The translations under genes and the position numbers were made by a program. Source: an uncultured Pseudomonadota bacterium (lineage in GTDB: Bacteria > Pseudomonadota > Alphaproteobacteria > RF32 > CAG-239). Taken from it: 60,396 bases of DNA. The stretch spans positions 1 to 60,396 of the forward strand of contig CADAAN010000005.1 of the NCBI GenBank assembly GCA_902785935.1, written 5' to 3'. Of this stretch, positions 1-60,396 are shown piece after piece (positions within the stretch are counted from its first letter, which is position 1; the number at the start of each line of letters is the position of its first letter). Under the pieces are notes generated by a model that worked only from the letters and a program-made list of their open reading frames with translations, searched no databases and was not told where the DNA came from.

Positions 1-2564
<2,564 letters not shown>

Positions 2565-2586
2565 TCATCATTTAATGAAAGCTAAG

Positions 2587-2616
2587 GGGAGGGGAGTTCT
2601 TCCTCTCCCTTTTTTT
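2587..2616 (+). terminator. Rho-independent terminator of the adhesin gene
   Basis: 8-bp stem GGGAGGGG/CCTCTCCC (one G.U pair), a 7-nt loop, then a T7 run. Confidence 0.8.
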
Positions 2617-2640
2617 GTTCAACACTGTTAAGGAGCTTTT

Positions 2641-3156
2641 ATGATGGAAAATCAATTTCAAAAAAGACGGTCTGTTTTAACAATTTGTGCGATTGCTGTG
2701 CTTTATGCCGGCTTTTTCGGTCTTTTGTTGCAAAATCATATTGCAAACCAAAAGACGACTGTTGCCATCGAAAACAGCCGAAAAGTTTATATCTATAATT
2801 TAGAAGAGGTCTTAATGACCCTCAATATTGTAGAAGAAAAACAAAAATTTGAAGCTGAGATTGTCAAACTCAACGATGAACTTTTAGAAGCAGAAAAGAA
2901 GATTAAATCCCTTCAAGATGCCAAAGTAAAAGAAAATTTTTCTCAGATGTATCTCAGCAATTTACGCCTCAAACGTGATGAGCTGATTGCGGGCTATGAA
3001 AAGAAGGTGAAGGATTTGACAGATAAAGTCAATATCGCCTTGGCGGAAATTGCCAAAGAAAAGGGTGCTTCAACCATTTTTTTACGTGATGTCGTGGCGG
3101 TCAAGACGCCTTATGTTGAAGATGTGACAACTGAGGTTATCAATCGCGTAAAATAG
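2641..3156 (+). CDS. Skp/OmpH-like periplasmic chaperone (tentative)
   Basis: N-terminal hydrophobic segment followed by a long Lys/Glu coiled-coil region. The C-terminal part, IAKEKGASTIFLRD..., resembles the OmpH family. Size is 171 aa. Confidence 0.5.
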   Translation: MMENQFQKRRSVLTICAIAVLYAGFFGLLLQNHIANQKTTVAIENSRKVYIYNLEEVLMTLNIVEEKQKFEAEIVKLNDELLEAEKKIKSLQDAKVKENFSQMYLSNLRLKRDELIAGYEKKVKDLTDKVNIALAEIAKEKGASTIFLRDVVAVKTPYVEDVTTEVINRVK

Positions 3157-3200
3157 AATTTCATTGTTTATATCTTAGTTTAATTTAATTAAATAACTAT

Positions 3201-4202
3201 ATGATAAATAAAAAAGAAATATTAAATCTTCTAACAGCAGGTGATGAAAAATCTCTTTTCAAAATGGCTGATGATGTGCGCCGTCAATACGTCGGCGATG
3301 AGGTGCATCTGAGAGGTTTGATTGAGTTTTCAAACATCTGTCGCAACAATTGTCTTTACTGCGGTATAAGAAAAGGCAATGCAAAAGCCGTTCGTTATCG
3401 TATGAGCGAAGAAGAATTAATAAAAACGGCACAAAATGCCGCAAATATGGGTTTTAAAACCATTGTGATGCAATCGGGTGAAGACTTATATTATGACACA
3501 AGCCGGATGTGCCGCATCATTGAAACGATTAAAAAATTTGATGTTGCTGTTACGCTAAGTATCGGGGAGCGTACATATGCCGAATATAAGGCTTTTCGCA
3601 ATGCGGGTGCCGACCGTTATTTAATGCGTATCGAAACGACTGATAAAGACCTTTATCATAAACTTGATCCATTGATGAGTTGGGACAGGCGATATGAGTG
3701 CTTAATGATGATTAAAGAGCTTGGCTATGAGCTTGGATCAGGTATTATGGTCGGACTTCCGGGGCAAACGATAGAGTCTATCGCCGATGATTTGCTCTTT
3801 TTACAAAAAATCGGAATTGATATGGCCGGTATCGGACCATTTATTCCGCACCAAGAAACTCCTTTAAAAAATGAAAAAGGCGGAACTTTAAGTCTTGCAC
3901 TACGCACAATGTCTGTTATGCGCCTTATGATGAAAGACATCAATATTCCGGCGACAACGGCGATGGAAAGTTTACATCCGATGGGTCGTATTATGGCGCT
4001 TCAAGCCGGAGCCAATGTTGTGATGCCGAATGTGACCGAAGGTGAATATCGCAAGTTTTATGAGCTTTATCCGGGCAAAATTTGTGTTGATGAAAAGCCC
4101 TTGCAGTGCCGTACATGCATCGGTATGAAGATTGAAAGTATCGGCCGCAAAATCGGTCAGGGCTACGGCGGGCATAACGGCAAAATGCCGATAAAAAAAT
4201 AA
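3201..4202 (+). CDS. hydE: [FeFe]-hydrogenase H-cluster maturase HydE (radical SAM)
   Basis: RRQYVGDEVHLRGLIEFSNICRNNCLYCGIRKGN carries the CxxxCxxC radical-SAM motif. Further matches are MQSGED, GADRYL, GSGIMVGLPGQT, IPATTAM and YPGKIC, collinear with HydE as I remember it from Thermotoga. Confidence 0.85.
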   Translation: MINKKEILNLLTAGDEKSLFKMADDVRRQYVGDEVHLRGLIEFSNICRNNCLYCGIRKGNAKAVRYRMSEEELIKTAQNAANMGFKTIVMQSGEDLYYDTSRMCRIIETIKKFDVAVTLSIGERTYAEYKAFRNAGADRYLMRIETTDKDLYHKLDPLMSWDRRYECLMMIKELGYELGSGIMVGLPGQTIESIADDLLFLQKIGIDMAGIGPFIPHQETPLKNEKGGTLSLALRTMSVMRLMMKDINIPATTAMESLHPMGRIMALQAGANVVMPNVTEGEYRKFYELYPGKICVDEKPLQCRTCIGMKIESIGRKIGQGYGGHNGKMPIKK

Positions 4203-4231
4203 TTTTCTTTCAAAAAATATCCAAAAATATG

Positions 4232-4260
4232 TTGACATTTGTCTATTTATATGCCAAAAT
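4232..4260 (+). promoter_or_regulatory. Putative sigma70 promoter of leader copy A
   Basis: TTGACA (4232-4237), 17-nt spacer, CAAAAT (4255-4260). Confidence 0.45.
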
Positions 4261-4266
4261 TAAGGC

Positions 4267-4514
4267 ATGACAGGTGAAGTAATTTATCTGTCAAGTGCCA
4301 GATAAGGGCACGGAGCTTTGAACAGCTCTACAAGCTGCAGTGAGGATAACACTGTGTTTTATAGTGTTGTTTTTTTGTTTTAAACAACATTTATCCCCGA
4401 AAAGTCGGGGGATCTGTGGCGTATGTACAAGGTTTAAACCTAAAGACCACGGAAGTCATTCCAGCTTGTATGATTGTTCAATTCCCCGTTGCTCTCAAAG
4501 GTGCGACTTTTTTT
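4267..4514 (+). promoter_or_regulatory. Structured two-terminator 5' leader RNA, family copy A
   Basis: Shares the ordered blocks of copies B-F: GUGCC..GGCAC hairpin, GGAGC hairpin, terminator 1 (AACACU/AGUGUU + U-run, 4348-4376), AUCCCCGA/UCGGGGGAU hairpin (4393-4413), GUGG...CCAC helix enclosing GUAUGUACA..CUAAAG, AGUCAUU, AUGAUU, and CCCC followed by terminator 2 (4487-4514). Confidence 0.75.
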
Positions 4515-4541
4515 AACAAACTTAATCATAGGAGAATCAAT

Positions 4542-5609
4542 ATGAAAGAAGAATATATCGATAAAATGGCTGAGGATTTAGCAAAAAAAGGGCTTTTAGA
4601 AGAACATCGCTTATATATGAGCTCAAGCATAGAAAATGTTTATAAAGAAAATCTGATGAGTTTTAAATCGCATTTGGAAGGGATTGCAAAAGAAGGCTTG
4701 GAATATAAAACAAATAGTACTTGGTCTGATAATAAAGAAATTACTCCTGATGAAATTGTCGCACGCGGTACATGGTATCTTGATGCAAAACGAGAAGGAA
4801 TAGAAAGGCTAAAAAAAGACCATGAACAATCCTTAAAAAAAGAAAGAGAAGCTGAGATTATTAATGACAAATTTCAACGACTTGATGAAATGAGAGAATT
4901 TTTGCGTGGATGTCCTGCTTGTGAGTATTGCTCGTATGATCAAATTATGGCTTTGGCTTCAGACAAAGCACAACAAAAAAACGTTACGCTCTTTGAATCA
5001 AAAGAACAACCGACAAAAGGTATAAAAAGACTTTTTATGAGCAAGAAAGAAAAACAAGCAGAAGCCAAGAGAATTGAAGAAAAGAAAAAAGCATATGAAA
5101 ATGCAAATAAATTTATCAATCAATTTGCCTCAAAATACCAAAATGATCCAATCATTCGGGAAGTCAATTCATTTAAGCTGGCGCAAGAGCTTTGGGCAGA
5201 TGCTTACAGTGCTAAAGAAAGTTATGACGGCGGAAAATTTGTTTATTTTGATAAAGAAAAAAATGCCTATGAAATCAGCGAGTTTGAAAAATTAGAGGCA
5301 TTATATAAACCGGCTCAGGAAAAAATTCAAAGCCAGTTGCATGAAGAAGTTCAATTAAAACAAACTGCGCGTGAGACATCCGGTGTAAAAGATATTGAAA
5401 ACAATACGGGCGTTGATATACTTTCCTTAAAGGAAGAAATCAGAAATAATGCACCCTCAGGTAAAGATATGTCTTCAAAAGAGCTTTATCAGGCAATGAT
5501 GAAAATGCGCGGTTTAGGCAAAGCGACAGAACATTCTTCATCAAAACAAGATTTCAGTCAATCAACTATTGATTTAAAACAAATTAGAAGTAATGAAGAA
5601 CATAGATAA
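4542..5609 (+). CDS. Hypothetical Lys/Glu-rich protein (355 aa) with no signal peptide and a CPACEYC motif
   Basis: ATG at 4542 is preceded by GGAG (4531-4534). The longer ORF-track start at 4416 lies inside the leader RNA. Confidence 0.6.
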   Translation: MKEEYIDKMAEDLAKKGLLEEHRLYMSSSIENVYKENLMSFKSHLEGIAKEGLEYKTNSTWSDNKEITPDEIVARGTWYLDAKREGIERLKKDHEQSLKKEREAEIINDKFQRLDEMREFLRGCPACEYCSYDQIMALASDKAQQKNVTLFESKEQPTKGIKRLFMSKKEKQAEAKRIEEKKKAYENANKFINQFASKYQNDPIIREVNSFKLAQELWADAYSAKESYDGGKFVYFDKEKNAYEISEFEKLEALYKPAQEKIQSQLHEEVQLKQTARETSGVKDIENNTGVDILSLKEEIRNNAPSGKDMSSKELYQAMMKMRGLGKATEHSSSKQDFSQSTIDLKQIRSNEEHR

Positions 5610-5670
5610 AATTTGAGATATAAATTTTCTTAAATAATTTAATGTTGCTTGAGATAAAACCTTATTAAAA

Positions 5671-5706
5671 GCAGAGGAATTGTGTTTTATTTTCCTCTGC
5701 TTTTTT
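5671..5706. terminator. Bidirectional intrinsic terminator between 4542..5609 and lepA
   Basis: GCAGAGGAA...TTCCTCTGC stem flanked by A-rich sequence on the 5' side and T6 on the 3' side. Confidence 0.7.
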
Positions 5707-5730
5707 GCTAATTATAAAATTGCCGATAAC

Positions 5731-7536
5731 CTAATCGTCTCCGATACGCAAAGCTTCAATAAATGCAGACTGAGGGACTTCGACCTTGCCGAACTGGCGC
5801 ATACGTTGTTTGCCCTTCTTCTGCTTATCAAGAAGTTTGCGTTTACGCGTTACATCGCCGCCATAACATTTTGCCGTCACATCTTTTCGAAGTGCTGAAA
5901 TCGTTTCACGTGCAACAATACGACCGCCGATGGCCGCCTGTATCGGAATTTTGAACAAATGTCTCGGGATTAAGTCTTTCAAACGCTCGCAGATTTGGCG
6001 CCCGCGGGATTCGGCCTCACTTCTGTGCGTTAAAAATGCCAAGGCGTCAACAGGTTCTTCATTGATTAAAATCTGCACTTTGACCAAATCCGATTCCTGA
6101 TAGCCTGTGAGTTCATAATCAAAGCTTGCGTAACCGCTTGTGATGGATTTCAGGCGATCATAAAAATCGAAAACGATTTCATTTAATGGGATATTATAAA
6201 CCACCATCGCACGGCTTCCGACATAAGTCAGCTCGACTTGTTCACCTCTGCGCTCGGTGCAAAGCTTTAACACAGCGCCCAAATAATTGTCAGGCACCAA
6301 GATTGTTGCCTTTACCATCGGTTCTTCAATAGAGCGAACGGTCGATAAATCTGGCATATCGGCGGGATTGTGGAGCATCATATCCGTGCCGTCCGAAAGA
6401 TGGATTTTGTAGGCCACAGACGGCGCCGTTGTGATGATATCCAAATCAAATTCGCGTCCGATTCGTTCTTCAATAATTTCCATATGAAGAAGTCCCAAAA
6501 AGCCGCATCTGAACCCCAAACCCAAAGCCTCTGAATTTTCGTTGGTATAATCAATGCTCGCATCATTGAGTTTGAGTTTTGCAAGCGCATCCTTTAAGGC
6601 TTCATACTGGCTTGAATCTGTCGGGAAAATAGAACAAAACACAACAGGAACGGATGGCTTAAAACCTTCAAGCGGTGCATCGCAGGGCGTTTTGTTGTCT
6701 GTGATGGTATCACCGACCGATGTATCGCTGACCGATTTGATACTTGCCGTAATAAACCCGACCTCACCCGGATATAAGGCTTCAACATCTTGCATTTTCG
6801 GAGTGAAAATACCGACTTTATCGACCAAATATGTTGCTCCGTTTGACATCATCCTGATGTTTGTTTTCTTTTTCAAAACGCCGTCATGAATACGCACCAA
6901 AATAATCACACCTAAATACGAATCATACCAACTGTCAATCAAAAGCGCTTTTAATGGTTTGTCTTTATCGCCTTGGGGCGCGGGCAGTTTTTCAACAATC
7001 GCTTCCAAAAGCTCCGGCACGCCCAAACCTGTTTTGCCTGATGTTTCAATCGCATTTGAGGCGTCTAGACCAATCACATCTTCAATTTGCTGTTTGACTT
7101 TCTCGGCATCGGCAGAGGGCAAATCGACCTTGTTTAAGACAGGTAGAATTTCATGATTATTGTCAATGGCCAAATAAACGTTTGCAAGCGTTTGCGCTTC
7201 AACGCCCTGTGTTGCATCCACAACCAAAACACTCCCTTCGCACGAGGCAAGCGAACGCGATACTTCATAAGAAAAGTCAACATGTCCGGGCGTATCCATC
7301 AAATTGAGCTGATAGGTTTTGCCGTCTTTGGCATGATAATTCAAACGAACGGTTTGCGCCTTGATGGTAATCCCTCGCTCTTTTTCAATATCCATACTGT
7401 CTAAAACCTGCTCGGTCATCTCGCGCGCAGTTAGTCCGCCGCAATATTCAATCATACGGTCGGCAAGCGTTGATTTGCCGTGGTCAATATGGGCAATAAT
7501 TGCAAAATTTCGTATCAAACTTAGATCTGTCATCAA
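5731..7536 (-). CDS. lepA: Elongation factor 4 (LepA)
   Basis: [21 protein letters not shown]1 motif, [13 protein letters not shown], and the LepA-specific C-terminal region ...[26 protein letters not shown]. Confidence 0.97.
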
Positions 7537-7673
7537 ACTTTCCTTAAATATTTCCTTTCTTCATAAATGATTTTTGTTCCAAGTGCAATAAATTTTTGAT
7601 TTTTTTTGAGCTTTTTATTTGATGAAAGACTTATCTAAAAGGCTTGATAATACTTTCATGATGACATTAAAAC

Positions 7674-7707
7674 CTGGTCAATTTAAAGGTACGTTTAAAG
7701 TCAACAG
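7674..7707. promoter_or_regulatory. Operator-like imperfect palindrome, copy 1
   Basis: ctggtcaaTTTAAAgGTACgTTTAAAgtcaacag, centred on GTAC. Confidence 0.4.
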
Positions 7708-7730
7708 TTTTTTTGAGAAATTTATAATTT

Positions 7731-7760
7731 TTGACAATTTTATTCTAAAACTCTTAAAAT
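7731..7760 (+). promoter_or_regulatory. Putative sigma70 promoter for 7888..8463
   Basis: TTGACA (7731-7736), 18-nt spacer, TAAAAT (7755-7760). Confidence 0.45.
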
Positions 7761-7815
7761 AAGGGTTGCTTTTGCATTTAAAAAATATTTTTTGTCATTT
7801 TTTTACGTTTTTAGA

Positions 7816-7847
7816 CTGGTCAATTTAAACGTACCTTTTGTTACAGT
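7816..7847. promoter_or_regulatory. Operator-like element, copy 2
   Basis: ctggtcaatttaaaCGTACCtttt shares 14 nt with copy 1. Its central hexamer is the reverse complement of the one in copy 1 (GGTACG). Confidence 0.4.
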
Positions 7848-7887
7848 TGAATCAGAAACGAAAACTTATATTTGAAAGGAAAATCTC

Positions 7888-8463
7888 ATGGGATCATTTG
7901 TTAATCGTCTGGAAATTATCGAAAGTTGGGAAATGCTTGAATATATCGAAAGACATGATGCTGTAAAATATACACCTGACAATATGCGTTTTTATCGCGA
8001 AAGAGCAGAATATTTAGAGGGCGGATTTAGAGCAAGAAATAATGAAAAAGTTAAAGAATTGCGCCAACGAGCAAAAGATCAATTCGTTCATTGCGGTTTT
8101 GTGACAGATGTTGAAATGATTGGTGATTATGCCGTATTTGATATCAAACAAATTTGCGGTTCTACAATCGGTTATGAATTATCTTCGGAAACTCTGTTAA
8201 AAAGCGGATACATACCGCGTGAAGGTGATAGAGTGACCCTCATTTATGATAATTCTTTAAGAGGCAAAGATAAAAGCGAATCCCGCGAATCATTTTATCT
8301 TAGAAAAGATGGTCATGATGTGGAAATTTATAACAATTATCCCGATAGATTAGCTCGAAAAGAACAAGAACTTAATGAAGCAAGTTCGGGTTTAAAAGGC
8401 TCAGAAAAAGATATAGCAAGATACAAACTTTATAAAACAATGCTTCAGTATAAGTTAAGATAA
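7888..8463 (+). CDS. Hypothetical protein (191 aa)
   Basis: ORF with AGGAAA upstream of the ATG. No family recognised. Confidence 0.55.
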   Translation: MGSFVNRLEIIESWEMLEYIERHDAVKYTPDNMRFYRERAEYLEGGFRARNNEKVKELRQRAKDQFVHCGFVTDVEMIGDYAVFDIKQICGSTIGYELSSETLLKSGYIPREGDRVTLIYDNSLRGKDKSESRESFYLRKDGHDVEIYNNYPDRLARKEQELNEASSGLKGSEKDIARYKLYKTMLQYKLR

Positions 8464-8479
8464 TATTGGTCATCAGTCG

Positions 8480-9016
8480 ATGTCGCTTATTCTTGGAAAC
8501 TTTTTTTGCCTATTGTCGGTTATATGTATTGCCGTATCCGTTGTCAAAAAAAGCAAATCATCGCTGATTTGGTGGCAAATTGTCGATACAATATTTTGTG
8601 TTTTAGCAAGCATAGCGCTTTACGCATACGCATCACTTGTAACAAATTTAATATCACTTTTACGCAATGTCTTGAGCTATAAAAATAAATTAACGAATAA
8701 AATAACCCTTGTTTTATGTGGCCTGTGTATACTTATAGGGTTATACGTTAATAATATCGGCGTATTCGGCTGGCTTCCAATTGCAGCATCGACAATATAT
8801 ACACTTTTGATATTTTTTACAAAAAACGAACAACAAATGCGTTGGGCTGTTATCTTCAATCTTGGATTATGGTGTATACACGATTTTTATATCAAAGCTT
8901 ATCCATCTGCCATTGCAGATATCGCTTTAAGTATATGGTCTGCAATCCAAATTTTTCAAAATCATAAAAAAATGGGATTTTTCGGACTTAAATCAAATTC
9001 TTCAGAGCATCATTAA
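8480..9016 (+). CDS. Small polytopic inner-membrane protein (possibly YgjV-like)
   Basis: 178 aa with about 5 hydrophobic helices. The family call rests only on size and topology. Confidence 0.5.
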   Translation: MSLILGNFFCLLSVICIAVSVVKKSKSSLIWWQIVDTIFCVLASIALYAYASLVTNLISLLRNVLSYKNKLTNKITLVLCGLCILIGLYVNNIGVFGWLPIAASTIYTLLIFFTKNEQQMRWAVIFNLGLWCIHDFYIKAYPSAIADIALSIWSAIQIFQNHKKMGFFGLKSNSSEHH

Positions 9017-9030
9017 CGCAAACCTTTTAA

Positions 9031-9573
9031 TACCTCTCTTTAAAAGAATCATTAAATAATTCCCTTGTCTCAAAAGAAGAGTGGAATTATGATAGTGAAG
9101 ATTATTCCGTTTATACAAAAACAACATCGGATGGAAAGGTCGTATACAAACAGGATAATACGGATTGCTCTGGAGGCCTCTATGAATGTGGTGTTTGGAA
9201 AACTTATGATACAAAAGGAAATCTGATTAGTCAACGATGTGTTATGGCTGTTTATGATGACGCCCAATCCTCTGCTTATGCTGACTATTGTGATATGAAT
9301 GGGATACAAAACAATTATGCTGATAAATTATTTCAATATGATTATCAGTCTGAAGTTGAAAGAAAAATAGAAAACACGTACGATGAAAATTTAAATTTAT
9401 TGTACACAGAAGAATTCTTATATGTAGATGGTCAAGAGATAACTGATCACTACAAAAAAACGGTAAATGAATCCAGCAATTCAGAATCTAAGCCCGTCAA
9501 GCGCATATATACCATCGATGAGGCCAACCAAGTCGCTGGAAAGACAAACACCTTTTCGATTCGGTACAGCTAA
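9031..9573 (+). pseudogene. 5'-truncated member of the C-terminal-tag family (no start codon, RBS, signal peptide or leader)
   Basis: The frame is open from 9031, but the first ATG is at 9244. It ends ...KPVKRIYTIDEANQVAGKTNTFSIRYS*. The upstream in-frame part (EEWNYDSEDYSVYTKTTSDGKVVYKQDNTDCSGGLYECGVWKTYD) looks coding. Confidence 0.55.
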
Positions 9574-9598
9574 AAAAGAGGGCTGAGCCCTCTTTTTT
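9572..9598. terminator. Bidirectional intrinsic terminator
   Basis: AAAAAAGAGGGC-tga-GCCCTCTTTTTT. Confidence 0.75.
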
Positions 9599-10070
9599 AG
9601 CCAAGATTTGCACCGTTTAAATACCACACGCCTGCATTAAGGTATGTTGCAAACAAAAGCCACAACAAATACGGGTATTGTAAATATGCTGACGTATGGT
9701 TAAGCTCGTGAAAACTTTTGATCATTGCATAAACCATCAAATCAAGCAAAACAATATCAACAAAGCCGAACATAAACAGACCCTTAGCAAAAAAGAGCCA
9801 ACACCACAAAATGTGCAAAATTAATTGGCCTATGAACAAAACAATGGCTTTTTTGTTGTCATCATGATTTAAGACCATATAAAAAGAAACAATCATCAAA
9901 ACGTACAAAATCGGCCAAACAATCGAAAAAATACCATTTGGCGGATTAAGCGGCGGCAAAGTCAAATTTTGATAAAAAGTATCAACACCTAAATAGCTCA
10001 GGTACGAAGAAAGTGCCGCCGTGACGGCAACAAGCGCAAAACTTATCACAAATTTAATCACATTCGACAT
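9597..10070 (-). CDS. tspO: TspO/MBR family tryptophan-rich sensory protein
   Basis: 157 aa, five TM segments, Trp-rich motifs (IVWPILY, LWCWLFF, LLWLLFATYLNAGVWYLN). Confidence 0.8.
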   Translation of the reverse strand: MSNVIKFVISFALVAVTAALSSYLSYLGVDTFYQNLTLPPLNPPNGIFSIVWPILYVLMIVSFYMVLNHDDNKKAIVLFIGQLILHILWCWLFFAKGLFMFGFVDIVLLDLMVYAMIKSFHELNHTSAYLQYPYLLWLLFATYLNAGVWYLNGANLG

Positions 10071-10190
10071 TTTTTAATAACCTCCAATTTGCCTTATAAA
10101 TAATCATTCGATAAAAATATTCAACGAGGCTCAAAAAAATATTGCATTTTGTCAAAAATAGGATATAATCAACAAAAAGTGAGGTATTTG

Positions 10191-11945
10191 ATGGCACAGC
10201 AAAAATCTAAAACAATCTTGACTTTTATCGGCGGACTGAATAAAGACAAAATCGGCGCCAATTGTCAGGTGATTGAACATACAAACGAAAAAGACCAGAC
10301 AAAACGTGTGATGATTGATTTAGGTTCGCTTTTTGTGCCGTACGGGAGCGAATTTTCAATTGTTTATCCGAATATTGATAAATACTTTCAAAAGCGTGAT
10401 TCTAAACAAAATGAGCCGCAAAAGGCGCCAAAACAGGTTGACGCACTTTTTATCACGCATACCCATCAGGATCATATCGGCGCATTGATTGATATTGTCA
10501 AAATGGGCTATAAGTTACCGCCGATTTATACCAGTGAATATACGGCTCATTGTATCAGATTATCTTTTGCCAAAGAGGCAATGATATCTCCTGAGATTAT
10601 CCGAACAAAAGATTATCACGAAGTCAAAATTGGTGATATTGAGGTGACACCGTTTTATGTCAGTCACAGCGCTGTCGATGCTTTGGGATTTATGGTGCGC
10701 ACATTTGTTGACAATAAACCGCATGTTCGCGTTGTTGATTATGGTGACTTTTTAACAACACCTGAGATGCCTATCGGCCATGCCATGGATCAAAAAGCGC
10801 ACTTAAAGATGCTTAAAGACAAGCCGGCACCGATGACGATTTTTGAGATTGATTCAACATCAACTTCGTCTTCAGGTTTAAAGCGCCTCGGTCTTGAAAA
10901 ATGTGTTGAAAATACAAATGCTGTTTGCAAAAAATACGATGAACGTAATTTCATCATTTCACCTGTTATCGCATACAGCTGGAACAATATTGCGATTGAT
11001 TTTGAAAATGCAAGGCTGCTCGGCACAAAGGTGTTTTTTGACGGGCAGGGATTAAAAATTCCGCTTAATGCCATGAAATTGTGCGGTTATGACAAATATA
11101 ACGATGTGATTTACCACGGCAATATTCAAGAATATATGTCAGATAAAAGCATTAAGAAGAAATATTTTGTTGACACCGGCGCGTTTTTCCAAGGTTTGGA
11201 TGAGTACAACAATAATATATCAGATACACCGACATCGCAAATATGGATGTCCTCATTTGTAAAAATGGCGCTCGGATTGCATCCTGATATTCAACTTTCA
11301 AGTGATTATTTGGTTCTTGCTCGTCAAAGAGATATTGTTGCGGTGACGGGTGATTGCGGACGGACAGCTTATCAACTTTGTGCAAGTCAGGGAGCAAAAG
11401 TCGTTACAACGCCAAACGGTATGGATCAAAGCTATATTGAAACACTTCAAATGCAGGACAGCGGCCATATCAATGCACAAGAGCTTAAAGATTGGATGGA
11501 AGATATCAAAACCGTTGTTGATACACAAAAAATGATGATTTTACCGATACACGGTTCAAACGAACAGAGGCTGGCAACGAAAGATTTAATGCAAGACATT
11601 GATATTTCGTCATATTTTGCTTCAAATGGTGACAACTTTATCCTTTCTCCAAAGGGGATTGCACCGGCTCAAGATAAAGAAGATATCTCGACATTTTTTG
11701 CACTTAAAAAGATTTATCCGGGCATGGACGGACGCACGGACATTGCGCCTGAAGGAATCAATCAATATTGCCTGATTGATAAAGATTATAATCTGATAGA
11801 AAAAATCACTGAGGTTGCAAATACAAAGCAAACAGGACATAAAACCCACACAAGCGGCAAACAAATTGATGAAAAGACCATCAACGAATTGGATGAATTG
11901 CCGATATTTGAAAAAATAAAGCGCAAAAAAAGAGGGCGTTCATAA
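10191..11945 (+). CDS. rnj: RNase J-like metallo-beta-lactamase/beta-CASP ribonuclease
   Basis: HTHQDHIGAL (HxHxDH) motif and typical length. The start is taken at ATG 10191, after GTGAGG. A TTGCAT-16-TATAAT promoter lies at 10142-10169. Confidence 0.65.
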   Translation: MAQQKSKTILTFIGGLNKDKIGANCQVIEHTNEKDQTKRVMIDLGSLFVPYGSEFSIVYPNIDKYFQKRDSKQNEPQKAPKQVDALFITHTHQDHIGALIDIVKMGYKLPPIYTSEYTAHCIRLSFAKEAMISPEIIRTKDYHEVKIGDIEVTPFYVSHSAVDALGFMVRTFVDNKPHVRVVDYGDFLTTPEMPIGHAMDQKAHLKMLKDKPAPMTIFEIDSTSTSSSGLKRLGLEKCVENTNAVCKKYDERNFIISPVIAYSWNNIAIDFENARLLGTKVFFDGQGLKIPLNAMKLCGYDKYNDVIYHGNIQEYMSDKSIKKKYFVDTGAFFQGLDEYNNNISDTPTSQIWMSSFVKMALGLHPDIQLSSDYLVLARQRDIVAVTGDCGRTAYQLCASQGAKVVTTPNGMDQSYIETLQMQDSGHINAQELKDWMEDIKTVVDTQKMMILPIHGSNEQRLATKDLMQDIDISSYFASNGDNFILSPKGIAPAQDKEDISTFFALKKIYPGMDGRTDIAPEGINQYCLIDKDYNLIEKITEVANTKQTGHKTHTSGKQIDEKTINELDELPIFEKIKRKKRGRS

Positions 11946-12102
11946 GATATCAAAGATCGTCTTTTGCAAACGGTCTTTGAGTTTTTTTATTTATTGTTAA
12001 ATAGCGGCTGAAAAGTCGCCTAAAATGCTTGAAAAAAATATCAAATCTTTTATAGATAAAATAAATACACGCATTATTTTTAAATCAAAAGGATTAAAAA
12101 GC

Positions 12103-14301
12103 ATGAAAAATCTGCTCAATCAAGACGAAATGAACGCAATTATCGAGGGTAATCACGACAATGTTTTTGCCGTTTTAGGCCCGCATAAAGATAAAGGCTC
12201 AAAAAATATCTTTATCCGTGCTTTTTTGCCGCATGCCGCAAAAGTGGAAGTCATATCTGAAGACGGCAAAAAATTAGGGCAAATGACCAAACTTGATGAG
12301 CGCGGCTTTTATCAAATTGAGTTTGGCAAGGTCAATGATTTTTCTTATCGCTTTTTGATTGAAAATGATAAAGGTCAAACCTATGAGGCCGAAGATGTTT
12401 ATCGTTTCGGATCAACTTTAGGTGATATTGATGAGTATCTTTTTTCCGAAGGTAATCACCATGAAATATATAAAAAACTCGGCGCACATGAAATTGAAAT
12501 GAACGGCGTCAAAGGCGTTTCGTTTGCCGTTTGGGCACCTAATGCCAAACGTGTCTCGGTCGTCGGGGATTTTAACTTTTGGGACGGGCGACGCAATGTC
12601 ATGCGCAAGCATCCTTCTTGCGGTTTGTGGGATATTTTTATCCCCGATATTGCTCAGGGCTGTGTTTATAAGTACGAAATCAAAACAGCAAACGACAATA
12701 TATTGCTTAAATCCGATCCGTTTGCTTTTTACAGCGAAGTCAGACCAAAGACGGCGTCTGTTGTTTATGATATAGACAGATATCGTTGGGGAGATGATGA
12801 ATGGATGAAAATACGCGAAAGTCACAATACTTTTGACAAGCCGATTTCAATTTACGAAGTGCATTTGGGATCATGGCGCAGAAAAGGCACATTCGGCGAA
12901 AACTTTTTGACATACCGCGTATTTGCAGATTATCTCGTGCCGTATGTCGTCAATATGGGCTTTACGCATGTAGAATTTTTACCGCTTTGTGAGCATCCTT
13001 TAGACGCTTCATGGGGCTATCAGGTGACGGGACTTTTTGCGCCGACATCACGCTTTGGAACGCCAGATGATTTCAAATACATGATTGACCGGTTCCATCA
13101 AGCGGGTATCTCGGTCATTATGGATTGGGTGCCGGCGCATTTTCCGAAAGATGCGCACGGACTTTGCTGTTTTGACGGAACATGCCTTTATGAACATGCT
13201 GACCCAAAAAAAGGCGAGCACAAAGATTGGGGCACAAAAATTTATAATTACGGCCGAACGGAAGTTAACAATGTTTTGTGTGCAAGTGCGCTGTTTTGGC
13301 TCAAAGAATATCATATCGATGGTTTGCGTGTAGATGCCGTAGCTTCTATGCTTTATTTGGATTATTCCAGAAAAGACGGCGAATGGATACCGAATTGTTA
13401 CGGCGGTAATGAAAATTTAGAAGCCATATCGTTTTTAAGAAAAATGAATGAGTTGGCCTATGGTGAAAACCAAGGCATCATGACCGTGGCTGAAGAATCG
13501 ACGGCTTGGCCGATGGTCTCTCGACCGACAAGTATGGGCGGCCTAGGCTTTGGTTATAAATGGAATATGGGTTGGATGAATGATACGCTCAAATACATCA
13601 GTCATGAGCCCGTGCACCGCAAATACCACCACGGTATGCTCACTTTCGGGCTTTTATATGCATTTAACGAAAACTTTATTTTGCCGATTTCACACGATGA
13701 GGTTGTACACGGCAAAGGTTCTATGCTTTCTAAAATGCCGGGTGATGAATGGCAAAAATTTGCAAATTTACGTGCCTATTACGGCTTTATGTGGACACAT
13801 CCGGGTAAAAAACTTTTGTTCATGGGCTGTGAGTTCGGCCAAGATTGGGAATGGAACAGCGCCGAAAGCTTGCGCTGGCATTTATTAGAATATCCGATGT
13901 ATAAGGGAATGCAAAATTGCGTACGCGATTTAAACCTGATGTATCAGGGCAACAGCGCTCTTTATGAAGAAGATTTTGACTATAAAGGATTTGAATGGAT
14001 TGAACACTCTAATTCGGATGACAGCGTCATTTCGTTTATCAGAAAAGGCCATAATCCGGACAATTATCTGATTGTAATATGCAATTTTACACCTGTTGTT
14101 CGCCATAATTACAGGGTAGGGGTGTTTGAACCGTGTAAGTATCAGGAAATTTTCAACAGTGATGACCCTTCTTACTTCGGAAGCGGGGTTCGAAATGAAG
14201 GCGAAATTTATATTTCAATGCAGGGTTGGAATATGAAACCTTATTCCATTGAAGTTACATTGCCCCCGCTTTCAACAATTGTGATTAAACCGGTGAGGTA
14301 G
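12103..14301 (+). CDS. glgB: 1,4-alpha-glucan branching enzyme
   Basis: GH13 motifs: GVSFAVWAPNA, DWVPAHF, GLRVDAVASMLY, AEESTAWP, ISHDEVVHGK. The start may alternatively be 12025. Confidence 0.93.
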   Translation: MKNLLNQDEMNAIIEGNHDNVFAVLGPHKDKGSKNIFIRAFLPHAAKVEVISEDGKKLGQMTKLDERGFYQIEFGKVNDFSYRFLIENDKGQTYEAEDVYRFGSTLGDIDEYLFSEGNHHEIYKKLGAHEIEMNGVKGVSFAVWAPNAKRVSVVGDFNFWDGRRNVMRKHPSCGLWDIFIPDIAQGCVYKYEIKTANDNILLKSDPFAFYSEVRPKTASVVYDIDRYRWGDDEWMKIRESHNTFDKPISIYEVHLGSWRRKGTFGENFLTYRVFADYLVPYVVNMGFTHVEFLPLCEHPLDASWGYQVTGLFAPTSRFGTPDDFKYMIDRFHQAGISVIMDWVPAHFPKDAHGLCCFDGTCLYEHADPKKGEHKDWGTKIYNYGRTEVNNVLCASALFWLKEYHIDGLRVDAVASMLYLDYSRKDGEWIPNCYGGNENLEAISFLRKMNELAYGENQGIMTVAEESTAWPMVSRPTSMGGLGFGYKWNMGWMNDTLKYISHEPVHRKYHHGMLTFGLLYAFNENFILPISHDEVVHGKGSMLSKMPGDEWQKFANLRAYYGFMWTHPGKKLLFMGCEFGQDWEWNSAESLRWHLLEYPMYKGMQNCVRDLNLMYQGNSALYEEDFDYKGFEWIEHSNSDDSVISFIRKGHNPDNYLIVICNFTPVVRHNYRVGVFEPCKYQEIFNSDDPSYFGSGVRNEGEIYISMQGWNMKPYSIEVTLPPLSTIVIKPVR

Positions 14302-14310
14302 ATATCAGAT

Positions 14311-16380
14311 ATGAAAATCTTAAAACAAGACAAAGGAAAACCATACCCGTTAGGCGCAACGTTTGACGGGCAGGGGACAAATTTTGCACTTTTTTCGGCA
14401 CATGCCGTCAAAGTTTTTCTTTGCTTGTTTGATACGTCAGGCAAAAAAGAACTTTGCCGAATTGAGCTTAAAGAAAATACGGCCGGTATTTGGCATATTT
14501 ATCTCAAAGGGATTAAACCGGGGCAAATTTACGGTTATCGCGTTGATGGTCCTTATTTGCCATTGGAAGGTAAAAGATTTAATAAAAACAAACTGTTAAT
14601 AGATCCTTACGCTAAAAAGTTGACAGGAAAATTAATATGGCATAAAGCAATTTTCGGCTATGATGTTGACAGTCCGGATCAGGATTTGTCGTTTTCAACG
14701 CTTGACAGTGCGCCATATGTGCCAAAATCTGTTGTTATTCAAGATAATTATGACTGGGAAGATGATGCAAAACCTGATATTGCACCTGAAAAAACGCTGA
14801 TTTATGAACTCCATGCCAAAGGCTACACCGCTCTTTTTCCAAAAGCCAAAGATAAAGACAAGGGAAAACTGATTGCGCTTGCATCCAAAGAGATACAAAC
14901 TTATATTAAATGGCTTGGTGTTACTTCTGTCGAACTGATGCCGATATTTGCCTTTTGTGCGGATACCAAAAGAGATAATCGGATAAATTATTGGGGCTAT
15001 GAAACGTTATCGTTTTTTGCACTCGAAAATGCTTATTTAAAAGATGAAAATCAAAATGACCTGAAAGATGTTGTCAAAGCCTTTCACAAAAACGCTAAAG
15101 AAGTGATTTTAGATGTTGTATACAACCACACGATAGAAGGCAACCATTTAGGACCGACACTTTGTTATCGCGGTATTGATAATGAAAGTTACTATGTCTT
15201 GGATAAAATAAACAAGCGATTTTATTTTGACAGCACCGGTTGCGGAGCAAGTTTTAACGTTAATAACGTCAATGTTTTACGCCTTGTGACTGATTCATTG
15301 AGATATTTTGTAAAAAATTATCATATTGACGGGTTTCGTTTTGATTTAATGGCATCTTTGTGTCGAGAACCTATGGAGTTTAAGCACAACAATGCATTTA
15401 TAAAAGCCTTAAAACAAGATGAAATTTTGCGTACGGTTAAATTGATTGCAGAACCGTGGGATATCGGATATGACGGTTATCAAATCGGTGCTTTCGGTGC
15501 CGGTATTTTTGAGTGGAATGACAGATTCCGTGATGTTGTCCGGCGTTTTTGGCGTGAAGATAATCGTCAGATCGGAGAACTCGCAAGTCGTATTGCCGGT
15601 TCAAGTGATATTTTCGGCTATCACAACAGAAACCTTTTCTCTAGCGTCAATTTTATTACAGCGCATGATGGTTTTTGCCTTTATGATTTGGTTAGTTTTG
15701 ATCAAAAACATAATGAGGCAAACGGAGAACACAATCAAGACGGTACAAACGAAAATTTCAGTTCAAATTCAGGTATTGAAGGTGTTCTTGCTTCTGATGA
15801 TATACGTCAAAAACGCATTAAGCGCGCAAAAAATTTAATGGCAACATTGCTCTTTTCTTTCGGGACACCGATGATTTTAAGCGGAGATGAGTTTTTAAAA
15901 ACGCAGATGGGTAACAATAATCCGTATAATCAAGACAATATTTTAAGCTATATTGCATGGGATGCCATTACCAAAGAGGGGTATGCGTTTGCGCCTTTCG
16001 TTCGGCGATTGATTAAATTAAGAAACAGCCTTCAAATATTTGAAAAAACAAACTTTTTTGAAGGAATAAAAGAAAAAAGTTCGCCTTATAAAGATTTGGC
16101 ATGGTTTAATGAAAAAGGTGAAGAATTTAAGGTTTCTGATTGGCAGAATGCTGATAAAAAAGCAATTGCATATTTGGCCTATGATGGGCAAAAATTGCTT
16201 TATACCGCCTTAAATGCTTCAAATCAGACTATAAAATGGACACTTCCTGTAATAAAAAAAGCAGGGCATTTTAAATTGTTATTCTCAACAGATGACAATT
16301 TAATGTTAAATAAAAAGATAAGCGGACAACAAATTGATTTTCCGTCAGAAACAATATTTGCGATAGAAATAACAAAGTGA
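14311..16380 (+). CDS. glgX: Glycogen debranching enzyme GlgX
   Basis: GKPYPLGATFDGQGTNFALFSAHA N-terminus, plus DVVYNHT, GFRFDL, EPWD and FITAHDGF motifs. Confidence 0.93.
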   Translation: MKILKQDKGKPYPLGATFDGQGTNFALFSAHAVKVFLCLFDTSGKKELCRIELKENTAGIWHIYLKGIKPGQIYGYRVDGPYLPLEGKRFNKNKLLIDPYAKKLTGKLIWHKAIFGYDVDSPDQDLSFSTLDSAPYVPKSVVIQDNYDWEDDAKPDIAPEKTLIYELHAKGYTALFPKAKDKDKGKLIALASKEIQTYIKWLGVTSVELMPIFAFCADTKRDNRINYWGYETLSFFALENAYLKDENQNDLKDVVKAFHKNAKEVILDVVYNHTIEGNHLGPTLCYRGIDNESYYVLDKINKRFYFDSTGCGASFNVNNVNVLRLVTDSLRYFVKNYHIDGFRFDLMASLCREPMEFKHNNAFIKALKQDEILRTVKLIAEPWDIGYDGYQIGAFGAGIFEWNDRFRDVVRRFWREDNRQIGELASRIAGSSDIFGYHNRNLFSSVNFITAHDGFCLYDLVSFDQKHNEANGEHNQDGTNENFSSNSGIEGVLASDDIRQKRIKRAKNLMATLLFSFGTPMILSGDEFLKTQMGNNNPYNQDNILSYIAWDAITKEGYAFAPFVRRLIKLRNSLQIFEKTNFFEGIKEKSSPYKDLAWFNEKGEEFKVSDWQNADKKAIAYLAYDGQKLLYTALNASNQTIKWTLPVIKKAGHFKLLFSTDDNLMLNKKISGQQIDFPSETIFAIEITK

Positions 16381-16387
16381 GGTAAAA

Positions 16388-18511
16388 ATGACGCAAAAAC
16401 TTGATGAACTTTCAAAAAAATTAGGCATTGCAACGACCTTTTCAGCTATAGGGATGAATGAATGTCACGTGCCTGACGAATTGCTTAAATTTATGTGTTG
16501 TCAATTTGGAATGGATGTTTCAAGCGAACAAGCTGTTCAAAAATCATGTGAAATGCTGGATAACAGGTGTTATGATGAGGTTGTGGCTCCGGTATATGTT
16601 GTGCGTCAAAATAACCTTCAAATTGATGTCTATGTTGCAAAAAATGATGCATCATCAATTTTTGATTTAAGCTTCAGTCCCCAAGGAAAAAAACAATATA
16701 AAACTCTGAGCTTTGAATGTTTTAAAGCTCTTGAAAAAGAAATCAATGGCCAAATTTACCAAAAACAAGTCTTAATAATCAAAGATTGTCTTAAAATCGG
16801 CTATTATGATTTAAGACTCAAGGTAAAGGGTAGGGTCTACCACAGCGTTTTAGCGGTTGCTCCGGAAAAATGCTATGTACCGCACGAAATAGAAGGAAAA
16901 AAAATATGGGGTTTTGCTCTGCAACTTTATTCATTGAAAAGCAAGCGCAACTGGGGTGTCGGTGATTTTACGGATTTAAAGAATTTTGCAACTCTTGCGG
17001 CCAAAAATGGTGCAGATATTATTGGTCTTAACCCGATTAATGTCCTATCGCATGATTTTCCTGAAAATGCAAGTCCTTATGCCTCAATCAGCCGTTTTTT
17101 CTTAAATCCGATTTATATTGATGTTGAAAAAACAGCTGGTTTTAATGAAAGAATCAAATCCCATCATGCCGCGCAAATCGATAAAGTAAAAAAAACAAAT
17201 TTAATTGATTATACAAATGTTTATAATATAAAAATTAATGCTTTGAGTGAAATATTCAAAACATATCAAAAACCGATAAAAGCTTTTGAAAAGTTTAAAA
17301 AAGAAGGTGGTACACGATTGCATCTTTTTGCACTATATCAGGCTATTTATCATGAAAAATGCAAAAGTGTTTGGGGTGGCTGGCAAGCTTGGCCTGAAGG
17401 ACTTAAAAATCAAGATCCGATGGATATTGCTATTTTTGAACAGACCCATTCGGATGAAATTGAATTTTTCAAATTTTTGCAGTTTGAGGCCTCAAGACAA
17501 TTTGAAGATGCGGCTGAATACATCAAAAAACTTAAAATGAAAATAGGGCTTTATCGCGATTTGCCTGTCGGTGTATCAAAAGACAGTGCCGAGCTTTGGT
17601 CGGATAAGGATTCCTATATTAAGGGCACAGGGGCAGGCGCTCCGCCCGATATGTTTTTTCCGCAAGGACAAAAATGGTGCTTAGGGGCTTTTGATCCGCA
17701 ACATTTGCGAGATTGTGCTTATGCGCCGTTTTTAGAAATTTTGCGTGCCAATATGAAGTATGCCGGTGCACTTCGTATGGATCATGTGATGAGCTTGATG
17801 CGTCTTTTTATGATTAAGGATGATGGCAATGAAGGAACATATATTTATTACAATTTTGAAGATATGCTCGCTCTCGTGGCGCTTGAAAGTGTACTAAATC
17901 AATGTTTGATTGTGGGTGAGAGTATCGGAAATGTGCCTGACGGTTTTGTTGAAACATTGGATAAAAACGATATTTATTCCATGAGTGTTTTATGGGCAGA
18001 ACGCTGGAATTGCGGTATGGGCGATTTCAAGGCTCCCGAATATTATCCGAAGAAGGCATTTGTATCTGTTGCAACGCACGATATGCCTCCGCTTAAAATG
18101 TGGTGGTTCGGCTATGAAATAGAGCTAAAATATAAACTTAAAATGATTGATGAAAACGAGCGTACGCGTTTGTATAAAGAGCGCGAAGATGAGCGCTTAA
18201 AGCTCTTAAAAGTTTTGGATGAAAATAGCGTTTGGCCGAAAGATAATTTACGAAAAAACAACTATTTATATGGTGAAGGTTATCCTGAAGGTTTAACTGA
18301 GGCCGTGCATACTTTGATTGCTAAATCTCAAAGTAAAGTTGTGATTTTACAACTTGAGGATATTTTGGGCGTTGAAGAATTGCAAAACTTGCCTGGGACA
18401 GACAGGGACAAATACCCCAATTGGCGTCATAAGCTGCCGATTGATTTGGAAGATTTAGAATTAAATAACGATTTTCTACGCAATATCAAAGCAGTGAAAG
18501 AAGAAAGATAA
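16388..18511 (+). CDS. malQ: 4-alpha-glucanotransferase (amylomaltase, GH77)
   Basis: WGFALQLYSLKSKRNWGVGDFTDL, LRMDHVMSL, ATHDMPP and PGTDRDKYPNWRHKL. Confidence 0.92.
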   Translation: MTQKLDELSKKLGIATTFSAIGMNECHVPDELLKFMCCQFGMDVSSEQAVQKSCEMLDNRCYDEVVAPVYVVRQNNLQIDVYVAKNDASSIFDLSFSPQGKKQYKTLSFECFKALEKEINGQIYQKQVLIIKDCLKIGYYDLRLKVKGRVYHSVLAVAPEKCYVPHEIEGKKIWGFALQLYSLKSKRNWGVGDFTDLKNFATLAAKNGADIIGLNPINVLSHDFPENASPYASISRFFLNPIYIDVEKTAGFNERIKSHHAAQIDKVKKTNLIDYTNVYNIKINALSEIFKTYQKPIKAFEKFKKEGGTRLHLFALYQAIYHEKCKSVWGGWQAWPEGLKNQDPMDIAIFEQTHSDEIEFFKFLQFEASRQFEDAAEYIKKLKMKIGLYRDLPVGVSKDSAELWSDKDSYIKGTGAGAPPDMFFPQGQKWCLGAFDPQHLRDCAYAPFLEILRANMKYAGALRMDHVMSLMRLFMIKDDGNEGTYIYYNFEDMLALVALESVLNQCLIVGESIGNVPDGFVETLDKNDIYSMSVLWAERWNCGMGDFKAPEYYPKKAFVSVATHDMPPLKMWWFGYEIELKYKLKMIDENERTRLYKEREDERLKLLKVLDENSVWPKDNLRKNNYLYGEGYPEGLTEAVHTLIAKSQSKVVILQLEDILGVEELQNLPGTDRDKYPNWRHKLPIDLEDLELNNDFLRNIKAVKEER

Positions 18512-18563
18512 TTTTTTAATTATCTCAATTTTCATACATCAAGCATAAAAATTATTTTTATGC

Positions 18564-18593
18564 TTGACTGGGGCTGTTTTTTTATGTTATAGT
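18564..18593 (+). promoter_or_regulatory. Putative sigma70 promoter of leader copy B
   Basis: TTGACT (18564-18569), 18-nt spacer, TATAGT (18588-18593). It overlaps the malQ terminator hairpin AGCATAAAAAT/ATTTTTATGCT. Confidence 0.45.
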
Positions 18594-18599
18594 TAAAGG

Positions 18600-18851
18600 C
18601 AGATAAGAAAGTTTAGGCTTTTTTATCAAGTACCCTGATAGGGTGCGGAGTTTCTTAAGGCTCTATTAGCTGCGATGATAGGATACATCGTAATTTTATG
18701 GTGTTTTTTTGTTTTTAAAACACAATTATCCCCGAGATTTTAGTCGGGGGACTTGTAACGGATGTCCAAGGATTTTCCTAAAGGTTATAAGAGTCATTTC
18801 AGCTAATATGATTTTAAGATTCCCCGTCGCTCCTCAAGGCGCGGCTTTTTT
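18600..18851 (+). promoter_or_regulatory. Structured two-terminator 5' leader RNA, family copy B
   Basis: Same block order as copy A: GUACCC..GGGUGC hairpin, terminator 1 at 18685-18710, AUCCCCGAG/UCGGGGGA hairpin, GUAAC...GUUAU helix enclosing GGAUGUCCA..CUAAAG, AGUCAUUU, AUGAUU, and CCCC followed by terminator 2 at 18824-18851. Confidence 0.75.
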
Positions 18852-18891
18852 AATATGTAATGACATGCAAAATAAAAACAGGAGAAAAAAT

Positions 18892-19788
18892 ATGAAAAAA
18901 TATATTTTGATTATCGGATTGATCATATCATGGAGTGCAAAGGCAAGTGATGAAATAACGATTGTGGCTCAAACAGACCCGAATGATGCTTCAACAAAAT
19001 GCGGGAATGATTGTACATGGAAACTTTACAGCGACGGCCGGTTTGAAATAACAGGAACAGGTGCCATGTATGATTACGGGCAAAAACACGGAATTAATAC
19101 AAACTGGGCTGTAGATGGTTCTCCTTGGGATGATTATATCGATCAAATTAAATCCGTCGACATTTCACACGGCATTACGACAGTAGGAAATAGCGCTTTT
19201 AAAGGAGCCTTAAATTTAAAAAATGTTCAAATACCAGAGGGTGTGGTATCAATCGGAAATGGCTCATTTATGAGCTGTCAGATGCCTGAAATCAAATTAC
19301 CGGATTCACTCAAAAAAATAGATGCTTGGGCATTTGCAGAAAGTGTATTTTCAAAAATTGATATACCTGTTTCTGTCGAAGAGATAGGACGAGCTGCATT
19401 TTGGGGTACAAGAATCGGAACACTTGTCTTGCCGGATTTGCTCAAATCTATGGCAAGTGATGTATTTTACGCATCTACGGTCAACACAATTGTAATTTCA
19501 GATAAGCTCAGCAACATTGATCAAGGCGCTTTTAACGGCGCAATTCATTTACAATCGATTTACTGCACCGGCGATGTCGATGTTTGCAAAACAAATGTCG
19601 GCGAAAGTTTTGCCGATAAAGTCAAAAAAGCCTCAATAAAGAAAATTAACGGCGTGACATATGTTGTTGATAACAAAGGAAAAATTGTCGCGACATCCGG
19701 CCATCGTACAGAAAAACGCATTTATACAATCGATGAAGCAAACCAAGTTGCTGGAAAAATAAATTCGGTCTCAATTCGGTATCGATAA
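18892..19788 (+). CDS. Secreted BspA-type leucine-rich-repeat protein with C-terminal RIYTIDEAN...IRYR tag
   Basis: Start at 18892 after GGAG. Signal peptide MKKYILIIGLIISWSAKA. Repeats of the type IxxIGxxAFxxC/xxLxxIxIP. The last 24 aa are KRIYTIDEANQVAGKINSVSIRYR. Confidence 0.85.
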   Translation: MKKYILIIGLIISWSAKASDEITIVAQTDPNDASTKCGNDCTWKLYSDGRFEITGTGAMYDYGQKHGINTNWAVDGSPWDDYIDQIKSVDISHGITTVGNSAFKGALNLKNVQIPEGVVSIGNGSFMSCQMPEIKLPDSLKKIDAWAFAESVFSKIDIPVSVEEIGRAAFWGTRIGTLVLPDLLKSMASDVFYASTVNTIVISDKLSNIDQGAFNGAIHLQSIYCTGDVDVCKTNVGESFADKVKKASIKKINGVTYVVDNKGKIVATSGHRTEKRIYTIDEANQVAGKINSVSIRYR

Positions 19789-19975
19789 ATGTCAAATATT
19801 TTGTTTTTGAAGGCTTGCAAAATGCAAGTCTTTTTTCTGCTAATTTATTTTTTAAATCGTTTTGTATACATAATAAACATTATGCGACAAATAGTATAAA
19901 TTGGAAGTGAGCCTCCCTGTTATAAAAAATTATTGATTTTAAAATTATTCATTTAAAATTATGTTATCCGTGCAC

Positions 19976-20530
19976 TTAAATTATGTAAATATAAATTTCT
20001 GCATTTATGCCAAATCTTGAAGATTTATGCCTTTTATACTCTTTAAGATAAGATAAAGGATAATCTGCCGCGACGACAAAGCTTTCGTGTTTTAATTCTT
20101 TCTTGAGTTTTAATCCGACCTGATCGCCCTGTGCTTTAAGCACATAAGCAAAAACAACATTAAATACAGACAAATTTTCTTTCATATAATTTTTTTGCTT
20201 AAAAACGATATTTTTCAATCCTCTTGCCTTTTTTCTTGAGATTTGTATTAAAATCGGATCCCATTCATAGCCGATAAAACGATGCTGCGGAAATTCTTTT
20301 GCAAGCGGTATTAATACGCTTCCCGTCCCGGAGCCTAAATCAACAATTTTGAGTGATTTATTTGATGTTTGAAGCTTATTTTTTAATATCAATCGTACAT
20401 CTTTGCCGATTTTAGAATTTGTCGGTACAAACGGCGCAAATTTTCCGCATCCGTTCAAAACATAGGAATAAAGACAAAAACAGACCCATAAGAATGAACA
20501 AATAAAAATTAAAAAGGCGATATATAACAT
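19976..20530 (-). CDS. Class I SAM-dependent methyltransferase with an N-terminal membrane anchor
   Basis: VDLGSGTGSV motif I. The start is taken at ATG 20530, after GGGGA. The longer ORF (to 20647) overlaps leader copy F. Confidence 0.7.
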   Translation of the reverse strand: MLYIAFLIFICSFLWVCFCLYSYVLNGCGKFAPFVPTNSKIGKDVRLILKNKLQTSNKSLKIVDLGSGTGSVLIPLAKEFPQHRFIGYEWDPILIQISRKKARGLKNIVFKQKNYMKENLSVFNVVFAYVLKAQGDQVGLKLKKELKHESFVVAADYPLSYLKEYKRHKSSRFGINAEIYIYII

Positions 20531-20558
20531 TATTTTTCCCCAAATGATGAAACAGTAG

Positions 20559-20777
20559 AAAAACCACCTTTTAAGGTGGTCAGGGCGTTCATAAATCATA
20601 TATCTCGAAATGACTTTGATGGTCTTTAGAAAAAAAATCCTGAACATTCACCATCAACACCCCGACCGAATGTCAGGGATATAATTTGTTTTGACAGCTA
20701 TCCAACTGTCACGAGATATAAAGGTTTATGAAAACCCCGCACCTTTTCGGTGCTGTACGGCACAATATAACCATACT
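20559..20777 (-). promoter_or_regulatory. Structured 5' leader RNA, family copy F (divergent; terminator 1 lacks a U-run)
   Basis: Minus strand reads GCGGGGUUU..AAACCUU hairpin, GACAG..CUGUC hairpin, AUCCCUGAC/GUCGGGG hairpin, UUGAUGG...CCAUCAA helix enclosing GAAUGUUCA..CUAAAG, AGUCAUUU, AUGAUU, CCCUGAC, then terminator CCACC/GGUGG + U5 (20559-20580). Candidate promoter TTGTTT-17-TATACT at 20784-20812. Confidence 0.6.
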
Positions 20778-20818
20778 CAAGAGAGTATATGCCAATGTCT
20801 GTTAAAAAACAATGAAAA

Positions 20819-21340
20819 TCAGATTTTTTTTAAGTATTTTGCATCAATGATACCGCCTTTGATAATCAGCAAATAATAACGCACAAAAGCAAATCTGCGT
20901 TGCAATTTGTCATCACAAACGCTCCAATCAATCGGCGAAAAGTCTATTTTTTCAACGCCGTTGATTTTATATAAAATTTCATCGACCGTATTTTTATTAA
21001 AATGTTGAAGCTCCAGAACAGACGGACTGACATAAACAGCCTCAATTAAACCATCTTTATTTAAGGATTCGACATCAATTTCAAAAAGGTCGCATTTGTC
21101 GGCAAAATCTTTAAGGCAATGTATACTGTTCTTTGTGTACTTAATCGGTTCCGTAAAAGCGCGCACACCCCTGCTCCGCCCTTCAAAACACCTTTCCATC
21201 CATTGACAAACCTCGTCATGAGTTTTGGCGTTACTTCTTTTGATATAATAAGATAAATCGGCATTTTTATGAGCACTAAACGAGTACAAGCCTTTTTTTA
21301 AGACATCGTTTGGCCTTAAAACGTAATGATAAAGTTTCAT
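20819..21340 (-). CDS. Uncharacterised protein, LYHY/FEGRSR/TEP/KYLKKI family, paralog 1
   Basis: 173 aa, collinear with 37946..38464. Shared motifs: M+LYHY, WME..FEGRSR, TEP, KDG..EAV, ID(F/Y)SP..W, Y(Y/H)LL..K.G.I..KYLKKI. Confidence 0.7.
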   Translation of the reverse strand: MKLYHYVLRPNDVLKKGLYSFSAHKNADLSYYIKRSNAKTHDEVCQWMERCFEGRSRGVRAFTEPIKYTKNSIHCLKDFADKCDLFEIDVESLNKDGLIEAVYVSPSVLELQHFNKNTVDEILYKINGVEKIDFSPIDWSVCDDKLQRRFAFVRYYLLIIKGGIIDAKYLKKI

Positions 21341-21431
21341 TTCAACCTCTTTTCGTCTTATTTTAGTTAAACATGATACTTTTAAAACAAGCTTAACAAA
21401 ATATTTTTTTGAACAATGTCGTAATGCACCA

Positions 21432-21617
21432 ATGCAATCCGCTCCGTCAACAACTCAATATTCAAACACCTATTACATCAAAAATGCTGATGGCAGTACA
21501 ACCATGAAAAATGCAAATGGTGATATCATAGGCTTTGAGGGCAAGCGTATTTACACCATCGATGAGGCGAATGCCGTTGCGGGTAAAGTCAATTCTGTTA
21601 CGATTCGCTACCGATAG
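21432..21617 (+). pseudogene. Orphan 61-codon ORF that carries only the C-terminal tag region
   Basis: ...NANGDIIGFEGKRIYTIDEANAVAGKVNSVTIRYR*. No SD sequence, signal peptide or LRR part. Confidence 0.5.
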
Positions 21618-21734
21618 TCCGTCTGCTTGATCTGTCAAACATAAAAGTTCTTATGCATTGTTATTTTTTATCTTGAAAAATAAAGGCAAATCAGTTAAAT
21701 TTTGCCTTATGGAATATGCAATGAAAGATAAAAA

Positions 21735-23021
21735 ATGTCGCTTCGTTTTCAATGTGTGCAGGTGTTGCAAAAAATTTTAGAGGGCAAGATTTTTTTTGCC
21801 GAGCTCAAAAATGATTTTAAACCTAATGATACGGCTTTTGCAAATGAGTTGATTCTAACGGCTTTAAGGCGGAAAGCCGTGATTGATGAGGCTCTTAATA
21901 CCTTGCTCAAAAAAAAGATTGCGCAAAAATATAATGTGTTAAATTATATTTTGCTTGCCGCATCGACAGAGCTTATTTATCTTAATACACCCGATTATGC
22001 GGTCATTAACGAATATGTCAACATCGCTAAAAAAACATGCGGACTTTTTTCATCAAAAATGATCAATGCTGTTCTCCGTCAAATGGCATTGAAAAAAGAT
22101 GCGCTTAAAAACAAGGTTCAACTGCCGCAAAATTTTGTACAAATCCTCAAAAAAGATTATACCTTGGAACAAATCGGGCAAATAAGAGACTGTCTTTTAA
22201 CGCAACCGATGCTTGATTTAAGCTTTGTAAATCAAGAGGATATATCGGCTTTAAATGCTGATTTGACGATTTTTGAAAACAAGACGGTGCGCCTTAAAAA
22301 TCCGCCGGCAAACATCAGACAAATTTCGGGTTATAATGAGGGAAAATGGTGGGTGCAGGATTTATCGGCCGCATTGCCCGTTTCATGCTTAAATGATATC
22401 GCGCAAAAAAAAGTTTTGGATATGTGCGCCGCCCCCGGTGGCAAAACGGCACAGCTTTTATCAAAGGGTGCAATTGTCACCGCGCTTGATATCAGTCCCT
22501 CGCGCTTAAACCGCTTAAAAGAAAATATGTCACGCCTGAAATTAGAAAAAAACTTGACAACACATTGTATTGAAGCAAGTGATTTTTTAAGCAAAACAGA
22601 TGAATTGTACGATTTAATTCTGCTTGATGCCCCTTGTTCGGCAACGGGGACTTTTCGCCGACATCCTGAAGTTTTGCATATCAAAACGATTGATGATGTC
22701 AAAGCTTCTGTCTTGGTGCAAAAAAAACTTCTTGATTTAGCGGCGGCACACGTCAAAAAAGGCGGAAAACTTCTTTACGCCACATGCTCGATTGCCAAAG
22801 ACGAAGGTGAAGGTCAAATCGATGCTTTTTTAAAAACGCATGCTGATTTTGTTTTAGATGCTATGCAAATTGCACCTTGTGACATTAAAAATGCAAAAAA
22901 AATCGATAAAGCAGTGTTTTATAAAAAAATGTTAAGAACTTTACCTTATCATATGGCAGATGATGGTGGTACAGATGCATTTTTTGCCGCATTATTGACA
23001 AGAAAGGAAAAAGAATGTTGA
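21735..23021 (+). CDS. rsmB: 16S rRNA (cytosine967-C5)-methyltransferase RsmB
   Basis: NusB-like N-terminal part plus DMCAAPGGKT, DAPCSATGTFRRHPE and LLYATCS motifs. Confidence 0.9.
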   Translation: MSLRFQCVQVLQKILEGKIFFAELKNDFKPNDTAFANELILTALRRKAVIDEALNTLLKKKIAQKYNVLNYILLAASTELIYLNTPDYAVINEYVNIAKKTCGLFSSKMINAVLRQMALKKDALKNKVQLPQNFVQILKKDYTLEQIGQIRDCLLTQPMLDLSFVNQEDISALNADLTIFENKTVRLKNPPANIRQISGYNEGKWWVQDLSAALPVSCLNDIAQKKVLDMCAAPGGKTAQLLSKGAIVTALDISPSRLNRLKENMSRLKLEKNLTTHCIEASDFLSKTDELYDLILLDAPCSATGTFRRHPEVLHIKTIDDVKASVLVQKKLLDLAAAHVKKGGKLLYATCSIAKDEGEGQIDAFLKTHADFVLDAMQIAPCDIKNAKKIDKAVFYKKMLRTLPYHMADDGGTDAFFAALLTRKEKEC

Positions 23022-24088
23022 TGCAAACTGCAGGACTTATCGCATTGTTTTTGACAACCTACATTGTTTTCGGGCAAATTGTGCGGTTGCTCAATTCTGC
23101 ATTACAAACAAAAACGGTCTATGAGGTCAAGTTTGATATTGTATTTTATATTTTGGCCGTTCTTGCGAGTGCTTGTTTTGGCTTGTATTATACCTTGCCC
23201 GATTTGAAGGACAGTATTGCAACGCTTGGTACAACAAATTTGGTGTTGCCTTTTTTCTTTGCACTTTTGCTTTATCTTGTATCACTTTTTGATGAAAAGA
23301 AAATCCTTGCGATTACAACACTTATTTTATCCGAGGCGGCTGTTTTTATACTTGTTTTACCCGATGCATTGCCTTATGCCAATTTCATTCATCCGATATC
23401 AGGCCTTTCGCTTTTAGGTGTGTTTTTGGCATTGTCTGTTTATGCAATGATGTTGCTTAGCGCCCTGCCCTTTGTTTTTTATACTTTTTTATCAAGCGCA
23501 CTTTTAGGGCTTATTTTAATCTTTTATGCCGGAGGGTTACCTTATATGACGGCGCTTTTGGCAACAGTCTTTATCTCCGTCTTTTTGTGTTTAACACAAA
23601 TGTCTGCTGCCGGCAAAGCTATTTTTATCAGACGTGGCGGTTTTGTTGCGCTTTCTTTTTTGTTTTTGGTTGTTTTTTCAAACATCAGCATCAATGAACT
23701 TTGCGCACCGTCATTTGCAATTCTTATCGGATTTGCTTGGTGTGAAATGATTTTGGCCTGTATTGTCAAATACATTTTAAAACGTTCTTTACAAACGCTT
23801 GATACCCAAACGATTTGTGCACTTGTTTATGAAAAGGGTTTGCCTGACACAGCGATTATGGCGGCAGTTTTTAAGATTTTAGCATTGGATATTTTGCTTT
23901 CACTTTTTGAGCTTTATGCACCGAATGCTTTAACCTTGCCTCTTTTATCGCTTGTGATGAATGTTTGGCTTTTAACAAAGCTTTATCATTTTGATGAACC
24001 AACACCGACAATTAAAGAGGCAAATCATGAACTTATGAATGGTATTAAAAGTGAACTAAAAAAAGTTAAAAAGAACTTCAAATCATGA
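23015..24088 (+). CDS. Polytopic membrane protein of unknown function (357 aa)
   Basis: About 9-10 hydrophobic helices. The start overlaps the rsmB stop (ATGTTGA). Confidence 0.6.
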   Translation: MLMQTAGLIALFLTTYIVFGQIVRLLNSALQTKTVYEVKFDIVFYILAVLASACFGLYYTLPDLKDSIATLGTTNLVLPFFFALLLYLVSLFDEKKILAITTLILSEAAVFILVLPDALPYANFIHPISGLSLLGVFLALSVYAMMLLSALPFVFYTFLSSALLGLILIFYAGGLPYMTALLATVFISVFLCLTQMSAAGKAIFIRRGGFVALSFLFLVVFSNISINELCAPSFAILIGFAWCEMILACIVKYILKRSLQTLDTQTICALVYEKGLPDTAIMAAVFKILALDILLSLFELYAPNALTLPLLSLVMNVWLLTKLYHFDEPTPTIKEANHELMNGIKSELKKVKKNFKS

Positions 24089-25428
24089 GGCATGCGATGT
24101 TTGATTTTTTATTTAAAAACAAAAACACACAAAAAAACATTTCCCCCTTGCCTGAGTTTAAGCCTATTAAAATTGTGCTATCGGCAAATGCTGATGCCGT
24201 ATTGACGACACCCAAGCGCATGATTGAAGAAAGCCTGCACACTTACCCTTTTTTTGAGATTATTTTTGAGCTTGATACGTTTGATGAAGATTATTTGCTT
24301 GAAGGACATCAAAATTTTTTTGATTTTTGGGATAGCGGTCTGAAAATACTCAAAAAACATAAGGCTGATATTTTGCTTAGGCTGAAAAAAGGCCAAAATG
24401 ATGTACGCTTGCATTTTCAGACCTCTAAAATGTACCAAAAACAAGATCTGCCGTTTTTTTCCGCCGTTTACCCCTTAAAGTTGCCGTTTCATTATTTTGA
24501 AGCTCAAAAATTACCTGACCAAATTACGGCATTAATTGTCGGTGTTTTACTTGCCTTAAAAAAAGACGAAAGTCCGTTTTATCGAAAAAAATCTGTTGAA
24601 ATTTTGCGCCTTTTAAGTAAGAATAAAATACCAAGCCAAACCGATAAAGAAAGCCTTGTTTGCATTTTATACTTTTTAAGCTTGATTTATATCAATCACA
24701 ATCGCTTAGCCTTAAAGAAAAAAGATGTGCAAATTACGCAAAATTTGCTCAAGACAGCTTTTGAACATGTTTCAAGCGATGACTTTATATTGCAAAGTGC
24801 ACTTTATGGTGCTTTAGCTCAAATGTACGAATGTGCGGCAGATAACCCGAAAGCCGATGCGCTTGTTTTGCTTGAACGAGCGATTGAGAGTTATAAAAAA
24901 GCCTTAAAATACATCAATCGATATGTTTTTGTATATGATTGGGGGTATTTAAACCTTGTTTTATCACGCGTTCATGCCCGTTTTCATCATTTAAGTGACA
25001 ATCATCAGGCGCTTCGCGATGCAATTGCTTATCTTAAAAACGCACAACAGATTTTTACGCTTTCGTCATCACCTTATTTATGGGCGGTGATTGAAGACAG
25101 GCTTGGCATTTATTTATCCCTATTGAGTGCAAAATCAGACAATAAAGAAATTGCTTTTATGGCTATTGAATGTTTCAAAAATAAGCAAAAAGTGTATTCA
25201 AAAGAATACGCGCCGGATATGTGGGCTGAAACACAATTTACCATCGGCGGTATTTATGATCATTTGGGACGGAGGCTTTTTAACCCTTCACTGATGGATA
25301 AAGCACTTGACTGTTATAATGATGCGCTTGAAATATTCAAAGAGTTAGGGCAGACATCAAAAGTTCGTGAGATTGAAAACACGATTGCTCGTACCATGGA
25401 TATGATTTTTTATCACCGCAAAGATTAA
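24085..25428 (+). CDS. Hypothetical protein, helical-repeat (TPR-like) C-terminal half (447 aa)
   Basis: ATGA overlap with the previous gene. Repeated amphipathic helix pairs such as ALDCYNDALEIFKELG. No enzyme motif seen. Confidence 0.55.
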   Translation: MRHAMFDFLFKNKNTQKNISPLPEFKPIKIVLSANADAVLTTPKRMIEESLHTYPFFEIIFELDTFDEDYLLEGHQNFFDFWDSGLKILKKHKADILLRLKKGQNDVRLHFQTSKMYQKQDLPFFSAVYPLKLPFHYFEAQKLPDQITALIVGVLLALKKDESPFYRKKSVEILRLLSKNKIPSQTDKESLVCILYFLSLIYINHNRLALKKKDVQITQNLLKTAFEHVSSDDFILQSALYGALAQMYECAADNPKADALVLLERAIESYKKALKYINRYVFVYDWGYLNLVLSRVHARFHHLSDNHQALRDAIAYLKNAQQIFTLSSSPYLWAVIEDRLGIYLSLLSAKSDNKEIAFMAIECFKNKQKVYSKEYAPDMWAETQFTIGGIYDHLGRRLFNPSLMDKALDCYNDALEIFKELGQTSKVREIENTIARTMDMIFYHRKD

Positions 25429-25431
25429 AAA

Positions 25432-25836
25432 ATGAAAAAGATAGAACTTGACGTTACCTTTTTAATTGCACGCATTAAACAAGAAAATTTAATGTTTTAT
25501 CCTGTAATGATGTCGCTGATTTTATCTGCTCTTGATAAAGAAGAAGATGATATTTTTTTTGAACTTTCCAAAGGGCATTTTTTAAAAACAAAGTTTCATC
25601 CTGAATTTGAAAAATTTTATCAAAACTATGTGTTTGATTGTTATCAAAATCGAAAAAAGAGTAAAATTCCGCTTGAAAAAATTTTATTTGCCCTCGATAA
25701 TCAAAACAAGCGGGCAGATTTTATACTTTGTGCATTCAAAGAAAAAGACGGCAAAATCTTTTTACCCCTTCTCACGCGTCATGAGCTTAATGAAGATTTT
25801 CAAGACAAGTGCCAAAAATCCTGCCTCAGCTTTTAA
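25432..25836 (+). CDS. Hypothetical small protein (134 aa)
   Basis: ORF 3 nt after the previous stop. No family assigned. Confidence 0.5.
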   Translation: MKKIELDVTFLIARIKQENLMFYPVMMSLILSALDKEEDDIFFELSKGHFLKTKFHPEFEKFYQNYVFDCYQNRKKSKIPLEKILFALDNQNKRADFILCAFKEKDGKIFLPLLTRHELNEDFQDKCQKSCLSF

Positions 25837-25876
25837 TTTTTTTATTAACAAGCTTTTCCTTCCATGCCATAATAAG

Positions 25877-25927
25877 GCCAATCAGGTCGTGGGAGAAACA
25901 AATACCTTTTCGATTCGATACCGATAA
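25877..25927 (+). pseudogene. 16-codon remnant of the C-terminal tag
   Basis: gcc aat cag gtc gtg gga gaa aca aat acc ttt tcg att cga tac cga taa translates to ANQVVGETNTFSIRYR*. The IYTIDE part is missing. Confidence 0.6.
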
Positions 25928-26008
25928 AATGTCCGTTATCCTTTAAAAAAAGACTCGAGTTATATTCCGAGTCTTTTTCGTTTTATAAAAGAAAATCAAA
26001 ATGAAAAA

Positions 26009-26542
26009 TCAGTTCGATTGATGGTCGTTATAATAATTTTTGGCCGTCGAAATATCCTTTAAGAAATCTTCCATTTCCTGTTCATGTTCAATTTCTTCTT
26101 TTAAGATGTGACGCGCCAAATTAAATGTCACATAATCCTTGCCGGACGTCATATCACAAATGCCTTGATAACGCCCGACTGCACAACGTTCCGCATCAAG
26201 ATTTTGGTTAATCAGCGAAACAGTATCTTCTTTAATCGGTGCTTCATACTTACATTTGGCAATTTTGCTTAAATCGTCAAAATTAATAATCGGGGTGCCG
26301 CCGAGTTCAATAATCCTGTCTGCAAGCATTTGTGCATGCTCATATTCTTCTTTAGCGTGCTCTTCAAATTCTTCAACGACTGATGGTCTTAAAATACCCT
26401 GAGCCAGCTTAGCCCCTATAAAATATTGATAGTATGCAAGCCATTCTTCAGCATATGCTTCGTTTAATGTTTTGATTAAATCATTGACGTCTGTTTTTGA
26501 AATACGTCTTGCCATATCGCCCATTTTATTTTTTCCTTTCAT
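26009..26542 (-). CDS. Ferritin-like (bacterioferritin/Dps-like) diiron protein
   Basis: Four-helix ExxH pattern: EEFEEHAKEEYEHAQMLADRIIELGG ... ILKEEIEHEQEMEDFL. The start may instead be ATG 26524, which has a better SD. Confidence 0.7.
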   Translation of the reverse strand: MKGKNKMGDMARRISKTDVNDLIKTLNEAYAEEWLAYYQYFIGAKLAQGILRPSVVEEFEEHAKEEYEHAQMLADRIIELGGTPIINFDDLSKIAKCKYEAPIKEDTVSLINQNLDAERCAVGRYQGICDMTSGKDYVTFNLARHILKEEIEHEQEMEDFLKDISTAKNYYNDHQSN

Positions 26543-26696
26543 AAATTGTTTTTATAAAAAATATGATGAAAGTTTAAAATTTCAAGCATCTGTCAAATTT
26601 TTTATTTTTAACTTTTTAAGAAAAAAATGCTCAAAATTAAAAAAATATATTGACGAACGACAAAAGATAGGCTAAAAAACGCCTTATTGAAACTTT

Positions 26697-26785
26697 GGAA
26701 CGTTGGCAGAGTGGTAATGCAGCGGATTGCTAATCCGTCATCCCCTTAAAAGGATGCATAGGTTCGAGTCCTATACGTTCCGCCA
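26697..26785 (+). tRNA. tRNA-Ser (anticodon GCU), CCA encoded
   Basis: Acceptor GGAACGT/ACGTTCC, anticodon loop TTGCTAA, long variable arm, TTCGAGT T-loop. Confidence 0.95.
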
Positions 26786-26833
26786 TTAAAAAAGCACCTG
26801 AAAAGGTGTTTTTTTTATATCAAAAATCATATT

Positions 26834-27571
26834 CTATATCATTTCCAAACGTTTTTCCAAAAAACCTTTGATACGCTTATGAACCGTGTCCATTACGCCT
26901 TCATCACGAAAACTGTAATAATCGTTAGAAGTAATGATTAAATGGTCATTGACCTTAATGCCCGCTTGTTCAAGCAAAAAGACAATTTCTGTTGTCAATG
27001 ATATATCTGCCGCTGATGGACGCGTATGTCCTCCCGGATGATTATGATAAAGTATAACGGATGACGCACCGTAATTGAGGGCATAACGCAATATTTCTTT
27101 AGGATATGCAACAACGCTATCTACAGTACCTCGCGCCATAATACGCTCATCAATAACCTTTAATCCCGCATCTAAAAATACAACGTGAAACTCTTCTTGC
27201 GGAGAATTTGCAACCGCATTCATACAATATTCAATCATCTGGTCTGAATTGACTAAGACATTATCGTTATTTTCTTTCAAGGCACGCTTATGCAATATTT
27301 GCGATACGCGAACATATGTTTTAAGTAAGGTGATTAAACCATCGGACAGTCCGTTTTCCCTCAATCTTTCTTGCGATTCGTTGAGCAATTTTGCAAGTGT
27401 GCCGAATTTTGCAATAAGCTCTTTGGCCTTTGGTTTTGTATCTTGTCTCGGAATTTGATACATCAGTATCAACTCTAACAACTCATAATCTGCCATCGTA
27501 GCACCTTCATCTTTTAAAAAACGCTCTTTAACACGCTGTCGATGACCTTCGTAATCCTTCTTTTCCGGCAC
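26834..27571 (-). CDS. radC: RadC-family JAB-domain protein
   Basis: SVILYHNHPGGHTRPSAADISLT JAMM-like motif and an N-terminal HhH-like part. Confidence 0.9.
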   Translation of the reverse strand: MPEKKDYEGHRQRVKERFLKDEGATMADYELLELILMYQIPRQDTKPKAKELIAKFGTLAKLLNESQERLRENGLSDGLITLLKTYVRVSQILHKRALKENNDNVLVNSDQMIEYCMNAVANSPQEEFHVVFLDAGLKVIDERIMARGTVDSVVAYPKEILRYALNYGASSVILYHNHPGGHTRPSAADISLTTEIVFLLEQAGIKVNDHLIITSNDYYSFRDEGVMDTVHKRIKGFLEKRLEMI

Positions 27572-27743
27572 GTATTCCTCCTAAAAAATCTTTTTAATAC
27601 GTTTTTTATATAACTTTAAGGATTTTCAATCAACTTTATCGCATATTATATCCACTTTTTAATAAAATTTAAAAAGGATACGATAAAACAAAAAGACAGC
27701 CTCAAAAGTTTTTTTAAGGCTGCTTATGACATAAAAACGAATT

Positions 27744-30341
27744 CTATTTTTGCGTTGTTGCGCTCAAATCAAGCGCAATATCACCAACACTTAAAGTATC
27801 AGCTTCTTTCAGTTCAAGCGCATTTTCAAGCAAACCGCCGACATTTTCGATATCTTCAATACCGCTTTTTATGGTATCTATGATATTTTTCGGGGCAAAT
27901 ACGGTTGCTTTCATCACCGGTGTACGCTGTGAAACACCTGCCGTTGTTTTGGCTTTGCGAATTTCACCCGCAATCAATGAGATATAGTCATAAAGCGCAT
28001 CTGTCTTTGCATTTAAGGCATAAGCGGATAAATCCGGCCACAACGTGTTGTGTAAAGACATATTGCCTTCACCCCAAGGTCTTGCCTGATAAATTTCTTC
28101 CGTCACAAACGGCGTAAACGGTGCAAATGCTGACAAGAACGTGTCAATCGTTTTCATCAAGGTTGCAGCCGCCGAACGATCAGATTCGCTGTAAGCACGT
28201 TTTTTTACAATCTCAAGATAGTTGTCGCAAAAGTCCCAAAAGCGTTTTTCAATCAAATCAAGCGCCGTTGCATAATCGTATGTTTCAAGTGCAACTGTCG
28301 CCCCTTTAATCATTTCCGCCATTTTAGACATCCATGCCAAATCTGTCGGTGATGTAATAAACGGTTCATAATCCTTAACATCTTTCAAGGCGCTACTTGA
28401 AACAATATTAAACACAAATTTGCTCGCGTTAAATATTTTATTGACAAGTTTTTTGCCCTGCGCCATAATTTGCTCTTCAAATGCCGTATCAACGCCCAAA
28501 CGTGCGCGTGATGCCCAATAACGCACGCTATCTGCGCCGTAATTATCTATTAAATGTTGAGGCGTAACAACGTTGCCCTTTGATTTTGACATTTTTTTGC
28601 GATCCGGATCTAAAATAAATCCGCTGATCAAAACCTCATGCCACGGAATTGTGTTTGAGTGCATCAAAGCTTTTGCTATCGTATAAAATGCCCATGTACG
28701 GATGATATCATGCGCCTGCGGACGAATATCAAACGGCAAGCCGATGGCATCATTTTTGACTTTATCTAAAACAAGTTGAGGCGTTAAGGCTGAAGTCGCC
28801 CATGTATCCATCACATCCTTGTCGCCGATAAACCCACCAGGCTGTCCACGCATACTTTCATCAAACCCTAAAGGCGTATCAATCATCGGATCAACCGGTA
28901 ATTGTGAGCGATCAGCCACAATCGGTTCATCAAAAACAGGCTCACCCTTAGCGTCTAACTTATACCAAACGGGGAACGGCACACCAAAAAAGCGTTGACG
29001 AGAAATACACCAGTCTTGATTGAGACCTTTAACCCATTCTTCATAGCGAATTTGCATATGCTGCGGTTTGAATTTGATTTTACGGCCGGCTTCAATCATT
29101 TTTTCTTTTTTATCTTGCAACTTGATAAACCATTGACGCGAAGTCACAAATTCAAGCGGGCGATTGCCTTTTTCATAAAATTTAACCGAGTGCGTAATCG
29201 GACGCGGCTCTGAAACCAAATCACCGCTTTGTCTTAAAAATTCCACAACCTTTTCACGCGCCTTTTTGGCCGGCAAGCCGGCAAGCTCGGCATAATACGC
29301 ATTGGCTTTATCCGGATTGTTTGACACAAACGGTTCTGCGCCAAATGTCACATCAAGCAAACAACCGTCACGGCCGATGATTTGTTTTAAAGGTAAGCCT
29401 GACTGCTTCCACCAAGCCACATCCGCCGCATCACCAAACGTACATACCATCAAAATACCGGTACCTTTATCCTTTTCGGCGTGTTCGGAAGGAACAACTT
29501 CAACCTCATTTTCAAACAAAGGTACGACAACTTTTTTGCCGAAATAAGGTTGATAACGTTCATCATCCGGATGAGCCACAAGCGCGATACATGCAGGCAA
29601 AAATTCAGGCCTCGTTGTTGAGATAATAATCCCATCATCGCTGTCTTTGAACTTAAACTTGATATCATGAAAGAAACCCGAAACTTCTTTATCTTCAACT
29701 TCGGCCTGTGCAACGGCAGATTGAAAGGTTACATCCCACATGGTTGGAGATTCAATTGATTTCACCTCACCTTTTTCATAAAGGTCAATAAACGATTCCT
29801 GCGAAACCTTAATTGAATCAGGGCTGATTGTTGCATACTTAATGTTCCAATCATATGAATGTCCGATGTTTTTAAATACATTTTCAAAAATTTGCTCATC
29901 AGAGGCTGTCAACTTTTCACACGCTTCAATAAAGTTTTTGCGCGAAACTTCACGGCGAGGTGTTTCATCATTTTCTATATGTTCAAGTTTTAAATTTTCA
30001 TCATAAGCAAGCTCAGGATTGCAAGCTATGTTGTAATAGTTTTGAACGCGTCTTTCTGTCGGCAAGCCATTGTCATCAAAGCCGATGGGGTACAAAACCG
30101 TCTTGCCTTTCATGCGCTCAAAACGAGCTACGACATCTGTCTGTGTATAACTGAAAATATGCCCGATATGAAGTGATCCCGAAACGGTCGGCGGCGGCGT
30201 ATCAATGATAAAAGTATCATTGCGCGTGCGAGAATTATCATAGGCGTAAACATTGTTTTTAATCCAAAAATCTTTGCATCTTTCCTCAATTTCGGCCAAA
30301 TTCATCCGATCATCTAAATTTTTATTTGTTTTATAAGGCAT
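27744..30341 (-). CDS. valS: Valine--tRNA ligase (short form)
   Basis: TPPPTVSGSLHIGH (HIGH) and KMSKSKGN (KMSKS) motifs, with a ValRS-like editing-domain layout. Confidence 0.85.
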   Translation of the reverse strand: MPYKTNKNLDDRMNLAEIEERCKDFWIKNNVYAYDNSRTRNDTFIIDTPPPTVSGSLHIGHIFSYTQTDVVARFERMKGKTVLYPIGFDDNGLPTERRVQNYYNIACNPELAYDENLKLEHIENDETPRREVSRKNFIEACEKLTASDEQIFENVFKNIGHSYDWNIKYATISPDSIKVSQESFIDLYEKGEVKSIESPTMWDVTFQSAVAQAEVEDKEVSGFFHDIKFKFKDSDDGIIISTTRPEFLPACIALVAHPDDERYQPYFGKKVVVPLFENEVEVVPSEHAEKDKGTGILMVCTFGDAADVAWWKQSGLPLKQIIGRDGCLLDVTFGAEPFVSNNPDKANAYYAELAGLPAKKAREKVVEFLRQSGDLVSEPRPITHSVKFYEKGNRPLEFVTSRQWFIKLQDKKEKMIEAGRKIKFKPQHMQIRYEEWVKGLNQDWCISRQRFFGVPFPVWYKLDAKGEPVFDEPIVADRSQLPVDPMIDTPLGFDESMRGQPGGFIGDKDVMDTWATSALTPQLVLDKVKNDAIGLPFDIRPQAHDIIRTWAFYTIAKALMHSNTIPWHEVLISGFILDPDRKKMSKSKGNVVTPQHLIDNYGADSVRYWASRARLGVDTAFEEQIMAQGKKLVNKIFNASKFVFNIVSSSALKDVKDYEPFITSPTDLAWMSKMAEMIKGATVALETYDYATALDLIEKRFWDFCDNYLEIVKKRAYSESDRSAAATLMKTIDTFLSAFAPFTPFVTEEIYQARPWGEGNMSLHNTLWPDLSAYALNAKTDALYDYISLIAGEIRKAKTTAGVSQRTPVMKATVFAPKNIIDTIKSGIEDIENVGGLLENALELKEADTLSVGDIALDLSATTQK

Positions 30342-30425
30342 TTAACATTCTCCAAATTAACTTTTATGCGGTTATAAAGTGAAAAAAAACAGCTGTCAAG
30401 GCGGATTTTTACACTTTGCCGTACA

Positions 30426-31601
30426 TTATTTTTCTTTTTCCTTTTTGCTGATGACGATTTTTTTCTTGAGCGTGTCATAACAAAGATAAGCCAAACCTTT
30501 TCGAAAAGCCAGTGCCTCTTTGCCGAAAAATTCATAACGCCAGCCCTGCAAAAGCGGATTATCTTTATCGTTTCCGCAGCACAAATCTCTGATGGCATGC
30601 TCATCAGCCACAACACCTTGTGTCACGCCCTCCTGCTCGCATTTTATCTTCAATAGCAACTTCAAAACTTCCATCAAAGCGGCCGCACCGCACGGAATAC
30701 GCACACGTTTTTCCTGATCTTGCTTGCGCAAAGCTTTATCAGCAGGCTGATGGCGTGCAAATTCAATGACATTGAGCATTTCTTCAATTGCTTTTTTGCT
30801 CACCGATTCAACACGCATATTTCGAACTTGCTTCATTTCCTGCGCATTTTTAGGCAATGAAGAAGCAATGCTGACCAAAAGTTCATCTCTGATAATACTG
30901 CGCCTCGGAACATTGTTGGAAATGGCTTTTCTTTCGCGCCATGCCGCAAGTTCTTTTAAAACGACCAAAAAATGTGCATTATGTGTGGAATGTTTAATTT
31001 TTTGCCACGCATTATCCGGATCCGGTTTATAACAGTTTTCATCCAAAAGCGATTGCGTTTCTTCCTTAATCCAATCTTGACGATGATGTTCTTTTAAGTA
31101 ATTATCCAAATATTCATAACAGTTGATTAAAAATGTCACATCACGAAGTGCATAATCAAGCTGTTTTTCATCCAATGGTCTTAAGCTCCAATCCGTCAAG
31201 CGCGAAGACTTGTCAAGTTCTACTTTTGTAATGCTTTGAACAAGCATATCATAACTGATACAAGCCCCGAAACCGCAAACAGATGCCGCAATCTGAGTAT
31301 CAAAAACGGGATACGGTATCTTGCCCGATAAATGATAAAAAATTTCAATATCCTGCCTGCCACTGTGAAAAACTTTTAAAATATCGGGATTTGTTAAAAT
31401 ATCAAAAAACGGTTTTAAGTTCATTTTCAAAGCCAACGGATCAATAATCGCCGCATCATCGCGCCAGCCGACCTGTATCAGACAAAGTTTTGCAAAATAA
31501 GTCTTTTCCCTAACAAATTCCGTATCAACCGTAATAAATTTTTGCTTTGATAATGTGGCACACAACTGCTCAAGCGAAGTGTCATTGTCAACCAATCGCA
31601 T
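30426..31601 (-). CDS. rnd: Ribonuclease D
   Basis: DEDD 3'-5' exonuclease motifs (ITVDTEF, HSGRQDIE, YALRDV) followed by an HRDC-like region. Confidence 0.88.
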   Translation of the reverse strand: MRLVDNDTSLEQLCATLSKQKFITVDTEFVREKTYFAKLCLIQVGWRDDAAIIDPLALKMNLKPFFDILTNPDILKVFHSGRQDIEIFYHLSGKIPYPVFDTQIAASVCGFGACISYDMLVQSITKVELDKSSRLTDWSLRPLDEKQLDYALRDVTFLINCYEYLDNYLKEHHRQDWIKEETQSLLDENCYKPDPDNAWQKIKHSTHNAHFLVVLKELAAWRERKAISNNVPRRSIIRDELLVSIASSLPKNAQEMKQVRNMRVESVSKKAIEEMLNVIEFARHQPADKALRKQDQEKRVRIPCGAAALMEVLKLLLKIKCEQEGVTQGVVADEHAIRDLCCGNDKDNPLLQGWRYEFFGKEALAFRKGLAYLCYDTLKKKIVISKKEKEK

Positions 31602-31615
31602 TATTTTTTCCTTTT

Positions 31616-32875
31616 TTAAGAGTTCATATTATTAAAGAAATCTTTATTGTCTTTTGAAACACGCAATTTATCAAGCAAAAATTCCATACCGTCGGTCATG
31701 CCCATCTGCATCAACACACGGCGCAAAACCCACATCTTTGAAAGTGTCGCTTTATCAACAAGCAATTCTTCTTTTCTTGTTCCCGAACGTGTGATATCAA
31801 TCGTCGGGAAAAGACGCTTGTCAGTTAATTTGCGATCTAAGATAATTTCTGAGTTACCCGTACCTTTGAACTCTTCAAAAATCACTTCATCCATTTTTGA
31901 GCCCGTATCAATCAATGCTGTTGCGATAATGGTGAGCGAACCGCCTTCTTCCACATTACGCGCCGCACCTAAAAGACGCTTCGGACGCTGCAATGCATTG
32001 GCGTCGACACCACCTGTTAAAACTTTACCCGACGAGGGAACAACAGCATTATAGGCACGACCTAAACGTGTGATAGAATCAAGTAAAATGACAACATCTT
32101 TTTTCATTTCAACCAGGCGTTTTGCTTTTTCAATCACCAATTCCGCAACCTGAACATGGCGACTTGCCGGTTCATCAAACGTTGACGAAATAACTTCTCC
32201 TTTAACGGAACGGGTCATATCCGTCACTTCTTCCGGACGCTCATCAATAAGCAAAACCATCAGATATACCTCAGGATGATTTGTCGCAATGGCATGTGCA
32301 ATATTTTGTAACATGACGGTTTTACCTGTACGCGGCGGCGCAACAATCAAGCCGCGTTGACCTTTGCCTTGTGGTGAAATAAGGTCAATCACGCGTGTTG
32401 TATAATCTTTTTCACCGCAAATGATGTCAAAATTCAATTTTTCTTTCGGATAAAGCGGTGTTAAGTTATCAAAATTCACCCGAAGCTTTGATTTCATCGG
32501 ATCTTCAAAATTAACACTGTTAACACTTGTCAAAGCAAAATAACGTTCATTTTCTTTAGGCGCCCTGATTTCACCTTCAACCGTATCACCCGTGCGCAGT
32601 GAATATTTTTTAACCTGCTGAGGAGATACATAAATATCATCGGCACTTGCCAAATAATTTGATTTTGCCGAGCGCAAAAAACCAAACCCGTCAGGCAAAA
32701 CCTCAATCATTCCGTCACCATAGATGACATCATTATTGTCGGCGGTTTTATTCATAATGGCAAAAACCAAATCTTGCACACGCATGGACGAAGCTTCTTC
32801 AACACCCAAATCTTCAGCCCAAGTCAAAAGCTCTTTCGGAGACTTTTCTTTCAGCTCTTTTAAATACATTGTCAA
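31616..32875 (-). CDS. rho: Transcription termination factor Rho
   Basis: Rho N-terminal and CSD-like parts, Walker A PPRTGKT, and [10 protein letters not shown]. Confidence 0.97.
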
Positions 32876-33032
32876 CCTTATATTTTGTTTGAAATAAAAA
32901 TCGAGGACTCGATTATGGAGTGATATTTAGCAAACTTTTTTTGTATTGTCAAGAGCTTAAAAATTGATTTTTTTTGAACTGTCCGGAACGCTTTTTTATC
33001 CTTATATCTTATTTCAAATACTTCTCTTATCT

Positions 33033-34085
33033 TTATCGATACCTTATCGAAAAAGTATTTCTCGAACCCGCAACAAAATTAGCCTCTTCAATGGTATAAA
33101 TCCGGCGCACATCGTAATTGCCTTTTAAAAGGTCATTGATGCTTTGATACGTTTTGCCGCCATATTTGAGCATATAATTGCCGTCGCTTGCAACCAAAGC
33201 GTCGCAATCAGCGTCTTGGCAAATCCCGCGGTTGATTAAAGCCTGCTTTTTACAATGGTTTAATGTATCTGCGCAAACATACTGTGCTTTTTCTTCAGCA
33301 CTTGATGCCGTATCGCCTTTTTTCATATCATCGGATGAAAGGTAATAATCATCGCCAATCACATAAACCCCGCCATCAAAGGCATAGCTTTTGACTTCCG
33401 CATCATCGCCGCGATATGCTATCGCCGCCGCGCACTCTGATATGAGCGATTCGGGACAATACAGGTTTGTGAGGTTTTTTAGTTTATAATTCTCATAACC
33501 TTCCAAATCACCAAAAGATTCCAAAGCCACAGTGCTAACAGAAGGCGGAATAACAAAATCTGTCAACGCCGTATCAGCAAATGTCATATACTTAATACTT
33601 GTCACATTTTCCATATTGCCGTTGACTTGAGTTAAAGTTTGTGTCGCAAATGCCCAATCTTCAATTTCTGTCACACTGTCAGGGATAGTAATGCTTGTTA
33701 TTTTACTACGATGAAGTGATTGAACCCCGATTGATAACAGACCTTCCGGCAATGTAATTTCTTTGATAGATGTATTTGCAAAAGCAGCTCGTCCGACTGT
33801 TGTAATTCCACTTTCAACATCAACTTTTGTAATACTGGCATTCCCCCACCAAGGCGCATCTGTCCGATAGCCGACACCGGGTTCGCTCCAACGATAATAA
33901 TCTTTGATTTTAGCCGGTTTTGAGGCGTCAATCGGGGAGATTGTTAAGGTGTATGTTGTGTTGCCGTTGTCATCCGTTCCGTTTTCGACATAAGAATATG
34001 TGCAATTTTCCCCGCACGAGGGTAATTCCTCGGCATTTGCGTTAAAACTTGCTATCAAACCTAAAATCAAAACATATTTTCTCAT
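33033..34085 (-). CDS. Secreted BspA-type LRR protein with C-terminal tag
   Basis: Start at ATG 34085 after AGGAG. Signal peptide MRKYVLILGLIASFNANA. LRR units such as ITTVGRAAFANTSIKEITLPEGLLSIG. Ends RRIYTIEEANFVAGSRNTFSIRYR*. Confidence 0.85.
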   Translation of the reverse strand: MRKYVLILGLIASFNANAEELPSCGENCTYSYVENGTDDNGNTTYTLTISPIDASKPAKIKDYYRWSEPGVGYRTDAPWWGNASITKVDVESGITTVGRAAFANTSIKEITLPEGLLSIGVQSLHRSKITSITIPDSVTEIEDWAFATQTLTQVNGNMENVTSIKYMTFADTALTDFVIPPSVSTVALESFGDLEGYENYKLKNLTNLYCPESLISECAAAIAYRGDDAEVKSYAFDGGVYVIGDDYYLSSDDMKKGDTASSAEEKAQYVCADTLNHCKKQALINRGICQDADCDALVASDGNYMLKYGGKTYQSINDLLKGNYDVRRIYTIEEANFVAGSRNTFSIRYR

Positions 34086-34107
34086 ATTATTTCTCCTGTT
34101 TTTACAT

Positions 34108-34265
34108 AAAAAATCCATCTTGAATAACTCAAAATGGAGGAGCTAAGAAACTGTCATCGTACAGCTTTTCTTATTCGCCGCATAACTGCGCTTATCTCGA
34201 AAACTCCTCTGTAAAGGAGTTGCACGATGAATGTGTTTCTTAAACACCGCAACCATTTTGGTTAC
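34108..34265 (-). promoter_or_regulatory. Divergent two-hairpin/U-run leader (possible 7th family member)
   Basis: TTTACA-17-AATAAT promoter (34272-34300, minus strand). Then GCGG + GUGUUU..AAACAC hairpin, ACUCCU..AGGAGU + UUUU (34198-34220), and CCAUUUUGA..UCAAGAUGG + U6 (34108-34137). The conserved single-stranded blocks of copies A-F are not recognisable. Confidence 0.35.
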
Positions 34266-34332
34266 ATTTTGATTATTGCACATGAAAAAGAAAATGTAAA
34301 GGATTTTTTATCAAAATTTTGTAAGAAAAAAA

Positions 34333-35109
34333 TTATTCATACACTCTGCCGCGTGTAATGACTTTTGTTGTGTATAAAACAAAGCACATCCCAGGCGAAA
34401 AAGCACCGATTTTAATATTTTCATGATATTGATTTTTACGTGTACCTGTTTTTAAGCCGAGTGTCGGGACGTCAACCAAATATCCTTCCATATAAACTTC
34501 ATCACCTTTCTTAAGCGTCATCAAGGCTTTATTGATATTTTCACTTGCCGGTATCGGGTGATAGTTATTAAGTTCATTTTGATTGATATAGCGCTGACAA
34601 GAGCGATATTTTTCTTCGTTTTTAAGCGCTTGTTTGGCTGATAAAAATGATGGCATAAATGATCTTTTATACTTGACCCCCGCACACAATACACGTCCCA
34701 TACGCTCTTCATGCTCAAACAAAAACTTTTGGAAGATACCATCTTCAGCCATACTTCCGATAACTAAAAAAACATCTCGCGGTACAAGTGTCATATAATC
34801 ACCTTGAAATTTTGCACGATAGATTTGCTCAAAGAGCGTGTCATAATTATCCACAATACCGACCCTGCCCGTTACGGCATAAATTGTTTTCGGCTCTAAA
34901 AGATAACTTTTGCCTTTGCGCTTAAAGACAAATGCATCAAGCGAAACATCTTCAAAATAATCGTTTTTTGAAATTTCAAGCACTTCATCCGTTTTTTGCC
35001 CATAGATATAAGGATATATAAGCCTTTTTATCATCGGTTTGAAATATATAAACCCGATAAACAGGACACATACAATATAAAGTGTATATTCTTTGATGAT
35101 ATTTTTCAA
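34333..35109 (-). CDS. Hypothetical membrane-anchored protein (258 aa)
   Basis: Single N-terminal TM segment. No family recognised. Confidence 0.55.
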   Translation of the reverse strand: MKNIIKEYTLYIVCVLFIGFIYFKPMIKRLIYPYIYGQKTDEVLEISKNDYFEDVSLDAFVFKRKGKSYLLEPKTIYAVTGRVGIVDNYDTLFEQIYRAKFQGDYMTLVPRDVFLVIGSMAEDGIFQKFLFEHEERMGRVLCAGVKYKRSFMPSFLSAKQALKNEEKYRSCQRYINQNELNNYHPIPASENINKALMTLKKGDEVYMEGYLVDVPTLGLKTGTRKNQYHENIKIGAFSPGMCFVLYTTKVITRGRVYE

Positions 35110-35112
35110 AGC

Positions 35113-35952
35113 CTAATTCCTTATCATCTGACTTAACCGACTGATACGATCAGCCGTCGAGGGGTGTGTTGAAAAAAGTGACGAAAAATCGGCTTTCAAT
35201 CCCGTAAGCGGATTGATAATAAACATATGCGCCGTCTGATTGGTGGCACGTTTCATTATTGATGTTTTTGCGTATGAATCAAGTTTTTTTAAGGCGGAAA
35301 TCAGTTTTTGAGGCTCTCCCGTAATACGCGCGGAACCGGCATCAGCCTCAAATTCCCGCGTTCTGGAAACGGCAAGCCTGACAACTCCGGCCGCAAGCGG
35401 CATCAATACCATGGCCAAAAGCAAAGAAATTCCCCCTGCCCCTTGGTTTTTCGCACGCATGCGCGACGGATTTTGATAACGCGCCATGTTGGCAAGCATG
35501 GAAATAGCGCCTGCAAAAACCATTGCAATTGATGAAGTTAAAATATCATAGTGCTTGATATGGCTGAGTTCATGAGCCAAAACACCTTCAATTTCATCAT
35601 CATTCATCAAATCAAGTAAACCCTGTGTCACGGCAACGGCTGCATGTGTCGGATTGCGCCCCGTAGCAAAGGCATTGGGCACATTTTCGGGGATGGTATA
35701 AACTTTGGGCATCGGCAATCCGGCCTTCATTGCCAAATTTTTAACCATATCAAAGAGTCGACCGCTTTTGACGGGCGTTGCCTGATAATGATTCAAAACC
35801 ATTTTGTCGCTGAAAAAATAGCTAAAAAAGTTCATCACGACAGCCATCCAAAATGCCGCAATCATTCCGCCGCGACCGGCAATCAAATTTCCGCAAAACA
35901 TAAAAATTAACGCTAAAACAAGCATTAAAAAGAATGTCTTCATATTTCCCAT
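35113..35952 (-). CDS. htpX: Zinc metalloprotease HtpX
   Basis: HELSHIKHYD (HExxH) and four TM segments. The start is taken at ATG 35952, after AAAGG. Confidence 0.9.
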   Translation of the reverse strand: MGNMKTFFLMLVLALIFMFCGNLIAGRGGMIAAFWMAVVMNFFSYFFSDKMVLNHYQATPVKSGRLFDMVKNLAMKAGLPMPKVYTIPENVPNAFATGRNPTHAAVAVTQGLLDLMNDDEIEGVLAHELSHIKHYDILTSSIAMVFAGAISMLANMARYQNPSRMRAKNQGAGGISLLLAMVLMPLAAGVVRLAVSRTREFEADAGSARITGEPQKLISALKKLDSYAKTSIMKRATNQTAHMFIINPLTGLKADFSSLFSTHPSTADRISRLSQMIRN

Positions 35953-35956
35953 GATA

Positions 35957-36727
35957 TTACCTTTCAAAAATTGACAACATTTTATCAAAAAGTGCCTGAC
36001 GCGTTTGCTCATTTTGTTGCAACGTCAGAGCCACTTGGCTGGCCTCATCAAAATCAAGGCGCATTTTATGAAGTGTTTTAAGCAAATCCTGCCCTCTGTC
36101 TTCAAAATGCACACCTGATAACACGACTTTGCCTTGACCATATTTTGCAAAAACAACAGCAGGAGGTTGTCCTTCAACATCGCAATAACGTGCTAAAACC
36201 GTCAGATGATTTTCATTGCCGACAAATTTCGGCCCGCCGTGGTAATGCGCATAATGTATTTCATCATCAACCCATTTCAAACGCACAGCCGCAGCAGCCG
36301 CCTCGTTTTTCATATAAGGACGAATATGAAGTTCACGATGCAGTGTCCCGATGGCAGAAGCATCAACAAGCCCGAGCAGTTCTTCATTTCTTTTAATTGC
36401 AAGTTCTTTAATATCCGCTTCAAACAAAACTTTACTGCACGCAAAATACGCCCCTGCGCATACGCCAAGATAATTTCCGCCGTTTTTGACATAATCTTTG
36501 ATTTTATCATTGCCGTAAGTCTTTAGCTTTTGCAAAAAAGGCGTTGCAGCTCCCCCGGGCATTACAAAAAGCTTGACATCATCATTTAAGGCATTTTCTT
36601 TAATAATGCTTGCTGCATCAGTATAATCAACAAGCACATTTTTCGGCTCAAAATATTGTTTTAAGCCGTTATAAAGACCGTTTAAGTCACCCACGCCGTA
36701 ATCGCGGTATATTAAAACTTGTGCCAT
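35957..36727 (-). CDS. BPL_N-like (class I glutamine amidotransferase-like fold) protein
   Basis: VLIYRDYG...LFVMPGGAATPF...GGNYLGVCAGAYFAC pattern, as in biotin-protein-ligase N-terminal domains. Confidence 0.5.
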   Translation of the reverse strand: MAQVLIYRDYGVGDLNGLYNGLKQYFEPKNVLVDYTDAASIIKENALNDDVKLFVMPGGAATPFLQKLKTYGNDKIKDYVKNGGNYLGVCAGAYFACSKVLFEADIKELAIKRNEELLGLVDASAIGTLHRELHIRPYMKNEAAAAAVRLKWVDDEIHYAHYHGGPKFVGNENHLTVLARYCDVEGQPPAVVFAKYGQGKVVLSGVHFEDRGQDLLKTLHKMRLDFDEASQVALTLQQNEQTRQALFDKMLSIFER

Positions 36728-36939
36728 TTTAATTTGCCGAATATTTATTTTGCTTTATATTGAAGCCAAAAGCATCATTTGTAAACAATTTTTTGCCCAA
36801 AATGCCCAAATAAAAAAATATCGGCACAAACAGCAAAAAAACAGCTTGCAATTTGTTTGATTAAATATGGATTGAATTTAAGATTTTTGTTTATAAAAAA
36901 TAAAATCCGTGATATATTTACCTTAAAAGGTAAAATGCT

Positions 36940-37944
36940 ATGTATAATTTAGCCGAAGAACAGGAAATTGCACGGGCGGTGGCTTTGAAAGTCAATGCCG
37001 ATTTTGTTGATACAGGATTAAATCGCGGCGAATCCTTTTTTGAAGCACAAAAGGCATATAACACCACGTTAAAACAACGTGCCACACGTTTTTTGAAAGA
37101 TTTAGATAAAAAAATCGATTCGCTTTCAAATCAGGAAATCGCGGATTTGCTTCGGGTTTTGATTGCCGGCGGGCTTTCGATTGAATCCGATGAAGAGCTC
37201 GAATATTACATTTCTCTTTTGGAACGCATCGCCTTGCAACGTGTGGCACGAGCGATGGAGCAATTTGCAAACGATTCAAATCCGCAAATTGGCGATTTGA
37301 AAGGATTGATGGAATTAATTGATGTCTTAAAAATGGCGCATATTCGAAAGCAGCCGAAAGACAGAAATTCGCCCGAATTTTTGAAATGGCAAGAGATGAT
37401 GAAAAACTTTAACAGTGCCAAAAAAATTGTTCAGCAAAATTCAGGGGCAAGTCGCAGGCAACAAAGAAGCGGACGGCAAGGCGGCGATGGTTCTAAAGAG
37501 GAAAATTCTTCAAATGACAAATCGCGCGATGAGCTTATCGGTAAGATGGTTTCAGCAGGCGTACCGCCTTACGGACCTTATTGGAATGACGTTTTGGCAG
37601 GTTTTGAAGGTGCGGCTGATAAGGCCGACTTTGTGGCAACGTGGGCAGTTGATGAACAAAGGCGAGATGAAGAGAAAAAAGAACAAAATCAAAATGAACA
37701 TCCCGCACCCGAAAAAGAAAAAGAGCCGAAAGAAAAGCCCGAAAAAAGCGACCAAGAAAAAATAGATGAGCTCAGAATGGGCAAGCAACAACAAAATGAA
37801 GAAAAAATCAATCAAGAATTTCAAAATGCGGGAAATGCCAAAGCAGCGATGGAGGCCGGAAACAAAAAAATCGAAAAAACAGGTCAAGAGCTCACGGATA
37901 AAGACATCAAAATGATTAAAACACAAATAATTGCGGGGAGATAA
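36940..37944 (+). CDS. Hypothetical protein with a Lys/Glu-rich low-complexity C-terminal half (334 aa)
   Basis: ORF ends 1 nt before the start of 37946..38464. Confidence 0.6.
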   Translation: MYNLAEEQEIARAVALKVNADFVDTGLNRGESFFEAQKAYNTTLKQRATRFLKDLDKKIDSLSNQEIADLLRVLIAGGLSIESDEELEYYISLLERIALQRVARAMEQFANDSNPQIGDLKGLMELIDVLKMAHIRKQPKDRNSPEFLKWQEMMKNFNSAKKIVQQNSGASRRQQRSGRQGGDGSKEENSSNDKSRDELIGKMVSAGVPPYGPYWNDVLAGFEGAADKADFVATWAVDEQRRDEEKKEQNQNEHPAPEKEKEPKEKPEKSDQEKIDELRMGKQQQNEEKINQEFQNAGNAKAAMEAGNKKIEKTGQELTDKDIKMIKTQIIAGR

Positions 37945-37945
37945 A

Positions 37946-38464
37946 ATGAGGCTTTATCACTATGCACCGAAAAACAACACCTGCCTAAAAGACGGGATTT
38001 TATGTGCGCTTAAATCATCGCAAAATTTAAAACACTACGTCGCCAGAGCCGGCTCGGAAGATACAAAAGAAATCGAAAAATGGATGGAAAGCACTTTTGA
38101 AGGACGTTCTCGCTCAATATCCGTTTTAACGGAACCCGTTAGGTGGCAAGGGAATGATCCGGGACTAAAAACCTTTGCTGAAGAGCATAATTTGTTTTCA
38201 TTTGAGCTTGATGATTTGTTAAAAGATGGTGTTGTAGAGGCTGTTTGGTGTAAAGATGGTTCAGATGCTCAAGGAAAAAATGAAAAATTCTTCAAAGTTT
38301 TGCCCGAAGAAATTGATTATTCACCATTGTCGTGGCATAAAGTCTGCTTTGAAAAGGGTTTATTTTTCGCTGTCATCAGACATTATTTGCTTGTCTTAAA
38401 AAACGGGGTCATTGAGCCGAAATATTTAAAAAAGATACAAAAAAAACAAAAAAACTATGACTAA
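37946..38464 (+). CDS. Uncharacterised protein, LYHY/FEGRSR/TEP/KYLKKI family, paralog 2
   Basis: ATG 37946 after GGGAG. 172 aa, collinear with 20819..21340. Confidence 0.7.
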   Translation: MRLYHYAPKNNTCLKDGILCALKSSQNLKHYVARAGSEDTKEIEKWMESTFEGRSRSISVLTEPVRWQGNDPGLKTFAEEHNLFSFELDDLLKDGVVEAVWCKDGSDAQGKNEKFFKVLPEEIDYSPLSWHKVCFEKGLFFAVIRHYLLVLKNGVIEPKYLKKIQKKQKNYD

Positions 38465-38482
38465 AGTTATAGATTTTTTTAA

Positions 38483-38511
38483 TTGACTATTAACAAATTG
38501 TGTGGTTTAAT
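38483..38511 (+). promoter_or_regulatory. Putative sigma70 promoter of leader copy C
   Basis: TTGACT (38483-38488), 17-nt spacer, TTTAAT (38506-38511). Confidence 0.55.
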
Positions 38512-38517
38512 GAAAAT

Positions 38518-38772
38518 CGGATGGGAAAAGGAATTTTTCTATCAAGTGCCTGAGACGGGCGCGGAGCTTTCCAAAGCTCATTGACCTTAGACAGTGAGGA
38601 TAACACTGTATTGATGTGGTGTTATTTTTTGTTTTAAATAACACATTATCCCCGAAAAATGATCGGGGAGCCGGTAGCGGATGTTCAGGATTTTTAATCT
38701 AAAGGTTATCGGAGTCATCTTCTAAGGTATGATTTTGGAACTCTCCGACCGCTCTTTTAGGGGCGGTTTTTT
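38518..38772 (+). promoter_or_regulatory. Structured two-terminator 5' leader RNA, family copy C
   Basis: GUGCC..GGGCGC hairpin, GAGCUUU/AAAGCUC hairpin, terminator 1 AUAACAC/GUGUUAU + U6 (38600-38630), AUCCCCGA/UCGGGGAG hairpin, CCGGUA...UAUCGG helix enclosing GGAUGUUCA..CUAAAG, AGUCAUC, AUGAUU, and terminator 2 ACCGC/GCGGU + U6 (38748-38772). Confidence 0.8.
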
Positions 38773-38809
38773 GGTATTGTCATCGCGTCACGATACCATA
38801 AGAAGAACA

Positions 38810-38963
38810 ACAACTATTTTTTGTAAAGGAATTAAAAAAATGAAAAACAATGAAAACGGCCGTTCAATGGTTGAAATGCTCGGTGTACAACTATTTTTTG
38901 TAAAGGAATTAAAAAAATGAAAAACAATGAAAACGGCCGTTCAATGGTTGAAATGCTCGGTGT
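38810..38963 (+). repeat. Perfect 77-bp tandem duplication covering the RBS and first 16 codons of the pilin-like gene
   Basis: 38810-38886 equals 38887-38963: acaactattttttgtaaaggaattaaaaaaatgaaaaacaatgaaaacggccgttcaatggttgaaatgctcggtgt. Confidence 0.95.
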
Positions 38964-39552
38964 TTTGGCGATTATCGGCGTCTTGTCAGCCGGCGGTTTG
39001 GCAGGTTATTCAAAGGCCATGTTCAAACATAAATTGAATACCACTATGGATCAAATCACAATGCTTGTGACGAATATCCGCACAATGTATGGCACACAAG
39101 GAAATTATGCGGGACTTGATGGTAATAAGGCCTATGACTTAGGCATTATTCCAGCAGTGATGGCTGAAGATGGTAGAAAAACAAATGACGGAGTGACCAC
39201 TGGTGGTGTTTCTTTAACAAACCCATTCAAAGGTAGTGTTTCTATTGCAGCAGTCGAAATTAAAACAGGTGATTTAGCATCGGCCACAACAACAGATGCA
39301 ACAAAATCAACAGGTTTTAGCGTAACTTACGATGGTTTGCCGAAAGAAGCTTGCATCGCGTTGTCAACAGCCGATTTTGGTTCAGGAGCAGGTTCTGGTT
39401 TTATCGGCGCTAAAATTACCGGTAAAACACAGTCTGGCACTTATGGCTCTACAACAGAAGGTGACGCCTACACAATGGCAGGAAAAGGTTCTGTCCCCGG
39501 TGCAATAGATGCTTGTAGCGAAAATACAGCTATTACATGGTTTTTCTATTAA
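38917..39552 (+). CDS. Type IV pilin-like / pseudopilin-like protein 1
   Basis: N-terminus MKNNENG|RSMVEMLGVLAIIGVLSAGGLAGY has Gly at -1, Glu at +5 and a hydrophobic helix. Residue +1 is Arg rather than Phe or Met. Confidence 0.7.
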   Translation: MKNNENGRSMVEMLGVLAIIGVLSAGGLAGYSKAMFKHKLNTTMDQITMLVTNIRTMYGTQGNYAGLDGNKAYDLGIIPAVMAEDGRKTNDGVTTGGVSLTNPFKGSVSIAAVEIKTGDLASATTTDATKSTGFSVTYDGLPKEACIALSTADFGSGAGSGFIGAKITGKTQSGTYGSTTEGDAYTMAGKGSVPGAIDACSENTAITWFFY

Positions 39553-39586
39553 TCTTTTGAGTTTAATTCAATAAAGGAATAAAAAT

Positions 39587-40243
39587 ATGAGAAATTTTAA
39601 TGAAAGCGGCCGTTCAATGGTCGAGATGCTTGGTGTGTTAGCTATCATTGGTGTGTTATCCGCCGGTGGTTTAGCAGGCTATTCCAAAGCGATGTTTAAG
39701 CACAAATTGAATACGACGATGGATCAAATTACGATGCTTGTAACAAATATCCGTACGATGTATGGAACGCAAAAAAGCTATGCCGACTTAGATAATGATC
39801 AGGCCTTTAAATTGGGTATTATTCCTCCAGCAATTGCAACGGCTCTGGGAGGTCCATATAGAAATCCATTTAAAGGGAATGTTGTCATTAGTGGTAAAAC
39901 AGCAAAAGCAAGATCAACAGCTCCTGTTGGTACAGCATTTATCGTTCAATATACTGGTTTACCTACAGAGGCATGCATCGCTTTAGCAACAGCTGACTTT
40001 GGTAGCGGTGCCGGTTCAGGTTTTATCGGTGTCACAGTTGATGATGTTGATACACCAAAAATTGGTGAAGGTGATAATGATCCGACTGATATCGCAATTT
40101 ACATAGGTGATGGGGCTGGTAAAACAGCTGATGGTGCTACAGCTGCCACTAAACTACGTGGCGAAGGTGAGGCATATCAAATGTCTGCAGCCATCACAGC
40201 TTGTTCTGGCGCTACAAATAACATTACTTGGAAATTCTACTAA
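39587..40243 (+). CDS. Type IV pilin-like / pseudopilin-like protein 2 (paralog)
   Basis: Residues GRSMVEML...TNIRTMYGTQ are identical to those of protein 1, although the codons carry many synonymous differences. Shared EACIAL.TADFGSGAGSGFIG block and ITW.FY C-terminus, with a variable middle. Confidence 0.7.
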   Translation: MRNFNESGRSMVEMLGVLAIIGVLSAGGLAGYSKAMFKHKLNTTMDQITMLVTNIRTMYGTQKSYADLDNDQAFKLGIIPPAIATALGGPYRNPFKGNVVISGKTAKARSTAPVGTAFIVQYTGLPTEACIALATADFGSGAGSGFIGVTVDDVDTPKIGEGDNDPTDIAIYIGDGAGKTADGATAATKLRGEGEAYQMSAAITACSGATNNITWKFY

Positions 40244-40311
40244 GCGCAAAGCTTAGCAGAATTTACCAAAAAATTATTATGAATCCTTAAAAAAATTCAT
40301 TACGTAATCCG

Positions 40312-40338
40312 CCGCGGGTTTCCTCACCCGCGGTTTTT
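40312..40338 (+). terminator. Rho-independent terminator of the pilin-like pair
   Basis: CCGCGGGT-ttcctc-ACCCGCGG followed by T5. Confidence 0.85.
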
Positions 40339-40368
40339 GTTATTCAAAAAGTGCCGAATTTTTGTTTT

Positions 40369-41232
40369 TTAAAGTGACTTTGCGAGCTCTGAAATACTCT
40401 CGCACAAATCTTTTTGCAAACGCGCATAATCTGCTTTTTTTTCAAAAGTTTTTTCGTCTGCGTACAATGCGCGGTTGACTTCAAGCTGAAGGGTATAAAT
40501 TTTTTGTCGCGGCTCGCAATAATGAAACGTCGTATACGCCCCCGAATAAGGAATATTTTTCAAAACGCTGTAACCTTTTTGAATAAGGCTGTTTTTCAAA
40601 ATATCACTGATTTCAGTCGGACAGCTTTGTAAAAATAAATCTCCGAGGCAAATATCGATTTTGCTGTTTTCATCAACAATCGAACATATTTTAGAGGGCA
40701 TCGAATGACAATCCAAAACAAGACAAAATCCGAATTTTTTAACGCTCGCATCCACAAGTTTTTTCAAATTTTTATGATAATTCAAATAGACATTCTTAAT
40801 GCGTTCCTGCACTTCGGCATATAAAAGCGGTTTTTTATAAATCGGCCGCGAATCGCCCGCAATGCGGTGTATCAACCCGTATCCCGAACGGCAACGGCTG
40901 TTTTCAAAAATGATTTTATCGGACGGATAATCCTCAAACATATGATCGTCAAGTTCAATCTGATCTCGGTTGATATCGATAAACGCACGCGCCATATGCA
41001 TCACAATACCCGTCATAGAGTTATTCAAAAGCGGGCTTAACAAATCATCAACATACAAATCCTCATTGGCGCGCAAATCTTGAAGCGACAAATTCGTCAT
41101 TTCAAAAAACGCCGGCGGAAAAGTTTGTCCCGAATGCGGAACAGACAAAACAATCGGATATTTGATATCTGTCTGATTAAAAACAGAAAAGACATTTAAA
41201 CTGCTGTAATCAATATATTGAGGCTTTTTCAA
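40369..41232 (-). CDS. N-formylglutamate amidohydrolase family protein
   Basis: VLSVPHSGQ, DINRD and LDCHSMPS motifs typical of the FGase family. Confidence 0.65.
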   Translation of the reverse strand: MKKPQYIDYSSLNVFSVFNQTDIKYPIVLSVPHSGQTFPPAFFEMTNLSLQDLRANEDLYVDDLLSPLLNNSMTGIVMHMARAFIDINRDQIELDDHMFEDYPSDKIIFENSRCRSGYGLIHRIAGDSRPIYKKPLLYAEVQERIKNVYLNYHKNLKKLVDASVKKFGFCLVLDCHSMPSKICSIVDENSKIDICLGDLFLQSCPTEISDILKNSLIQKGYSVLKNIPYSGAYTTFHYCEPRQKIYTLQLEVNRALYADEKTFEKKADYARLQKDLCESISELAKSL

Positions 41233-41370
41233 CGGATATTCTCCTTTGTTTATCTTGAGTGTATGATAAAAAATAAGTCTTAACTTTTTATAAAAATAAA
41301 AAAAAATTGTAAAAAAATAAAAAAAGTTCTTGCAATGTTAAAAAGTTTGTGCTATTCAAGCCTCACTTTC

Positions 41371-41429
<59 letters not shown>

Positions 41430-41447
<18 letters not shown>

Positions 41448-41479
41448 ATCAAAATACCGACCTTCATGGTCGGTTTTTT
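41430..41479 (+). repeat. Direct repeat 1: tRNA-Val 3' end plus its terminator
   Basis: gtcttgtcatacccaccaatcaaaataccgaccttcatggtcggtttttt. Confidence 0.9.
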
Positions 41480-41619
41480 GTTGGTGCAAATAATAAAAAA
41501 CCGCTCGAACTTGTGAACAGCAAATTCGACTACAAGCGAAAGCGAGACGGATGTATCGCGGTCGCTATAAGCGATGAGCGCAGTGAACGTGCAAACATTT
41601 GAAAAATGTTTGCTAAGTA

Positions 41620-41671
41620 GTCTTCTCATACCCACCAATTAAAAAAACCGACCTTCATGGTCGGTTTTTTT
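41620..41671 (+). repeat. Direct repeat 2: second copy of the tRNA-Val 3' end plus terminator
   Basis: gtcttctcatacccaccaattaaaaaaaccgaccttcatggtcggttttttt, 190 bp downstream of repeat 1. Confidence 0.9.
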
Positions 41672-41707
41672 ATACAACAAGGAGCGCCATCCACATGGCG
41701 GGTGTTT

Positions 41708-43090
41708 TTATAAGAAATACTGTCTTAAATAATTCGGCAAATCTGCCGTATTAATACGAACTTGATCCATCGTGTCACGATCACGAATGGTCACAGATTC
41801 CGGCTTGTTTTCAATTGTTTCAAAATCAACCGTCAGGCAAAGCGGAGTACCGACCTCATCATGGCGACGATAGGCCTTGCCAATATTGCCGGTGTTTTCA
41901 AGCGCGATTCTACCGATACCGAGTTTCATCAACTTATTTTTCAGTTCATGGCATTTTTGCATAATGGCCTCGCTGTTCTTTTTAAGCGGAATAATTGCAA
42001 CTTTAATCGGAGCCAAATGTTTTTTGAGCTTTAAGACAATTCGGCTGTTTCCTTCGCCTAAATCTTCTTCGGTATAAGCTTCTGTCATCACAGCCAAAAC
42101 ACCGCGGTCAACCCCCATTGAAGGCTCAATCACAAACGGAATAACCCATTTACCCGCCTCATCATCACGGATGCAAAGCTTGGTCGTCGAATCGGGGTTT
42201 TGGTGGCAATGTGCCTCTAACTCAAATTCTTCTTGAGATTTGGTGTGGTTGCCCAAGTCATAATCGCGACGATTAGCAATACCCTCTAATTCTTCCATAC
42301 CATGCGGAAACTGATATTCAATATCATAGCAGGCTTTGGCATAGTGCGCCAAATCATCATGCGGCGTTGTATAAATATTCATATGCTCGCGTTTCAAACC
42401 CTGTTCAAGCCACCAATTAATGCGTGCCTCTTTCCAAAGTTCGTGATATTTTTCATCCTGCCCCGGATAAACAAAATATTCAAGCTCGGCCTGTTCAAAC
42501 TCACGCACGCGGAAAATAAAGTTTCGCGGGGTGATTTCGTTTCTGAAAGATTTACCGATTTGCGCAATACCGAAAGGCAATTTGCGCGATGTCGAATCAA
42601 CAACGTTCTTAAACTGTGTAAAAATCGCCTGTGCCGTTTCAGGACGCAAATAGGCCAAATTCTCATCCGATTCGACAGGACCGACCTGTGTCTTAAACAT
42701 CAAATTAAAAGGTCTAGGTTCGGTCAGCTCGGTTGAACCGCAATTCGGGCATTTGCCGTCTTTGATATGGTCTGCTCTGAAGCGGCCTTTGCACTTTTTG
42801 CAGTCACACATCGGATCAGAAAATGTATCTTCATGACCTGAATATTTCAAAACTTTTCGATTGGTTAAAATGGCGGCATCCAAACCTTCAACATCATCGC
42901 GTTCATAAACCATTGCGCGCCACCATGCAGCTTTAAGGTTGTTTTTGAGCTCAACACCGAGCGGACCATAGTCATATACGCCTTGCATACCGCCATATAT
43001 ATCGGCGTTTTGAAAGATAAAACCTCTGCGTTTGCATAAAGATACAAGCTGATCCATTGTTGTTGCTGCCATAATAAAAAAATCCTTCAT
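41708..43090 (-). CDS. glyQS: Glycine--tRNA ligase, single-chain (alpha2) type
   Basis: [53 protein letters not shown], and the class II anticodon-binding C-terminus. The start may instead be ATG 43072. Confidence 0.92.
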
Positions 43091-43197
43091 TAATCTTTTG
43101 TTTTAAAACTTTTGTCGTTTTAGCTTAAATTTTTTCAAAATGCAAGCAAATGTTTGAGTTTGAAACGATTTTTTTCTTTGTATAAAAAAATTTTTCT

Positions 43198-43226
43198 TTA
43201 CAAAACAATATTTCTTTGCTAAAATA
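43198..43226 (+). promoter_or_regulatory. Putative sigma70 promoter of leader copy D
   Basis: TTTACA (43198-43203), 17-nt spacer, TAAAAT (43221-43226). Confidence 0.55.
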
Positions 43227-43232
43227 AAACCA

Positions 43233-43462
43233 CGATGGAAGTGATTTCATTGAGAACCGAGAGGTTCGGGGCTGTAGCAGGCTCTATGTTCAGTGATACC
43301 AGAAATGGTATCCTTTTAGGATGCCTTTTTTTGGTATTTAAATCCCCGCTCGGGTGGGGAGATTATGGCGTATGTACAAGCCTTAAAGCTAAAGGTCATA
43401 ATGGTCATTACACTGAACATGATTTGCTAACTCCCCTGCCGCTCAATTGAGCGGATTTTTTT
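43233..43462 (+). promoter_or_regulatory. Structured two-terminator 5' leader RNA, family copy D
   Basis: GAACC..GGUUC hairpin, terminator 1 GGUAUCCU/AGGAUGCC + U7 (43307-43332), UCCCC..GGGGA hairpin, UUAUG...CAUAA helix enclosing GUAUGUACA..CUAAAG, GGUCAUU, AUGAUU, CUCCCC, and terminator 2 CCGCUC/GAGCGG + U7 (43439-43462). Confidence 0.7.
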
Positions 43463-43465
43463 GTA

Positions 43466-43541
43466 ATGACGTTAACAATAACAACGTCATCCTGAACTTG
43501 TTTCAGGATCTTTTTAGATCCCGAAATAAATTCGGGATGAC
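43466..43541. repeat. Nested-palindrome (three-hairpin) MITE/REP-like element between leader D and the RBS
   Basis: ATGACGTT..AACGTCAT, ATCCTGAA..TTCAGGAT and GATCCCGAA..TTCGGGAT hairpins, closed by outer complementarity GTCATCC...GGATGAC. Absent from the equivalent position in copies A, B, C, E and F. Confidence 0.5.
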
Positions 43542-43558
43542 AGAATAGGAGAAATAAT

Positions 43559-44686
43559 ATGAAGAAATATGTTTTGATTTTAGGAATACTCGCAAGTTTT
43601 AACGCACAAGCAAATGAAGGTTGGAAAAATTGCGATGATGAAGGCAGCTCAAATTGTGAATATCAAATCAAAGACGGCGTTTTAACCGTCCGTCCGCAGG
43701 ATGATACGCAACCTGCAAATATTCCGGATTTCGCAAGAGATTGTTCAATGACACGGTATTCTGAGTGTACGACAACCGCACCATGGAAATGGGATGAGAA
43801 TACAAATACGATAACAACCTTAAAAGTTGAAAATGGTATCACTTCTATCGGATCAGATGCTTTTGAAGATATGCCTTTTACAACGGCACACTTGCCCGAC
43901 ACCTTAACTTCAATCGGAAGTTTTGCTTTTCTAGAATCAGGTAAGTTAGGGTACATTAATTTACCGAACAAGCTTGAAACAATAGGTGATTATGCTTTTA
44001 CCTCCAATTTCTCAAGTCAAAATAATAATATTGTTATTATTCCTGATTCGGTTAATGAAGTTGGAAAGTATGTTTTTTCAGGAGGAACGGAGAGAATTGT
44101 CGTGGGTGGAAATACGAATCTTGACCCTGATGCATTAATTTATTACGGACAAACAAGCACGAAAATCCAGTTTAACCATTTTACAATGTATTGCGCCGAA
44201 AGTAATACATCTTGCCAAGAAGCGATTGAAAAAGCTTTGAATTTTGCAAAAAATGCCGGAAATGCTGATGTCTCTGCACAAGCTTCTGATTTTCTTACAA
44301 CTTACACCAAGGACGATAACGGATTTTATCAAATCGGTGATAAACTTTATGCAACGGCAGATTTGATGACCAAAGGCGCTGCTTGTGATAATCCGCAAAA
44401 CTGCCGAGATATTTTAGATGCCGCATCACAAGGCAAGCCTTTTGAAGTCGGCGGCAAATATTACGCTACGCTTGATTTGTTTGCAAGGGGCGCGGCTTGC
44501 ACGGACAAACAAAATTGTGAAGATATTTTGGCCTCAAACGGGGCGCCTTTCAAAGTCGGTTCAAAAATCTACAATTCGATGGAAGATTTTGCTTTAGGCA
44601 ACAATATCAAATTCCGCATCTACACCATCGATGAGGCGAATGAGGTCGCGGGAAAGACAAATTCCTTCAAAATCAGGTATCGCTAG
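43559..44686 (+). CDS. Secreted BspA-type LRR protein with C-terminal tag
   Basis: Signal peptide MKKYVLILGILASFNAQA. LRR units such as ITSIGSDAFEDM..LPDTLTSIGSFAF..LPNKLETIGDYAF. Three GxKxY..DL..G modules. Ends FRIYTIDEANEVAGKTNSFKIRYR*. Confidence 0.85.
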   Translation: MKKYVLILGILASFNAQANEGWKNCDDEGSSNCEYQIKDGVLTVRPQDDTQPANIPDFARDCSMTRYSECTTTAPWKWDENTNTITTLKVENGITSIGSDAFEDMPFTTAHLPDTLTSIGSFAFLESGKLGYINLPNKLETIGDYAFTSNFSSQNNNIVIIPDSVNEVGKYVFSGGTERIVVGGNTNLDPDALIYYGQTSTKIQFNHFTMYCAESNTSCQEAIEKALNFAKNAGNADVSAQASDFLTTYTKDDNGFYQIGDKLYATADLMTKGAACDNPQNCRDILDAASQGKPFEVGGKYYATLDLFARGAACTDKQNCEDILASNGAPFKVGSKIYNSMEDFALGNNIKFRIYTIDEANEVAGKTNSFKIRYR

Positions 44687-44862
44687 ATTAGCGTAAAACA
44701 AAAAAACAGATTTTTCTTTTAAGAAGGTCTGTTTTTTTTGCAAAAATACAAAAATTTTTACACCTTTTGCTTGACTTTTAAAAAAACAGTATTAAAAGTA
44801 TCTCGCTAGCAATTTTTTAAGGGGCATAAAGGCCTCTTTATAAATCGATTTTAAGGAACGTT

Positions 44863-46950
44863 ATGTCTGAAAAAGAAAATCAAGATTCAAATATGGATTC
44901 GCCGTTGCTTGACTCATTGGGTCATGCCGTTAAAATCCTTATTGAAAAAGGTAAAAGTACAGGTTATATCACCGTTGAAGAACTTAATAAAGCTCTGCCA
45001 TCTGAAAAAGAAACATCAGAAAAAATCGAAGATATCATGTCGAGCATTTCAGACCTCGGCATCAGTTTGATTTCTGAAGCTGAAGCTGATGATTTTGAGG
45101 CTGAAGAGCCTATTGACGATGAAGATGCCGATATTGATGAAAGCGGCAACTTTGATGAAAAAGAACTAAGCAGATCTGATGATCCTGTCAGAATGTATTT
45201 ACGCGAGATGGGCGCGGTTGAGCTTTTGTCACGTGAGGGTGAAATTGCCATTGCCAAGCGTATTGAAGCAGGAAACACCGTGATGATCGGCGGTTTGTGC
45301 GAAAGCCCGCTGACCCTAAAAGCTATTGCCTCGTGGAGAGATGAGCTTGTCGGTGGCACCATGCACTTGAGAGATATTGTTGACTTAGAAATGATGTATG
45401 GTGATGACAGTGAGGCAATCTCTTTTGACGATGATGATAATCAGCCTGTTGACTTGGAAAAAGTCGATAAAGATTTGCTTTCTCAAAATCTTGATGATAT
45501 GGATGGTGATTTGCCGTCGGATCTTGATAATGCTTCAAAAGCAAACCGCGATGATGATATGGTTCAAGACACTGAAGATGATGGCGCGTTGAACAATGAT
45601 ACATCTCTTGATGACGACGATGGAATGTCTGATGTTGAAAGTGATGATTCTTCAGATGAAGAAGGCGTACTCGGACGCAATACGGCATCTGTTTCTGTTA
45701 TGGAAAGTACATTGATGGAACCCGTTCTTGAGATTTTGAACAAAATTTCAAGTTATTATGACGATTTGAAAAAAATTCAAGAACAGCGCATGCATGCCAT
45801 CATCAGCGGTAAGACTGTTCCCTCCAAAGTTGAAAAGAAATATCTTGAGGTAAAAAAAGATTTGATTGAGCTGATGAGTTCTATCCATTTAAACACAACA
45901 CGAATCGAACAGCTTGTTGAACAATTAAATGAAATGAACAAACGTTTGATGGGCTTTGAAGGAAAATTGATGCGCTATGCGCTGGCCTGCAAAATCAAAC
46001 GTGAAGATTTTCTGTCATCTTATCAAAAATCCGAGATGGATCCGAACTGGCTTGAAGATATCAAAAACAAAAAAGACAAACATTGGGATATCTTCGTTGA
46101 GCGCTATGGTGATGAAATACGTGAATTGCGCAGCGGCATTATTGAAATGGCGGAAGACTGCGGTTTGACCATAAGCGAATACAGAAAAATGGTTGAAACC
46201 ATTAAACATGGTGAACGTGAGGCAGAACGCGCCAAAAAAGAAATGATTGAAGCCAACTTGCGACTCGTGATTTCTATTGCTAAAAAGTATACAAATCGCG
46301 GTATGCAATTTTTGGATTTAATTCAAGAAGGCAACATCGGTTTGATGAAAGCGGTGGATAAGTTTGAATATCGCAGAGGCTATAAATTTTCAACATATGC
46401 CACATGGTGGATCAGACAGGCCATCACCCGTTCAATCGCAGATCAGGCACGCACCATAAGAATACCTGTCCATATGATTGAAACAATCAACAAGCTTGTG
46501 CGTACATCACGCCAAATGCTTGCCGAAACAGGGCATGAGCCTGTGCCGGAAGAGCTTGCAAAACGGCTTTCAATGCCGCTTGATAAAATCCGCAAGGTTA
46601 TGAAAATTGCCAAAGAGCCGGTCAGCTTGGAAGCTCCTGTTGGTGATGAAGAAGATTCTTCACTCGGTGATTTTATTGCTGATGAAAGCGCATTGCAACC
46701 TTTGGATTCAGCTATTCATTCCAACTTGAAAGAAACTTGCACAAAGATTTTATCATCTTTAACACCACGTGAAGAGCGTGTTTTGAGAATGCGATTCGGT
46801 ATCGGGATGAACACGGATCATACATTAGAAGAGGTCGGTCAGCAATTTAACGTAACGCGTGAACGTATCCGCCAGATTGAAGCTAAAGCTTTGCGTAAAT
46901 TAAAGCATCCGAGCCGGTCACGTCGTTTACGTTCGTTTTTAGATCAATAA
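44863..46950 (+). CDS. rpoD: RNA polymerase primary sigma factor RpoD
   Basis: Regions 1.2-4.2 are recognisable ([95 protein letters not shown]). Long acidic insert. Confidence 0.97.
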
Positions 46951-47081
46951 TCTTGTATTTTATGAAAATAAAAAATTCTCCTTTGTTATCAAAACAAGGA
47001 GGATTTTTTTATGTTTACAAAATTAAAATTGAAATTGTGAAAAAAACACTTATCGCTTATTTTAAAAAAAAGGAGAATGGT

Positions 47082-47654
47082 ATGACAATTGTTGCTATTT
47101 GGTGCCGACACAAGGACGATAACATTATCGGCATCGGGCCGAAAATTCCGTGGCACGTTTCATCGGATTTTAAGCGTTTCAGGCGCATCACAGAGGGGGC
47201 AAGCATAATTGCCGGACAAACGACGTATGAAAGTTTTCCGAACAAAACTTTGCCCAATCGCAAAATTTATGTTTTGACATTTAATGCAGAATATGAAGTT
47301 TCTGATAAAAAAAATCACTTTATCATAACGGATATCAACGATTTTAAGAATATTGAAGACACGCTTTATATCTCAGGCGGTGCCAGTGTTTATAAAGCTT
47401 TTATGACATCTGATATTTCTCTGATGCCGGATATCGTGATTGACTGTATGTACATGGGAGATTTGGATAATACGCTTGAAGGCAAAAGGGTTGATATTAC
47501 GCCCTGCATTGAAGCGATTGGGGCAAAATACAAACAGATTTCACAGGATTATCTTGAAGATAATATTTTAACTCGTGTTTATGTTAAAAAAGGCGAATTT
47601 ACACCTCAAAATGCGCTTAAACACATTATTGAAGCCATTGAAAACAAAGGATAA
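47082..47654 (+). CDS. folA: Dihydrofolate reductase
   Basis: Start at 47082 after [33 protein letters not shown] and ISGGASVY motifs. Immediately upstream of thyA. Confidence 0.85.
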
Positions 47655-47658
47655 AAGA

Positions 47659-48444
47659 ATGAAGCAATACCTTGATTTGTTAAAAGATATTATGGAAAAC
47701 GGCGTTGATAAAATGGACAGGACAGGCGTTGGGACGCGCTCTGTTTTCGGCAGGCAAATGCGTTTTGATTTAAGCGAAGGTTTTCCGCTTGTCACAACAA
47801 AAAAAGTACACCTTAAAAGCATCATTTATGAGCTGTTGTGGTTTATTAAAGGTGACACAAACGTCAAATATTTACAAGACCACGGGGTCAGAATTTGGAA
47901 TGAATGGGCAGATGAAAACGGTGACTTAGGCCCTGTTTATGGTGCACAATGGCGTAACTTCAACAACGAAGGCATTGATCAGCTTTCAGATGTGATTGAG
48001 CGGATAAAAAAAACACCAAACGACCGCCGCTTGATTGTCACGGCTTGGAATCCGTCACAAATCGGGCAAATGAAGTTGCCACCCTGTCATATGATGTTTC
48101 AATTTTACGTTGCAAACGGCAAATTGTCGTGCATGCTTTATCAACGTTCCTGCGATATGTTTTTGGGTGTGCCGTTTAATATAGCCTCATATGCTTTGCT
48201 AACGATGATGATTGCACAGGTTTGCTCGCTTCAACCCGGTGAATTTGTGCATACATTGGGCGATACGCATATTTACCACAACCATTTTGATCAGGTCAGG
48301 TTGCAGCTTTCGCGCACCCCGCTTAAATTGCCACAAATGAAAATCAACCCTGAAGTCAAAGACATCAACGATTTTCGCTTTGAAGATTTTGAGCTTGTCG
48401 GTTATGAAAGCTATGATGCCATCAAAGCTCAGGTTGCTGTTTGA
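47659..48444 (+). CDS. thyA: Thymidylate synthase (ThyA)
   Basis: [45 protein letters not shown] and [21 protein letters not shown]. Confidence 0.97.
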
Positions 48445-48633
48445 GGCAAGAAGCTACACCCGTAAAATTAATTTTGAAGCAATGCTAAGCAAAAAAAAAC
48501 AAAACCCTGATTTTTTATCAAGGTTTTATTTTTATTGATAGGCTTTTTAAGACAAGAAACTAGCTTTTAATTTTTCTCATCATATTTTCCCATACATAAG
48601 GTTCAAACGCATTCATGGCATCTATTTCCTGTT

Positions 48634-48978
48634 TCATTTCTTTTGCATCCTGTTTTGCATATTCTTCCATAATGCGTTCATCTTCTTTTCTTTTCGAAAC
48701 CAATACCCGAATTCTTGCTTTAATTTTTCAGAATACTGCGAAACCTCAATCAAATTCAAGTGTTCATCATTTTGCATATGAGCTGACCAATCGGCATAAT
48801 TCGGCGCATAAATATCACCCGTTTTTTCATCAACAAACATATGCAATCCGGTTTCTTTATGCATGGCTGAAAAGATATGTTCACCATCACCTTTCCTGAC
48901 CCAATCTTTTAAGATTTGTTCACCGTTGTCTTCAATTTCTTTTGTTGAGCGGTAAAACATTATTTTATTTTTATCCAT
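48634..48978 (-). CDS. Hypothetical small protein (114 aa), possibly frameshifted at its 3' end
   Basis: Start overlaps the mfd stop by 8 nt. A second frame stays open and coding-like down to 48560. Confidence 0.5.
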   Translation of the reverse strand: MDKNKIMFYRSTKEIEDNGEQILKDWVRKGDGEHIFSAMHKETGLHMFVDEKTGDIYAPNYADWSAHMQNDEHLNLIEVSQYSEKLKQEFGYWFRKEKKMNALWKNMQNRMQKK

Positions 48979-51900
48979 ATTGTTTTCCTTTTTTCAAAAA
49001 ACTTGCTAAAAGTGTAACATATTTTTTGATAATTTCAAGACGTTTTTTATAATTTGTCAAATCGCCTTCAATTAAAAGTTTTTGATCCGGCCTGATTTTA
49101 ACAACACCGAATGAACGATTAACCAAATCCATCAGTGACCCGACCGCATTATACACATTGTTGCGAAATGCAATCAAAATCCCCTTAGCTCCGGCCTCAA
49201 TCTTTGAAATACCGGCTTGTTTGCAAAGTTGCTTGATTTCAATTGTTGCAAGCAAATTATCAACCTCGCTCGGAATTTTACCAAATCTGTCCACAAGTTC
49301 GGCTTTCATATCCAAAAGTTCTTCATTTGTTTTTATTGCGCCGATTCGCTTATAAAGCCCTAACCTCACACCTAAATCTTTGACATAACTTTCCGGTATC
49401 ATAATCGGAATGCCCGTCATTAACTGGACATTATAATCATCGTCCGGCTTTTTATCTGTTTGTCCTGCATTTAAGGCTTTTTGACGTGCAATTTCTTCAG
49501 AAAGCATATGATGATAAAGGCTGATGCCGACATCTTTGATGTGGCCGGACTGTTCGGTACCCAAAACATTGCCAGACCCCCTGATATCCATATCGTGCGA
49601 AGCAAGCGAAAAGCCGGCGCCCAACGTATCTAAGGCCGACAAAATTTCAAGCCTTTTTAAGGCAACGGGTTTTAATTTCTTTTTTTCGGGCACCGTAAAA
49701 TAGCAATATCCCCTCACCTTTGATCTGCCGATACGCCCCCTTAATTGATAAAGTTGCGCAAGCCCGAACATATCGGCACGATAAATAATCATCGTATTGA
49801 CGCTTGGCATATCAATACCCGATTCAATAATCGTTGTTGAAAGCAAAACATCATATTTTTTAAGCGCAAAATTACTCATCACATCTTCAAGATCTCTGAC
49901 ATTCATCTGCCCATGTGCAACGGCAACTTTGATATCCGAAGACATCTCGTTTAACGTTTTTTCAAGCTCTGCAATATCCGACACCCTCGGACAAACAAAA
50001 AACGTCTGCCCGCCGCGATTCTTTTCACGCAAAATCGCCTCTTTAATCATCACTTTATCAAAGGGCATCACAAATGTACGAGCCGCCATACGATCAACCG
50101 GCGGAGTTGCGATGATGCTTAAATTTTTAACTCCTGTCAACGAAAGTTGCAATGTCCTCGGGATAGGTGTTGCACTCAAGGTCAATACATGCACGTCCGT
50201 TTTGAGCTTTTTAAGTTTTTCTTTATGTTTAACCCCAAAATGCTGTTCTTCATCAATAATCAACAGCCCCAAATTACAAAATTCGATATTTTCTGACAAG
50301 ATGGCATGAGTTGCAATCACGATTTCAACCGAACCTGATTTTAAGCCATCAATCGTTTCTTTGGCTTCTTTTTTCGGAGTGAGCCTTGAGAGCATCCTCA
50401 CTTTCACGGGAAAAGACGCAAGTCTTTCTTTAAAATTAAGATAATGTTGACGCGCCAAAAGTGTCGTCGGAACAATCAGTGCCACCTGAGCTCCGCTCAT
50501 TGCAACAACAAAAGCCGCACGAAGCGCAACTTCCGTCTTTCCAAAGCCGACATCACCGCAAATAAGCCTATCCATCGGTCGGCCTGTATTCAAGTCCGCC
50601 AAGACATCGCTGATTGCCTTTTGTTGGTCTTCGGTTTCATGATATTCAAAGCGAGCGCAAAAATCATCATAAGCCCCTTGCGGCGGCATAAAGCAATCTG
50701 CCGTTTTCAGCTCGCGTTCTGCCGCAATTTTAATCAGGCTTGCGGCGATTTCTTTAATTTTTTCCTTGACTTTGCCCTTTTTGGCCTCCCAAGCCGTTGA
50801 GCCGAGCGTATCAAGGGTGATATTTTCATCATCCGAACCATATCTTGAAATCAGTTCAATATTTTCAACGGGAACAAAAAGCTTGTCATCACCTGCGTAC
50901 AAAATTTTAAGGCAATCATGCGCCGCACCGTTGACCGTAATATTTTCAAGCCCGACAAAGCGCCCTAAACCATGCTCGATATGTACCACGAGTTCACCTG
51001 AGCTTAAACTTGATACATCCGAAATAAAATCCTCTGCTTTAACTTTGCGCGCACGCCTGTTCTGCCGCACACCGAAAATATCGCTTTGAGCCACAACGCA
51101 AAGCTCATTTGTCTTAAAACCGTGATTGATATCAAGCAAAACAAGTGCCGTCTTTTTCAATTTTGCAATTTCAAGTGCATTGGTGTATGTATCGGCTGAG
51201 GCTATATTGTTAATGCCGTATTCTGCCGCCATAGAGATAAATTTTTCGCGTTCTCCGGCACTTGAAAAACACACTATTCGTTTTAATTTTGCTTGAGAAG
51301 CCAAATAATCGCCTAAATCTTCAAACACCTGTGCAACAGAAACATTTTTAGCATGCGCAAAATCACGCGCCGGCAAAATTTTCATATCAACAAGGTCCGT
51401 TTTTGCGGGCATGCTTAAGTCACTTAAAAATATTGCATTTTTAGAAGACACATTTTGCAAAAACTCTGCCTTTGTCATATAGAGCAATTCCGGCTTAATC
51501 GGACGATATATAAGATCATCTGAGGTTTTTTTGATATTTAAGGCCTCAAGACGAGCCGTATAATAATCAATAATACTTTCTTCTTTAGCGTCAATCGAAG
51601 CTTCAATATTTTGGCTTAAAATCACATAAGCAGACGGAATATAATCAAAAATATCAGGAAGTTTTTCATCATAAAACAAAGGCAACCAGTTTTCATAACC
51701 GATATATTTGACGCCATTTGAGATACTTTCATAGAGTTCATCTTTTAAGGCTGAAGCGCCAAAATTTTCAATATATGCACTTCTGAAATTTTTAATCGCT
51801 TTTTCATCCAAAATCACCTCACCGCCGGCATCAAAATCAAAACTTTCAAGTGTACCTGTCGTGCGTTGTGTCATCACATCAAAAGTGCGGATTTTTTCAA

Positions 51901-52516
51901 TCAAATCATCAAATAAATCAAGCCGCAACGGCGTATTAAAAGAAGACGGAAAGATGTCAATAATATCACCGCGAATAGCATATTCTGAAGGTTCCATCAC
52001 CTGTTCAACCTTTGAATACCCGTTAATGCTTGCATAATGGATAAAGTCATTATAGTCAAATTTAGAGCCGACTTTGATGGTCTTTTTAGAGTTTAAGAAA
52101 ATCTTTTTTGGCGGCAATTTTTGTAATACAGAACCGACGCTTGCCACAATGACACGCGCTTTTTCAGAGGTCGGAAAAAACGCAAGTTCAGAAAGTGTTT
52201 CGATTCGTTTTGAAATAATATTGGCATTTGGCGAAACTCTGTCATAAGGCACGGTATCCCACGCCGGCAGTGTCAAAACTTTTGTTTGCGGCGATAAAAA
52301 AGCCAAAACATTTTCAATCTCTTGCATTTCCTGACCATTGCTTGCTATAAACAAAATATCGTTTTTGCTTGTTTTAATCAGGTCTGCAAGCAAAAATGCG
52401 TTATAGCTCAACGGCACGGAAGATAAAGTTTTGCCAAGATATGCCTCAATATTTTTTTCCATAGAAAGAGGTATAATCGATTTTAATCTACGAATCAACA
52501 AAAAAGCGCAGCTCAT
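48971..52516 (-). CDS. mfd: Transcription-repair coupling factor Mfd
   Basis: UvrB-homology N-terminus, a CarD-like region, the superfamily 2 helicase motifs (GDVGFGKTEVA, DEEQHFG, LSATPIPRT) and a TRG motif region. The start may be ATG 52462. Confidence 0.95.
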   Translation of the reverse strand: MSCAFLLIRRLKSIIPLSMEKNIEAYLGKTLSSVPLSYNAFLLADLIKTSKNDILFIASNGQEMQEIENVLAFLSPQTKVLTLPAWDTVPYDRVSPNANIISKRIETLSELAFFPTSEKARVIVASVGSVLQKLPPKKIFLNSKKTIKVGSKFDYNDFIHYASINGYSKVEQVMEPSEYAIRGDIIDIFPSSFNTPLRLDLFDDLIEKIRTFDVMTQRTTGTLESFDFDAGGEVILDEKAIKNFRSAYIENFGASALKDELYESISNGVKYIGYENWLPLFYDEKLPDIFDYIPSAYVILSQNIEASIDAKEESIIDYYTARLEALNIKKTSDDLIYRPIKPELLYMTKAEFLQNVSSKNAIFLSDLSMPAKTDLVDMKILPARDFAHAKNVSVAQVFEDLGDYLASQAKLKRIVCFSSAGEREKFISMAAEYGINNIASADTYTNALEIAKLKKTALVLLDINHGFKTNELCVVAQSDIFGVRQNRRARKVKAEDFISDVSSLSSGELVVHIEHGLGRFVGLENITVNGAAHDCLKILYAGDDKLFVPVENIELISRYGSDDENITLDTLGSTAWEAKKGKVKEKIKEIAASLIKIAAERELKTADCFMPPQGAYDDFCARFEYHETEDQQKAISDVLADLNTGRPMDRLICGDVGFGKTEVALRAAFVVAMSGAQVALIVPTTLLARQHYLNFKERLASFPVKVRMLSRLTPKKEAKETIDGLKSGSVEIVIATHAILSENIEFCNLGLLIIDEEQHFGVKHKEKLKKLKTDVHVLTLSATPIPRTLQLSLTGVKNLSIIATPPVDRMAARTFVMPFDKVMIKEAILREKNRGGQTFFVCPRVSDIAELEKTLNEMSSDIKVAVAHGQMNVRDLEDVMSNFALKKYDVLLSTTIIESGIDMPSVNTMIIYRADMFGLAQLYQLRGRIGRSKVRGYCYFTVPEKKKLKPVALKRLEILSALDTLGAGFSLASHDMDIRGSGNVLGTEQSGHIKDVGISLYHHMLSEEIARQKALNAGQTDKKPDDDYNVQLMTGIPIMIPESYVKDLGVRLGLYKRIGAIKTNEELLDMKAELVDRFGKIPSEVDNLLATIEIKQLCKQAGISKIEAGAKGILIAFRNNVYNAVGSLMDLVNRSFGVVKIRPDQKLLIEGDLTNYKKRLEIIKKYVTLLASFLKKGKQYG

Positions 52517-52544
52517 CGCAACGCTTTTTATTGTTTTATATATC

Positions 52545-53492
52545 TTAGCGATACTTTATTTTAAAAGAATTAACTTTACCTGCGACCTGATTGGCCTCAT
52601 CAATGGTGTAAATTTTTTTATTCCTAAAACCAATAATATTATTATCAGCATCTAAAATTGTAACACTTCCATCAGGTTTTATGATTTCTTGCTTTGATGG
52701 TAGCGCATTTCCTTTTACAAGATCTTCAAGAGAAGCATATTTTTCCCCTCCGTATTCTAAAATTTTCCCATCAGAGCTTGCTTCTATAAGAGCAGGACAT
52801 TCATCTTCGTCACACAAGCCTTCTTCTTGCAAAAATGCCATTTGAGCTTCGTATAATGAACTAAACCAACGTCCATCATCATAAAACATGTCATCAAAAT
52901 AAAAATAATACATTTCTTGTGAACCGCAAAAATAAATTCCACCATCTTCTTTTGTATACCATTCCAGATTGGTTGTTCCTTTCTTGGGATTTAATATTCT
53001 TCCATCGTTCATCCAAGAAGAACCTTCTGGAATAAACATAGCTTCTATAGATATATAATCAAATGCTCCATTTTTTACTTCCGTAACCGAATCCGGAACA
53101 ACCAATGCATCTGATTTAAGTCCTGCAAACGAATATTTTCCTATTGAATTTAAGGAATTTGGTAAAGATACGTACTCTAAATCATAAGATTCAAAACAAT
53201 CTCCATGAGCACAGTGGCCAAAAGCATAATTTCCAATATTTTGGATGCCTTCTGCAACATAAATGTTAGTTATATCAGGCACATAAGATTTCCATGGTAC
53301 ATCATCTTGATGCTCATAATCATCCATTACGGCTGTATCTCCGTTTGTCGGCTCGATGATTAAAGTGTAATCATTACCAATTTTCCAACTGCAATTTGTA
53401 CCGCACGTACCACCCTCTGCAACAAGTGCATTTGTTTGTGTGGATGAAAACATTCCGATAAAAAATGTAAATACAAGAATTTTATTTTTCAT
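52545..53492 (-). CDS. Secreted LRR-containing protein with C-terminal tag
   Basis: Signal peptide MKNKILVFTFFIGMFSSTQTNA. CGTNCSWKI...PW N-terminal module as in the other members. LRR units such as IQNIGNYAF, LPNSLNSIGKYSF. Ends KKIYTIDEANQVAGKVNSFKIKYR*. Confidence 0.8.
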   Translation of the reverse strand: MKNKILVFTFFIGMFSSTQTNALVAEGGTCGTNCSWKIGNDYTLIIEPTNGDTAVMDDYEHQDDVPWKSYVPDITNIYVAEGIQNIGNYAFGHCAHGDCFESYDLEYVSLPNSLNSIGKYSFAGLKSDALVVPDSVTEVKNGAFDYISIEAMFIPEGSSWMNDGRILNPKKGTTNLEWYTKEDGGIYFCGSQEMYYFYFDDMFYDDGRWFSSLYEAQMAFLQEEGLCDEDECPALIEASSDGKILEYGGEKYASLEDLVKGNALPSKQEIIKPDGSVTILDADNNIIGFRNKKIYTIDEANQVAGKVNSFKIKYR

Positions 53493-53520
53493 ATTTTTTC
53501 TCCTTATTTTTTACGTCATT

Positions 53521-53768
53521 AAAAAAAGTCGCACCTTATAGAGCGACGGGGAGTGTGAAAATCATGTAATGGAAAATGACTCTGGTGACCTTTAGGTAAA
53601 CCTTGTACATTCGTCGCCAGCTCCCCGAGCATTTTTCGGGGATATTCGTGTTTAAAAATAAAAAAACACTATAAAGTTACAGTGTATCTATCACTGTCCA
53701 TTACAAAGGCTTTCACAAGCCCCGCACCCTATCAGGGTACTTGATAGAAAAATCACTTTTTCCATCCG
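53521..53768 (-). promoter_or_regulatory. Structured two-terminator 5' leader RNA, family copy E
   Basis: Minus strand reads AUCGGAUGGAAAAAG..UCAAGUACCCUGAUAGGGUGCGGGGCUU..AAGCC, terminator 1 ACACU/AGUGU + U7 (53655-53685), AUCCCCGA/CUCGGGGAG hairpin, CUGGCGAC...GUCACCAG helix enclosing GAAUGUACA..CUAAAG, AGUCAUUU, AUGAUU, CUCCCC, and terminator 2 GUCGC/GCGAC + U7 (53521-53547). Confidence 0.78.
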
Positions 53769-53774
53769 ATGGCT

Positions 53775-53803
53775 ATTATCGCATAGTAAATAACAAATGT
53801 CAA
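53775..53803 (-). promoter_or_regulatory. Putative sigma70 promoter of leader copy E
   Basis: On the minus strand: TTGACA (53803-53798), 17-nt spacer, GATAAT (53780-53775). Confidence 0.55.
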
Positions 53804-53816
53804 ACAAAAATATTTT

Positions 53817-54872
53817 TTATTGTCTGAAATATACCGGCAATTGAAAAACATTTTCCAAAAAGAAAAGCGAAATAAAGCAAATCAGCATGGCCGTCAAAGG
53901 TGTTGTCAGCCAGCCGGCAACAATACGAAATGTAATTGACCAATTAATACCTTTACCTCCTTTAAGCAAACCAATACCTAAAATTGCGCCGATAACGGCC
54001 TGCGTGCTTGAAACAGGAACAAGAGGCAAAGCAGGGATACCGGCTGTCATTAAAGTATTTCGCAATCCTTGAGATGAAAACAAAAACAGTACCAATGCCT
54101 CAGATAAAACGACAATAAATGCAATAAACGGGGACATCTTCATCACACTTTTACCGACGGTTGCCATGACTTTTTGAGAATAGGTAAAAATACCGACGGA
54201 AATAGCAATTGCACCTAAAAAGAATAAGACTTGTTCGGGTGAAAACGTTAACGCATTGATTCTGAGAACTTCAAAGGGAGCTGTCTTTACAAATACACCC
54301 ATAACATTTGCAATATTGTTTGCCCCGAGTGCATAGGTACAAAATGCACCGGCAAATACAAAACCTGTTTTGATAAGCTGATATTGTTTTAAGACATGAA
54401 GATGCATGAGATGAAAAGCTTTTTTGAGTACAAAATAGAGCACAACGGCAAGAAAAGCCGCCAAAATCGGACAAAGTACCCATCCTGTCATAATGCTTGT
54501 TAAAACAGAAAAATCAGTCTGATGGCCTACATATATATTCCAAGCGATAATACTACCGACTATTGCTTGTGATGTTGAAGTCGTCAAGCCCGTTCTTGCC
54601 ATAAAATAAACGCTTAAACCTGCAGATAACGCCACCATAAATGCACCGGCAACGGCATTGACTTCGCCTAATTTTGTTAAAGTTTCGGTTGTCGCGGCAC
54701 CGCCAAAAACGGCACCTAATATAATAAAAATACTTGCAATGACTGCGGCTGTTTTAAATTTAAGCATTTTTGAACCGACGGCCGCTCCGAAAATGTTTGA
54801 CACATCATTGGCGCCTAAAGACCAGCCTAAAAACAAACCGCTTGATAGAAAAAACAGGTATATCGGACTCAT
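53817..54872 (-). CDS. PiT-family inorganic phosphate transporter
   Basis: GANDVSNIFGAAVGS and a second GANNIANVMG repeat, about 10 TM segments. Confidence 0.9.
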   Translation of the reverse strand: MSPIYLFFLSSGLFLGWSLGANDVSNIFGAAVGSKMLKFKTAAVIASIFIILGAVFGGAATTETLTKLGEVNAVAGAFMVALSAGLSVYFMARTGLTTSTSQAIVGSIIAWNIYVGHQTDFSVLTSIMTGWVLCPILAAFLAVVLYFVLKKAFHLMHLHVLKQYQLIKTGFVFAGAFCTYALGANNIANVMGVFVKTAPFEVLRINALTFSPEQVLFFLGAIAISVGIFTYSQKVMATVGKSVMKMSPFIAFIVVLSEALVLFLFSSQGLRNTLMTAGIPALPLVPVSSTQAVIGAILGIGLLKGGKGINWSITFRIVAGWLTTPLTAMLICFISLFFLENVFQLPVYFRQ

Positions 54873-54875
54873 TTT

Positions 54876-55535
54876 TTATATATCCCTTTTGATGACATAA
54901 ATCAAAAGCTGATCGATGCAATTTTCAGCCAAATCCGCAATATCCGCGACTTCGCTCAAAAAAGTTTTGAGCTGCAATTTATGTGCAAGCTCTATGTCGG
55001 AAGAAAAAATTTCATCAACCAATTTTGCAGTCGTTTTGTCACTCTCATGCTCAAGCAAATAGACTTTCTTGGAATAATTGCGTACGGATGAAAAATCTTT
55101 GAAAAATGCACGTGAAGCAAAGGCTAAATTTTCAGCACATTGACAAACCTCATTAACAAGTTCTAGAAGCTGTTCATGATATGTTTCAGGGATAATGGGA
55201 CGCTCAAGGTAAAAACCATGAGCCACTTCATCAAATTCGTTGATGACTTTATCAAGATTTTCAACAAGCTCTAAAACATCGCCCCTGAAATCGGGAATGA
55301 GATTTTGCGCATAAAGACGATTTTCGATATCACGTCGTAAAACATCGGCCTCATGCTCGATTGTTTTGATTTCTTTACTGAGTTTGCGATAATTTTGGCT
55401 TCGTTGTTCTTTTAAGAATAAATGCACGGCTTTTTTGAAGACCATTGATATTTCGATGATTTTATCGTGCAGTTCATCAATCTTTTGCTCTAATTCATTT
55501 GTGTGTGAAAAAATCGGCATTTTGATATGAAACAT
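54876..55535 (-). CDS. DUF47/PhoU-like phosphate transport regulator
   Basis: All-helical, about 205-219 aa, directly upstream of the PiT gene. This is the usual pairing for the family. Confidence 0.7.
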   Translation of the reverse strand: MFHIKMPIFSHTNELEQKIDELHDKIIEISMVFKKAVHLFLKEQRSQNYRKLSKEIKTIEHEADVLRRDIENRLYAQNLIPDFRGDVLELVENLDKVINEFDEVAHGFYLERPIIPETYHEQLLELVNEVCQCAENLAFASRAFFKDFSSVRNYSKKVYLLEHESDKTTAKLVDEIFSSDIELAHKLQLKTFLSEVADIADLAENCIDQLLIYVIKRDI

Positions 55536-55645
55536 TTTTTCCTCGTTTTAATTGTTATTATTTTTCCATTTTAACTTGCTAATTATGAAAAAAGAGTATA
55601 GATTAAATTTGTTTTTGAATTTAGTCATTTTAGGAAAGGAAAAAC

Positions 55646-56407
55646 ATGAAAAATTCATTATATATTTCCATTGTCGCACTTGTCGTTTCAGTTGCGACGG
55701 CACTTTGTGTGTTTTTATGTTGCTGCTGCAATCATCAATATCAAAAACCGATGCTCAAATCTGCACCGGTTGCATTGAACGTTGATGATGTTCGTACACT
55801 GCTTGAAAACAATCCGGAAATTGTCGTCAATGCTTTGCAAAGATATGAACAAGTTCAGCGTGAAGCTCAATTGCAAGAAGCTTCTCGCTTGTTCAAAGAA
55901 AACATTGAAGAACTCAACAATAATGCAAATTCGCCGTTTGTCGGTCCGAAAGATGCAAAGATTGTTTTGGTTGAATTCTTTGATTTTTCATGCGGCTATT
56001 GCAAGAGATTAGCTCCTGCTGTTGAAGAAATCGTCAAGAAAAATAAAGACATCAAAGTTGTCTTTAAGCCGATTACATTCGTTGCACCGATTTCAAAATA
56101 TGCCGCTCAAGCTGCTTTGGCTGCAAATGAACAAGGTAAATTTATGGATATGTACAAAGTTATGCTTAGTGCAGATTCCAAATTGACGGAAGAAACAATC
56201 AACGCTATGGCTGAGAAAGCCGGTCTTGATATGAAGAAATTCAAAGAAGCCGTCAATTCAGACAAAGTCTTGAACACAATTTCGGAAGTTGCAAAATTGT
56301 CAGAAAAATTGCAAATCCGCGGTGTCCCGACACTTGTTTTGAATGGTTCTCAAATTCAAGTGATTGATGAAGCCGGTATTCAGGCTGAAATTGATCGTTT
56401 GAAATAA
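55646..56407 (+). CDS. DsbA-family thiol:disulfide oxidoreductase (membrane-anchored)
   Basis: N-terminal TM segment, FFDFSCGYCKRL CxxC motif, RGVPTLVLNG cis-Pro loop. Confidence 0.85.
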   Translation: MKNSLYISIVALVVSVATALCVFLCCCCNHQYQKPMLKSAPVALNVDDVRTLLENNPEIVVNALQRYEQVQREAQLQEASRLFKENIEELNNNANSPFVGPKDAKIVLVEFFDFSCGYCKRLAPAVEEIVKKNKDIKVVFKPITFVAPISKYAAQAALAANEQGKFMDMYKVMLSADSKLTEETINAMAEKAGLDMKKFKEAVNSDKVLNTISEVAKLSEKLQIRGVPTLVLNGSQIQVIDEAGIQAEIDRLK

Positions 56408-56497
56408 TTGATTGAATATAAAAAAAGTCCGCTTCATTTGAGGCGGATTTTTTTTAATTGATATGTAAAAATTAACAAATTGCCTGACATCAATTCC

Positions 56498-56545
56498 AAT
56501 TTTGTCGCAGGTTCGACAAATACCTTTTCGATTCGCTATCGGTAA
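56498..56545 (+). pseudogene. 15-codon remnant of the C-terminal tag
   Basis: aat ttt gtc gca ggt tcg aca aat acc ttt tcg att cgc tat cgg taa translates to NFVAGSTNTFSIRYR*. The frame is open only from 56462. Confidence 0.55.
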
Positions 56546-56659
56546 AGTGATAAGAAAAAATCATTTTTCCTTCACTTAAAATCAAAGCGGATATTTTGTG
56601 CATATTTTTAATAAATATTTAGACTTTTTTTGTTAATTGTAAGTTTGAAAGTTAAAAAT

Positions 56660-57547
56660 ATGCTCAAAAAAAGTGCTTTTGTATGGATATCTTGTATGCT
56701 TTTAACAGGCTGTGCCGCCGGTAGCGGTGGCGCGGATTGGGGTGCTTTTTATCATCGTCTTTTCGGATATTCGCCTGAAACGATTAAGGTTCAAAAAGGT
56801 GATACACTCTACAGTATTGCAAAGCGTTATGATATGTCGATTTCAGAGCTGATTGAGCTTAATGGTATTGACAGCCCCGATCAGCTTTATGTCGGGCAGG
56901 TTTTAAAGACAAGTTCAAGCAAATATTATACCGTCAAAAGAGGGGATACACTTGCTTCAATTGCCCGAAAATACGGCACGACATATCAGGATTTGGCTCA
57001 AAAAAATAATATAAAGCCACCATATGCCTTAAATGTCGGTCAAAAAATTGCATTGTCGGGTAAAGCAGAGACTTCTTTAATAACACAGACTTCAACAGCC
57101 AAAACAAAAACAGCCTCAAAATCAACAACAAAAACCTCATCTGCCGGCAGTTCATATGTTTCTGCCAAGCGTGCGGCTAAATTTGCCTGGCCGGTATCGG
57201 GCAAAGTGATTTCGTCTTTCGGTACAACAGGAAAGGGCCGTAAAAATGACGGTATCAACATTTCAGCACCGCTCGGTACATCGGTTAAAGCAGGTGATAA
57301 AGGAGTTGTTGCTTATGCCGGTAACGGATTAAAAGGGTTTGGCAACCTGATTTTAATTAAACATTCGGACGGATATATTACCGCTTATGCCCATAATGAC
57401 AAGATATTGGTCAAAAAGGGTCAAAGTGTCGTTAAAGGTGAAAAAATTGCGACAGTCGGTAAAACAGGAGGTGTCAACACACCGCAATTGCATTTTGAGG
57501 TACGTGCAGGTAAAAAGGCTGTTAATCCGCGCAATTATCTGCCTTAA
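56660..57547 (+). CDS. LysM + M23 peptidase lipoprotein (NlpD-like)
   Basis: Lipobox LLTGC, two LysM repeats (VQKGDTLYSIAKRY, VKRGDTLASIARKY), and an M23 C-terminal domain (HSDGYITAYAHN, LHFEVR). Confidence 0.88.
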   Translation: MLKKSAFVWISCMLLTGCAAGSGGADWGAFYHRLFGYSPETIKVQKGDTLYSIAKRYDMSISELIELNGIDSPDQLYVGQVLKTSSSKYYTVKRGDTLASIARKYGTTYQDLAQKNNIKPPYALNVGQKIALSGKAETSLITQTSTAKTKTASKSTTKTSSAGSSYVSAKRAAKFAWPVSGKVISSFGTTGKGRKNDGINISAPLGTSVKAGDKGVVAYAGNGLKGFGNLILIKHSDGYITAYAHNDKILVKKGQSVVKGEKIATVGKTGGVNTPQLHFEVRAGKKAVNPRNYLP

Positions 57548-57673
57548 TCTCATGTTGTCCAAAATAAATTTGAACCGTTTAAAAACCTGTGAAAGACTCT
57601 TTTTTTTGATTTAAGAAAAGTATAAAATGTGCTATCTAAATACTTAGTTTAATATTTTTTAAGGTCGTGAAAA

Positions 57674-58792
57674 ATGAAGTTTACAATCGAAAGAGCTACT
57701 TTGCTTAAAACACTCAGCCATGTCCAAAGTATTGTTGAAAAGCGCAATACCATCCCTGTGCTATCAAATGTGCGTTTAGAGGCACTTGCCGATGCCATCA
57801 GCTTTAAGGCAACCGATATGGATACAGAAATTACCGAAATGACAGATGCCAAAATTGCCGAAAAAGGGGCAACAACGGCACCGGCACATATGCTTTATGA
57901 CATTGTCCGCAAATTAAGCGACGGCTCGGAAGTTGAGCTTGTTTTTCCGGATGAAAAAGGTCAGCTTTCGATATCTTCCGGACGTTCAAAATTTTCACTG
58001 CCGACAATCGCGGTTGAAGATTTTCCGGTGATTTCGGGTGATGAATTGCCCGTCAACTTCAATATTTTAAGAGAAGATTTGAAAGACGTGATTGATCGTA
58101 CGCAATTTGCAGCTTCTACCGAAGAGACAAGATATTATTTGAACGGTCTTTATATTCACGCCAAAACAGAAGGTGAAACAAAGGTTTTGCGCACGGTTGC
58201 GACGGACGGGCATCGTTTGGCCTGTGTTGAATCACCTTTGCCCACAGGGGCTGAAAAAGTCAGCGGTGTGATTATTCCGAGAAAGACGGTTGCTGAAATC
58301 AGAAAGCTTCTTGACGATTCAGACAGTGAAAATGTGGCACTTTCTTTGTCTGAAAATAAGATTCGTTTCAGCTTGAAAGATATCACGTTGACTTCAAAAT
58401 TAATCGACGGAACATACCCTGATTATGAACGCGTTATTCCGACAGGCAACGACAAGGTTTTAGAACTTTCGGCCAAAGAACTTTCAACGGCAGTTGACCG
58501 TGTTTCTGTTGTGGCAGAACGTACACGCGCCATTAAATTGATTACATCAAAAAATCATGTTGTTATCACAACATCAAGTCCGGATTTAGGCTCTGCTTTG
58601 GAAGAGCTTGAATCGACATATGATGCGGATTCACTTGAAGTCGGCTATAATTTCAGATATTTGCTTGATATTTTATCTGTGATTAAGGGTGATAATGTTC
58701 AACTTACATTTTCAGACGGAACATCGCCGTCAATTATCAGAGATACGGCCGATTCGTCTGCCATTTATGTTTTGATGCCGATGCGTGTTTAA
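57674..58792 (+). CDS. dnaN: DNA polymerase III beta sliding clamp
   Basis: MKFTIERATLLK..., ATDGHRLA and the typical 372-aa three-domain length. Followed by recF. Confidence 0.97.
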   Translation: MKFTIERATLLKTLSHVQSIVEKRNTIPVLSNVRLEALADAISFKATDMDTEITEMTDAKIAEKGATTAPAHMLYDIVRKLSDGSEVELVFPDEKGQLSISSGRSKFSLPTIAVEDFPVISGDELPVNFNILREDLKDVIDRTQFAASTEETRYYLNGLYIHAKTEGETKVLRTVATDGHRLACVESPLPTGAEKVSGVIIPRKTVAEIRKLLDDSDSENVALSLSENKIRFSLKDITLTSKLIDGTYPDYERVIPTGNDKVLELSAKELSTAVDRVSVVAERTRAIKLITSKNHVVITTSSPDLGSALEELESTYDADSLEVGYNFRYLLDILSVIKGDNVQLTFSDGTSPSIIRDTADSSAIYVLMPMRV

Positions 58793-58804
58793 CGCAGGTC
58801 AATC

Positions 58805-60022
58805 ATGATGGCCGCTTTGTATCAAATTTCGGAAGTTGTCAAGGAAAAGTCAGGTGTTAAACGCCTGACTTTAACCGACTTTAGAAACTATGCTTATTTG
58901 CGATTTGAGCCTGAAATTTGTCCTGTGATTATCACAGGTGAGAATGGTAGCGGCAAAACCAATATTTTAGAGGCAATCTCTTTTTTAACACCTGGCAGGG
59001 GGTTAAGATCTGCCAAAATGGCAGATATCAAACGACTAACACCGGCTTTGGTCGAAGAAAGCTATGCCAAAGCGGATAAAAGTTATTCTTGGGCAGTTTC
59101 GGCAGATGTTGTGAAAAACGGTGAAGAATTTACGCTTTCAACAGCGGTTCAAAAAGCACAAAAAGAATATGAAAACGACTTGCGCACGTTTGACCGACGG
59201 ATTGTGCAAATCGACGGACAAAAAGCCTCTACGCAGGCGGAACTTGGCAAGTATATGTCAGCTGTTTGGGTAACTCCGCAGATGGACAGGATTTTTTTGG
59301 GCGGACCTCAGCCGAGGCGCAGTTTTTTGGATCGCATCGTTTATAGTTTTGATATAGAACATGCCAAGCGTACGGCCTTGTTTGAACATCTTTATAAAGA
59401 ATGGCTCAAACTGATTAAAAGCGGGGTCAAGGACAATTTATGGCTTTTAAGCCTTGAAGATCAGATGGCATCGACAGGCGTATCCATTGCGGCGGCAAGG
59501 CGAGAGATTATTGCTCGGCTTAATACTTTTATTGAAAAAGAGCCGGACGATGTTTTTCCGAATTTAAGGCTTGAACTTGATGGAAAAATCGAGCAAATGC
59601 TTGACCAAAAGCCGGCGATTGATGTTGAAGATTATTATAAAGAAAGCCTTTATCACAGCCGGCATCTGATATTGGAAAATGAAGCGGCCGAGGGCGTCAA
59701 TCGCACGGATTTTAAGGTTTATTTCAAAAAGAAAAATATGCCGGCGGAGCTTTGTTCGACAGGTGAGCAAAAATCATTGCTTGTCAGCATTATTTTAAGC
59801 CAAACGAAGTGTCAGATGCTTGACAAAGGTTTTGCCCCGGTTTTGCTTCTTGATGAAGTTACAACTCACCTTGATGATATCAAAAAAGATGCGCTTTTGC
59901 ACAAAATTTGCGATTTGAAATTGCAAGCTTTTATGACATCAACGGATAAAGATTCATTTGGTGTTTTGAAAAATGATGCGCAGTTTTTTGTGCTGAAAAA
60001 TAATCAGATTTTTGAAAATTAA
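58805..60022 (+). CDS. recF: DNA replication and repair protein RecF
   Basis: Walker A GENGSGKTNILEAISFL, signature STGEQKSL, Walker B LLLDEV. Confidence 0.93.
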   Translation: MMAALYQISEVVKEKSGVKRLTLTDFRNYAYLRFEPEICPVIITGENGSGKTNILEAISFLTPGRGLRSAKMADIKRLTPALVEESYAKADKSYSWAVSADVVKNGEEFTLSTAVQKAQKEYENDLRTFDRRIVQIDGQKASTQAELGKYMSAVWVTPQMDRIFLGGPQPRRSFLDRIVYSFDIEHAKRTALFEHLYKEWLKLIKSGVKDNLWLLSLEDQMASTGVSIAAARREIIARLNTFIEKEPDDVFPNLRLELDGKIEQMLDQKPAIDVEDYYKESLYHSRHLILENEAAEGVNRTDFKVYFKKKNMPAELCSTGEQKSLLVSIILSQTKCQMLDKGFAPVLLLDEVTTHLDDIKKDALLHKICDLKLQAFMTSTDKDSFGVLKNDAQFFVLKNNQIFEN

Positions 60023-60095
60023 TCTTTAAATGATGAAGACTGATAAAAAGCAACCTGCCGGCTATGCCGGCGGGTTGCTTTTTTTACAAAATACC

Positions 60096-60396
60096 TTAAT
60101 AACTTCTGGCATAAATTACATCCATCGAGGCATCTTTGCCTGTCAATAAGCATTTGCCCTTTGTACCTGATTGCTCTAAAGGCAGGCAGCGAATGGCAAT
60201 CTTGAGCTCTTTTAAGAGTTCTTCCGTTTTTTCATCGCCGCTCCATTTGCCTTTCACAAAGGCAACTTTGCCAACCTTTCCGTCTTCAATCCACTCGTTT
60301 GAATTTGAAAAATAGGCCTTAAATTCTTCAGGACTTGAGATATCCGTCCGGATATTTTGATCCATGCGCGCTTTGGCGCGGTCAAACAGCTCTTTT
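60096..60396 (-). CDS. proS: Proline--tRNA ligase, C-terminal end (5' part lies outside the window)
   Basis: ...AIRCLPLEQSGTKGKCLLTGKDASMDVIYARSY* fits the archaeal/eukaryote-like ProRS C-terminal domain, which ends in Tyr. The frame is open to the window end. Confidence 0.65.
   Translation of the reverse strand, partial: KELFDRAKARMDQNIRTDISSPEEFKAYFSNSNEWIEDGKVGKVAFVKGKWSGDEKTEELLKELKIAIRCLPLEQSGTKGKCLLTGKDASMDVIYARSY

Follow-up and report, generated by a model that had tools for sequence, protein, structure and literature searches.

The region between positions 4393 and 4514 of the 60,396-nucleotide stretch of DNA analyzed here (hereafter the window), which comes from an uncultured alphaproteobacterium, is probably the expression platform of a previously undescribed cis-regulatory leader of about 250 nucleotides carrying a three-strand termination switch. 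In the copy of the leader studied in most detail, copy A, the RNA would extend from a start near 4267 to the U-run of a terminator, T2, that ends at 4514. Judging from the sequences compared below, the leader appears to gate the transcription of dozens of surface-protein genes in rumen and gut Alphaproteobacteria.

An initial annotation of this DNA held that in copy A one G-rich strand is complementary to both of two C-rich strands, the second of which directly abuts the 5' arm of a terminator. A direct check of the letters showed that the coordinates and sequences it gave are exact. On the forward strand, the upstream C-rich strand C1 (AUCCCCGA, 4393-4400) is the 5' arm of the proposed anti-antiterminator hairpin. 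A 4-nt loop separates it in copy A from the G strand (UCGGGGGAU, 4405-4413, or GUCGGGGGAU, 4404-4413, in its extended form), which can take as partner either C1 or the downstream C-rich strand C2 (AUUCCCCG, 4481-4488). C2, which with an extra UU reads AUUCCCCG(UU) (4481-4490), is the 3' strand of the putative antiterminator, the closing helix P1, and it does adjoin the 5' arm of T2, whose stem begins at 4488. The sequence between G and C2 contains helix P2 (4414-4419/4447-4452), enclosing an internal loop and helix P3 (4430-4433/4438-4441), and the P4 hairpin (4455-4474), in which GUCAU and AUGAU frame the 10-nt loop L4 (4460-4469). In 101 aligned copies P2 is paired at about 98.6% with compensatory changes in 7/8 pairs, and the conserved asymmetric internal loop inside it consists of G-N-AUGU-N-CA and AAAG. 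The P4 stem is invariant, which is partly by construction because the search pattern demanded GUCAU and AUGAU; copy L009, found by the covariance model only, has AUCAU and AUGGU at this place and keeps the pairing. A promoter scan identified TTGACA, a 17-nt spacer and TG-CAAAAT at 4232-4260 (10/12 matches, extended -10), from which we infer that transcription of copy A starts near 4266-4268. The position of the promoter is likewise conserved in other leader copies. Downstream of T2 come a Shine-Dalgarno sequence (AGGAG, 4530-4534) and the ATG (4542-4544) of an open reading frame that ends at 5609. The element is always flanked by a sigma-70 promoter on one side and a Shine-Dalgarno sequence and ATG on the other, the distance from T2 to the start codon is short and fairly constant (about 25-40 nt from T2 to the Shine-Dalgarno sequence and ATG in the window copies), and an ORF preceded by a Shine-Dalgarno sequence follows in 85/100 copies.

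The duplication of the C-rich strand had also been reported for further copies, and we recovered the same three strands in the other five copies of the window. They are described here together with the linker Lk and the loop L4, both of which take part in a long-range helix presented below. Three of them are on the forward strand. Copy B (18530-18895; C1 18728-18736, G 18742-18751, C2 18819-18827, Lk 18665-18672, L4 18798-18807) lies upstream of a BspA-type LRR_5 gene, copy C (38440-38842; C1 38648-38656, G 38661-38670, C2 38740-38748, Lk 38584-38591, L4 38719-38728) upstream of type IVb pilin genes, and copy D (43170-43562; C1 43342-43349, G 43352-43361, C2 43430-43438, Lk 43288-43295, L4 43409-43418), which represents a subfamily that we call class D, upstream of an LRR_5 gene. 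The remaining two are on the reverse strand: copy E (53490-53835; C1 53635-53643, G 53621-53630, C2 53546-53554, Lk 53697-53704, L4 53566-53575) precedes an LRR_5 gene and copy F (20531-20780; C1 20672-20680, G 20658-20667, C2 20580-20587, Lk 20712-20719, L4 20600-20609) a methyltransferase gene. These genes are consistent with the pattern found across the family, where a Pfam scan of 85 downstream ORFs identified 49 BspA-type LRR_5, 9 LRR_8 and 4 Bundlin/PilS-type pilins as well as 3 HTH regulators and 2 acyltransferases. Most of the N-termini of the downstream ORFs, read by eye and not with a predictor, resemble signal peptides.

Homologues were collected with a core pattern fixed for AUGU-N-CARG, CUAAAG, GUCAU and AUGAU that was run on one genome per species. 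At least 99 loci matched, and among the matches listed all belong to metagenome-assembled genomes (MAGs) of uncultured Alphaproteobacteria, most of which are named as originating from rumen or reticulum. RGIG5118 and RUG11221 carry at least 23-25 leader copies each, and the window has 78-90% nucleotide identity to contigs of RGIG5118. A covariance model made from the alignment detected 108 strong copies (93-164 bits), two of them outside the search pattern; since the alignment was seeded with that fixed pattern, the invariance of AUGU, CUAAAG, GUCAU and AUGAU is partly by construction. The two pairings noticed in the window hold well beyond it, in about 100 homologues from rumen and gut Alphaproteobacteria. 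At the gathering threshold, a scan of the whole window with the Rfam 15 covariance models returned two tRNAs only. With an E-value of up to 10, the matches between 4200 and 4560 were at chance level only (MicC with 19 bits for a threshold of 90, Phe_leader with 18.5 bits for a threshold of 55). No Rfam 15 family fits the leader, including T-box, the PyrR binding site, c-di-GMP-I/II and the leader-peptide attenuators. We found no description of the leader in the literature on riboswitches of RF32 and Alphaproteobacteria, on BspA RNA motifs or on candidate structured RNAs of the rumen; the 224-motif paper contains a single motif from the rumen, ROOL, to which the leader bears no relation.

Both pairings are supported by the alignment of 101 copies (A2), in which we used 500 shuffles and slid controls for comparison. 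C1:G is paired at 93.5% and G:C2 at 90%, each above all 500 shuffles and every slid control. Because both helices use one G strand, its variants were read position by position. At column 89, an A to U change in 10 copies is compensated by C2 (with A or G) in 9/10 and by C1 never, and at column 90 a G to A change goes with C to U in C2 (n=3); these two columns argue for G:C2 independently of C1. Three other columns argue for C1:G independently of C2: U to G at column 83 goes with A to C in C1 (n=11, class D), C2 also pairing in only 2/11; C to U at column 84 goes with G to A in C1 (n=5); and G to A at column 86 goes with C to U in C1 (n=3, L093 and two degenerate copies). Compensation across all three strands occurs in L006 and L024. 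RNAalifold, which is able to pick one pairing only, picks C1:G along with P2, P3 and P4. These observations support the view that C1:G and G:C2 are mutually exclusive and that each is under selection. The initial annotation had come to mutually exclusive pairings from a change said to appear together at three positions of copy F. This particular argument is weak: the G strand of copy F is unchanged, both C to U changes give G·U wobbles only, and across the family the two changes are uncorrelated (triple U-G-U n=1, C-G-U n=5, U-G-C n=2). Co-variation of C1 and C2 with each other appears weak in the main family. It is the compensatory changes proper to each helix, and the three-way covariation in L006, L024 and a sister family (F3, see below), that bear the exclusivity out. 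As another possible partner of C1 and C2 we considered a strand in the 5' domain, G0 in P1c (CGGRGCU), and discarded it given that no consistent complementarity was seen by eye in the window copies and the sister families. A ribosome-mediated attenuator with a leader peptide was also rejected: the ORFs that start at two conserved AUGs vary from 3 to more than 100 codons in 100 copies, and no short ORF is conserved among them.

A simple terminator scan flagged only a hairpin of the 5' half, P4'; T1 escaped it for want of GC pairs, and T2 because its loop is longer than 8 nt. We therefore adopted a criterion of our own, namely a hairpin followed by a U tract. T2 (4488-4514) has a stem at 4488-4492/4503-4507 with inner pairs 4494-4495/4500-4501 and a U-run at 4508-4514; its hairpin and U tract are found in 87/100 copies with a median of -9.8 kcal/mol. 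The leader thus has the three parts of an attenuator: an intrinsic terminator between promoter and ORF (T2), a helix that shares nucleotides with the 5' arm of the terminator, in the manner of an antiterminator (G:C2), and a third helix that is exclusive with it, like an anti-antiterminator (C1:G). The longest G:C2 helix, with one mismatch allowed, is 7-13 bp. The full G:C2 helix overlaps the 5' arm of T2 by 3-5 nt in 65/87 copies and by 1-2 nt in 13/87, and the outer pairs that overlap T2 are conserved. In copy A the overlap is 1 nt when counted strictly and 3 nt with one U·U mismatch.

The initial annotation had proposed to fold all copies. By constrained folding, which ignores pseudoknots, the state with C1:G and the complete T2 lies on average 3.5 kcal/mol below G:C2 and is the lower of the two in 77% of copies. 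Before the 3' arm of T2 is made, the same calculation gives iso-energetic states (ON minus OFF, -0.64 ± 4.3 kcal/mol), the ON state being lower in 54/101 copies at this decision point. This computed balance fits a poised attenuator or switch with G:C2 as antiterminator and C1:G as anti-antiterminator. The exclusivity, the overlap in 65/87 copies and the energies together fit the antiterminator logic suggested at the outset; its copy F argument is weak, and the strict overlap of 1 nt in copy A speaks against it. The minimum-energy fold predicted for class D contains a 6-bp G:C2 helix side by side with an intact T2. This coexistence and the small G:C2/T2 overlap in some copies weigh against the switch model.

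The position and composition of C2 also bear on translational control, in which free C2 (CUCC, anti-Shine-Dalgarno-like) would pair with a downstream GGAG and the Shine-Dalgarno-like G strand (GGGGAG) would titrate C2. C2 does contain CUCC or CUCUCC, and the genes do have AGGAG or GGAG sites. However, any C/U-rich strand would show complementarity of this kind, which extends over only 4-5 nt; T2 with its U-run stands between C2 and the Shine-Dalgarno sequence; and the C2 strand of sister family F2 (ACAUCCGC) is without anti-Shine-Dalgarno character. We regard control of this kind as barely credible.

Upstream of the three strands, the first terminator of the series, T1 (4349-4383), comprises a stem (4349-4355/4361-4367) and a U-rich tract (4368-4383). 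Hairpin and U tract were found in 77/100 copies with a median of -8.8 kcal/mol; T1 is absent in 23/100, including copy F of the window, and these copies still keep the 5' hairpins, Lk and P4'. The P4' hairpin (CAGUG-AGGAUAA-CACUG, 4338-4354) is paired at 94.8% with compensatory changes in 5/5 pairs, and since its 3' arm is common to T1, P4' would act as the T1 antiterminator. The T1 3' arm has a further complement after the U tract, the X2 strand AAACAACA (4382-4389), whose within-copy complementarity equals that of the T1 stem in strength (4.2 nt, vs 3.2 nt between copies).

The 5' domain that precedes P4' is made of three hairpins, P1a (4270-4291), P1b (4295-4311) and P1c (4312-4329). In 99 leaders P1b is paired at 94.6% and P1c at 95.2%, with compensatory changes in 5/5 and 4/4 pairs, respectively. 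In many of the copies that we looked at by eye, P1a ends in a GNRA tetraloop. A mutual-information scan of 67 full-length leaders, run without bias towards particular pairs, revealed that the strongest covariation signals of the whole leader are two long-range helices, PK1 and PK2, of which PK2 is the strongest. PK1 pairs UGAACA (4319-4324), in the loop of P1c (L1c, 4318-4324), with UGUUCA (4475-4480) in J4/1, immediately 5' of C2; in most copies J4/1 ends about 2 nt before C2. The helix has 5-7 bp and is paired at 90.7% with 5/5 pairs compensatory (99 leaders), and its perfect complements measure 5-8 nt within a copy vs a mean of 4.6 nt between copies. PK2 pairs the 8-nt linker Lk between P1c and P4' (ACAAGCUG, 4330-4337) with CAGCUUGU (4462-4469) in the loop of the GUCAU/AUGAU hairpin, so that 8/10 bases of L4 are engaged. 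Its 8 bp are paired at 86.4% despite a misalignment of class D by two columns, and 8/8 pairs are compensatory (99 leaders). In 95/100 copies L4 finds a perfect complement of 7 nt or more within the 5' domain of the same leader, compared with a mean complement of 4.7 nt in the 5' domains of other copies, where 8 nt is reached in only 0.7%. The partners of PK1 and PK2 in the 5' domain lie 6-8 nt apart in about 85% of copies. Both helices are formed by perfect complements in 6/6 window copies, with sequences that differ from copy to copy. For the structure as a whole (99 leaders), 0/500 shuffles do as well, and the fold of the full-length leader has a z-score of -7.1.

The comparative evidence thus indicates that the leader is one RNA of about 250 nt whose halves are joined by PK1 and PK2, not two independent attenuators. 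A tandem arrangement, implicit in the initial annotation, with one module acting on T1 and another on T2, each in response to its own signal, as a two-input gate of independent attenuators or riboswitches, could account for two hairpin and U-tract terminators in series, for an alternative helix before each of them (P4' vs T1, G:C2 vs T2) and for conserved sequences that differ between the halves of the leader. The strongest covariation in the leader nevertheless couples both halves, the copies that lack T1 (23/100) keep the 5' hairpins, Lk and P4', and sister families without T1 keep PK1 and PK2, which leaves independence of the two modules decidedly improbable. Of the two terminators in series described initially, both were found, with the qualification that T1 is absent from 23/100 copies and that the two halves belong to one fold.

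The weak matches of the covariance model were recognised as related leaders that share the MAGs and the layout of the main family and differ in their cores. Two sister families, F2 and F3, have both reciprocal loop-to-flank helices (PK1 and PK2) and are devoid of T1; none of their leaders was found when they were looked for inside the window. A metagenome scan added 11 members to F3, in which C1, G and C2 read approximately UUUCCAGYC, GGCUGGAAG and CUUCCAGYC, with 9/9 bp of G:C2 in 12/15 members. Position 4 of the F3 G strand provides a three-way compensation (L050 and L112 vs L064, L086, L100, L105 and L109): where it is C, in L050 and L112, both C1 and C2 have G, and where it is U, C2 has A in 12/12 members and C1 in at least 7. 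In F2 the strands, read by eye, are UYYGCU, RGCGGAUGU and ACAUCCGC. As F2 and F3 keep the triplet with other sequences, the three-strand logic is conserved across families that share almost no strand sequence. Three families with unlike cores therefore have one architecture, consisting of C1/G/C2, a terminator, PK1 and PK2.

The variability of the strands also bears on a switch driven by a protein, in the manner of PyrR or CsrA, that would bind the C1:G hairpin, both C-rich strands or the GGA-containing loop of P4'. The many copies per genome are consistent with one surface-protein regulon, the P4' loop has a conserved GGAUA, and the sequences of the three strands vary unusually little for strands of helices. 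Yet the need to fit into a triple pairing already accounts for this conservation, the strand sequences differ in the sister families, the loop of C1:G varies in sequence and in length (3 to 20 nt), and neither the PyrR binding site nor any other protein-binding leader in Rfam matches. We consider a switch of this kind very unlikely.

We propose that a three-strand exchange within the docked leader operates as follows. Transcription would start near 4267 and the 5' hairpins would fold as they emerge. In about three quarters of the copies, T1 would then impose an added, earlier checkpoint opposed by P4', the competition between the P4' and T1 stems following from their common arm and its regulatory use being presumed. 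C1, made first, would capture the G strand in a local hairpin, the selected helix C1:G, which would serve as anti-antiterminator. P2, P3 and P4 would fold, and PK2 and PK1 would dock the 5' domain onto the 3' domain, with a timing that we suppose; the 3' domain is a three-way junction closed by P1 (G:C2). The outer 3-5 bp of P1 use nucleotides of the bottom of T2, and complete P1 would consequently be the antiterminator. With C1:G in place, C2 is left free, so that T2 would form and transcription would stop before the gene, making OFF the probable default. In the ON state C2, emerging beside PK1, would displace C1 from G and remove the bottom of T2, leading to read-through. The 3'-most base of the G strand, the G beside P2, never pairs with C1 and stacks on P2, and is thus a possible toehold for this displacement. 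Since PK1 and PK2 bind the domains together, the decision would be taken within one compact fold and not by an isolated trio of hairpins.

As C1:G forms first and is very stable, switching would need a trigger. An effector may set the partition between the two states, the candidates being a small molecule or a protein at the invariant internal loop of P2/P3; completion of the docking between 5' and 3' domains could itself tip the balance. Another candidate trigger, freeing the G strand, is a third long-range helix (PK3) between GGAUA in the P4' loop and UAUCC in the 5' half of C1, which remain complementary across the copies and for which one flanking position is A:U in 36 copies and U:A in 9. 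It would give a relay from P4' to C1, G, C2 and T2. In the formal count PK3 is not significant (79.7% vs 79.0% in shuffles), and we keep it as a working hypothesis.

The order of synthesis and the energies could also be read without any sensing, C1:G being a transient placeholder that guides the folding of a constitutively structured RNA, whether an independent small RNA terminated at T2 or a 5' UTR that confers stability. C1:G is indeed made first, a helix of comparable energy can later take its place, the large RNA is highly structured (z = -7.1), and T2 could simply end a small RNA. On the other hand, the 25-40 nt or so between T2 and the Shine-Dalgarno sequence and ATG leave no room for a promoter, which means that expression of the gene requires read-through; conservation extends to the outer G:C2 pairs in the overlap with T2; and C1:G with T2 is the more stable end state, the opposite of what is expected from a mere folding intermediate. 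A placeholder role is for these reasons unlikely, and termination control remains our preferred reading.

We see about even chances that these leaders and at least two sister families form a new superfamily in which reciprocal docking gates one or two terminators by three-strand exchange. Such a superfamily may comprise one or more new riboswitch-like classes by which uncultured gut Alphaproteobacteria control type IVb pilins and a large paralogous family of BspA-type surface proteins. In the boldest version, the copy-specific PK1 and PK2 sequences could be locus addresses, terminated leaders acting in trans on their own locus only, and if this were true individual surface proteins would have bistable, phase-variation-like expression. 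The PK sequences are essentially random relative to one another. We rejected an extra orthogonality of these addresses within a genome, because the mean Hamming distance is 5.0 within as well as between genomes and is thus not over-dispersed. If the proposed switch is correct, the genes by which a poorly known group of rumen and gut Alphaproteobacteria chiefly interacts with its hosts, those for adhesin-like LRR proteins and pili, lie downstream of an elaborate RNA control system that has so far gone unrecognised. This system would constitute a natural toehold-like three-strand exchange coupled to long-range docking and dual terminators, which is relevant both to how riboswitches work and to the design of RNA devices. 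An RNA defined to about 250 nt would also give a direct handle on the signal that controls surface proteins in uncultured organisms.

Terminator, antiterminator and anti-antiterminator helices are known, for example, from the Bacillus pyr leaders, which are controlled by PyrR, and from the helix-swapping platforms of riboswitches that act on transcription, such as the pbuE adenine ON-switch. Like these attenuators, the leader runs through three successive exclusive helices to an intrinsic terminator placed before the ORF, its antiterminator shares nucleotides with the 5' arm of the terminator, and its states are energetically balanced. In the leader, unlike in them, partners are swapped by the 5' strand of P1, the closing helix, and the competing strand C1 precedes the sensor-like domain; the leader matches no known binding site or aptamer, and its platform is embedded in a fold whose two long-range helices extend to a separate 5' domain. 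Long-range loop contacts are found in large riboswitches such as cobalamin (the L5-L13 kissing loop), lysine (L2-L3) and c-di-GMP-I (tetraloop-receptor). The leader resembles the aptamers of large riboswitches in its size of about 250 nt, its multi-helix junction, its conserved internal-loop nucleotides, the GNRA tetraloop seen on P1a in many copies and its Watson-Crick tertiary contacts adjoining the regulatory helix, and it resembles c-di-GMP riboswitches in occurring many times per genome before genes for pili and surface proteins. It differs from large riboswitches in that its contacts are reciprocal, each of two hairpin loops binding the 3' flank of the other, in that an intrinsic terminator, T1, lies between the interacting halves, and in having no Rfam match at an E-value of 10. 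As in T-box leaders, two separate Watson-Crick contacts in a long leader accompany the stabilisation of an antiterminator over a terminator; here, however, the partner is the leader's own 5' domain and not a tRNA, there is neither a specifier loop nor a T-box sequence, and the regulated genes encode surface proteins instead of belonging to amino-acid metabolism. Tandem riboswitches are exemplified by metE of Bacillus clausii (SAM and AdoCbl), which likewise has two terminators in series in one 5' UTR; the units of the leader are, in contrast, joined by PK1 and PK2, and T1 is dispensable in 23% of copies. The control logic is therefore that of known attenuators and riboswitch platforms, and the RNA itself matches no described family. 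What is unusual is the combination of reciprocal double docking across an internal terminator, an upstream competitor strand, many copies per genome and a surface-protein regulon, and there is a substantial chance that the leader represents a new riboswitch-like superfamily.

Two sister leader families, F2 and F3, occur in the MAGs that carry the main family and also in metagenomes. They differ from the main family in core sequence but share its architecture: the strand directly 5' of C2 (J4/1) pairs with the loop of the P1c hairpin, a hairpin loop pairs with a linker, and the C1/G/C2 triplet, in which the G-rich strand can pair with either C-rich strand, is followed by a terminator. Family F2 comprises L085:6829-6995, L014:4226-4381 and L057:7502-7685. 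To family F3 belong L050:7281-7440, L004:7840-8000 and, on the minus strand, L086:7128-7283 and L064:6992-7151, together with L100, L102, L104-L106, L108, L109, L112, L113, L115 and L117. As for the main family, the genes located 3' of F2 and F3 leaders encode proteins with apparent signal peptides.

At three further loci (L015:92-268, L094:3863-4039 and L081:5791-5912) the leader has lost its entire 5' domain and C1, and a promoter-like TTGACT immediately precedes a degenerate G strand. These leaders could be natural C1-less variants, in which case they would help to predict constitutive read-through.

In the MAGs, the majority of the proteins associated with these leaders end with a RIYTIDEAN-type C-terminal motif, which may be a sorting signal. 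For this statement "these leaders" are those of the main family. In the window this conserved motif, RIYTIDEANxVAGKxNxFxIRY(R/S) followed by a stop codon, is present in six copies (9502-9572, 19717-19787, 21546-21616, 25856-25926, 44615-44685 and 56474-56544). Two of them terminate full-length BspA-type LRR genes, the ones that follow leaders B and D. The remaining four, which resemble gene fragments, are in short open frames or remnants (27-180 codons).

A 77-nt sequence 3' of leader copy C is perfectly duplicated in tandem (window 38810-38963); the duplication covers the ribosome-binding site of the pilin gene and its initial codons. The ATG of the first unit (38840) opens an ORF of only about 26 codons, and that of the second unit (38917) is the start of a 211-aa Bundlin/PilS-type pilin. 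An 849-aa ORF (window 15-2564) contains several internal direct repeats, with units of 87, 97 and 88 nt that are 72-79% identical, and its product looks like a repetitive adhesin; no leader lies 5' of this ORF within the window. The sole Rfam matches in the window are two tRNA genes (26697-26782 and 41371-41444), one of which has a long variable arm.

By eye, P1a, the first hairpin of the 5' domain (window 4270-4291 and its equivalents at other loci), is frequently capped by a GNRA tetraloop, either GAAA, GCAA, GUGA or GCGA (for example in L040, L045, L046, L087 and L093). Together with the receptor-like P2/P3 internal loop of the 3' domain, this cap hints at a third contact that the two domains may make. 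Inspected in the same way, the conserved P2/P3 loop (NAUGU ... CCUAAAG) bears a loose likeness to the 11-nt tetraloop receptor (UAUGG / CCUAAG).

Follow-up and report, generated by a model that had tools for sequence, protein, structure and literature searches.

We have identified a structured leader RNA that occurs six times in a 60,396-nt stretch of DNA (hereafter "the window"; positions 1-60,396 of contig CADAAN010000005.1, GenBank assembly GCA_902785935.1) of an uncultured alphaproteobacterium, and which is almost certainly a genuine, new RNA family. Each unit consists of a sigma-70 promoter, the structured RNA, a terminator (T2), and the ribosome-binding site (RBS) and start codon of a downstream gene, the product of which is usually a surface or secreted protein; the element is most likely a shared transcription-termination gate for adhesin and pilin genes. 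We consider it probable that the leader is cis-acting and controls termination in some way. That it does so as a riboswitch, by direct RNA sensing, is the explanation we favor, although it is a tentative one that may well prove wrong.

Copies of the leader, their promoters and their genes

A covariance-model (CM) search of the window returned exactly six strong copies (A to F; 173-257 bits), the next best match scoring 13.4 bits, and thereby recovered all of the positions and strands claimed in the original prediction (Table 1). The six copies share a mean column identity of 67% in a MAFFT alignment, including the invariant blocks that had been named at the outset. In public data, the element occurs >220 times, in 25 species-level Alphaproteobacteria metagenome-assembled genomes (MAGs) as well as in metagenomes from rumen and human gut; in some genomes there are at least 25 copies. 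Two independently ascertained sets contained 109 and 116 CM matches, and the median pairwise identity between family members is 57%. The copies are multiple and intergenic, and often lie at contig ends in MAG assemblies. Among 2.9 million viral contigs there were no matches to a pattern that gave at least 100 matches in genomes, and we consequently rejected the notion of a phage-borne element.

The sequence matched no known riboswitch or leader class. At the gathering score, the 4227 models of Rfam 15, which include c-di-GMP-I/II, ydaO, T-box, EAR, raiA, ROOL, GOLLD, and the ribozymes, found only two tRNAs in the whole window. At E<=10, copies C and D gave a single overlap with the element, a 16-bit match at chance level, and at E<=1 nothing fell on the elements at six divergent loci. 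Full-text literature searches found no description of the leader; it may still figure as an unnamed entry in one of the large supplementary motif lists.

Each copy had been predicted to possess its own promoter, and the family statistics agree: a sigma-70 match of at least 9/12 lies upstream of 76 of the 102 members, as opposed to 3 of 91 controls, and in 79 of the 102 the end of the -10 element is 5-7 nt ahead of the start of the RNA. Downstream, 94 of 106 pattern matches are followed by a co-oriented ORF with an RBS. With typically 15-45 nt between T2 and the RBS, a further promoter would not fit. BspA-type leucine-rich repeat (LRR) proteins account for 53 of these 94 ORFs, and the others include pilins, autotransporters, RHS proteins, and envelope enzymes. 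Within the window, Pfam concurs with the earlier assignments of LRR proteins (copies B, D, and E), pilins (C), and a methyltransferase (F). The proposal that surface-protein genes form a regulon under a common leader therefore stands, whilst the attenuation mechanism and common signal that accompanied it are features that we only infer.

Table 1. Positions of the leader copies, their genes, and the parts of copy C and copy D in the window
Feature	Position	Strand	Description	Basis
Copy A leader RNA	4267-4518	+		CM match, 246.3 bits; alignment
Copy A promoter	~4232-4237	+	-35 TTGACA	
ORF after copy A	4542-5609			No Pfam domain
Copy B leader RNA	18600-18856	+		CM match, 246.7 bits
Gene after copy B	18892-19788		BspA-type LRR	LRR_5, E=1.4e-35
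Copy C leader RNA	38518-38778	+	Exemplar; predicted start to end of T2 U-tract	CM match, 252.6 bits
Genes after copy C	38917-39552, 39587-40243	+	Two type IVb-like pilins	Bundlin/PilS Pfam; prepilin N-terminus
Copy D leader RNA	43233-43466	+		CM match, 187.7 bits
Copy D terminator 1	43307-43325 plus U7	+	Canonical terminator	Terminator scan
Copy D T2	43439-43454	+		Terminator scan
Copy D further hairpin	43489-43509	+	Ahead of LRR gene	Terminator scan
Gene after copy D	43559-44686		LRR	LRR_5
Copy E leader RNA	53517-53768	-		CM match, 256.8 bits
Gene after copy E	52545-53492		LRR	LRR_5
Copy F leader RNA	20552-20777	-	Without H5b/terminator-1 module	CM match, 173.4 bits; alignments
Gene after copy F	19976-20530		Methyltransferase	Methyltransf_31
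Copy C promoter	38483-38511	+	-35 TTGACT (38483-38488), 17-nt spacer, -10 TTTAAT (38506-38511)	Read from sequence
H1	38520-38543	+	5'-terminal hairpin, 10 bp; sequence differs among copies	Double changes at all 10 pairs
H2	38546-38562	+	Hairpin GUGCC...GGCGC; no linker to H3	99.6-99.8% paired; 4-5 of 5 pairs covary
H3 and H4, 5' strands	38563-38575	+	H3 GGAG (38563-38566); H4 UUCCAAA (38569-38575)	
Local alternative hairpin	38564-38579	+	GAGCUU/AAGCUC	95.5% paired; double changes in 5 of 6 pairs
PK2, 5' strand	38584-38591	+	ACCUUAGA; partner is H9 loop	
H5	38592-38608	+	Hairpin; loop AGGAUAA (38597-38603) in PK1	Covariation; PK1 test; H5/T1 energetics
T1/H5b module	38600-38644	+	Optional	Not called in copy C by strict terminator rule
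T1 hairpin	38600-38630	+	AUAACAC (38600-38606)/GUGUUAU (38619-38625), U-run to 38630	
H5b	38619-38644	+	Alternative to T1 hairpin	
PK1, 3' strand	38646-38651	+	UUAUCC; overlaps first H6 bases	
H6	38650-38668	+	Hairpin CCCCGA/UCGGGG; sequence nearly invariant	Covariation
Bridge	38669-38670	+	AG; partner CU at 38741-38742	
H7	38671-38678 with 38705-38712	+		All 8 pairs covary
Internal loop in H7	38679-38687, 38701-38704	+	GGAUGUUCA/AAAG	
H8	38688-38700	+	Hairpin enclosed by H7	
H9	38714-38733	+	GUCAU/AUGAU; 10-nt loop	Covaries in independent sample
PK2, 3' strand	38721-38728	+	UCUAAGGU; inside H9 loop	
3' strands	38734-38746	+	H4 (38734-38740), bridge (38741-38742), H3 CUCC (38743-38746)	
T2	38747-38772	+	9-bp hairpin, then U-tract; adjoins H3 directly	Terminator scan; family statistics

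A doubly pseudoknotted fold

The leader RNA is ~230-270 nt long, with a core of ~190 nt when the variable module is counted in. From its 5' end, hairpins H1 and H2 precede a core (H5, H6, H7/H8, and H9) that is closed by the long-range helices H3 and H4, and which is held by two pseudoknots, PK1 and PK2, together with a bridge of 2 bp. In two independent alignments, the partners are paired in 95.1% and 94.8% of cells, compared to 37-50% when the partners are slid along the sequence; double changes occur at 51 and 55 of the 62 pairs, respectively, and compensatory pair changes number >1100. The observed pairing and covariation values were reached in none of 500 shuffles. The frequent G-U pairs fit only the strand assigned here. 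The suggestion that selection acts on RNA structure is thus strongly supported by covariation in two independently ascertained alignments.

The anatomy originally proposed had to be revised: terminator 1 (T1) is optional, and H1, the long-range H3 and H4, both pseudoknots, and the bridge had been missed. The hairpin described as GUGCC/GGCAC-type is H2, and the AUCCCCGA/UCGGGGA hairpin is H6 (column pair 280-316: GC 71, GU 24, AU 10). The helix that was said to differ in sequence in every copy and yet remain complementary is H7. Within H7/H8 lies an internal loop of near-invariant unpaired bases, made up of the conserved blocks G.AUGU.CA and (C)UAAAG; the AAAG is also near-invariant in a sample that had not been selected for it. 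AGUCAU and AUGAUU pair as the 5-bp stem of H9, and the C-rich block supplies the 3' strand of H3. A short hairpin does exist after GCGG(A/G)G, as had been claimed, but it coincides in part with the 5' strands of two long-range helices. In H3, column pair 92-406 is GC in 47 and AU in 38 members, and five pairs of H4 each display three to four pair types.

PK1 joins the H5 loop to the strand entering H6. Its loop and partner nucleotides are A:U in 56 and U:A in 43 members, with mismatched combinations in only two. PK2, between the H9 loop and a strand located 5' of H5, gave the strongest covariation signal of the scan. Cognate PK2 strands form duplexes with a mean energy of -9.0 kcal/mol, versus -1.7 kcal/mol for permuted strands, and reach -6 kcal/mol or lower in 92% versus 3% of cases. 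The bridge is paired in 99.5%; its column pair 321-402 is formed in 106 of 106 members (AU 92, UA 5, UG 5, GU 4) and column pair 322-401 is GC in 97-98 and AU in 7. Covarying helices combined with invariant unpaired nucleotides are the features of an aptamer-like fold, as found in riboswitches.

Two further pairings involve the closing helices. The local hairpin GAGCUU/AAGCUC is mutually exclusive with H3 and the first H4 pairs, and hence competes with closure of the core. A full alternative helix between the 3' arm of H6 and the 3' strand of H3 is possible but unproven: at one end it includes the bridge pairs, which are real, the far end is paired in 77-86%, the G4/C4 middle fits either alternative, and two half-element types close with this helix. 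Its formation would leave T2 intact.

Leader-peptide attenuation was also considered and rejected. The ORF that begins at the conserved AUGAUU encodes 3-59 amino acids, with unrelated sequences and with indels and compensatory changes throughout, in keeping with the original view that no peptide is under selection.

Terminators and the search for antiterminators

Two terminators had been predicted for each copy. T2 was confirmed, with 86% passing an energy and U-count test and 60-77% passing a stricter rule. T1, however, is absent from copy F and is found in only about half of the family copies. The U-run assigned to terminator 1 sits inside a second hairpin, H5b, in copies A, B, C, and E. H5 and T1 are mutually exclusive in 91 of 172 copies, and T1 is the more stable of the two in 78 of those 91; H5 is the predicted antiterminator of T1. 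CsrA-type GGA sites were rejected, as the H5 loop is the one place where GGA is conserved, and PK1 and T1 pairing already account for it there.

For T2, both arms were scanned against all upstream sequence, and no partner position was common to more than 31 of 103 copies. Pairing of GCGG in the 5' strand of H3 with CCGC in the 5' arm of T2, and of GGAGC with GCUCU, was dismissed, as these pairings are too short and lack covariation.

How the leader might act

We envisage that the strong promoter would fire constitutively and that T1 or T2 would stop most transcripts, with a cellular signal shifting the level of read-through, such that adhesin, pilin, and envelope genes would respond as one set. 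The signal would most likely be a small molecule, for example a signaling nucleotide, bound by the core when H3 and H4 displace the local hairpin. As T2 adjoins H3 without a linker, junction closure could act upon T2 through stacking or steric effects. T2 might then be controlled by junction closure instead of by a classical antiterminator, and the outcome could be either ON or OFF.

In favor of such a riboswitch are the covarying fold, with PK1, PK2, the bridge and the conserved competing hairpin, the position of the promoter, the T2 statistics, the tight spacing to co-oriented ORFs, the coherent regulon, the mutually exclusive H5 and T1, and the fact that neither a conserved peptide nor features of a miniature inverted-repeat transposable element (MITE) were found. 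Against it, neither arm of T2 has a conserved RNA antiterminator partner; transcription of T1 precedes that of the conserved core, which therefore cannot control it; the copy number, at least 25 per genome and six in 60 kb here, is unusually high for a riboswitch; and the gene set points to no ligand. The c-di-GMP riboswitches are present in many copies per genome and control pilin and adhesin genes in Clostridioides and Geobacter. Like these (c-di-GMP-I/II, or GEMM) and other terminator riboswitches, the element is a covarying 5' leader in which pseudoknots and invariant unpaired bases precede a terminator, and it shares with the c-di-GMP classes a high copy number and a link to pilin, adhesin, and surface genes. 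It differs from them in having no sequence or structure match in Rfam, a larger core, a main terminator without a mutually exclusive antiterminator, and an optional extra terminator inside. A search for GGDEF domains in 1.6 Mb of host DNA was negative, a weak result given that the query sequence was a makeshift one and that the DNA comprised element neighborhoods only. The more specific idea that the core is a new riboswitch class, which senses a signaling molecule and switches the whole adhesin, pilin, and envelope repertoire (at least 25 genes per genome) by acting on T2 via junction closure, is one that we regard as doubtful.

T-box leaders are also long (200-300 nt), multi-helix RNAs that occur many times per genome and choose between termination and read-through, a choice we infer for the present leader. 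In contrast to them, it has no T-box sequence, specifier loop, or Rfam match, its genes are unrelated to amino acids, its hosts are Alphaproteobacteria and not Firmicutes or Actinobacteria, and its variable-sequence helices (PK2 and H7) pair intramolecularly and not with an RNA in trans.

The strongest rival, although on balance an unlikely one, is protein-dependent antitermination, in which a dedicated RNA-binding protein on H5 and/or the core would let polymerase pass T1 and T2, in the manner of BglG/LicT on RAT hairpins, of ANTAR proteins, or of a specialized NusG paralog (LoaP, UpxY, or RfaH). H5 and T1 do have the classical layout, in which an antiterminator hairpin overlaps a more stable terminator, ahead of surface-structure genes; the T1 decision precedes transcription of the core, which would agree with a factor acting on the 5' region; T2 lacks an RNA antiterminator; and two or three serial terminators (copy D has a third hairpin) would suit a polymerase-modifying factor. 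Yet Pfam gave no candidate protein in the whole window, and tblastn searches for NusG, RfaH, CsrA, Hfq, and NusA in 1.6 Mb of neighborhoods returned only Hfq. Moreover, the leader has no RAT or ANTAR consensus, PK1 and T1 pairing already account for the conservation of its H5 loop, and its doubly pseudoknotted core is far more elaborate than the antiterminator RNAs known to be bound by proteins.

It is improbable that the folded RNA alone makes its own polymerase resist T2 and later terminators, as in processive antitermination or insulation by HK022 put or Bacillales EAR, with the consequence that the gene would be expressed only from transcripts begun at the cognate promoter. EAR is linked to surface (exopolysaccharide) operons, which parallels the surface genes behind the leader; both are pseudoknotted, cis-encoded structured RNAs ahead of intrinsic terminators, and T2 follows the core directly, with no linker or competing structure. 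However, the leader has no homology to put or EAR and matches neither EAR nor any other Rfam model, put and EAR occur once per operon while the leader is regulon-wide, T1 lies within the element ahead of the core, and a constitutive device needs no conserved competing local hairpin.

Just as improbable, to our minds, is the idea that the units are genes for an abundant, stable trans-acting small RNA (a protein sponge or RNP scaffold), with the downstream genes expressed by leaky read-through. Strong consensus promoters, a protective 5'-terminal hairpin, an efficient predicted terminator, and many copies per genome would all agree with it, but the orientation is fixed, the RBS is close, there is no space for a separate promoter, the downstream genes are a coherent functional class, and at 57% identity between copies only the fold has been preserved.

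It is very improbable that the leader is a 5' UTR ribozyme (self-cleaving or with another catalytic activity; glmS-like or of a new class) that would process or destabilize the mRNA: the compact doubly pseudoknotted fold and invariant unpaired nucleotides would fit, as would the multi-copy occurrence, which is shared with some ribozyme classes, but no Rfam ribozyme matched, and the conserved terminators suggest transcriptional control. Finally, a non-functional dispersed repeat, MITE, or mobile promoter cassette, for which being multi-copy, intergenic, and frequent at MAG contig ends would speak, as would the likeness to Correia, ERIC, and REP-type MITEs and mobile promoters (homologous promoter-bearing intergenic sequences that precede unrelated genes and fragment MAG assemblies), is effectively refuted already, since there is no terminal inverted repeat (score 8.0 versus 7.3 shuffled) or target-site duplication (n=97; flank direct-repeat score averaging 7.0, without a shuffled control), pairing is kept through deep divergence, with >1100 compensatory changes at 57% median identity, polarity toward the downstream gene is strictly fixed, and viral contigs contain none; the original prediction had likewise argued against a recently spread repeat.

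Should the conditional-termination leader be as we propose, one RNA fold would govern most host-facing surface proteins of a widespread uncultured group of gut and rumen Alphaproteobacteria, namely BspA-type LRR adhesins, type IVb pili, autotransporters, and envelope-modifying enzymes, and, with six copies in 60 kb, its regulon would rank per megabase among the largest known for any cis-regulatory RNA. It raises the mechanistic question of how an intrinsic terminator without a competing antiterminator becomes conditional. With >200 diverse members, two pseudoknots, and good support, this orphan RNA class is suited to ligand hunting, structural work, and tool building, and its covariance model could be used to annotate genomes and to predict the surface-protein regulons of these bacteria.

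Copies of the leader in the window and in other genomes

The original prediction placed six homologous copies (A to F) of a structured 5' leader RNA in the window. Aligned with MAFFT, these share a mean column identity of 67% and contain the conserved blocks that it had listed, with AUCCCCG...GGGG, AUGU.CA, CUAAAG, GUCAU and AUGAUU invariant. A covariance model built from them found exactly these six in the 60-kb window (173-257 bits; next best match, 13.4 bits), and the sequence of the exemplar, copy C, is as had been described. The remainder of the window is ordinary chromosome (LepA, GlgB, Rho, tRNA synthetases, RpoD, Mfd, DnaN, RecF).

Copies of the leader RNA and a predicted promoter in the window
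Feature	Position	Strand	Basis or sequence	Downstream gene (Pfam)
Copy A	4267-4518	+	covariance-model match	protein without Pfam match
Copy B	18600-18856	+	covariance-model match	LRR_5
Copy C	38518-38778	+	covariance-model match	two pilins
Copy D	43233-43466	+	covariance-model match	LRR_5
Copy E	53517-53768	-	covariance-model match	LRR_5
Copy F	20552-20777	-	covariance-model match	methyltransferase
Copy C promoter	38483-38511	+	TTGACT-17-TTTAAT	

In a collection of species-representative genomes, at least 100 loci matched a pattern of four conserved blocks; among the matches listed, all lie in 25 MAGs of uncultured bacteria, with the labels Alphaproteobacteria, Rhodospirillales, Rickettsiales or proteobacterium. 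As far as sample names tell, these come from deer, yak, reindeer and horse, sampled in rumen, reticulum or faeces. Single MAGs hold at least 25 (RGIG5118), 23 (RUG11221) and 11 (RGIG4812) matching loci. Because this pattern itself fixed the four blocks, we scanned metagenomes with helix H6 and the first block only, which yielded at least 120 further loci, some labelled human gut and many, judged from contig names, from rumen. The covariance model recovered 109 copies in the first set and 116 in the second. They are old and diverse (median pairwise identity, 57%). The window's own genome is absent from the fetched loci, the nearest of which are ~75% identical in DNA over mfd, and it is therefore another species of the same clade.

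In some higher-GC relatives, two or three elements stand in series before one gene (L113 8670-9510; also loci L104, L126, L141, L152, L165 and L180). The upstream members are often partial "half elements" with helices H7, H8 and H9 only, lacking the second terminator (T2) and closed by a GGGGAG arm pairing with the CUCCCCGG strand.

No known family emerged from the Rfam check that had been proposed: Rfam 15 returned only two tRNAs from the whole window at gathering thresholds, nothing meaningful at E<=10 over copies C and D, and no match in six divergent relatives. A 39-bit match to the enterobacterial sRNA STnc370 (41637-41703, minus strand; gathering score 54) adjoins a tRNA gene (41371-41444) and is probably due to chance, as it resembles a terminator-type hairpin. 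A phage-borne element was rejected, the four-block pattern having 0 matches in 2.9 million viral contigs. So was a MITE, since terminal inverted repeats and target-site duplications are absent, in keeping with the view that this is no recently spread repeat.

Fold of the RNA and its transcription signals

Standard pairs fill ~95% of cells in both alignments; shifting the partners by 1-3 columns lowers this to 37-50%. Of the 62 pairs in the model, 51 and 55 have double-sided changes (>1100 compensatory cells), counts that come from alignments fitted to the model and are inflated by kinship among the sequences; 0 of 500 shuffles reached the observed values. Despite these caveats the effect is very large and is repeated in an independently ascertained set, where H9, frozen by the first pattern, itself covaries (GUCAU/AUGAU, GCCAA/AUGGC, GUCGU/GCGAU). 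Frequent G-U pairs fix the transcribed strand. Selection thus acts on RNA structure rather than on a peptide, as had been proposed: there is no conserved ORF, and a leader-peptide attenuator was rejected because the sole conserved AUG opens ORFs of 3-59 aa of unrelated sequence. We regard the structural and distributional claims as very secure.

The original anatomy was sound in its sequence-variable, complementary helix (our H7, in which 8/8 pairs covary) but incomplete. It lacked H1, a hairpin at the 5' terminus, and two long-range helices, H3 (GG(A/G)G with C(U/C)CC; one pair split G-C 47, A-U 38) and H4 (7 bp), which together close the whole core. The "C-rich block" noted earlier is the 3' strand of H3, and the "short hairpin" (GG(A/G)GCU...AGCUYU) is real, being conserved and 95.5% paired, but is mutually exclusive with H3 and the start of H4. 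The near-invariant unpaired G.AUGU.CA and AAAG form the internal loop between H7 and H8, a hairpin of variable length. Also new are a bridge and two pseudoknots. The 2-bp bridge runs from the H6/H7 junction to the internal loop between H3 and H4; its two pairs form in 106/106 and 105/106 copies, show compensatory changes, and correct one pair of the initial structure model. Pseudoknot PK1 joins the H5 loop, GAUA(A/U), to (U/A)UAUC at the H6 entry (variable pair A:U 56, U:A 43, mismatched 2). PK2 (8 bp) pairs the strand immediately 5' of H5 with 8 of the 10 H9-loop nucleotides and differs in sequence in nearly every copy; across 179 unique sequences, cognate duplexes average -9.0 kcal/mol versus -1.7 for permuted partners, and 92% versus 3% reach <=-6 kcal/mol. 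The core is compact, contains two pseudoknots and has unpaired bases that are invariant.

A promoter had been claimed for each copy, and a sigma-70 match of >=9/12 precedes 76 of 102 family members versus 3 of 91 control positions, the -10 ending 5-7 nt upstream of the RNA start in 79/102. T2, which abuts H3 with no linker, bears out its predicted generality: 86% of copies satisfy a test of energy and U-count, and 60-77% a strict canonical rule. Terminator 1 (T1) was likewise thought common to all; it is an optional module, present in 91/172 unique copies and lacking in copy F. Its hairpin is built from the 3' arm and loop of H5, lies directly against a U-run and is usually the more stable of the two (-9.0 vs -5.6 kcal/mol; 78/91), so that H5 and T1 are predicted to be a true antiterminator/terminator pair. 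Many copies, A, B, C and E among them, allow an alternative hairpin, H5b, between the T1 U-run and a downstream A-run. Each copy comprises promoter, structured RNA, one or two terminators and gene. In copy D, a third terminator-like hairpin (43489-43509, plus strand; ATCCTGAAC...GTTCAGGAT then CTTTTT) sits between T2 and the start of the LRR gene.

Genes downstream

An ORF with an RBS follows 94 of 106 pattern matches, usually 15-45 nt past T2, which leaves no room for a second promoter. In the first set, 53/94 of the proteins are of the BspA-type LRR class; others include LRR_8, type IVb pilins, PEGA, RHS, sulfatase, acyltransferase_3 and small HTH_3 regulators. The second set adds autotransporters, a secreted nuclease and glycosyltransferases to these classes. 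The proteins form a coherent class, and in the window Pfam agrees with the gene types originally named for copies B to F.

Many leader-controlled LRR proteins have a signal peptide, a short Cys-rich N-terminal motif, C-G-x-x-C-x-W/Y (for example CGNDCTW, CGTNCSW), and then LRR_5 repeats (ORFs such as 18892-19788, 43559-44686 and 52545-53492). A seventh BspA-type LRR gene (33033-34118) has a different, shorter leader (34100-34300, minus strand) that shows a promoter-like site, a strong predicted fold (z = -5.6) and, at its end, a hairpin resembling a terminator, yet scores only 13 bits against the family model. This leader may be a reduced or decayed derivative, since the ortholog in MAG RGIG5118 (locus L021) sits behind a canonical element. 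A large ORF (15-2564, plus strand) with a C-terminal YadA-like membrane anchor (trimeric autotransporter adhesin) begins at the window's left edge or close to it, so any leader would fall outside view. Behind copy C stand two identical 77-bp tandem repeats (38810-38886 and 38887-38963), each with the RBS and the first 46 nt of the pilin ORF. A short ORF out of context starts in the first repeat (ATG at 38841), and the distance from T2 to the pilin gene is stretched to ~145 nt. The repeat may have arisen by recent duplication or be an artefact of assembly. A leader-controlled gene of one MAG is directly followed by an hfq homolog (L055 5056-5244, minus strand; 43% identical over 63 aa to Hfq of E. 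coli). Hfq is thus encoded in this clade, and the adjacency is probably coincidental.

Possible modes of regulation

The conserved local hairpin competes with the closing helices, and H5 with T1. Transcription would start constitutively and stop mostly at T1 or T2. We tentatively favor direct sensing by the RNA, as a small-molecule riboswitch possibly for a signalling nucleotide, because the fold is complex, its invariant bases are concentrated in an internal loop and it has a P1-like switching helix. Riboswitches for c-di-GMP control pili and adhesins and occur in many copies per genome, and the element recalls them in copy number and in its pilus and adhesin genes. Against a riboswitch, the T1 decision precedes the existence of the core, the copy number is unusually high, a GGDEF gene was not found in 1.6 Mb of sampled host DNA (a weak test), and T2 lacks a competing structure, no conserved partner that might act as its antiterminator having been found in the family sequences. 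Since T2 abuts H3 and H2 without a linker, closure of the junction could conceivably influence it sterically or by stacking.

A protein antiterminator or NusG paralog is favored by the way H5 and T1 exclude each other and by the presence of successive terminators; we consider it the less probable explanation. RNA-only processive antitermination, like put or EAR, is unlikely, and a stable sRNA acting in trans equally so; a ribozyme is more improbable still, and an inert repeat is effectively excluded.

A cis-acting leader that controls termination is a known kind of system; neither Rfam 15 nor the literature searched describes this family, its architecture or a regulon of this scale. Full-text literature searches, and term searches of a 224-motif paper (PMC5737381) and a human-microbiome structured-RNA survey (PMC8040213), found no description of the element, which may still stand without a name in large supplementary lists. 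The surface regulon under common attenuation that was first proposed stands in its shared leader and coherent gene class; we infer its mechanism and signal, by which a common signal would alter read-through across the whole regulon.

Follow-up and report, generated by a model that had tools for sequence, protein, structure and literature searches.

In an uncultured clade of rumen Alphaproteobacteria, a lineage-specific and massively expanded family of Sec-exported BspA-type LRR proteins is defined by a C-terminal peptide of about 24 residues. This tag is real and selected as a peptide, strictly terminal, coupled to a signal peptide and restricted to one clade. It is unannotated in Pfam, NCBIfam and PDB sequences and, from its sequence context, is probably a surface-targeting or anchoring signal.

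Results

The window, a 60,396-nucleotide stretch of DNA analyzed as a whole, contains six complete copies of the tag, with the consensus (K/R)RIYTI(D/E)EANxVAGxxNxxxI(R/K)Y(R/K)-stop, and two relics of 15–16 residues (Table 1). All eight occurrences listed in the initial annotation were verified by coordinate, as were the four C-terminal peptides that it quoted. Only four of the eight, however, belong to intact genes. The LRR label given to these four is correct: each matched PF13306 (LRR_5; E 1e-12 to 6e-37), and scores of 48–127 bits against a cut-off of 27.7 place them among BspA-type LRR proteins. Open frames E and F look like 3′ remnants because both lack a signal peptide and an LRR domain; E is probably derived from a non-LRR member, and its RYS end departs from the RYR of the consensus first proposed. 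Relic G lies directly 3′ of an unrelated gene and 5′ of a terminator hairpin.

Table 1. Tag-bearing genes, remnants and leader RNA copies in the window.
Feature	Coordinates	Strand	Tag stop	Description	Profile match
Gene A	18892..19788	+	19788	Intact, 298 aa: signal peptide, LRR_5, beta-hairpins, tag (19714-19788)	PF13306 E 6.5e-37
Gene B	33033..34085	-	33033	Intact, 350 aa: signal peptide, LRR_5, Cys-rich modules, tag (33033-33107)	PF13306 E 1e-21
Gene C	43559..44686	+	44686	Intact, 375 aa: signal peptide (MKKYVLILGILASFNAQA|NE), Cys motif, LRR_5, 3 beta-hairpin/helix modules, tag	PF13306 E 1.1e-17
Tag of protein C	44612..44686	+		FRIYTIDEANEVAGKTNSFKIRYR + stop (translation, codon table)	
Gene D	52545..53492	-	52545	Intact, 315 aa: signal peptide, LRR_5, tag (52545-52619)	PF13306 E 1.1e-12
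Open frame E	9031..9573	+	9573	Tag-bearing; no signal peptide, no LRR; ends ...FSIRYS	
ORF F	21432..21617	+	21617	61 aa, tag-bearing; no signal peptide, no LRR; 3′ remnant	
Relic G	25877..25927	+		Last 15 tag residues only, NQVVGETNTFSIRYR*	
Relic H	56498..56545	+		Last 15 tag residues only, NFVAGSTNTFSIRYR*; DsbA gene upstream	
Leader RNA	18726..18868	+		Ends 23 nt before gene A ATG	CM R1, 154 bits
Leader RNA	43340..43474	+		84 nt before gene C ATG	CM R1, 75.5 bits
Leader RNA	53511..53645	-		18 nt before gene D ATG	CM R1, 148.6 bits

The tag core gave six matches in six-frame translation of the window, compared with a mean of 0.11 across 200 shuffles; the terminal half followed by a stop gave six compared with 0.01. 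Across the 24 tag codons, pairwise identity was 62–88% for amino acids and 64–76% for nucleotides. For 13 of 15 pairs, at least roughly half of the shared residues differed in codon. Since identical residues mostly differ in codon, selection acts on the tag peptide, and its conservation lies at the protein rather than the DNA-repeat level, as had been claimed.

The distribution of the tag was narrow. Among 185,579 species genomes, it was confined to five rumen Alphaproteobacteria MAGs, one of which carries approximately 60 loci. Exhaustive HMM searching yielded 658 protein clusters with the tag, all either unannotated or "hypothetical", and database annotation across the family reads "hypothetical protein" only. 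The claimed position at the very C-terminus held in every case examined: the match ended on the last residue in 150/150 of the matches listed from the exhaustive search, the motif began 22–24 residues before the stop in around 80 genome loci, and an internal copy occurred in none of the 227 proteins collected. A Sec-type signal peptide (basic n-region, hydrophobic h-region, AxA-type site) was present on all 51 complete ORFs. Tagged genes are scattered singly among housekeeping genes.

PF13306 was detected in 51 of 55 full-length family members, which follow the layout signal peptide, disulfide-bonded LRR head, variable stalk of small modules and 22–24-residue tag with a free carboxyl end. The stalk varies greatly, with 40–150 variable residues separating the tag from the LRR domain. 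Cys pairs are conserved in the tagged proteins, and a DsbA gene is present in the window. The few non-LRR carriers are a TPR/SNAP-like protein and others in which Pfam found faint matches or none. Open frame E and the non-LRR tagged protein of L050 have only the tag in common. Non-LRR carriers and the variable stalk suggest, at the level of sequence, some independence of the tag from its passenger.

The tag is the most conserved part of these proteins, at about 3.2 bits per column compared with 0.3–2.3 elsewhere. Positions I-21, Y-20, A-15 and Y-1 never vary, and E-16, G-10, N-7, I-3 and [RK]0 scarcely do. Tags fall into classes of 22, 23 and 24 residues, and some are divergent, for example RILTVDEASALVKDNKNTFTLKYR. 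Two strand-like segments are conserved, (K/R)RIYT(I/V) and Nx(V/F)x(I/L)(R/K)Y(R/K)-COOH; between them lies a short helix or loop whose length varies (DEANxVAG, ...VAKPTG, or longer). Basic residues (an initial KR pair, K/R at -2 and 0 and, in many tags, K at -8/-9) give a net charge of about +3 to +4. All 187 unique tags end in R or K preceded by Tyr; Arg is terminal in 119 of the 151 unique tags of the 22-residue class (79%). Hydrophobic runs never exceed three residues, in line with the initial observation that the hydrophobic helix and basic tail of sortase-type signals are absent.

AlphaFold models were built for two of the proteins from alignments of 125–133 sequences each. Both had a confident body (pLDDT ~90), while the last 25–28 residues scored 60–71 and formed only the short DEANxVAG helix. 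Protein C had a mean pLDDT of 88 with its tag at 63–71, and the tag of protein A scored 60–69; such low values are weak evidence, homo-oligomers and partners being invisible to AlphaFold here. In both predicted monomers the tag is unpacked against the body. Foldseek matched the LRR body to 4H09, 6MLX (T. pallidum TpLRR), 4FS7 and PcpA, and the closest structures are LRR cell-surface proteins of gut bacteria.

The comparison with Pfam and NCBIfam that the initial annotation had proposed returned no match on the tag, either in whole proteins or in isolated tags, at E up to 10. Against PDB sequences, a profile search turned up nothing beyond a fortuitous "IYTIDEA" in ribosomal protein L1 (E about 0.1). 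Literature searching with the tag peptide string gave no match, and keyword searches found nothing on a tagged LRR family. Neither refuting condition named in the initial annotation, a match to a described sorting or anchor domain or equal occurrence at internal positions of cytoplasmic proteins, went against its idea. Annotation of all window genes revealed housekeeping functions plus a YadA-type adhesin, Skp, two bundlin-like pilins, DsbA and an M23/LysM peptidase, with ten ORFs lacking any family assignment. No sortase-, exosortase- or rhombosortase-type sorting enzyme was found among them, as noted at the outset for the window, or in the flanks of 80 genome loci. Likewise, neither the window nor these flanks contained a receptor, protease or transporter candidate beside the tagged genes, no chaperone or usher gene was seen in the window or loci (Pfam gave no PapD- or usher-like match among the window genes), and all-against-all clustering of ORFs from the 80 loci gave no recurrent neighbor.

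A structured leader RNA of approximately 140 nt, supported by covariation and without an Rfam match, was observed upstream of most tagged family genes, type IV pilin genes and outer-membrane-protein genes. Among the genes sharing it is one of about 231 aa that resembles an outer-membrane protein (L096, L132). The RNA includes a T-tract and predicted GGGGAG pairings that are mutually exclusive. Its occurrence across these three classes suggests, from sequence, a single surface regulon.

Discussion

We tentatively favor, at a little short of an even chance, a signal that acts after Sec export in targeting or retention and that folds upon receptor binding. The tag would be a flexible tail in the free protein. 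After Sec export, its two strand-like segments would fold onto an envelope receptor by β-strand addition, with the terminal carboxylate forming part of the recognition. Binding would then deliver the LRR head to, or keep it on, the outer face of the outer membrane. We infer the surface destination, receptor binding and β-augmentation of the tag; because no partner gene was found, a sorting or anchoring role, as first proposed for it, is likewise read from position and context.

Nearly all carriers belong to one paralogous family, so a signal and a conserved family end look the same by distribution alone. Given this near-confinement and the narrow clade (five MAG species), the tag could equally be a structural or oligomerization element. 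Here it would act as a dimerization, oligomerization or strand-swap motif joining LRR proteins into multimers or arrays, with no sorting role. We consider this, the main rival, somewhat unlikely. It accords with the lack of a partner gene and with the unpacked tag of the monomer models, as expected of an oligomerization tail, and the β-α-β-like pattern cannot hold its fold alone and needs a partner, possibly another tag copy. A strict extreme C-terminus with a terminal basic residue is, however, more typical of recognized termini than of oligomerization motifs, and the tag also occurs on a few proteins with unrelated bodies. The latter could be chance fusions with 3′ relics, such relics being common. 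A less probable alternative, which we regard as doubtful, is that the tag anchors the protein non-covalently by attaching straight to an envelope polymer (LPS core, capsule or peptidoglycan), using its net positive charge and amphipathic strands, without a protein receptor or transport role. The net charge and the absence of a dedicated gene nearby fit such an anchor, and the head-stalk-anchor layout would resemble that of other anchored adhesins. Yet the near-invariant non-charged positions (I, Y, T, E, A, G, N, I, Y) point to a stereospecific partner rather than electrostatics, the tag has no similarity to LysM, SLH, SPOR, OmpA-like or choline-binding modules, and the crossing of the outer membrane by a soluble protein is left unexplained.

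Two further explanations carry little weight. A divergent member of a known signal class (T9SS C-terminal domain, outer-membrane-protein β-signal, sortase/exosortase/rhombosortase signal, T1SS signal or Lpp-type terminal lysine) is very improbable. Hydrophobic and polar residues do alternate along the last strand, Nx(V/F)x(I/L)(R/K)Y(R/K), as in a β-signal. Its final residue, however, is R/K and in no case aromatic, unlike the ...GVTWSW terminus of the YadA-type autotransporter in the same organism. The empty family searches, the missing hydrophobic helix, the Sec signal peptides on all carriers (absent from T1SS substrates) and the prevalence of terminal Arg, which means that an Lpp-like ε-amino cross-link is not conserved, all argue against it. 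Scarcely credible at all is conservation at the DNA level, as a gene-conversion repeat, a recombination site for cassette exchange or part of a terminator. Eight copies within 60 kb, of which four are 3′ fragments lacking a promoter, do recall the donor pseudogenes of antigenic-variation systems, and terminator-like hairpins follow most copies in the window. But these hairpins are unrelated to each other in sequence, nucleotide identity is low with many identical residues differing in codon, and conservation keeps to the reading frame and goes no further than the stop codon.

The most far-reaching version of the receptor-binding signal, which we think unlikely, makes the tag the recognition signal of an undescribed pathway that moves folded Sec-exported proteins across or onto the outer membrane, with the adhesin repertoire, pilins and outer-membrane proteins gated by a new riboswitch-like leader RNA. 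As part of that joint and equally unlikely reading, the signal would be a β-loop-β element of about 24 residues that must end in a basic residue and has no counterpart among known secretion or sorting signals.

To our knowledge, little is known of how diderm bacteria display soluble adhesins apart from the T9SS, T5SS and Slam-type systems. If the tag is a surface-display signal, it offers direct access to such a mechanism in a lineage without a cultured member; if it is only structural, it defines a new protein family rather than a new mechanism. It is found on dozens of paralogues per genome, is a practical marker for the putative surface repertoire of these rumen bacteria and deserves a Pfam or NCBIfam model. 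The leader RNA provides an experimental handle on surface-gene regulation.

Comparison with known systems

The T9SS C-terminal domain is a folded β-sandwich several times longer than 24 residues that is removed by PorU, and we know of it only in Bacteroidota; its own function is outer-membrane translocation and surface attachment. Like that domain on BspA of Tannerella forsythia, the tag is C-terminal, sits on Sec-exported BspA-type LRR proteins and has many paralogous carriers per genome. It was rejected as a T9SS domain on its conserved block of 24 residues (22–24 overall), its alphaproteobacterial host and the lack of an NCBIfam or Pfam match. The β-signal recognized by BAM, which also acts after Sec export, resembles the tag in its terminal amphipathic strand with alternating hydrophobics, near-terminal aromatic residue and preceding G/N turn. 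A terminal R/K after Tyr in 187/187 unique tags, and a soluble LRR solenoid in place of a barrel as passenger, excluded this assignment; the autotransporter of the same genome retains a canonical ...TWSW end unlike the tag.

Chaperone-usher pilins end in F-x-(V/I)-x-Y-x-COOH, with a penultimate Tyr and a carboxylate used in recognition by PapD-like chaperones through β-zippering. The hydrophobic/polar alternation of the tag's last strand recalls these termini, and the pilin motif is the model for folding on binding. The likeness ends with the terminal pattern: the tagged proteins have an LRR fold rather than the pilin Ig fold, the conserved Gly of the tag is at -10 and not -14, and PapD- or usher-like matches were absent among the window genes, so this candidate was set aside.

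LPXTG, PEP-CTERM, GlyGly-CTERM and PGF-CTERM are also short C-terminal tags common to many paralogous exported proteins per genome. Sortase, exosortase, rhombosortase and archaeosortase signals consist of a motif, a transmembrane helix and a basic tail, whereas the tag has no hydrophobic helix; with no run above three residues and no NCBIfam match, sortase-, exosortase- and rhombosortase-type signals were dismissed. E. coli Lpp ends in ...YRK, but peptidoglycan attachment through a terminal lysine was discarded on the 119/151 tags of the 22-residue class that end in Arg. A T1SS C-terminal signal was ruled out by Sec-type signal peptides on 51/51 complete ORFs and all four intact window genes, and an LRR cap by the 40–150 variable residues that part the tag from the LRR and by its unpacked state in the models.

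In Tannerella and Treponema, LRR proteins of the BspA/LrrA type serve as cell-surface adhesins (PMC2843621). The BspA-like and TpLRR families of mucosal microbes show large lineage-specific expansions and variable C-terminal anchoring devices (PMC2843621). Although its C-terminal end is different from theirs and previously undescribed, the tagged family carries the same LRR_5 head as Tannerella BspA, Treponema LrrA and Trichomonas TvBspA, in agreement with its matches to 4H09 and 6MLX.

The tag is conserved as a peptide

A peptide shared by the C-termini of secreted LRR proteins had been described in the initial annotation, and this observation was confirmed by translation, six-frame scanning and shuffling. 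Positions 44612–44689 translate to FRIYTIDEANEVAGKTNSFKIRYR and a stop codon, the tag of gene C. The core (I/V/L)Y(T/S)(I/V/L)x(E/D)A was matched six times in the six-frame scan of the whole window, compared with a mean of 0.11 in mononucleotide shuffles, and all six copies sit 22 residues ahead of a stop codon. Over the 24 tag codons, pairwise identity among copies was 62–88% for amino acids and 64–76% for nucleotides. In 13 of 15 pairs, at least about half of the shared residues were encoded by differing codons, bearing out the earlier point that the same residues recur with different codons. The DNA 3′ of the tag stops consists of terminator-like hairpins, mutually unrelated in sequence. 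Identical residues with differing codons and unrelated downstream DNA together place the conservation on the peptide; the codons used contradict an explanation at the level of DNA.

All eight occurrences reported earlier were seen, only four of them in intact genes (A–D). These four open with a typical Sec signal peptide (e.g. MKKYVLILGILASFNAQA/NE), followed in order by a conserved Cys motif, a BspA-type LRR (PF13306, E 1e-12 to 6e-37), a variable region and the tag. The region between LRR and tag holds 'GxKxYxSxxDLxxGNY' hairpin-helix modules with Cys pairs, or YD-like β-hairpins. The stalk of C (residues ~246–346) comprises repeated units of ~35–40 residues, each a β-hairpin 'F/LKVGxKxYxSxxDL', a short helix and a Cys-x(4–6)-Cys helix, at AlphaFold pLDDT ~90; no Pfam family covers these units. 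The same module occurs in B and many homologues, and YD/RHS-like hairpins take its place in other family members.

The remaining copies (E–H) have neither signal peptide nor LRR and lie at the ends of unrelated genes; they look like 3′ remnants, two with the last 15 residues only. Such promoterless remnants, with the tag and 0–160 upstream residues and no signal peptide, are as common as intact family genes. They lie where housekeeping genes end, as between pnp and metK at locus L082, and their abundance is probably explained by a rapid birth and death of the family.

Features of the window and of related loci (tag stops from the six-frame scan; leader RNAs from the covariance model)
Feature	Coordinates	Strand	Remarks
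Tagged gene A	18892–19788	+	Signal peptide, LRR, tag; tag stop 19788
Tagged gene B	33033–34085	−	Signal peptide, LRR, tag; tag stop 33033
Tagged gene C	43559–44686	+	Signal peptide, LRR, tag; tag stop 44686
Tagged gene D	52545–53492	−	Signal peptide, LRR, tag; tag stop 52545
3′ remnant E	9031–9573	+	Complete tag; stop 9573
3′ remnant F	21432–21617	+	Complete tag; stop 21617
3′ remnant G	25877–25927	+	Partial tag, last 15 residues only
3′ remnant H	56498–56545	+	Partial tag, last 15 residues only
3′ remnant, locus L082	6001–6180		
3′ remnants, further ORFs P0001–P0034			
162-aa family member, locus L050	~1481–1969	+	Leader RNA upstream
Leader RNA	18726–18868	+	Before tagged gene A
Leader RNA	43340–43474	+	Before tagged gene C
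Leader RNA	53511–53645	−	Before tagged gene D
Leader RNA	38646–38790	+	Before bundlin-like pilin gene
Leader RNA	20540–20682	−	Before membrane methyltransferase gene
Leader RNA	4391–4530	+	Before gene without known function
Weaker leader RNA match, locus L114	2633–2783		
Weaker leader RNA match, locus L143	810–941		
Weaker leader RNA match, locus L146	144–280		
YadA-type trimeric autotransporter ORF	15–2564 (5′ end provisional)	+	Canonical ...GVTWSW β-signal
DsbA-like oxidoreductase	55646–56407	+	Adjoins relic H
Tandem bundlin/PilS-like type IVb pilin genes	38917–39552, 39587–40243	+	N-termini ...GRSMVEMLGVLAIIGVLSAGGLAGY
Paralogous ORF, 173 aa	20819–21340	−	Function not assigned
Paralogous ORF, 177 aa	37931–38464	+	Function not assigned

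Distribution of tagged proteins

A back-translated pattern scan of 185,579 species, one genome per species, gave 102 matches. All 80 loci listed lie in five rumen Alphaproteobacteria MAGs (RUG11221, RGIG5118, RGIG10106, RGIG9974 and UBA3773), ~60 of them in RUG11221. The motif started 22–24 residues before the stop in ~80 of the 83 ORFs of these loci, the exceptions including one chance match and one ORF running off its contig end without a stop. A signal peptide was present in every ORF with a complete 5′ end (51/51), and LRR_5 in 51 of 55 full-length members. The others are a TPR/SNAP-like protein (L045) and three with no Pfam match or faint RHS- or MORN-like similarity only (L050, L072, L081); remnant E and the L050 protein are 78% identical over 23 tag residues, with no similarity detected elsewhere. 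Locus L050 also encodes a 162-aa family member that stops just past the post-LRR 'YC...C' motif, without stalk and tag. Whether a pseudogene or a naturally tagless variant, it offers a possible comparison for tag function.

When 1.84 billion cluster representatives were searched exhaustively with HMMER, 658 proteins were returned at E ≤ 1e-3 (264 at E ≤ 1e-10). Each of the 150 matches listed was terminal, ending exactly on the last residue. Named members were all 'hypothetical protein [Alphaproteobacteria bacterium]', and the exact protein C was present on metagenome contigs (ENA ERZ27280375). The window LepA has >120 metagenome relatives at 89–100% identity, any name given being 'Alphaproteobacteria bacterium', which indicates an abundant but uncultured clade.

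Tag anatomy and structural models

The last 30 columns of the family alignment carry ~3.2 bits per column versus 0.3–2.3 elsewhere. Among 151 unique main-class tags, I-21, Y-20, A-15 and Y-1 (counted from the last residue as 0) are invariant, R-22, T-19, E-16, G-10, N-7 and I-3 almost so, and every one of these tags ends in R or K. One residue is added in a second class, where VAKPTGN replaces VAGxxN, and two in a third; loops of metagenome members diverge further (e.g. RILTVDEASALVKDNKNTFTLKYR and IYTVQEANDLIKELGGDTFRFSIRYK). With ends conserved and loops changing, the constant parts are two strand-like segments, (K/R)RIYT(I/V) and Nx(V/F)x(I/L)(R/K)Y(R/K)-COOH. Between them lie a short acidic helix and a loop of varying length, and the net charge is ~+3 to +4. 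AlphaFold2 models of C (125 sequences) and A (133 sequences) had confident bodies (mean pLDDT 88 and 87), with pLDDT 60–71 over the last 25–28 residues. There the DEANxVAG helix alone forms, and the tag is unpacked against LRR or stalk.

A leader RNA precedes many tagged genes

Alignment of regions upstream of tagged genes revealed a conserved ~140-nt element of four helices and a terminator-like GC hairpin with T-run, compensatory changes being visible already among three window copies. A covariance model built from these three found 34 strong copies (67–154 bits) in the window and genome loci, ~28 of them in L002–L081. A copy lies upstream of 23 of the 51 complete tagged genes of these loci, ending 1–130 nt (mostly 7–14 nt) before the ATG. 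Scanning metagenome contigs with a pattern yielded 86 stretches; the model confirmed 75 of the 80 listed as loci (L083–L162), and by their sample and contig names most seem to be rumen metagenomes. Genes 3′ of 71 examined metagenome copies are mostly tagged family members (~43 of 65 callable ORFs, counting run-off ORFs and divergent tags); others include four type IV pilins, three outer-membrane-protein-like and two XRE-type-regulator-like genes. Three weaker matches (37–49 bits; L114, L143, L146), two on contigs of much higher G+C (0.56–0.62), may represent distant homologues of the RNA beyond the rumen clade, or the pattern may have matched there by chance.

The helices are strongly supported by covariation. 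Paired cells made up 93.4% in the genome set versus 36–50% with partners slid, with double changes at 31 of 33 pairs; 72 distinct metagenome copies gave 95.6% versus 35–52%, with compensatory changes at 8/8 pairs of helix P2. The GC hairpin and T-run close the element directly 5′ of the ribosome-binding site. The P1 3′ strand GGGGAG has mutually exclusive partners, the 5′ TCCCC or an ACTCCCC box adjoining the terminator, the alternative helix being 92% paired versus 49–77% slid (double changes at 5/7 pairs). The leader had no Rfam match; it is a candidate new regulatory element, resembling a riboswitch or attenuator, of a surface-protein regulon.

Gene content of the window

The rest of the window is diderm housekeeping DNA (lepA, rho, class I tRNA synthetase, mfd, dnaN, recF, rpoD, glyS, thyA, folA, glycogen genes), together with a YadA-type autotransporter, Skp, two bundlin-like type IV pilins, DsbA and an M23/LysM peptidase; ten ORFs had no family match. 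Together the autotransporter and DsbA show that the envelope is of the ordinary diderm type and that disulfides form in the periplasm, which fits the Cys pairs conserved in the tagged family. The same leader RNA as at the LRR genes precedes the first tandem pilin gene, and this linkage recurs at metagenome loci L087, L094, L122 and L129. The paralogous 173- and 177-aa ORFs share an N-terminal M(K/R)LYHY... and a C-terminal ...YLL(I/V)(I/L)K(G/N)G(I/V)I(D/E)(A/P)KYLKKI, with no Pfam or NCBIfam match. Annotation of the window genes gave no sortase-, exosortase- or rhombosortase-like gene, in agreement with the earlier remark that no dedicated sorting enzyme is evident there.

Possible function of the tag

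As a C-terminal module the tag is new, lacks annotation and is restricted to its clade; a sorting or anchoring role is plausible. We tentatively favor a peptide recognized after Sec export that would bring the LRR head to the cell surface or keep it there. This reading draws on the strictly terminal position at a constant distance from the carboxyl end, the invariable pairing with a signal peptide, the head-stalk-tail layout, the unpacked tail in the models and the occasional presence of the tag on unrelated bodies. BspA-type LRR proteins elsewhere are surface adhesins with diverse C-terminal anchors (PMC2843621). The main rival, a structural or oligomerization motif of a single paralogous family, is somewhat less likely. 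It is favored by the near restriction of the tag to LRR_5 proteins and by the finding of no partner gene and no recurrent neighbor in the 80 listed loci; the non-LRR carriers could have arisen by accidental fusion with the abundant 3′ relics. It is doubtful that the tag is an anchor binding polymer directly.

Comparison with known signals

The tag was matched by no Pfam or NCBIfam model, whether scanned as part of the whole proteins or alone with E up to 10. Among all PDB sequences, the profile matched nothing but a chance IYTIDEA in ribosomal protein L1, and a literature search for the peptide string found no occurrence in the papers covered. The distinctions drawn in the initial annotation held. 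The tag has no hydrophobic helix, which rules out a sortase-, exosortase- or rhombosortase-type signal, and it is far too short for a T9SS C-terminal domain, for which the host phylum is also wrong. A T1SS signal is excluded by the Sec signal peptide of every carrier, and the predominance of Arg at the last position argues against an Lpp-like cross-link via a terminal lysine. The last strand alternates in the same pattern as a β-signal, but it ends in R/K rather than an aromatic residue, whereas the genome's own autotransporter ends in ...GVTWSW; a canonical β-signal was therefore rejected. The analysis found no pilin fold and no usher. In formal terms the tag comes nearest to the C-terminal ...FxVxYx-COOH strand by which chaperone-usher pilins are bound by a chaperone, through β-zippering anchored on the carboxylate.
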